A stretch of DNA of 62,989 nt from Rhina ancylostomus (taxonomy: Eukaryota), in NCBI GenBank assembly GCA_030265395.1, contig JARFYF010000058.1, positions 5,626,655 through 5,689,643 of the forward strand, given 5' to 3'. Position numbers and translations under genes: made by a program. The notes under the pieces are model-generated. The model ran no database searches. It had not been told where the DNA came from and worked only from the letters and a program-made list of their open reading frames with translations. The first letter of the stretch is position 1. Every line of letters begins with the position of its first letter. This document shows, piece by piece, positions 1-62,989 of this stretch.

Positions 1-599
1 GTCTTTTGTTCCTTTGTTTTGCTGAAACAAAATATCCATGTTCCAAGACTATGTTCCCAGTCTTCATGTGCATGGACCTCAGCTGACTCCATTCAGCTCC
101 CAGTAATTTCTGTTAGCGGGTTCACTGACAAATGCATTTCACATTTGATTTGGAATCCAACTTTCTTTCCTCTCCACCTGAAAACCTCAACCCTAGTTCA
201 AATGCTTCTCAGTCGCTTTTCTCTCAAATCTTGTGCTCTGATGGTCCAATTCTTCTCAACTCTAATTGTTATTTATAAAAGTGGCTCTCAGTTACATCCT
301 CAGTTTTCCTGGTTAATCCTTGCTCTTTACCAAGGACATAAAATTGACAAGAAATCATTACTTGAACTGAATCCTGCATATTTATGTTCAAAAAATAAAT
401 GTCAATTTCTCCTCACTGAATTTTACAGGAGACAATATACTTTTAAAGACAATTTGCCAGTGTGACATGAGAAACACTACTCCTAAATTGCTTGAGTCCT
501 CAAATACACATCCTCTAAACCTCTTGTATGACTTTTCTCTAAGATCAATGATGCCACTTCAACCTTTCATTTGGAAGGTCTGACTCCAAGTCTGACTCC

Positions 600-850
600 A
601 GGGATCTTAGTACATAGTCTAGACTGATACTTCAGTGCAGTGTTAGGGATATGATAGATTGTCAAATGTGCTGTCTTGTTCTTTCCTCTCAGATGGATGT
701 AAAGAAAAAACATCCCTCTATTTCAAAGAAAAACAGAGGAAATCTCCCTAGGGATCTGGCCAATATTTATCCTTTAGCCAATATCACTGAGCAGATTATC
801 TGGAACTTATTCTGTGTGGAAACTTGTGTTGCACAGAGAGGTGGTTGGGT
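600..850 (+). mobile_element. Deu-domain SINE (SacSINE1/AmnSINE1-like), decayed
   Basis: ctctcagatggatgtaaag...ctggccaatatttatcc...cagattatctgg, shared with copies at 13430, 17760 and 48730. Confidence 0.6.
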
Positions 851-949
851 TCCATAGATCAAAACAGTGGCTATGCTTCAAAAAATACTTTGGAACTTGG
901 TCATAAAGTTGCCATAGGAATGCAAGTGGACAACAGTCCAACTGGGCTA

Positions 950-1660
950 AGTGCAGGGTATACAGGAACAGAGGAGTTCGATGGGCAGGGTATAGATAAT
1001 AAATTTTTGACAGTGGCATGATATGTTGAAAGAGTGATTAGTAATGCACAGGGGACCCTGTGTCTCATAAATAAATGTATGGAGTCTGAAAGCAGGGAGG
1101 TTTGTTGAATCTTTATAAAACTCTGTTTAGGCCACACCTGAAGTTTTGCCCCCAGTCCTGATCTTAAGACTTCAGGAAGGATGTCAGGGTCCTAGAAAGA
1201 GTACAGAAAAGATTTATTAGAATGGCTGCAGGAATGAGAGATTTCTACCGTAAGTTTAGACTGGAGAAGCTAAGGTTTTTCACCTGAAAGTAAAGAAGAC
1301 TGAGATGAGATTTGATAGAGGTGAACAAGTCTGGTTTAGAAACAGTACATCAAGGGAAACAGTGATAAGTGAGGATCAAAGGGCTTGGATTACAGTGATA
1401 ATGCAAGAAATGTGGGGATGTGAGGTAAAGTTTGTTTATGGAGAGAACTGTGAATAAATGGAACTCAGTGACATTAAGAATGGTGGAAATAGTCAGTTAG
1501 GGCATTCAACAAGGAACTGGATAAGCCTTTGATGGAAAATAATTTTTAGGGTCTCTGGGAATAAGCTTGGATATGGAACTCCTGGATTGTTTTACAAAGC
1601 ACTGGACTCATTTGGCTGAACATCTTCCAGGAATACAGCATTGCTTCTATGATTCTATGT
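950..1660 (+). mobile_element. CR1-type LINE 3' fragment
   Basis: Decayed ORF2 end (LYKTLFRPHL; ERVQKRFIRM) ending in the short tandem tail ttctatgattctatg. Confidence 0.8.
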
Positions 1661-3029
1661 TCATCTCAATCTATATTATTTTTTTAAACTTTCTTCCACC
1701 ACATCTATCTTTACTGAGAACTCATTAATTGCGAAACCATTCCGAACAAATAACAGAGAAGTGTCAGAATCTTTTTGTTCTTTTAAAAGATGAAATTAAC
1801 TATTTTTCATTTGTTTTACTGGTAATTATTTCAGAACATTTGTGCAAATAGTAAGCAGTTCATTGTGGAGACTGGTTTAATGGCATCACGAAAGCTGAGC
1901 ATGAAAGCTGAATTAAAATTCACAGTTAAAGCAGAGACTTCTGAGGTTAATCTGCTCTTGACTGATGTCAATTCAAGCTTGGTAATAAGTACAAACCAGT
2001 TGCTCCGATAATATGATTGGTTTTCCCTGTTTAACTGAGGTAATAAACAAACAGACAGCAAAAAGAAAAAGAATACTCAATAATTAATGGCAGTTTCTCA
2101 TAAGTGAAGTGTAAAAGGCAAACAACAGTGTCTCCTTAATATTCAAACAATAAAGATGTTAATCAAAGTACTTTACAACCAAGGATAAATAAGGGTGACC
2201 TTCCTTTAGCTCACCAAATTAAGCATATTGCACAGTAATTGAAAGGCTTCTGTCTGGACAGTTTATTGATCAGTTTGTTACAGGCCAACAAATATTTTAT
2301 TTGAGGATCTACTGCTGGGAAATTCAGTAACATTCAGTACCCATATTCTTGTGTGTTGCAGGATATGCCTTATTCAGTCAAAGGTCTTTCCATCTCTTCC
2401 TTTGGCATTGCAGAAAGGAAAAGAAAATTAGCCAACATAAGAGTGATGGCTGAGTGGAGATTGTGCAAGAGTGGGGCCCAGGCTGTGGTAGAGACTTGGG
2501 GCAGAGGCAAGGGTTGTGGTTTGTAGATGGGTAATGTGTTGGACTGGAGATTAGCAGAAGGTCAAGGCAAGAATTGGCAGTTAGCAATCAGTGGGGGTGG
2601 AGTCAGTAGATGGGAGGACTCAAGTTGCCAGATGAGTGGTTGGGAAGAATTGACTGAGAATGGGGAGGGATGGGTGGTGGGGGATGCTGAAGGCGAGCCA
2701 ACTGAAGGGACATATCTGAGGTAGATTCCCACCGCCAGCTCAGTGGGCATGTGTGGGCACTTCAATGAGAACACTGGTCCACACTGAGTTAGCTGGTATC
2801 AGTTAGTGGAGGGCATTAAAATTAGCTGCAAAGCAGTGAAGTTAGAATGGGGGCATATATATTGTATTGATAGATGAACTGGGATTCCCACTCCTAATTC
2901 CTATCTAGTGACCTCTGCTGAATATCAGAACACTAGGTTCTTCACGTGATCCTCGCACAATCCAATGTAATGCATTTATTTGTATTAATGCCTCTGATTC
3001 TAGTATCTTGTGCTCTCCCATTTTTAATG

Positions 3030-3235
3030 ATCCAGCATCACAGCCAAGCTTCAACTACTTCTCTCTCCTTCATTAAGACACTCCTTAAAACCTACCTCTT
3101 TGACCAACCCTTTGACCATCCACCCCAATATCTCTCTGTGTGACTTGATGTCACTTTTTCACTGAATCACCATAATGGCAGTCATTTTGGAGCATTACAT
3201 TATATTTGAGGGACTCTGTAAATGCAAGGTGCTGT
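3030..3235 (+). mobile_element. L2-type LINE 3' end fragment
   Basis: aagacactccttaaaacctacctctttgacc (KTLLKTYLFD), typical of the L2 ORF2 C-terminus, followed by a decayed tail. Confidence 0.6.
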
Positions 3236-4769
3236 TTTTGATGCTGTGCACTCACTTGCACACAAAGAATGGTCACTTGGGTGAGCAGGGTGAGGCTTAA
3301 CCCATGGAAACATATCCTAGCATGGGTCAGTGAATGAGGGATAAGGGTTAAAACCTGGAAAAAACAACACCTACAATTAAATTAAAAAACTATTCATTGA
3401 GCTTTGTTTATCAAGGCATGAATCTGTTCTGTTTCCATATGTGGTGTGTACTCACTCCCCTCCATATGACAGATATTCCTGTTCTTTCACAAACATGCCT
3501 CTCATTTTCCACAGTCACTGCAAAGGCAACTAACCAATGCCAACACTAATTTTATAGATTTTGACACCATAATCTCACTTGAAATTATCAATACAGCTTT
3601 AAACAAAAAATAATGGACTGCCATTATCACAGAAGACGTGTCTGTCAAATCTGCCTTGATTTATTTGGAAATATAAAATAATGGAAATTATGTTTGAAGT
3701 AACCTCAATGGCATGTGCCAAAACTAATCTTTTTAAGAATATTGTCAAGCTTTTTTTTCAAAGAAAAATCAGTGTGTATATTTGGATCAATGAACAAAGC
3801 ACTTTTGGGGTAAATATTTTGTGAGACTAGGTCTCACTTAAATACATTGGTTATGAATATCCTCAGGAACCTTACTCTTGGATGTTTACTGTAACATTGG
3901 AAGTCAAAGCAACCAGGAAAAAGATCATTTATGCCATTTTTCCAGGGGTTAACAACAGCTCCTGTTCCGAAGTTATTACAAATAATTGGAAGAACTCCAC
4001 ATCTGATCTGTCTATCCTTTAGGTAGGTATTCCAGAGAAGTACTGCATTCCTGGCACCTGACCAAGTCCCTGCTCGACTGGTTTAATAATTGATAGAGGA
4101 ACATAGGTAGATTTCACACAGAAGTAAGCCATTCGGCTTGGGCCTGCTCTTCTATTCAATTAGATTAAGAATGAGCAAGATGGTCTTGGAAAGAGGAGGT
4201 CCTGGTAAACAATCAATGGCCTGCCTTGTTATTGATCAAAATATTTATTCCAGCATCCGAGTTCAACCTTTCCCTTGTTCTTTCCAAAGTGCTCCAGCTA
4301 ATATAAACATCAGTTTTTAGTTTAATGAAGTATTCAGCTGGCCCTGCCAGCCTCTCCTGCCCAGAGTGGACATGGTTCATGCTTTTAAGCAACGTGCATT
4401 CTGACCGACACACCAGCAGTCTTTACATCATGGGGTGGGAGGACAGGTTTCTAGAGCATGTTTGGTGGCCAAATTTTAATGAAACAAAAGCAGAATACCC
4501 CAAATGCTGGAAACTTGAAAGAAAAACAGACAATGCTAAAACTATTTTAGCCAAACAGGTAACATCGTGGAGATAGGGAAAAGGTTATAAGTTCAACAAT
4601 AAGTTACTTTTTATCATTGTCGGAAAAAATTTAAAATTTCATAGTTTTAGCACCATACATAGGGAGACGAAAGGACAAAACAACAAAGCTGTGACAAGAT
4701 GGAAACCAGGAGTAACTTTGCTGCCAACCCATAAATTATTAAAATAATATACAGCAGCTAAATTGATCA

Positions 4770-4866
4770 ATGCACAAAATGCTGGAGGAACTCAGGGGTC
4801 AGGCAGTGTCGATGGATGGAAATGGACAGTCGATGTTTCAGGTCGAGACCCTTCATCTGGACTGGG
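4770..4866 (-). mobile_element. Penelope-like terminal repeat with mutated hammerhead
   Basis: Minus strand cagtc-CAGATGA-a-gggtctcgacct-GAAA-ca-TC-gactg at 4827-4864: perfect stem I but a U4A core change. Confidence 0.65.
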
Positions 4867-5164
4867 TTGATCGTATTGGTTTGTGGTTGAAGCTGTGCTT
4901 TGGTCTATGATTTGATGCTGTTGGTGTCAAACTCCTTCCTTCTCAATTGCTCAGTGATAAGTGGGATTGGGACCCCAGTTATTTCCAGTTGTCTTAAGTG
5001 AACCAGTTTCCATTTAAAAGATTATCAGGAAGGATGATCCATAGTTTGACCTGTGTGGAATTGCAAAGTTTTCTTCATATTTACAGGGTTGTTGTAAAAT
5101 TGAAGCCACCTGAAATGGTCCTGAAATGAAGTGGATTCCATAACGTTCCATAAGATGAGATAAG

Positions 5165-5450
5165 ATATTTATTTATTTATTAGTCACATGTACATCAAAA
5201 CACACAGTAAAGTGCATCTTTTTGCATCACTAAAAATGTGCTGGGGCAGCCCAGAAGTGTTGCCACGCTTCCAGCGCCAACATAGCATGCCCACAGCTCC
5301 TGACCTATACATCTCTTTTGGAATGTGGGAGGAAACCGGACCACCTGGAAGAAACCCACGCAGACATGGAGAAACGTACAAGCTCCTTACAGATGGCAGC
5401 AGGAATTGAACCTGGGTGTCACAGTGTTGAGCAAAGAGCAAGCTCACAGA
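5165..5450 (-). mobile_element. V-domain SINE (HE1-like)
   Basis: ggaatgtgggaggaaaccggaccacctggaagaaacccacgcagacatggagaaacgtacaagctcc is the reverse complement of the V-SINE core. Confidence 0.75.
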
Positions 5451-5861
5451 GAACGCAAATGCAGCACACTGACACAAGACTGGAGTCAGGATACCTTCTC
5501 AGGACATAACACAGGCAGCAACTGGAAGGAATCTTGCCTCGGAGGTCTGAAGAGGAATCCCAACATGAACTGGATCTTCAAAAAGGAATAGAGAACACAG
5601 GACTGCTATAGACTAGACCACACTAAGCAGCTAGGAGCCAAAGGCAGACCAATACTCTGGCAACTAGTGCCAGAGAAACACATCTACTTATGCTAGGCCC
5701 CTGATGGGGCTCAGGTGTGTGTTGTTATGTAATCAGTCCAGCATGGAATCCATGTGCTGTANNNNNNNNNNNNNNNNNNNNNNNNNNNNNNNNNNNNNNN
5801 NNNNNNNNNNNNNNNNNNNNNNNNNNNNNNNNNNNNNNNNNNNNNNNNNNNNNNNNNNNNN

Positions 5862-6235
5862 CAGAGGGTTGTGGACTCAGCCAGCTCCATCACGGGCACA
5901 ACCCTCCCCACCGTCGAGGACACCTTCAAGAGGCGGTGCCTCAAGAAGGTGGCATCCATCACTAAGGGCCCTCACCACCTGGGACATGCCCTCTTCTTGT
6001 TACTACCATCAGGGAGGCAATACAGGAGCCTGAAGACCCACACTCAACGCTTCTTCCACTCCACCATAAGATCTCTGAATGGTGCATGAACCTATGAACA
6101 CTACCTGATTATTCCTTTTCTTTTGCACTATTTATTTATTTTTGTAACATAGTAATTTTATGTCTTGCAAAGTACTGCTGCCACAAAACAACAAATTTCA
6201 CCTTCATATAAATTAGTGACAATAAATTTGATTCT
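5862..6235 (+). mobile_element. Rex/Babar-like LINE 3' fragment
   Basis: Encodes QRVVDSASSITG...HHLGHALFLLLPSGRQYRSLKTHTQRFFHSTIRSLN, then a tail ending gtgacaataaatttgattctga. Confidence 0.8.
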
Positions 6236-8322
6236 GAAGAGACAGCACATGCTGCAGGCGCCTAATGGCCCCCTTCTGTGCTGTAGATTTTTGTGATTCG
6301 GGCAGGTTTGCTTGGCTCTTATGTTAGGGCGGAAACATTCACAATGACAGCGATAGGCTCCAAACGTCTTAAACTTCTCTATGACCTTCTTACCACCATC
6401 TGATCTGCCGCGCATTGGAACCAGTTCCCTATTACCCTCTCACTCCTGCGCAGATGTTAAACAAACTACCTCGCCTTATTGTCTCCAATCTATCCTAATG
6501 AGAATTAAATGTGAATACTAATCTTTCCATTAATTTTAGGAAAAAATAGAAATCTGTAATGCTTATGAAAGATACAGCCCTTAACGGAATTGAGTTTTCC
6601 TAACGTATATGAAAAGTTTTCTCTCCCCAGTATGTACCAAGTCCAAGGCCAAACGTTCTTACCGCCTCACTTGATGTTTAATCCGCATTTCTGATTACAA
6701 TTTATACCCCTGTTCGCCTCAGATTAGATACGGTGCTCCCGTTAGTTAAGTACAAGTTCTCTACGGTGCATAAGATATATTTATCGCTATCCTTCAATGG
6801 TTTGTGTGGTTTCCTCGAATTGGAAATTGTACAACCGGAAAGAGTAGAATTTGAGGAAATGTCAGTCTTGCGAATTTGGGCATAGATTCCATTATTTGGT
6901 TAATGCGAAAGATCTGCTGGAATCCAGCGAACACGTGGAGGATTTTCAACGACTGGGTGAACAAAATATATCTCTTCTGGTTCAGCTGGTCAAAAACAAG
7001 GAATGCAACATCTGTGTAACAGGAGGAAAGAACAGTTTGACTTCAAATTAGAACCCCGAACATCTGGAGCAGCCAAGCATTGCTCGGACAGATCCTTGTT
7101 CATACTGGTTTGAAACGTCACGATTTTTTGCTCTGCATCAAACTAGAAAAATACACACAAGTCGTGTGTTTAAATGGGTTTGCAATCTCTTGCATTCTGA
7201 TTAACCATAAATCTCTAACATTTCTCTGTCAGATTGTAATTGGTGCCGTAGTTTAGTCTTTTTTTCTGGTTGAATNNNNNNNNNNNNNNNNNNNNNNNNN
7301 NNNNNNNNNNNNNNNNNNNNNNNNNNNNNNNNNNNNNNNNNNNNNNNNNNNNNNNNNNNNNNNNNNNNNNNNNNNGTCTTTTTTTCTGGTTGAATCCACA
7401 GTCCTACCCAGTAAAATGAACTGTTGTTAACAGTGTTACCAACTCTGGCTCGTTGCAAAAGATAATCTTTCTTTTATCTCTCTCTCAAAAACAACCGGAC
7501 ATTCCTGATTTATTCTGCGAAGAGTGTCAAACTTTAACGAAAGATTTGCAATCTATTTTTGCCCTCTCGAAACTGCCCCTACTCCCCAGCGTTGAGAGTT
7601 CGGATATAAATGTTTAGTCTTAAAATAATCGAAAAATTGAGTGGGGATTCGGTCACATAAAACAATCCCACGGAATAATAAAGAGCAGCAGTCTTGTGAC
7701 GCAGTCACAGAGGAGATGGTGTTTAGTTTCTCCTACAAGGCGAGTTAGCTGTTCTACCCCACCTGAAAGCATCTTCTTCCATACTCAGAGGACCGCAGTT
7801 CACATTCACGGTTAGGCCATCTCAGAGTTTGTATAAAATGAAATGCTCTCCTATTCTTTCATAGACTGGCATGATCTCAATCCAATCCATGGATGACCGT
7901 GGTGAATTAGACGCTGGCGTGTAACTATAGGTAACGCCAATGCGGTGTATTTATTCCAATAGAACGGTTAAACTTTCCAGCTTTCAATATTGCCTGTTTC
8001 ATATTGTGCATTGTTTCCATTACATCTTTCATTATAAAGAACAATTCTTGTTTTAATTTACAGAAACCGATTTGAAATGTACGGTGCACCTTTTCATTAA
8101 AAAAAAACGTTCTCTGAAACCACAATAAAAACCAGCATTGAATAATAAATCCTACCGATACCGAGCCCTCTCGCTTCTATATTGTGTACATTAGGGAGGG
8201 GAAATGCATTATTTAGCATACATTTAGATTTAGAATATTCTCTGGAATATGGAATTTTATTTTGAATCCAGTGTATTGTTTTTACAAAATGAAATGCCCA
8301 GGGTATGTTGCCAGCATCGATG

Positions 8323-8550
8323 GTAACCATGGCGACTCTCCAGAAAGGTGTATTATACACAGAGCTTGACGGTACAGTTGGCTGCCTCCTGCCACTGAAT
8401 CTATTGCTTTTTCAACGAAGCCTGGTGAACGGCCCTCGGTGGCTTTTGTTTCTCATTCGTGGCCTTGCCCCGCGCCCTACATTCTGGATCTAAATAGAGT
8501 ACCGTTCCCGGGGATGTTTGTAACAATAATATCCGCCCCTACCCGCCCTG
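8323..8550. promoter_or_regulatory. Promoter-like element: RFX X-box plus GC-boxes
   Basis: GTAACCATGGCGAC at 8323-8336 fits the X-box GTNRCC-N(0-3)-RGYAAC with one mismatch; CAGTTG (MYB-like) near 8374; two CCGCCC near 8532-8548; CpG retained locally. Confidence 0.45.
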
Positions 8551-9464
8551 GGCAGTATATTATCTTCAACCGACGTTCGGCACCATTCGATTTATCCTCA
8601 AAATTTCGATTCTCCCCCCCCCCCAAAAAAAAATGAAATACAGATTGNNNNNNNNNNNNNNNNNNNNNNNNNNNNNNNNNNNNNNNNNNNNNNNNNNNNN
8701 NNNNNAAATGAAATACAGATTGATTTGGAGATGCCTTATTCACACATGCACCAGTGTTATTGATTCTTCTCTCTCTCCCGTGTCAGTTGCGCCCAATCCC
8801 CCATTCGTTTCCAAGCCTTCCACCCTCCTGGCGTGGTTTTCCCATCATTATCCCCATGGCCGGGCGACTGCCCCTTCTACGGAGAGAAGCTTTATTCCCT
8901 CAGTGACCCAGTATTCAGAATCGGATTCGCATCGCCCGATTGATAATAGTCTTCATTGACATGGTCTTGGTGTGGTGAAAATGGTAATCCGGATGTCAAC
9001 TGAATATAATACAACACGTCTTTTAATACAACCCTCCTGTTAACCAAGTCTGGGTCAACTGTGGGAGTGCGGTGCTCGGTTCACAGGATGCTTGCGTCTC
9101 TGGCCAACCCCAAAATTTCAATTGAACCCTTTGTGACCTCAAGAGGTCGCAACGTTCTTTGCAGCCAGTGTACAACTTTCTAAAGTGGACTGTTGCAAAC
9201 TCAGGCACTGATGCACTTCCTGAAAATCAGGTGAAAATGCAAAGCAAGAGTGCCTGAAATCCGAAAATGACGGTAACATTCTTAATAATAGAACCCAGAG
9301 AGCTTGCTGCGTTGAAGCCTTCCAGCCACTGAATGACATGTTCTGTATCTTCAACATCCTTTTCTTAAATTTCGTCCCTTGAAAACTTCGTCTCCAACCA
9401 GCGTACAATGTACAATCTCTAAATGAGGCGATATTATGTTACCCATCTCTATTCCTTTCAAAAC

Positions 9465-9470
9465 TTTATT
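9465..9470 (-). terminator. Probable polyadenylation signal of PCGF2 (about 1.9 kb 3'UTR)
   Basis: AATAAA on the minus strand (TTTATT at 9465-9470) at the end of an AU-rich stretch, ...ccttattgAATAAAgttttg. Confidence 0.55.
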
Positions 9471-9762
9471 CAATAAGGTTTTTTGTTTGCTTTAGAAAAT
9501 AAATGGATATTGTCATTATTTTAAAGGGATGGCTGTCACATCATTCCCCATTCTACAATCGAAAAGTTATTCTGAAACATGGGAAGATGTTTATAATTAA
9601 AGTAAATACAATTCTAGAATGATTTAATAGGTTTATCAAAACATAAAATAAAATTTATGAAACAATATTCCATCTGAACTCATTTCGTTTGTGCTATTCT
9701 GTCGGTAGCAAATCGTTAGAGGGAAAGAATTTTCATCTCATGCTCATACTCACAATTGCTTA

Positions 9763-9763
<1 letters not shown>

Positions 9764-9794
<31 letters not shown>

Positions 9795-9830
9795 TCACAC
9801 ACTCTCTCTCTCTCTCACACACACACACAT
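9764..9830. repeat. (TC)n/(CA)n compound microsatellite in the PCGF2 3'UTR
   Basis: Direct reading. Confidence 0.9.
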
Positions 9831-11380
9831 CAAACTAAGAAAATGTAAGCATTGAAATGCTAAATTGTACAGTCGACTCCAGTTAATTGATGTTTTTAAA
9901 GTCGCCACCTGTGTTAAGCAGACAACACCAGTTTGTTTAGAATTAGTCCAATTATTTTTGCAATAAATATTTGATTGTTGCTGTCACTTTAAACAAAAGC
10001 ATTTAAATGCAAAGCAGAAAGAGATCATTCCTGTTGAATTACCAAACAAAAGTACTCTCTATCTATAACCGTGGTATTTGCAAGTATGACTCTAATCTCT
10101 TCAACTTCTACCAATAGTTTCTAACCAGGTTATTCAGAATTCTGTACATATTTCATTCAAAGTATAGCGAGGAATATTTATAGCTTATCTGTACCTGAAT
10201 CTACTCCCTGTGCTTATAACCTAAGCTTCTGGAGATTGCAGGAGCCTGGTAGGCAAGTAGGAAGAATGAAAAATCCCCACCTGCCCATCCAAAGGCAGTG
10301 GGGAGTTTGCTTGGAAAAGCTCTTATGGGAAGAGAATTTCCCTTCCCCCTCCCAAAAACCAACTCCTATTTTCGTGGCTGGTAAATGAATGTGACAAGGT
10401 GTTCTGAAAGACTTTCTCTGTTCAGGGCTGAAGGTGGAATTCTCTGAGATTCCGCCCTTTTTCTGATAACTGGAATCAGTAACTACGGCAACTCAACAAC
10501 AGCTCGACTGTGGCTCAACTACAGTCCGACTATGGCTCAAAGGGCGCTCCCTCCTCAGGCCCACAACACACAAACTCACAGACAACGTGAACACAAAAAC
10601 GTTGAAGAGAATGGACATGTCCAACTGACTGGAAAAAAAAGTAAACTGATTTGCGTTTTCTCCAGAAATGCAAAAATGGAATTAGGAGACAAACGTCTCT
10701 GAGTCACTTTGTGTTCCACTAACGTTGAAAACCTCATAATGACTTTACATGCATACAAATATTTCAGGGCGCGTTTTCCTGATGTTTTATCGAACATTAC
10801 ATGAGAGACAGAATGACGTCTCCCTATATCACTCCTATTTTGAGTGTTGTATCTTCCAACACTCAACGCTTCTATTTCTGGTAGGTTGTAATCGTTTACA
10901 AATACCATCAAAGCGCATGAGATTGATTCAAACGATATCACGCGTCACAACACTGGTTGGAAGGGAACTACTCCCTTTTAACGACTGGAACTGATGAGAT
11001 TGATTTAAGGCAATTTTCTTTCAAAGGAGAAACCCACATCGCCTGATGTTTCAGCAAACACATGTGGTGGCCGAACTGTAGGCGCGGCCGATGTTGCTTC
11101 ACTTAAGAGGAATCGACTGTACTCGATATCTGCAAGTCGAGGCAATGGGCGTCCAGATCGTCTGGGACCATAACCTGGAGGTGCATGTTGGCCATTTACA
11201 TTTAAAAAGCTGTGTGGGGGGATACAAATGTTTCTGACAATAACCATATTGCTAAACAGAATATATATATTACATTTAATAAAGGGGCCGGCGGCCAGCT
11301 CGATCCTGGCAGCGCGGTGTATATTATACAGGCGACTTCCTTTTCCTTGTTGCTTGACATTAATTCGGCCGTTCCAGATT

Positions 11381-25434
<14,054 letters not shown>

Positions 25435-25867
25435 TCATGTACAAGTCTGGTAACAGTATTCAAAGGATTCATTAAGTCACCTCCTGCAACAAACTTCCTG
25501 GGTCAATTACACGTTGACTTCACTGGTAATTTCGACACAATAGCAATTTCTGAATTCCTAGCATTGTTGAATAGGGTACGGAGATTGACTTAGAAAGCCT
25601 GACTGTGAAGTCCTTCAAATGGATGAACGAAATTTAACACAATGGATTTTTCCCCCAAGAAAGAAACCAGTCTTACGCTGTGTCGGAAATCAAAACCTGT
25701 GTGGGAAAACAAGGGAAAACTGAAAATAATTTAATACCTTAAAACGTGTAACTTCTCATTCAACAATAACTCCCTTATAAACGCGCAGAATGTTAGGATT
25801 CCATAAAAGTCAGCAACATCAATAAAGACTGTGGAAACGAGAAGACGAATATTATGCTCCCTTGATT

Positions 25868-25945
25868 CAAAACAGAAAATGCTGGAAACACTCAGTATGT
25901 TGGGCAGCATCTATAGAAAGAGAAGCAGTTAACGTTTCCGGTCAT
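25868..25945 (-). mobile_element. Penelope-like terminal repeat fragment (further fragments near 4490-4590, 17110-17180, 19950-20040, 48495-48545)
   Basis: aaaacagaaaatgctggaaacactcag...gcagcatctatagaaagagaagcagttaacgtttc; only the GAAACGUU half of the hammerhead remains. Confidence 0.5.
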
Positions 25946-38960: not shown

Positions 38961-40693
38961 AGGGTGGTGGAGGTTAACGGTGAGTTTCGAACGGTTGAGG
39001 GCGATAAGAGGGACAAGGGAACGGGTTGGCGAAAAGCTGATGTGGAGATGTTGTAAGGGGTTAGTGATGATCTGCCGAGCACCGTGCTATGGATGAAGTT
39101 TGGATTAGCCCGTACGTTCATCACAAATGCACAATTTTTGCCTGCTACGTTTAGTAATTACGTATTTGCTAATTATAGGGATCGACAATTAAAAGTGAAG
39201 ATTACTATCACTCGGCTTTTCTGATTTAAGTATGAATGGGAGAGCCAAACTATAGCGGTCATACAATAAGTAGATAGGGAGGTAATAGAATAACGCCAAT
39301 TAGGCAGGCAATTTATCACCTTTCCGCTTGCAATGTAATTTCACGAACATCCTTGCATTTAGAAGTTGTTTTTCCAACTTTGTGGCTCTTCTCATGCACT
39401 TGAGATTTTCTGTCGTGTTTCCAGCCTGCAGTTTTGCCGGACCTGCTCAGTTGCATTGAATCTTTAACCAGACTTCAGGTCCATGCAGATGGCGAATGCT
39501 CCTGAGCCTGACACGGCTGATCTATCTCCTTTGGAGGGAACGGTCCATGGACAGTAAATGTCACCTCTCCAAGGCTGAATTTTAGGAAAACAGTTTGCAT
39601 TCAGCAGTAGATGAGGGGAGATGTGTTTCATTGTGTATTGAACCATCAGTTTGTCGGGAAATGTTTGACAATGCATGCGACTTAATCACAAGAGATATTC
39701 CTGAAAACTTCCAGAAGTGATCGGAAGGGAAAATTCCGATATTCCAATCACTGTCATTATGGACAGTGCATGAAGTCAGATTTCTTCCTACAGGAGGAGC
39801 GGATTGTGATAATTGAAGACACTGAAGTGTTTGAAAGTGGNNNNNNNNNNNNNNNNNNNNNNNNNNNNNNNNNNNNNNNNNNNNNNNNNNNNNNNNNNNN
39901 NNNNNNNNNNNNNNNNNNNNNNNNNNNNNNNNNNNNNNNNNNNNNNNNNNNNNNNNNNNNNNNNNNNNNNNNNNNNNNNNNNNNNNNNNNNNNNNNNNNN
40001 NNNNNNNNNNNNNNNNNNNNNNNNNNNNNNNNNNNNNNNNNNNNNNNNNNNNNNNNNNNNNNNNNNNNNNNNNNNNNNNNNNNNNNNNNNNNNNNNNNNN
40101 NNTTGGAGTGTGGCTTGGGAATTAAAATCCAAGTTATTGTTATTTTTTTCTTTTTAAAGCAATCGCACCTTTATATGTTATATTTTTACATTAATAGTTC
40201 CTTTGATTTTATTGCAGGTGCATTAAAGTCCATTTAGTTAGCTTGCACAAATTAATAGAGTTGCAACTGTGGAGTTGCAAGTCAGTGGGAGTTTCCAGCA
40301 ATACATTGCAAGGTTTCATAGACGCCACATTCCGATGGCCTTTCTTCCGAATGCCAACAAGGAATTCAAAACAACACTCTTATGTTTCATGGGCGCTGGA
40401 TTCGAGAGAGTCGGTAGGTCGGGCGCCTCAAAGGTTTATGAAGTAGAATAAAAATCAAACTCCTTTTTATAGGTTTCGGCTAAATTCCGAGCAGCTCACT
40501 TAATTATTTTTGTTGGGCTTTTTCTGAAGTTCTCAAACTTCCCTGAAGTACATCCGGTGGGATGTGCCTGTCCCATTACACAGCCCAGCCCAGATTTAAC
40601 TGGTGCTTGCACAATTGAAAAGCGGATTGGAAGAAATGATCTCCCTCTCCCTCGACGTACGCACACATACATGTATACACATGCTCACGCATA

Positions 40694-40736
<43 letters not shown>

Positions 40737-42351
40737 AGCGAAATGCCTACATTTCCCAATATAATTTTGTGTTGTTGCTGAACAATGATAAAGGGGTCAT
40801 TCATCTGCCANNNNNNNNNNCCAGAGTTAATTAATAGGCGGATGCTGGAGGTTAGGATAAAAAAATTCAATTTCTCTTTTCTGTGGAAGGGTTGTTGCTA
40901 CTGGCGCATGCTTCTCACCGGGGGGGGGACTTTTTCATGACCCGAAATGCCCCATGAACAGGCAAATTCCTCCATTGTTGACAGCCGACATTTAAAGCTT
41001 CATTCACCCTGTGTTCTTCTTGTTTTCAGTCCGTCCAGTGCATTTACATTTCCCGCGCATTACTTCCAGCTGATCTGCTATCTGTCACTGGCTCTGCCCC
41101 CGGTGTCTGATGTGATACAATGGTGGTTTTTTTCTCTACCACCCCTCCTCTCTCTTCTGCAGCCACGGAGCAGGTTCCGCCTCTCTCAATCTGATTAGTC
41201 CGCGTTTCAGCAGCGCGCTCGCTCTGTATGGATGATCCCAGAGTCACTCTGTTATCCCTCGCTCACCAGATCACTTCAACGTTTTAAAAAAGAGAATGGC
41301 GTTCCACCCATAAAAACGCGACGTACTGAAACAATGATTTTTGTCCCAATTTTCTCGAACTTTGTTGGACATGCAGTCCCACGAAGAGATTTTTTTAGAC
41401 CTAATCTATTAGAAGCCCTTAAATATTGGAAAAATGGCGTTGAAGTATTTTATTACATTCTGACGCTGCGCTGAGGAAATGAAACGTTAGGTATATTCCC
41501 AGAAGATGGGGTAGTGATTGAGTAGTATGTGTCGTATGTGCTGGTAAAAAAAACCGAATGCCACCTTAACCCAGATTTCATCGGCCTCGTTGTGTTTAGT
41601 TACCCATGTGGCGGACAATTCCCACCCTTGCCCCTCCCTCAGTCTGGCCGGTACATCCCACCGCACGTTGCCGCCAGTTTACCCCTTCACCCAACACCGA
41701 AGCTTCTGTTTCGCTCACTAGTCGCCACTCCAACCCCCTTCCTCAGTTTACTGCCAAGAGAACCGGTTTGATTCCCGGAAAACACCATCGCCTGCTGTCT
41801 TGGCCGATGTCTCCCCTCTTGAGCTCGCCTTTTAACCCAGCCGCTGCGCTGGCTTCCGTGTGACTTTGATCCTCTCTCTATAACATTATCATCTTCATTT
41901 GCGGAAACACGGGCCCAGTTCACGGGTCGATGCCGGCCCACAAGCAATCCTAACTTTCCATGTGCAGTAATATAATTGCAATCACGAAATGGAATTATAG
42001 ACTGAAAAATAACCTTGAGTTATGGTCCGTCGACAGCTTCGTGGTTGCCCGTGGAGTCCAGGAGCTGGTGATTCGATTTATAAGTAAAAGTGAAATGTAG
42101 GAAAGTTTACGCCACTATACACTGACTGGGTTAATGTGACTTCCGAGCCACCGTTCCAACATCTTAAAGAATAGACTCAGAAACGGTGGAATATTCGAGG
42201 CAGCCCGGGCTTCGAGAATAATTTTTCCTCGACATTATTCAAAGTACAGAGNNNNNNNNNNNNNNNNNNNNNNNNNNNNNNNNNNNNNNNNNNNNNNNNN
42301 NNNNNNNNNNNNNNNNNNNNNNNNNNNNNNNNNNNNNNNNNNNNNNNNNNN

Positions 42352-42353
<2 letters not shown>

Positions 42354-42389
<36 letters not shown>
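42354..42389. repeat. (GA)n microsatellite at a gap edge
   Basis: Direct reading. Confidence 0.9.
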
Positions 42390-42394
<5 letters not shown>

Positions 42395-45294
42395 TAGCTT
42401 TCTAGGTTCCTGTTCATGTCAAAGTTCAAATAAATAACACATGTGGGCGTTATTGCCAAGATGCTTCTTAAAATTGGACTTATTTAAGATTTCAGTTGCA
42501 AAAAAAATCACTTCATTGACTTTGGAGCGACTTAGTAAATGCCATTCCGTATTGTGTGGAAATTAAAAAAGGTAAATTCGCAAACTATCTGCAGGTTGTA
42601 TATTGGACAAATGTTCCCTCTGGTAATTTCAATCTGTTCCCTGATGCCGTGCAACCCACTTGCCAAATGTTTGCTCATCAGCTCTCTACAAGCTAAAATT
42701 AAAACTGCTTCCAGGGGCCGGGTCAACTGTTCCAACCGACTCCGTGCGGTCGTGGCTTACCTTCAAAAATTAAATGTATTGAAGATTCTGGTCAGGTTAT
42801 TATTGAAGGCAAAAACATAGGTCAGCTTCAAAACTACAAAACAAATTAAGTCTCCAGGAATTCCCTTCAGTTTAGAGTCATTTTCCCTTCAGTAAAAGTC
42901 AGACTCCCTTGTTCTCTATAACACGTGCATCTGTTACTTGTAACAAAACAAGTGGCATCCCCCTTTAGAGTCTCCTTGACCCTGCTCCAGGTAGGTATGT
43001 TCAGAGAGAGTCCACGCCAGTGAGGACCTTCTGTTATGTCCTGATACTCGACACTTCACAGCTATTCCTGGAGGTCACACACAAAGTATGGCTTTCCCAC
43101 AACCGAGCAAAAATGCCTATTATTAATACAGAACATTTAAATATATGTGAAATTTCTGGCTTATTTTTATTTATTATTTGCAACTTTTGAGCGCACTGTT
43201 CGCAACATACGAAATTGGCGAGCAGGAAAAAGACAGCTACTCAGTCAGGACCTGCATCCCACCGTGATGGCAAGAGCATGGTGACTTCATTCACTCTGCC
43301 CCACCTGTGCCCAACCGCACTACCCTCTCCCAGCCACCCCTTCCCTCNNNNNNNNNNGGAAGAACATGGCAGGTGGAGGGAAAAAAAATTATTTGTGCAG
43401 CAGGTATAGCTTGAAGTTCATAGCACGATGTCGAAATAGTTTATTTTAATGTAAATGTTCCATATACGTAAGAGGATTAAGTTAAAATAAGCGATGAAAT
43501 CAAGGTTTAACAATAATGACAGACGCCTGATGAGTTCCATTATTTACATAATTACATCTCCTAACAGATTTCATGCAATCTGCAACAAGTATCCTCGCTA
43601 TCCCAATGAACCTACTGTTGCCAGAAGTCCAGCAATGAGTCCAGACAATATTCTGCAGTGAACAATGAAAGTATAACATTAGAGTGATTTACACAAGTGG
43701 GGATTTAATTTAGAACTTAACACATTAGCTTCAGAGAGTTGCACTTAGATTCAGGTGTCTAGTGCGTTATACTTTGACCCTTCTAAGTTACAATATTTTC
43801 TTGTTATCAGAATAGTTATGATTTTAACCTTTTACACATAGTTTAATTCAGCAAGTATTTGTCCAATTCATTTTTTTTTTGTAAGTGGAGCAAATACTAA
43901 TGCCAATTTCCTCCAGTCTTGTAGGTGAAAGGTGATCTGCTAGTATTGTTTATTAAACTATACCTCTAATATGCGAATGCGGCACCGTTTTGTTTGTTTG
44001 AATAACTGGATAAATCAATATCTTCTCGTCTTTTACTAGATGGACTATCTAGTTGAAAACATCAGTCAAAGCAGCCTCAGAGAAGAAACTGTTTTTTTTT
44101 ATCGTGCTCATACAGTTTTAAGGAGATCTGGTTTTGATTGCTACGTGCGCAAGAGAAAGCCAACGTCTGCATCTTGACCCCAGAAGAAGTTCCATAGTCT
44201 GCCGTTTTCAGTTGATTGCTAAGCGCTATCCCCTCCATTTCCCACGTTTTCCCGAGCGTTAGAGGAAACAGATGGCCGCAGATTGCTGCCGACAATCACC
44301 CCACTTTCAATCTAGCAGTGGGAGATCTTATTTTTCTTTATTTTATTTTCATCTCCAAATGTTATGATAGAAGGGGGCGGTGATTGCTCCGCCAGGGAGG
44401 AGATTGCTCTTGTGTAGGAGAAGTGGCCGGTGAAGGGCAGGGAAGGGCATTTGGAAACTCAGAAAACTACTCGATAACTTTCTTAGATTCTGGAGTATCT
44501 TTTGAGGGCAAGATGTAGGCATTCGTTTTCTCTTAAGAACTGAACAATCAAAACATCCCTTTCTGGTCCAAAGTTGTAGCAAACACAAAAAGTCCGATGA
44601 ATGGTGGTTAACAGTGTTATCAGATGGGGTGTTGCCACATCTTATCATGCAACATGTCAGCTGCAGAATTATCCCGTTCCGTTGAAACTCTGACGAGAAA
44701 GTGCAAGTGACACTATTCATGGCCAATTCTACACGAGGCGTTGCACATCATTTCACGTCACAGTGTGTCCTTTTTAAATGCTTGGGAAGACGAGTCACAG
44801 TAAAAGACAGAAAGTTAATATAATGTGTTCCAGCTCTTAACTTTAACTCAACTTTCTGGCGTCCACTGATCTGCGTCGAGATTGATTGATCTAAGTGATA
44901 TCCCAAGACTGTGTTTCAGTTTAGGAACAGACAAAGCGATTCAGAGGCAGGCGGATGAGGGCAGTTTTAAAGCCATCGCGAAAATACAGCAGTTGTTACC
45001 CCTCCTCCACACGCATGGACAGAACTAACGCAACTCTGAAATCCAACACACTTCGCTGCAAATTTGTATCTTTCCTTCTGAAAAAATAAATCATAGTTTG
45101 GATTGGTTGACAAAGTAGGAAGATTGACAACATTTTGCAACAATATTTGTGTTTGTGCGTCATTTATTGTCACCAGTGACAGTACAGAGCGATCACTATT
45201 CCCTGAAAACAATATAAAGTTATATGAGGAATATAAAGCTTCGTACTTGAAATAACCCACATCAAAGGCTGATAGAAGTGTGCAAGATAATTAA

Positions 45295-45670
45295 AAGAAA
45301 GAAACTTACTTTTATGTAGTGTCATTCATGATATGAGAACGTCCCTCAACACATCTGGAGTGCAGTTGCTGGTTATATAGGAGGCCATGCCGTTATATTA
45401 AGCACTGTAAGCCCTCACAAAGCACAACCCCGGTGACTAGGTTGTTTTTACTGATAGCAAGAAAGGGATAAAGTTCGATCAAGACGGGTGAACCATGGGA
45501 TCTTCCTAGTTCACCCGAAGGTGGCGGAGGCCTTAGCTTAAACTCTCACCCAAAAGGCGGCATCCAACACAGCGTTACACCTTTTCAGGACTGTATTAAA
45601 AGTCCATCCCAGATTCTGCAGCCGAGCTACCGAACTGCGGATTGAACCCACATAACTCCACTGCCTGAGC
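45295..45670 (-). mobile_element. Deu-domain SINE, decayed
   Basis: aaagaaagaaacttacttttatgtagtgtcattcatg...ccatgggatctt...actctcacccaaaaggcggca, reverse complement of the family. Confidence 0.55.
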
Positions 45671-46764
45671 GAACAGGCGAAAATTGGTTTGAAGGTTTCT
45701 CTTAAAATTTGCTACTGGGAAATCCAAGCGAAGAAACAAAGTCCACAGTGCAAACTAACACAGAGGTTGCTGGCGTAAGTTGAGTACTAAAAACTTATTA
45801 ATTATTGAGAGAAACGTAGGAAAAGAAACGGAAGGGACCAGTGATACAAATCAATAGAAAAGACCAATAATAGTGCATTGGCTACTTTTAATATTGGGAA
45901 AGATTCCAACATGACCAACCTCCAGGAGAAGACAGCCTGCTTGACAGTCGGGCGCATTGGGAATGCAGTGTATACAATCTTCAAAAGGCATTCTGGTGTT
46001 TCTCGAAGNNNNNNNNNNCGCAAAAGAACACTATCACCCCTTGCTGTAGCACGCCGTCCGAAAGTGAAAATAAATCGCCTTCTTATCGGCTGGGTCGGAC
46101 CGTGGAGCTCACTGACAATGGCCAGAAGGACGAAAGCGGTTTGAGAAAGTGACTCAGCCTTCTCAAAGGTAGCTAGACGTGGGTAAAACTGCGCGGGCAA
46201 CGCTTACATCCTGCAACGACCATATAAAAGAATAGCTTCATTAGACTAAACTAATAGTGTCCGAATCACACGACTCAACCATATTTCCCCTTATAGCCGA
46301 AGCTATCACAACCTTCTCAAGAGATGAAAGTTATAATGAGTCTCTGCGCAGGGTCGTTGAAATATGTTATAGACTTCAAGAATAACTAAACAACTTGTAC
46401 TTTTGGAGACATTAAGGAAGTGTTTATTTGAAGATCTGAATAGCTGGCATGGAACAAGAAAGTCTCTCTGTGAATTAATTAATTATTGGATAATCCATTT
46501 TGGTAGTCTAAGAATGCGATAATACGAAAGAATCCCATTGTAGCGGCAACACAGTGAATGCCTCAGGTCGTGCGATCAATTATGTTGGAATCCACGCCAG
46601 AGAAAACAAAATGTTGGACTGAGTACTAAGATGCTCACGGTTTTGATAATGGATTGGGGCATAAGGCTGTTTGTCATTGTAGACGTCATTCATTTGGTGG
46701 CTTGAATAGGGGGGAGAGGTGCCACTATTTTCTGAAACAGGTTCAAAGAGTATTAAACAACCAA

Positions 46765-46935
46765 GGAAATTCTCAGCAGGTCAGGCAGCGTCTGTGGAGA
46801 AAGAAACAGAACAGTCATCAATATTGATAAAAGGCTATCGACCTGAAATGTTAACTTGATTCTCTCTTCATAGATCCTGGTCTGCTGAGAGTGTCCATTA
46901 TTCTGTTTTTTTAAACAGATATCATCTGCGGATTT
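46765..46935. mobile_element. Inverted pair of Penelope-like terminal repeats, degenerate
   Basis: ctcagcaggtcaggcagcgtctgtggagaaagaaac followed by ttgataaaaggctatcgacctgaaatgttaac...tctgctgagag. Confidence 0.55.
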
Positions 46936-47489
46936 TTTGTTTGTTATATTTTTTAGGCATTACTACTTGTCTTTGCTTCATCTATGTATTTTACAGCATG
47001 GGAGGTGCCTGAGACGGGACGTAGGTTGGATTACATACAAGACTTTTTTTCCTTTATGAAACCGAAGGCGACAGCTTCATCTAATGGTCGAGGGAAGACT
47101 TAATGAATGACATATTCGAATTAGTTATCTAAGTTTTTAATGCCTTCGTGGAGTTGTGTGTTAATCCATCGCATCTCACAACTCAGTGCAGTAAGGCACG
47201 GTAATTGGCGGAATCCAATCTCCTCACATTGACTTTTTTTAATAGACTGCTTTTCAGTGGTTCTTGCGTACTACTTCAATTTGGTGGTTATTATTTAATC
47301 TTGCAATGTCAACGTCCGTGTATGTCTGTTGTGGCACGAAATTAGGCACTCCCAATAGGATATCCTTAAATATGCTTGGACACGGTTCATGCTCACTGAA
47401 GCATACTCCTTAACGACAGTAGCCACTTATAAAGGAAAAGTTTATACACGGCCCGAAGTTACTGTGAATATATTGCAAAAAAATGTAAC

Positions 47490-47905
47490 CACGGGCTCTG
47501 TCTACACTTCGCTCTGCCTTGGGAAAACAGCCAACAGTATCAAAGATCCCACCTCCCGGCCATTCTCTCTGCACCCCCCCCCCATCGGGCAGAAGATACA
47601 AAAACTTGAAAACACGCACCACCAGGGTCAAGGACAACTTCCATCCCGTTGTTATAAGACACTTGAACGTAGGATAAAAATGAACTCTTGCTCTCACAAT
47701 CTGCTTCGTCGCGGCCCTCCCACTTTATTGTTTGCCTGCACTGCACTTTCCCTGTAACTAACACAATATTCTGCATTCTGTTATTGTTTTTCCTTTGTAC
47801 TACCTCGATGTACTGATGTTTTGAAATGATCTGTATGGGTGGCTTGCAAAACAAAGTTTTCCACTGTGTCCCGGTACACGTGACAATAATAAACCAATTA
47901 CCAAT
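47490..47905 (+). mobile_element. Rex/Babar-like LINE 3' fragment
   Basis: CLGKTANSIKDPTS...; ccatcgggcagaagatacaaaa...gtgacaataataaaccaattacc tail. Reverse tail fragments also near 49945-50055 and 55395-55480. Confidence 0.8.
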
Positions 47906-48699
47906 TAGTGTCAGCTGTGGAAAAGTTTCTCTGCTTTTATCACACTCGATATCACACGCCCGTGTACACCTGACAATATACATCAGGTTATTAGACAACA
48001 AGGTTCGCAACATGTAGGGACCAGAACTTGCACGTCATGCAACGGCTGACATGAACAAAGTTAGCTTTATTCATAGTCTACATTAAAGAGTTAATTTGTG
48101 GAACAAGGGCGAAAAGGCGAGTTGGTTCCTCGCTTGCTTGATGTGGCCTTTATCCTTCTTTCGGAGCTTCCGGGTGTAATATGAATGCGAGCCAGGGCAC
48201 AGTTGACAGAGATCCTGGAAACCCCGTAAAGCTCTTGCAGTCTGGGGTTCGAGAAAGTAACAACAGGCACTACAGTGGAATTAGGAGCTCGAGTGTGAGA
48301 ATTTAAAATTAGGGTACATTTATAGCAAGTCCAGTTGCTTTTGGTGAAAGAAAGGGAGGCCGACTTGGACCCGAATGTACACAGGACTTGCCCTGAATCT
48401 TGAATTCTGTACTTTGTTTTAAATACTTCCGAAACATCAAAGCAGCGCCAATCATTTAATCACGTGCTCGGCAGTCTGACGACGTGAATTTCTGGGGCAA
48501 CACACACACAATGCTGGAGGAACTCAGCAGGTCAGGCAGCACCGATGAATTTTGCAGTCAGGGTTATCAATCAAACCGATGCTGTCATTTACAGGCGCTC
48601 AGACCGTGGGTGGACGATGTATGCTTGTTTAAATTAACACATAAGTGTAGGGCGGGGTCGTTGTTTGGGGAGAATAACATTAGCTGTGGCTCACTGAAC

Positions 48700-48905
48700 A
48701 GACCTGCCGCTTCTGAGTCAAAGGATTGAAACCCCATTCCAGACAATTGAGAGTAAAAATATACGCTGACGCTGTGCAGTGCTGCGGCGGTGCCGAACAG
48801 CCAGAGGTTCTGGTTTTCACACGCGAAGTTAAACCGAGGAGGCTTCTGATGTTACAAGTGGACGTACAAAAGGAGGCTGTGACCTGACCAATTTTATTTC
48901 TCAAC
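48700..48905 (+). mobile_element. Deu-domain SINE fragment
   Basis: gctgacgctgtgcagtgctgcgg...gttaaaccgagg...gtggacgtacaaaag. Confidence 0.55.
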
Positions 48906-49037
48906 ATCACAGAAACACTCCACTTGGTATTATTAGACTTTTGTTTATGCTAAGGTGACATTCTCTCTTAATGGGCTCCGGCTTGAAGCTGAATACGTAC
49001 TGATTTTTTACATTATAATCCTGATCTTCAAGCATGG

Positions 49038-49165
49038 AGACAAGAGACTGCAGATGCTGGAAGTCTGGAGCAACACACATTCTGGAGGAACTCAGCGGGT
49101 CAGGCAGCATCTATGGAGGGAAATGAACAGTCGATATTTCTGGTCGAGACCTTTCATCAGGACGC
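49038..49165 (-). mobile_element. Penelope-like terminal repeat with hammerhead motif
   Basis: Minus strand gtc-CTGATGA-a-aggtctcgacca-GAAA-ta-TC-gactg at about 49128-49163. Confidence 0.65.
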
Positions 49166-51589
49166 TTAGTTACTCTTCAAGCATTACCGTATGGTTTCGA
49201 AAGCACATCGGGGTTTAATGGAAAAGAAACCCTTTCCTTGCACAGTCAGGGGACTCTCTGTTAACACATCTTCACAGANNNNNNNNNNNNNNNNNNNNNN
49301 NNNNNNNNNNNNNNNNNNNNNNNNNNNNNNNNNNNNNNNNNNNNNNNNNNNNNNNNNNNNNNNNNNNNNNNNNNNNNNNNNNNNNNNNNNNNNNNNNNNN
49401 NNNNNNNNNNNNNNNNNNNNNNNNNNNNNNNNNNNNNNNNNNNNNNNNNNNNNNNNNNNNNNNNNNNNNTGTTATTGTTATAATGCAAATAGCGGTTTGT
49501 CCGACCAATCAACTAACAGTGGTATAAAATTATTGTTTTCCTCTGGCAATGCCGCAGTTTCAAACCTCGGGAGCTTCACAATATATTTTGCATTTTTTTA
49601 AAGGAAGTGTTTTAAAAATAAACCGGAAGTACACCTGAAGGTTCATATTAACTATTGACCAACAGTCTTCACTCTTTTCGGTGGAACCATTCCGAAATTC
49701 GACGGTGCCTTGCCAGTTTATTTTGGATAACATGTGAAAATTATCCCAGCTGCCTCATCAGACCAGGGATTTGTAAAATCCTCTGGGTAACAACGTACTG
49801 GACTCCGACATTCATGGCCAGTTACTTGGAATCAAGCTGATACCTGTCCCCAAATCCTTCTCTTTGGTATTTAAAGGATGTTTGTGCTCTTTATGAGCAA
49901 CTAAACCTCTGTATCTGTATACCGCTAAGTGTAAACATAAAGAAGGTAAATTGGTAAATCGGTTCATTATTGTCACATTTACCGAGGTACAGTGAAAGGT
50001 TTGTCTCACGTACCGTTCATACAGATGATCCATTACAACAGTGCATTGAGGTAGTAAGAACTGCCCATTTGCTCATAGTAAGCTCTCACAGAGGCTCAAA
50101 GAACATTGCAGTAAGTACATGAAACCTACATTATTAAGTAGGAAATATAGTGAGGTGAAATTAGAAACAAAAACAAGTAATAGCAGATAAAAAGGCTGTT
50201 CTATCCGTTGTCAGCGACGCTTGGACCACCCTGCCGAGTGTTCCACTTACATAGCTGGTATAAGTACCAGCGACAAAGAATCCTGCAAGCTAACCGCACT
50301 CCTGTGAGCAATTGGTCCCTAACCGGAGCTCATTTTTTCCTCTATATATTCACACAACATTTGTACTTCCTGATGAATCCTGCCAGGATTGTGGAAACAA
50401 ATAGTTAAGCATTGTGAGAAGGAACTGACTCTACTGGGAATATATTTAATTCGTTTGAAAAATCAGAGGCCTATAATTTCTGCTAAAACATTAATAACAG
50501 CAACTGCTGTGTGACTGTAAAGCTGTCTGTCATGTGAGGAAGGCACGTTTGCGACCTCTGTCAACAGATACACACATCCACACACTTTACCGTATGCATG
50601 AATATGTGTGCATAAGATCTATAGAAGTTACATTTGTTCTTGTTACAAAATCATCATATTATGAGCAGGAATATAATATGGAAAATTATACCTCGTGATT
50701 TCCTTGTATCGTGCATTTATATGTGCGCGATTAAATGAATTATTTTAGTACTTCGTCATATCTAGCATTGTAAACATGTTGAATTTCAAAATAACACCAA
50801 ATATTTTCCCATCAAAAAAAGTAACCAAAGATCACAATGAATTCTGAGAGCTAGCTTTCTTTGTGGCAAAGCATTTCCCCAATTCTAATCCAGAACCGGC
50901 GTGTAGGTATTAGGCACCGTACTTGCAGATTCTCAGCACGTTAGACTATTTAATAGCTGCCCAGGAAATTCCATGTTCGGCGGGTCCATCGGGATAGCTT
51001 ATTACAAATTCACATAAATCCATCTCAACTTGCTGAGCAGACCAAACCAATCCATTCTTTCCCCCCAAACAAACTGTTTTAAATTGCTGCTGAGTCATTG
51101 AATGTAATTTAAAACCGAGACTGTGAAATAATGCGCCACGTCAGTACAGGATGTATAATAACACCTCTGCTGAGTTATCAAGGTCGCCGTTTCCAATGTA
51201 CCTCAATCAAACCAGCGAGTGCCGGTACGGAGCCATACATCAACGCATGGGGAAACATGTCCATCTGCGTTACGGTGCCTGTTATAAGTCATACTATTTA
51301 TAGGTCCAAACATTATTTTTCTTTGTGAAAACTAGCTTTTCTGATTCAACTTAGGCCAAGTGATGAATATAGAAAGGCTTTCATTTATGTTACTTTTAAA
51401 GCCTCCTCAACTTGCCCGGAAGGAATTTACCACAGCATTATTTTAAAGTTCAATGAAAGTAAGAACTGCCCATTTGCTCACAGTAAGCTCTCACAGAGAG
51501 CCATGAAGTAAAGGATCAGACGAACTGATCCGGATGTTGGTTGAAGGGTGAATGGTATCGGAGAGAACAAAACGCAAGGCAAAATAAGA

Positions 51590-51682
51590 AGTGCTCTGAT
51601 GGAAGGCCATCGATCTGAAACGTTAAATCTGTTTCTGTCCCCATCGGTGCTGCCTGGACTAAGTTCTTCCCAGCAATTCCTG
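51590..51682 (+). mobile_element. Penelope-like terminal repeat, degenerate hammerhead
   Basis: ctgatgg-aaggccatcgatct-gaaacgtt-aaatctgtttctgtccccatcggtgctgcc. Confidence 0.5.
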
Positions 51683-52454
51683 ACTGGACATCCACCAGAA
51701 CATCCCTGCCTCTCTTTAGTTTTTATCATCTCTGTACGAGAAGACGGTCGTAGCTTCTGTTTAACGTCTCTTTCGACACGAATTATCATTAAAAATAATT
51801 TTTTGATTATACGGGTAAAGTTCTTCCTCGATAGATCCCTATAACAGTGAGATTTTTTAAAGCAAGTATTGATAAGCTTGACCCTCAAATAGCCCAAACC
51901 AACTAGCATGATAAGCAACTTTGGTTTTCATATTTATAAAACTTGATGAGCTGAGCTTTTCGGAAACTACATTGAGCTAAACAGCCGTAAAGTCGGAAGG
52001 TTCATTTGGACTCAACATCACATCAGCGCCTTGATATATTGACGGGCTGAGAGCTATGCCGCCCTAACTTTATTTAATGTTCGTTCCTCGCCTTTCAGTG
52101 TATGCTCTAACACATCCGAGCAATATTACTCAGTAGAGAAATTAATATGTTATTGTTTTCACTTTGGGTTTAATGGGAATAAACAGTCGACAGCTTCGCA
52201 CAGTGCTGGGCAAAATAGACTAAATTGCTGCTTCACCTGTTGCTGCATGGTTGAGGCACACCCAAAAATTAACATTCTTCGGACAGATTTCTTAAAGCAA
52301 CTCAAAGCAGCTGACTCCCAGACGGAAGTAAATGTTGCACTCTATTCTGTTGGGACGAAAGTAGTTGATCAAGCAACATTTTTGGGGGCCTTTTCACCAA
52401 GATACACGGAGAGTTTTCATTGGCGATACACGGTGAGACTGGTCATCAGAGCAG

Positions 52455-52755
52455 AGATCGGGACGTTTCGCCTGACTGGGGAATCTAGATGTGGGAGCCG
52501 CGTTCCCAAAATAAGGAATGAATTGTGAGGGAAAATCTTCCCTCGGAGCGTGGTGCATCTTTGGAGTTCTCTGCCTTGGAGGATTCTGCTTTGGGTCTCA
52601 CTTAAAATAGAATTAATAGATTTCTGCTGGAATCAGGGAGTTATAAAGGAAAATGGTGTCGAACTGGAACACCAGTGGTGACCTTGTTGAATAATGGAGC
52701 AGGCTCCAGGGGCAGGATGAGCTAATCCTGCTCCGACTTCTTATGTTCTTATGAT
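52455..52755 (+). mobile_element. CR1-type LINE 3' fragment
   Basis: ggggaatctaga...tggagcaggctccagggg...tcctgctccgacttcttatgttcttatg tail. Confidence 0.7.
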
Positions 52756-53859
52756 CAAAAACTATCTGGAGTTTTCATACCTTGGCCATGAGGAGGGATT
52801 GTCTTGGATCAAGTTCTGAAAGAGCATTTTCGGTTTTAGACGACAAACTGTAAGGAAGTCAGGAAAGAGCAAACCCGCCAGCTCCTTGTAATAATCTCTG
52901 CATGAGTCCTCAATACAAAGTTAGGAATTCAAGTGAGAGTAGGTTGGGCAAATCCGTTGGATCCGAGAATCTGACAAGGACAGGGCCTCGCTGTTCACAT
53001 GAATTCCAGGCGTGCAGACATTCCTATTCCTGATTGAAAATGTTTAATTCTGGCGTTTTCACGTGATGTCGTTCAGTTATTATTATCTGATTAGTCTTCC
53101 TTATCGAGACGAAAACTAAAATAATGAATCGCGAATTAATATTTAGAACAATGCCCTATGACTGGAATGATAAGCTACATTTCCAATAATCCTGCAGCTA
53201 ATTGAGCGATTATATTTGTTTTTGCCTTCGCTGGTTCCATTGTACCGATTCTAGATATTACAAGTAGATGGTTTCCACTTCCAATGAGCTGTTGACGTTG
53301 ATGCATATCTTGGAGCTGGACCGATTTTGGTCCTCGACTCATTCTCGGGGTCTGGTGGTCACTGGCAAAGCCAACGTTTGTTTCGCGTTCTAACTGTCCT
53401 TGAGATGGTAGTTATGGGCCCCTTTTATGGACCGCTGTAGTCCTTGTGATGAAGGTGTTCCCGCAATTACTCATTGATATGGATACAATTATTTTTCCGT
53501 TTTCATTAACGTTAAGGTTGTGCAGCGTTGCAGAGCAGTCAGACAACCCACAATTAAAATACCATTTGGACCTGCGGGAATCAATTTAATCTCAAAACAC
53601 ATCTGAAATATTATATTCAGAGCACAATACGTGCCAATGAAACTTTATCCATCGCTTACCTGTTGACTTATTACCTCCTGTCACCTCCTGCTTCTCATTT
53701 ACAACCTACCCCTACTCAACACCGTCCAATAACACTTCTGTTTTCCCGTGTATGCGGACGGTTTAGTTCAACCTCACCATTGACCCTCTACGCGTTTTCG
53801 CTCAGACGTCAAACGATTTATCCATAATTGATGAGCTGAAATTTCCGCCAACTAAATAT

Positions 53860-54660
53860 TCCAAGGAATAAAGGAAATAGGCCGTGGCATCCATTCAGAT
53901 TATGTCCATATCTCCACCTGGCCCTTATGCCATTTCATTCAAGAGTCCAAAGATTTTTCGATCTCAGCATTTAATATGCACATTATACCGGGTTGTAGAA
54001 TTCTTCACATTTGCATCCCATTGAGTAAAAGAAAAATATCCGGATCTCAGTTAACAGCTTCCTATTCTAAGACCATGTTCCAAGGTTAGTTCTGAACTCT
54101 TCAACATCCATTCCCTTAATCCCCCCTCAGAACCTTACCAGTTTCAATGAGGTCACCTTTCATTCACCCGAACACTAGTGGGGACGGGTCATTGTTAGTC
54201 AGCTTCTCCCTAAAGTACAACTTCCTTGTCCCGGGGACCACCTTCATGAATCTCAGCTGCACCATCTACAATGTAATTGTTTTTTCAAACAGAAGTGGAG
54301 ACCAACACCTCACATAGGATTCCAGGTTTGATCTCACCAATGCCCTGCACAACTACATCATTCTTCAATTGTCTTGCATTTTAAACAAAGATCAACGTAG
54401 AAATTGCTCTTGATTTAGCCGCATAAGAATTTACCATTTTTCATGAACCAGCCCTCTGCAATTTATATATGTACTAACTTAACCTAGCTCTATCACTTGC
54501 CAGATACTGTATCCTTCTTATAGTTCACTTAACCAGTTGATTTAGTATCATCAGTAAACTTAGATATATTATACTTTGTACTATCATCCAATACCTTACC
54601 AATGACTTTATGTAGCCGATACTTCAATTCTCAACCACTTAGCACCCCTTTCATAACATT
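53860..54660 (-). mobile_element. CR1-type LINE fragment with RT remnant
   Basis: Minus strand gives KFTDDT (decayed KFADDT catalytic motif) near 54544-54561 and an ALVRSNLE remnant near 54320-54345. Confidence 0.6.
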
Positions 54661-54669
54661 CTGATATCT

Positions 54670-55150
54670 AAAGATGTGAAGTTGTTCACTTTGGAAGGGA
54701 ATGTGAAAAGTATTCTAATTGAAAAAGAGAAAGATTTGCAGAACAATGGGGGTTTAGGGTCTTCATATATGAAACACAGGAAGCTGGTATACAGTGCGGC
54801 AAGTAATCAGGAAGGCTAATGGAATGGTAACTTTTATTTCAAGGGCGTTGGAGTATAAAAGTAGGAAGAATTACTGCAATTATGCAAGGCACCAATGAGA
54901 CCACATCCAGAGTACTGTGAGGCAGTGTCAATCCTCTGACTTAAGGGAAGGTATATTATAATTGAAGAAGGTTCAGAGAAGGTTGATTTCAAGCATGGGG
55001 GAATTATCTAATGAGGAAAGGGTAAGAAAATTGGATCTGTATACAATGAAATTTAGAAGAATGAACGGCGATTTTATTGAAACATTCAAGTTTCTTAAGG
55101 GGCAGAACAAAGTAAATGCTTGGAGGATATCTACTCTCATGGAAAAGAGT
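54670..55150 (+). mobile_element. CR1-type LINE ORF2 fragment
   Basis: CEVVHFG...RKANGM...RPHPEYC...KKVQRRL...RRMNGDFIETFKFLKG. Confidence 0.8.
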
Positions 55151-55289
55151 TGGGCCTGTTCTTATTTCTTGTGGTTTTATGCTCTTAAATATCTAAAATA
55201 TTGTCCAGATCCATTACACTTTATTTGATAGAACTAAAATCACAGAGATTGATTTCTGTCACAGACTCCATTCCCGAACAACTGACGAA

Positions 55290-55890
55290 ATCCCTCACCA
55301 CAGAGTTGGTGTCATATTTGACCCCAACTTATGTTTCTAACCGTCTATCCAACTTATTCCTAACAGCACTTATTTGACATCACCGGACTTGGTATTTGGT
55401 CATTGTTCTATTATTATCGCACGTAGCGAGATACACTGAAAAGCTTTGTCTGCATGCCAGCCAATAAGATTATTCCATGCATCAGCACATCGATTGTGCC
55501 TTGACTTAATTCATCTGCTGCCAAAACTTCCACCTACACCTTTGATACCTCCACACCCGATCATTTCAATATTCTTCCCAGATTCTACCCTCCATAAACT
55601 TGTTATCCAAAACTCTGATGTCAGTGTCAAAATCCCATCACTGCTGTTCAGATTTCGCCGCTGCACTTACTGACCAGCACGCTATTTTATTTGAACTATG
55701 TTTCAATCGTAAAATGTTCGTCCTTATTTTTAAATGTCTCCACGTTGCCTCCCCTCTCTATCGTTGCAGTATCGTCCAGTGTCACAAATGTTTAAAATAT
55801 CTGGACCCTTCGCATTTTTAATTATTGCTTGATTATGTCTAATTTGAATTGACATCATTGCTACGGCTGTCAAGGCCCAAAGTTCCAAAT
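55290..55890 (+). mobile_element. L2-type LINE remnant
   Basis: gttggtgtcatatttgacccc (GVIFDP), ttatccaaaactctgatg, and a cccatcactgctg...tttaaatgtctccacg run resembling the L2 ORF2 end. Confidence 0.45.
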
Positions 55891-57590
55891 TTANNNNNNN
55901 NNNNNNNNNNNNNNNNNNNNNNNNNNNNNNNNNNNNNNNNNNNNNNNNNNNNNNNNNNNNNNNNNNNNNNNNNNNNNNNNNNNNNNNNNNNNNNNNNNNN
56001 NNNNNNNNNNNNNNNNNNNNNNNNNNNNNNNNNNNNNNNNNNNNNNNNNNNNNNNNNNNNNNNNNNNNNNNNNNNNNNNNNNNNNNNNNNNNNNNNNNNN
56101 NNNNNNNNNNNNNNNNNNNNNNNNNNNNNNNNNNNNNNNNNNNNNNNNNNNNNNNNNNNNNNNNNNNNNNNNNNNNNNNNNNNNNNNNNNNNNNNNNNNN
56201 NNNNNNNNNNNNNNNNNNNNNNNNNNNNNNNNNNNNNNNNNNNNNNNNNNNNNNNNNNNNNNNNNNNNNNNNNNNNNNNNNNNNNNNNNNNNNNNNNNNN
56301 NNNNNNNNNNNNNNNNNNNNNNNNNNNNNNNNNNNNNNNNNNNNNNNNNNNNNNNNNNNNNNNNNNNNNNNNNNNNNNNNNNNNNNNNNNNNNNNNNNNN
56401 NNNNNNNNNNNNNNNNNNNNNNNNNNNNNNNNNNNNNNNNNNNNNNNNNNNNNNNNNNNNNNNNNNNNNNNNNNNNNNNNNNNNNNNNNNNNNNNNNNNN
56501 NNNNNNNNNNNNNNNNNNNNNNNNNNNNNNNNNNNNNNNNNNNNNNNNNNNNNNNNNNNNNNNNNNNNNNNNNNNNNNNNNNNNNNNNNNNNNNNNTCTA
56601 AATACCTAGGCAGTGCAAGTGACGAAAGGAGTTGATACAACTCCCGTGTTACAAAAAAAATGGTTCAGAAGCACAATATTGGGCTAAGGATTAGATACTT
56701 CCTCTGGTGTGCCTTCCTGGACGCACTGTCTATGCCCGAAGCGTCTATTTGCCCGAAGCTACAAATCAATTTTGAAAAAGACCTAAATACTGGTATCTGC
56801 AGCTGGGGAGGATACAATGAACACCAGCTCCCAATCTGACAAATAATTTCCATCCATAACAGTTATCTTAGCCAAACATAATAGTTTACGCAATAACAAG
56901 GTCAGCTGAAACGTACAAAACTTAGCATGTTAAAATGTTCCTAAATAATTCGCTTTTCCAAATGCTTTACAAATAAATTATTTAAAGTTCTTTTTTCAAA
57001 TACCGAACACTATCAATACTCTAATATATTGTAAATGACTGAAACCAATATATATTGGAAGCTCTTGATTCCATACGAGACCTGCAAATGCTCCCACAAT
57101 ATATGTCACCGTGTTTCTAAAGTTTCAAACTTACCGTGAACTAAGGGCTTTCTCTTGTTCTAATCTACATATTTAAAAAAAACAATTTTAAGGAATGATC
57201 GTTTGAATTTTAATACAAACGTGTAATGCTGATCTTGTTTCCCTGTAGATTTGTGGTGAATATCTGGTGACATCTTAATAGCCTCGATAGTCACGGGACA
57301 TTTGACTGGCTTGGTTAAGCGAACAGTCTTGCCCCAGTGGGACTTGTAGAGCGGAGCTTGCAAATTCAAACTATTTTAACGGTCGGGCGAAAACTAGCGG
57401 TGTTAAAATCATTGAAAAGGACTTTCAGGTACTGACTTGGGTTATAGAATTAGCCCCTGTTTCAAACTGCAGGTATTTCTTCTCAAATAGACCAATCTCA
57501 TTTCATCAATTAGAGAATATGGTTTTGAGAATGTCGTCTTTACTGGCGAAATGTGGCGTTAACAGTGAAAAACCCTCCACGATTATTTTC

Positions 57591-57628
57591 CATTCCTGAT
57601 GAAGGGTCTCGACCCGAAACGTCGACTG
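57591..57628 (+). ncRNA. Minimal type I hammerhead ribozyme motif (Penelope pLTR type)
   Basis: cattc-CTGATGA-a-GGGTC-tc-GACCC-GAAA-CG-TC-gactg: complete catalytic core, 5-bp stem II, stem I with 4 of 5 pairs, palindromic ACGU mini stem III, predicted GUC cleavage after 57623. Confidence 0.75.
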
Positions 57629-57723
57629 TCCATTTCCCTCCACAGAAGCAGTCTGACCCATTGAGTTCCTCCAGCATTTTATGTGTTGCTCCAGATTCCA
57701 GCATCTGAAGTGTCTCTCGTGTC
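57591..57723 (+). mobile_element. Penelope-like terminal (pLTR-derived) repeat, best-preserved copy
   Basis: Hammerhead motif followed by ...ccacagaagcagtctgacccattgagttcctccagcattttatgtgttgctccagattccagcatctg; homologous to copies at 4770 and 49038. Confidence 0.65.
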
Positions 57724-58699
57724 ACGATTATTTTCATTATTTTCGCTAATTTCAGATTATGAAATGGTTCCAATATAAGAAAAGGCCGCAAATCCTAGCT
57801 GTAGGCAGCATCATCAATTATCTGTAGAGTCATGTCTGGCGGAGTTGCCAGGGAATGCAGTCGGAACAGCTGTTAACTGAATGACCCGCCTTTGGAAAGA
57901 GTGAATCTAATTACTAAATATCCCCACAAGTAATCTGAACTCACGTCATCAGTTTTGGATGCATGAATCATTACATTAGGCGTATTGTTAAACCCGTTGT
58001 TCCAGCGGAGTTGACAACTAGTTCACGTACAACCTCTCAAAGTCTCCACGGTTCAAATGTCTCCAGTCTTTGATTCTCGGATATTCTACTTTTTGTGAAA
58101 CTTCATGCTTCCCTCATGACAGAGATGAGAGCATCCCGGCAGAAAGCAGAAATTAAACCATGGGGCATATTTTAAACAAAAGACTAATTCACAGTGGAAG
58201 CCCCAAGATCAACTCTTTCTGCTGACTTGCCTTTCACACGGACTGCCGCCGATGTTGNNNNNNNNNNNNNNNNNNNNNNNNNNNNNNNNNNNNNNNNNNN
58301 NNNNNNNATGATAAAAATCGGCTCGGGTGCTTCAAACCGTTTATTCCACAGCGCAAAGCAGATCAAAGGAATCAGGGGCGAAGATAACTTGGGGAAGAAA
58401 ATCACTGAGTTCCCGTTTCGGAGCTTCTCTGCGGGATGAGGTGAGAAGTGAGAGCGGGTAATTGGACAGGGGATGGACAGCTTCAATGCTTTCTGGCTTA
58501 TATCTTCACGGGGAAATGCACCTACAAACCCTGAGCCTAATGTCTCCACAGTGAGGTAATTTAGATACAATGCTAACCGTGTTTATGGTAAATTGCATTT
58601 GATCTTCGAAAGCTGAAATATCTGATGGAATTGACTCTTCCCCCATTTAATCCTTCGTCGTCTAACCCCAGCAATTCTCTACCCAGCAGCACAGAGGCA

Positions 58700-58815
58700 G
58701 CATCTTCACCAGAAGGACTGCAGCAGTTCAAGAAGGTGACTCACCACCGTCTCCTTGGTGGGGGAGATAAGGACGGGCAATAAGTGACGACTGAGCCGGT
58801 GACGATCACATCCTC
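58700..58815 (+). mobile_element. LINE 3' tail fragment (reverse copy near 53335-53462)
   Basis: ggactgcagcagttcaagaaggtgactcaccacc...gggcaataa...cacatcc. Confidence 0.55.
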
Positions 58816-59129
58816 TAACAGAATANNNNNNNNNNNNNNNNNNNNNNNNNNNNNNNNNNNNNNNNNNNNNNNNNNNNNNNNNNNNNNNNNNNNNNNNNNN
58901 NNNNNNNNNNNNNNNNNNNNNNNNNTTCACAATCGCGAGGAATGATTGAGTATTCATCAAATGAGATCATAAGCAGTTGTTTAATTATTATATTTGTTTT
59001 CATGATCATTTAAGAATCCAGGAAAGTTTGTGTCATGGGGCCATATCTCCAAGGAAGAGCATTTTGCTGAGATTTCTGCAACCTTCATTGAAGAGTTGAA
59101 GCCCTCTCGAGTAATCAAACTCTTACGCC

Positions 59130-59470
59130 GCGAGTGGTTCTAATCTGAAACTGACAGCCTGTGCGGGTGGCGGAAATAGAATCAATTAGAACCATCAAAG
59201 GGGAATTGAACAGGTAACTGAGAGTGAATATTCTGCTGGGCTGTTGGAATCCAGCGGACATTGACACTGACCAAACTGCTTTACTAGCACGCGACTCGGG
59301 GACTAGACGGGTCGAATGGCCTACGTCCGTGCCGTGGCAATTCTTTGATTTCATGAGATTCTTTGCTGATGGGAACGGTTGAGATGAATAGGATAATGCA
59401 CAGGTGTTTACGGGACGTACATGAAGGAGAACGGATTGGAAGGTTTCGTTGATGGGGTTAGACTTAGGAA
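59130..59470 (+). mobile_element. CR1-type LINE 3' fragments
   Basis: aaaggggaattgaacaggta...gacgggtcgaatggcctacgtccgtgccgt...; atgaaggagaacggattggaaggtttcgttgatggggttaga. Confidence 0.55.
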
Positions 59471-60704
59471 AGTCGAAGAAGGCTCCTGTGCATTTGCCAA
59501 ATACCAAGTAACGTTGTTGCTTATGTTTAATAATAGTTTGGAGTATCGACAGACCGACGTTCTTGGGGAAGGACAGAATCCAAACCGATCAAGTTTCGGG
59601 ATTACCTGAACCATCGATAAGGCTTTACTGGTGACTGGACTCAACCAAGCTCCCACCGCAATACTACAGATCCATTCAGGCGAATCTCCCTGTTCCGGCA
59701 CTAACTCCATTACTACCCTCGTAAAGTCCAACTCAACCGGGATATTAACGCCAGCTATTGCCACTACAAATGAAGAGAACTAGATCCATGCTCGCGGCGA
59801 ATTCTCAAAACCAAGAGCATATTTTCCAGCAGAGTATCTCATTGCTCTTTGCGGGATCTTGCTGTGTACAATGTAGACACCTCTTTCAACCGTAGAACGG
59901 AACGTCCTTGACTGTTAGGCTCTCTGAGCCATCCCAGGGAAGTGAAGGGTTACAGAGAAATACAGGTTCTTTCTTATTAAATCTATCCCATTCTCCAATA
60001 TCCTGCCGTATCTCGTTCACACATTATTCACTAAAACTCCCCCTTGGCTTTCGGTAATAGATGCACGTCCTATAGAGAAAAGCCACAATACAATGGAACC
60101 TCACAGGCTTCGAATTTATTTTTGGTCAAATGATCCTCCAAATAAGCAATTATGTTTTCTAAAAACAAATTCACCATTCAATAAATTAGCAAAATATCCC
60201 CTGAAGATTTTAGTTTCGGATTCTTGCAAAGTTTCAATTTACATATTCCGGAAAAATTCCAATGTTTCAGGGCGATTTTCTGCTTTATTGCACGAGACAG
60301 ATAATCTTTCCTTGAACGCGGAGCGATTAGTTACAATGGTTTTCAGCTAAATCCACATTATAAACAGGGATGAAGGGAAGGATCGGGTTTGGCAAACTCC
60401 ATAAAATGGCATTAAACCCGAAACGTTGATTTCCCTTTAATTGTGGCGTGGTTAATTTACAGTACAGGAACTGCTTCTACCCGCTGGCATGTCCGTAACT
60501 GGAGGATACAAACGTAGTTCGTTGTAAGGCATCTGGCATAGATGTAAACATTGAAAGAAGACAAGGTGATGGAGTGGTGGAGTTGGGATGGAAGATGAGC
60601 AGATTTTAAAACAGTCCTTTATAATCTTGAATGCAATGCCAGAACTAGTGATGGAGGTAGATTCAATGGCATCATTCATAAATAAGTTGGATATTTACGT
60701 AGAA

Positions 60705-61010
60705 AGATCACAAGATCACAAGATAAGGGAACAGAAGAAGACCATTCGGCCCATCGAGCCTGCTCCATGGAAATGGAAATGAGAGGGAGAAGTGGCGGGT
60801 GGGGGGGGGGGNNNNNNNNNNNNNNNNNNNNNNNNNNNNNNNNNNNNNNNNNNNNNNNNNNNNNNNNNNNNNNNNNNNNNNNNNNNNNNNNNNNNNNNNN
60901 NNNNNNNNNNNAACACTCTCCATCAACAGCACATCCTTCCTAAGAAAAGTGGCCCAGAACTGCACACAATATTCCAAATGAGGCCTCAACAGTGCCCCAT
61001 AGAGCTTCAT
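60705..61010 (-). mobile_element. CR1-type LINE fragment spanning a gap (another tail near 61495-61670)
   Basis: [31 protein letters not shown]; tail gaccattcggcccatcgagcctgctcc. Confidence 0.85.
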
Positions 61011-61241
61011 CAATACAATCAAGAAAGTGAAGTATAAGGGTGCGGGGAAAGAGCAGGCAAGTATGACCAAGAAGGTAGCTGCTTCAAACAATCAGCATTG
61101 ACAGGGTGGACAATGTAATCTATTTCTGTGCTGTGCGATTCAATGATTACAGGAGTCACTGGGCATTAACAATAAAACAGGCAGCGAGGTTCACTTTGAT
61201 GCACTTGGGTCGTGGTTACTCTGCCCTCCCCCGACCCTTTC

Positions 61242-61295
61242 GTGAGGGGGCCGGGAGTGAGGGGACAGGGAGTGAGGGGGCCGGGAGTGAGTGGG
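61242..61295. repeat. 15-bp G-rich tandem repeat, about 3.5 copies
   Basis: GTGAGGGGGCCGGGA / GTGAGGGGACAGGGA / GTGAGGGGGCCGGGA / GTGAGTGGG. Confidence 0.85.
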
Positions 61296-61390
61296 CAGCT
61301 CCAGATAGGCTCCCTAAGTCACTTCATGGGAAGAAATATAACCACACACACTGAACGTCCCTTGCAGGCTAAGGAATAGGTAATGGTATG

Positions 61391-61490
61391 AAAGTTCTGA
61401 TAACAAGCTATTGACCTGAAGCATTAACTTTGTTTCTCTCTCCACAGATTCTGTCTGATCTGCTGAGTATTTCTGCCATCTTGTGCTTTA
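61391..61490 (+). mobile_element. Penelope-like terminal repeat, degenerate hammerhead
   Basis: aaagtt-ctgataa...gacct-gaagcatt-aacttt followed by gtttctctctccacagattctgtctgatctgctgagtattt. Confidence 0.5.
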
Positions 61491-62989
61491 AACCATTGAA
61501 CACAGAACATAGAACACGGCAGCACAGTACAGGCCCTTCGGCCCACAACGTGGTGCCGACATTNNNNNNNNNNNNNNNNNNNNNNNNNNNNNNNNNNNNN
61601 NNCCCATCTTTCTATCGTTCATGTATTTATCTACGAGTCTCTTAAATGTCCCTTTCCAACCGATTTCCAATATCCACTGGGCTCTCTTTCAAATTAGAGT
61701 GGAGATGTGTGGACAAGTTACAGCATAATTTCCTTTAATTCTGTTTTCTTAGTGTGCACCACATCAGTACAATATCCAATGCAAACTGACAACAATGCGC
61801 TGCGAATTGTCGTGAACTAACAAACCAGCAGGCCAGTGTAAGTGGGTCTCACAACGCTTGTGCAGACATAAAGACAGCTCACGCCGGCAGATCACTTGAT
61901 AAGGCCCACAGCATGGGTTCCATCATGTGGTATATCACTTGGGGGCTGGAGCACTGGTTACGTNNNNNNNNNNNNGCCTCTGCAGTTTTTTTTTGCGTGC
62001 TGTAACTTTGGTCATCTAATGGTAAGCTTTTATTTACAGCGGTAGAGGTCGGAATTGGGAGGCTCACGTTAATTTTAGTGGAGGTGACAAAATATTCTGC
62101 ACTGAGAGAGTGAAAACCCCCTTCCTATTCCACGTTAACTCTCAGTTCAGAATTTGAGACTTTCCGGAAGACCACGAATAAATAACAGGAGGATGCAGTG
62201 GAGGCTGGGGGAGTGATTGCGGGGTAAGATCCCCTCTTCATAAGAGTTTCAATTAATATTAAAATCAAATTGTTCAATGGAGAATGCGAAACCATCAATA
62301 GCAGTGCATGCACCTTATTTATTAGATTATATTTTCCAACTAGTTAAGAAATACATTATACAAATGATTCTTTTTGTGTGCACACAACTATGTTAGTTCG
62401 TCTTTTATTGACAAGCATCAAGTAACCAAGCTGACAGGCTGAACGATTGTTGTTTGTGTTCAGCACTTAGAGTAAATGAGATGGATGACTTGTAATGAAA
62501 TGATCTGTACATTTATTTTACAAACTGCAGGCATTTTGAGGTATGGTGGTGGGTCCAGTAATATTCACCAAGACAGCCATAATGACGATTCATGATGCAG
62601 CACGTAGCAAAATGCCTGATGCGTGAACAGGGCATTGAAACTGCGTGACATTCAAATAGACGAGCATGGCCAGATCGCTGTTAACATAACGCATTTACAT
62701 TGAGAACGTATGAAGCTGAATGAAACATTTTCAGAACGCCAGCACACAGTTTGTATTGAATCATATCAACAACGTCTCAAATACAATATGAACAAAAGAC
62801 TGGAGATTGGAGGGCGAATTTTACTCCAAATGTAATGTTGCAGTGATATTCCAGCTGAGATTCCGATTAAACTATCTAGCCGCCAATGTATGTGAATGTT
62901 CTAATTCTAGTGGGGTGGGGAACCCCGAGAAATATTCGAGCATTTGAACCTGCCCCCCCCCCCCACTCCTATTCAATCCGCGCATCAAG

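Follow-up and report, generated by a model that had tools for sequence, protein, structure and literature searches.

A hammerhead-like motif in Rhina ancylostomus heading a 132-bp insertion that is probably an end piece of a Neptune-type Penelope-like element

The insertion and its hammerhead-like motif

The window (the whole stretch of 62,989 nucleotides analyzed) carries a hammerhead-like motif at positions 57591-57628 of the plus strand, at the head of a 132-bp insertion that is flanked by direct repeats. The insertion was assigned to the pseudo-LTR (pLTR) of a Penelope-like element (PLE). The features are as follows.

57578..57590, plus strand: left copy of an exact 13-bp direct repeat, AT-rich, read as a target-site duplication
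57591..57722, plus strand: insertion, probably the hammerhead and tail module of a Neptune-type PLE pLTR, subfamily A1, assigned by homology to relatives
57591..57595, plus strand: 5' arm of stem I, in which T at 57593 disrupts the third pair from the core
57596..57603, plus strand: C3-U4-G5-A6-U7-G8-A9 (CUGAUGA, 57596-57602) and an extra A (57603) before G10.1
57604..57615, plus strand: stem II, 4 bp with a CUCG loop and the closing pair G10.1-C11.1, from folding and covariation
57616..57623, plus strand: G12-A13-A14-A15.1 (GAAA, 57616-57619), palindromic ACGU, U16.1 (57622) and C17 (57623)
57624..57628, plus strand: 3' arm of stem I
57629..57722, plus strand: remaining pLTR module, belonging to the longer of two 3'-end classes (tail present)
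57723..57735, plus strand: right copy of the exact 13-bp direct repeat

Core positions are numbered by the established hammerhead convention, and the predicted cut falls after 57623. When the sequence was re-read, each element that the first-pass annotation had listed for a minimal hammerhead at 57591-57628 was found in its place, including the extra A (57603) between A9 and G10.1 and the palindromic ACGU that replaces stem III. Stem I forms four of five pairs, as had been described, with a U.C mismatch in mid-stem at 57593/57626; at the position equivalent to 57593, 28 of 30 loci with an exact core have G, and the copy studied has T. The 5-bp stem II had to be shortened, since it would close a 2-nt loop; the fold gives 4 bp and the CUCG loop instead. 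The core letters CUGANGA/GAAA/UH in type I order, the reduced palindromic stem III, the extra nucleotide after A9 and the G10.1-C11.1 pair are those of the minimal type I hammerheads of PLEs, for which an extra nucleotide after position 9 has been described (PMC4209133; all papers are cited here for the portions covered).

Rfam hammerhead families were absent at the gathering score in the whole window and at E<=10 in 501 bases. The fold stability of the 38-mer 57591-57628 was like that of shuffled sequences (z -0.34), with the core and not stem I paired in the best fold, so that the evidence for a hammerhead comes from the core letters and the family, and not from the stability of the 57591 copy. 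A strict structural descriptor requiring three contiguous stem I pairs was passed by one motif in 826 kb, and the copy at 57591 failed it. The 33-mer 57594-57626 occurs exactly 74 times in the genome, versus 0 for the reversed control. A family profile found 205 matches in 826 kb and 46 in 314 kb (both samples being arbitrarily chosen stretches of large contigs) and none in reversed DNA, and extrapolation of the profile densities gives a family of about 3-5 x 10^5 fragments per 2.2 Gb. The hammerhead-like motif at 57591-57628 is not a chance occurrence.

The limits of the insertion (57591-57722, 132 bp) and its 13-bp direct repeat were absent from the earlier annotation. The final four letters of the left repeat (57578-57590) equal the element's own upstream sequence as well, i.e. 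microhomology. A flanking repeat is visible in only a minority of family copies: repeats of at least 11 bases flank 7 of 149 other copies, versus 0.13 in shuffled pairings, a count that leaves out the 57591 copy, whose alignment ran into the repeat. The closest relative of the insertion (the best of 40 scored) is only 92% identical, and thus no close daughter copy was seen. Contigs of a related organism bridge both insertion junctions, with 18 of 516 and 9 of 519 letters differing (its unique contigs end within the motif, and two of the 18 differences are unplaceable there), indicating that the insertion is older than that split.

Other family members in the window are:

4754..4868, minus strand: sister stub, with A replacing U4
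19169..19265, minus strand: stub of the older subfamily C
49036..49165, minus strand: sister stub with an 11-bp flanking direct repeat, a decayed core and its 5' end at stem I
51596..51677, plus strand: nearest upstream same-strand relative, 6 kb away, of decayed subfamily C
61393..61494, plus strand: nearest downstream same-strand relative, 3.8 kb away, core broken

A head-to-head pair of old subfamily C stubs was also seen at 46772-46932. A second dispersed repeat, unrelated to the first, has several copies in the window (19410-19944, 47515-47907 and 49949-50093). Short frames at 54962-55228 and 60708-61091 had no Pfam match; we take them to resemble decayed CR1-type LINE ends.

The parent element

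Starting from the best relatives, the sequence was followed in the 5' direction, through about 370 pyrimidine-rich bases, into a GIY-YIG frame and then the thumb of a reverse transcriptase (RT). The GIY-YIG Pfam match was above cut-off in one of four fragments, and RVT_1 was matched in three of seven, with a best E of 4e-6 that lies below the curated cut-off. The loci found by the RT thumb carry, in broken copies, DKG together with the core motifs of the RT in order; a CX4CxxC linker is found in seven loci, and the CCHH residues of the endonuclease are present. Among the 42 thumb loci examined, 22 were too short or N-rich (the module was nevertheless found in four of these), and in 16 of the 20 informative ones a same-strand module follows the thumb at a distance of 1.1-1.5 kb, versus about 9% expected from its density. 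The reading as a Penelope-type minimal type I hammerhead within an abundant repeat was right.

Subfamily types A, B and D were each found on RT-bearing copies. The closest named proteins, from the sharks Stegostoma tigrinum and Chiloscyllium punctatum, show 53-57% identity; that of Stegostoma tigrinum comprises RT thumb and endonuclease and reads on into the same motif, and protein relatives of 870-890 aa contain both RT and GIY-YIG. No intact ORF of the element was found among the loci recovered, nor any solved structure resembling the RT fragment.

Of 30 loci, 27 were informative, and in 16 of these the module, whole or in part, directly adjoins the ORF start on its upstream side. This junction was seen in subfamily B and not in the subfamily of the 57591 copy; in the fuller subfamily B copies, it is the equivalent of 57629-57722 that continues into the ORF start. 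Locus L091:3200-6600 holds a near full-length, broken element in which an inverted pLTR is followed by a hammerhead-bearing pLTR, the ORF start, RT, the linker and the beginning of the endonuclease. Same-strand modules about 1 kb ahead of the ORF (L247, L255, L257) and that of L239 were found to be separate insertions.

Conservation of region 57629-57722 across subfamilies equals that of the stems, and complementary segments lie within it. This region may act as a protein-bound structure.

Adjacent family copies (n=40) are arranged as 32 head-to-head inverted, six direct and two tail-to-tail pairs, and Tandem Repeats Finder detected no array at the 57591 site. The predominance of head-to-head pairs is the inverted structure of Penelope insertions, and not the tandem array that defines retrozymes; neither a tandem of at least two consecutive hammerhead units nor independence of a coding element, as in non-LTR retrozymes, was found. 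The description of the repeat as non-autonomous and retrozyme-like was not supported: the repeat forms the end of an RT and GIY-YIG element that was autonomous in the past, and direct tandems make up only six of 40 adjacent pairs.

The family has a Penelope-type RT followed by a C-terminal GIY-YIG domain in one ORF, a linker of the CX2-5CxxC type with CCHH, and pLTRs with a partial tandem, an inverted 5' partner and an optional tail, as do Neptune elements with endonuclease (EN+). The linker and CCHH match those of Neptune and Nematis (PMC8557442); the Neptune assignment is based on motifs, and Nematis shares the linker. The hammerhead, in turn, is located in the pLTR of an element with RT and endonuclease, as in PLE minimal hammerheads. 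These findings argue strongly (at a probability of about 0.88) that the motif heads a 132-bp end piece of a Neptune-type PLE, probably inserted by the element's own RT and endonuclease, and that the solitary copy is likely inert.

The PLE minimal hammerhead class has been published since 2014. The motifs of Cervera and De la Pena (2014, PMC4209133) share with the present one the type I core, short stem I, extra nucleotide at 9/10.1, G10.1-C11.1 pair and palindromic 15.2-16.2, and they likewise number in the thousands, are mostly single with some close opposite-strand pairs, and are linked to an RT and GIY-YIG ORF. Unlike theirs, stem II has 4 bp here. The fragments in the current study are far more numerous than the 4,000-9,000 motifs given for coelacanth and frog, although intact motifs were counted there. 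Cartilaginous fish are not named in the covered portions of that paper, two of its supplementary files included. The family was not described in the literature searched on hammerheads or Penelope in sharks and elasmobranchs; Repbase and Dfam, which lay outside that search, probably hold it.

With Neptune EN+ PLEs (Arkhipova 2006, described in Craig et al. 2021, PMC8557442) the family shares the C-terminal GIY-YIG with CCHH, the CX2-5CxxC linker and DKG, as well as pLTRs, an inverted 5'-truncated partner and an optional tail, but here no intact ORF was recovered and the assignment is by motifs. The Poseidon element PAc of Anolis carolinensis (Frangieh et al. 2024, PMC11167929) is alike in having a hammerhead at the pLTR-ORF junction, two 3'-end classes, an AT-rich target with ATT, and uncut RNA as template. 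PAc belongs to the Poseidon clade and was tested in vitro. In PAc, stem II holds the start of the ORF; in the 57591 motif, by contrast, the frame opened by the ATG of the core runs for only about 20 codons. Animal non-LTR retrozymes (Li, Clavereau, Pollet 2026, bioRxiv 10.64898/2026.07.22.740005) share the type I hammerhead, pLTR origin and short noncoding copy; they are defined as tandems of at least two consecutive hammerhead units, whereas the 57591 copy is solitary and its family mostly solo or inverted.

Origin of the short copies and the role of cleavage

Most relatives are short copies whose 5' and 3' ends fall at preferred places, and head-to-head joining is frequent among them. Of 59 A-type copies taken without selection, 29 had their 5' end within -9 to +7 of C3, 12 ran beyond -30, and two started at the cut site (the ends come from profile envelopes, with a precision of a few bases, and in a few cases an inverted partner has enlarged the envelope). 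Across 58 short copies the match to the family was 0.69 at -3 and 0.50 at -4, and had fallen to background by -7. The 3' ends form two groups, at about +80 to +105 and +120 to +129, resembling an optional tail, and the 57591 copy belongs to the longer one. The idea that the repeat is ribozyme-processed was not supported, because many copies begin at stem I (29 of 59) and few at the cut site (2 of 59), which indicates that their templates had not been cut and began preferentially at stem I.

The RNA of the element would start close to the base that opens stem I. The element's protein would nick AT-rich DNA and prime reverse transcription internally, about 100-130 bases from the RNA start; nicking and internal priming have been shown in vitro for the anole Poseidon element (PMC11167929). 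Priming at the 5' copy of the internal site, with synthesis to the 5' end of the RNA, would produce stubs from uncut RNA, and priming on both nicked strands would yield head-to-head pairs. Internal priming is, we infer from the anole work, the simplest reading of how the stubs arose.

Some lineages have changed cores. In the cluster of the 57591 copy, A replaces U4 in 14 of 18 unselected copies (window 4754-4868 on the minus strand, L003, L185), and 19 of 25 D-type copies (e.g. L065:2666-2709, L041:464-507) have C at position 9 or C inserted before A9. Since the D-type lineage is linked to an RT-bearing copy, a non-canonical core has been amplified. Nothing relevant on U4A or A9C variants of the hammerhead core was present in the literature searched or in the covered portions of PMC3088659.

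It is possible, although on balance doubtful, that the first base of stem I is the capped 5' end of the RNA, that the stubs are complete cDNAs primed where the internal priming site has its 5' copy, and that cleavage is dispensable in vivo, the hammerhead serving as a 5' decapping switch or a protein-binding fold. The changed-core lineages (U4 to A; C at position 9) were amplified to tens of thousands, and on this reading cleavage would not be needed for transposition in vivo. The RNA start at stem I would then be an Initiator-like YYCAGT.

The 5' boundary might instead be a splice acceptor, in which a pyrimidine tract and CAG end an intron and the stubs derive from spliced RNA, or a site where the polymerase stalls at the hammerhead structure; we regard this as unlikely. 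Long copies do show a pyrimidine tract and CAG at -16 to -3, and in Drosophila virilis Penelope the end of the intron coincides with helix I (PMC4209133; position of the intron, PMC2377424). However, the top-scoring pairs of 79 non-inverted short copies have no common upstream exon, and the enrichment of A at -4 (0.50) and G at -3 (0.69) in short copies would be lost by a cut after AG unless the exon also ended in AG. A splice acceptor or stall alters the mechanism behind the boundary and not the identity of the element.

The greater frequency of short copies with preferred ends over long ones, and the flanking repeats that some of them have of their own, could also point to an independent non-autonomous element (SINE- or retrozyme-like), transcribed alone, cut by its hammerhead, possibly circularized, and mobilized in trans by the Penelope protein. 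Retrozymes derived from pLTRs have been reported in vertebrates, including one chondrichthyan (bioRxiv 10.64898/2026.07.22.740005). This origin is nonetheless very unlikely: direct tandems and arrays are as scarce as described above (6 of 40 pairs; none at the site by Tandem Repeats Finder), RT-bearing copies include types A, B and D, and the short copies retain the whole motif and start at stem I, whereas a template that was cut or circular would give starts at G1.1 or at any position.

Under the preferred reading, as an end piece of a Neptune-type PLE, the 57591 copy is predicted to cleave poorly. Single minimal hammerheads of the PLE class showed no cleavage in vitro, and dimers were weak (PMC4209133); dimer cleavage is also treated by Lunse et al., as cited in PMC6765202. 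The anole Poseidon motif cut only with its own protein, and insertion did not require cleavage (PMC11167929). For the 57591 copy, a hammerhead-like monomer scored -4.0 versus -8.3 kcal/mol for the best fold, and the strand-swapped active dimer -6.9 versus -26.7 kcal/mol, a gap of about 20 kcal/mol; for a natural copy with intact stem I the values were -10.2 versus -12.4 (monomer) and -19.3 versus -34.9 (dimer), in a folding model that leaves out the non-canonical contacts of the core. There is no intact same-strand dimer partner in the window: the core at 61393..61494 is broken, and damage to the core is seen in both of the nearest same-strand relatives (at distances of 3.8 and 6 kb). The stem I mismatch at a conserved pair and the lack of an intact partner nearby make self-cleavage of the 57591 copy after C57623, as had been proposed, unlikely by these models. 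In the source element, cutting after C17 would require a dimer or binding of the element protein.

Taken singly, the 57591 copy is of little consequence, since it is a decayed terminus from a retroelement class already known. Specialists may find the family somewhat useful, as the question of what hammerheads do in PLEs has yet to be settled (PMC8557442, PMC11167929). Its many copies offer in vivo statistics on where the template RNA starts and ends, and its changed-core subfamilies are natural variants for testing whether cleavage matters.

Selection, decay and the near-intact appearance of the copy

Between subfamilies, the majority sequences vary at N7 and H17 as the core allows, and loop II varies. 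Paired changes were seen in the stems, from C-G to U-A at 2.1/1.1 and from G-C to G.U or A-U at 10.1/11.1. In 29 copies picked for the likeness of their flanks to their own subfamily (29 of 36 picked), 79% of stem cells were paired, versus at most 46% in slid controls. The covariation score of these copies was matched by two of 500 shuffles, although related sequences can beat shuffles without structure. Stems I and II are backed by variation between families, as in PLE minimal hammerheads; in stem I, just the inner three pairs are kept across subfamilies, and the mismatch of the 57591 copy is at the third of these. Because the loops vary and the stems show compensatory changes between subfamilies, the motif was probably selected in the source elements.

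Within subfamilies, CpG decay was 34% in the core and 35% in the flanks, and the copies appear to decay neutrally. Non-CpG positions differing from the subfamily majority were fewer in the core (9.7%) than in the flank (14.6%), a gap that runs against pure neutrality. Hidden sub-lineages and the choice of matches that cover the motif may account for the lower core divergence; weak selection on some copies may also contribute. G12, the general base (PMC6155905), is part of a CpG, and in two DNA runs A stands in its place in about 29% and 24% of the depth.

The 57591 copy has no differences in 33 core letters, versus 2-18 in arbitrarily sampled A-type copies, and the 74 exact 33-mers compare with about 15 from a rough neutral estimate based on 23 copies. 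The 33-mer 57594-57626 includes four CpGs. The copy lies in a CpG-rich domain of about 75 kb (window about 6000-62989 and the next 20 kb) with an observed/expected (o/e) CpG of 0.64, mostly 0.5-1.0, and modest G+C. Its own flanks have a CpG o/e of 0.85, versus a genome median of 0.18 and a 99th percentile of 0.47. More generally, the median flank CpG o/e was 0.24 in 30 exact-core loci and 0.20 in 33 sampled copies (p 0.003). The four CpGs of the 57591 copy were likely spared by this domain, in which low methylation is suggested by the base composition. The near-intact look of the copy would accordingly stem from its position in a CpG-rich, probably unmethylated domain and not from selection.

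An intact core, and an insertion shared with a related organism through both bridged junctions, would also be expected of a working self-cleaving ribozyme retained to act on a host transcript in a CpG-rich regulatory domain. We consider this highly improbable. The four CpGs were likely spared by the local CpG-rich state, exact-core loci in general having CpG-richer flanks, and 73 further exact copies exist in the genome. Stem I has lost a conserved pair, the hammerhead folds score poorly versus the best folds, the window holds no intact same-strand partner, and single minimal hammerheads did not cleave in vitro (PMC4209133). Nor was a host gene identified: Pfam showed nothing credible in the 114 open frames scanned, out of 137 of at least 75 aa, and a motif scan for common transcription factors found nothing. 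The CpG-rich domain of about 75 kb resembles the unmethylated valleys around developmental genes.
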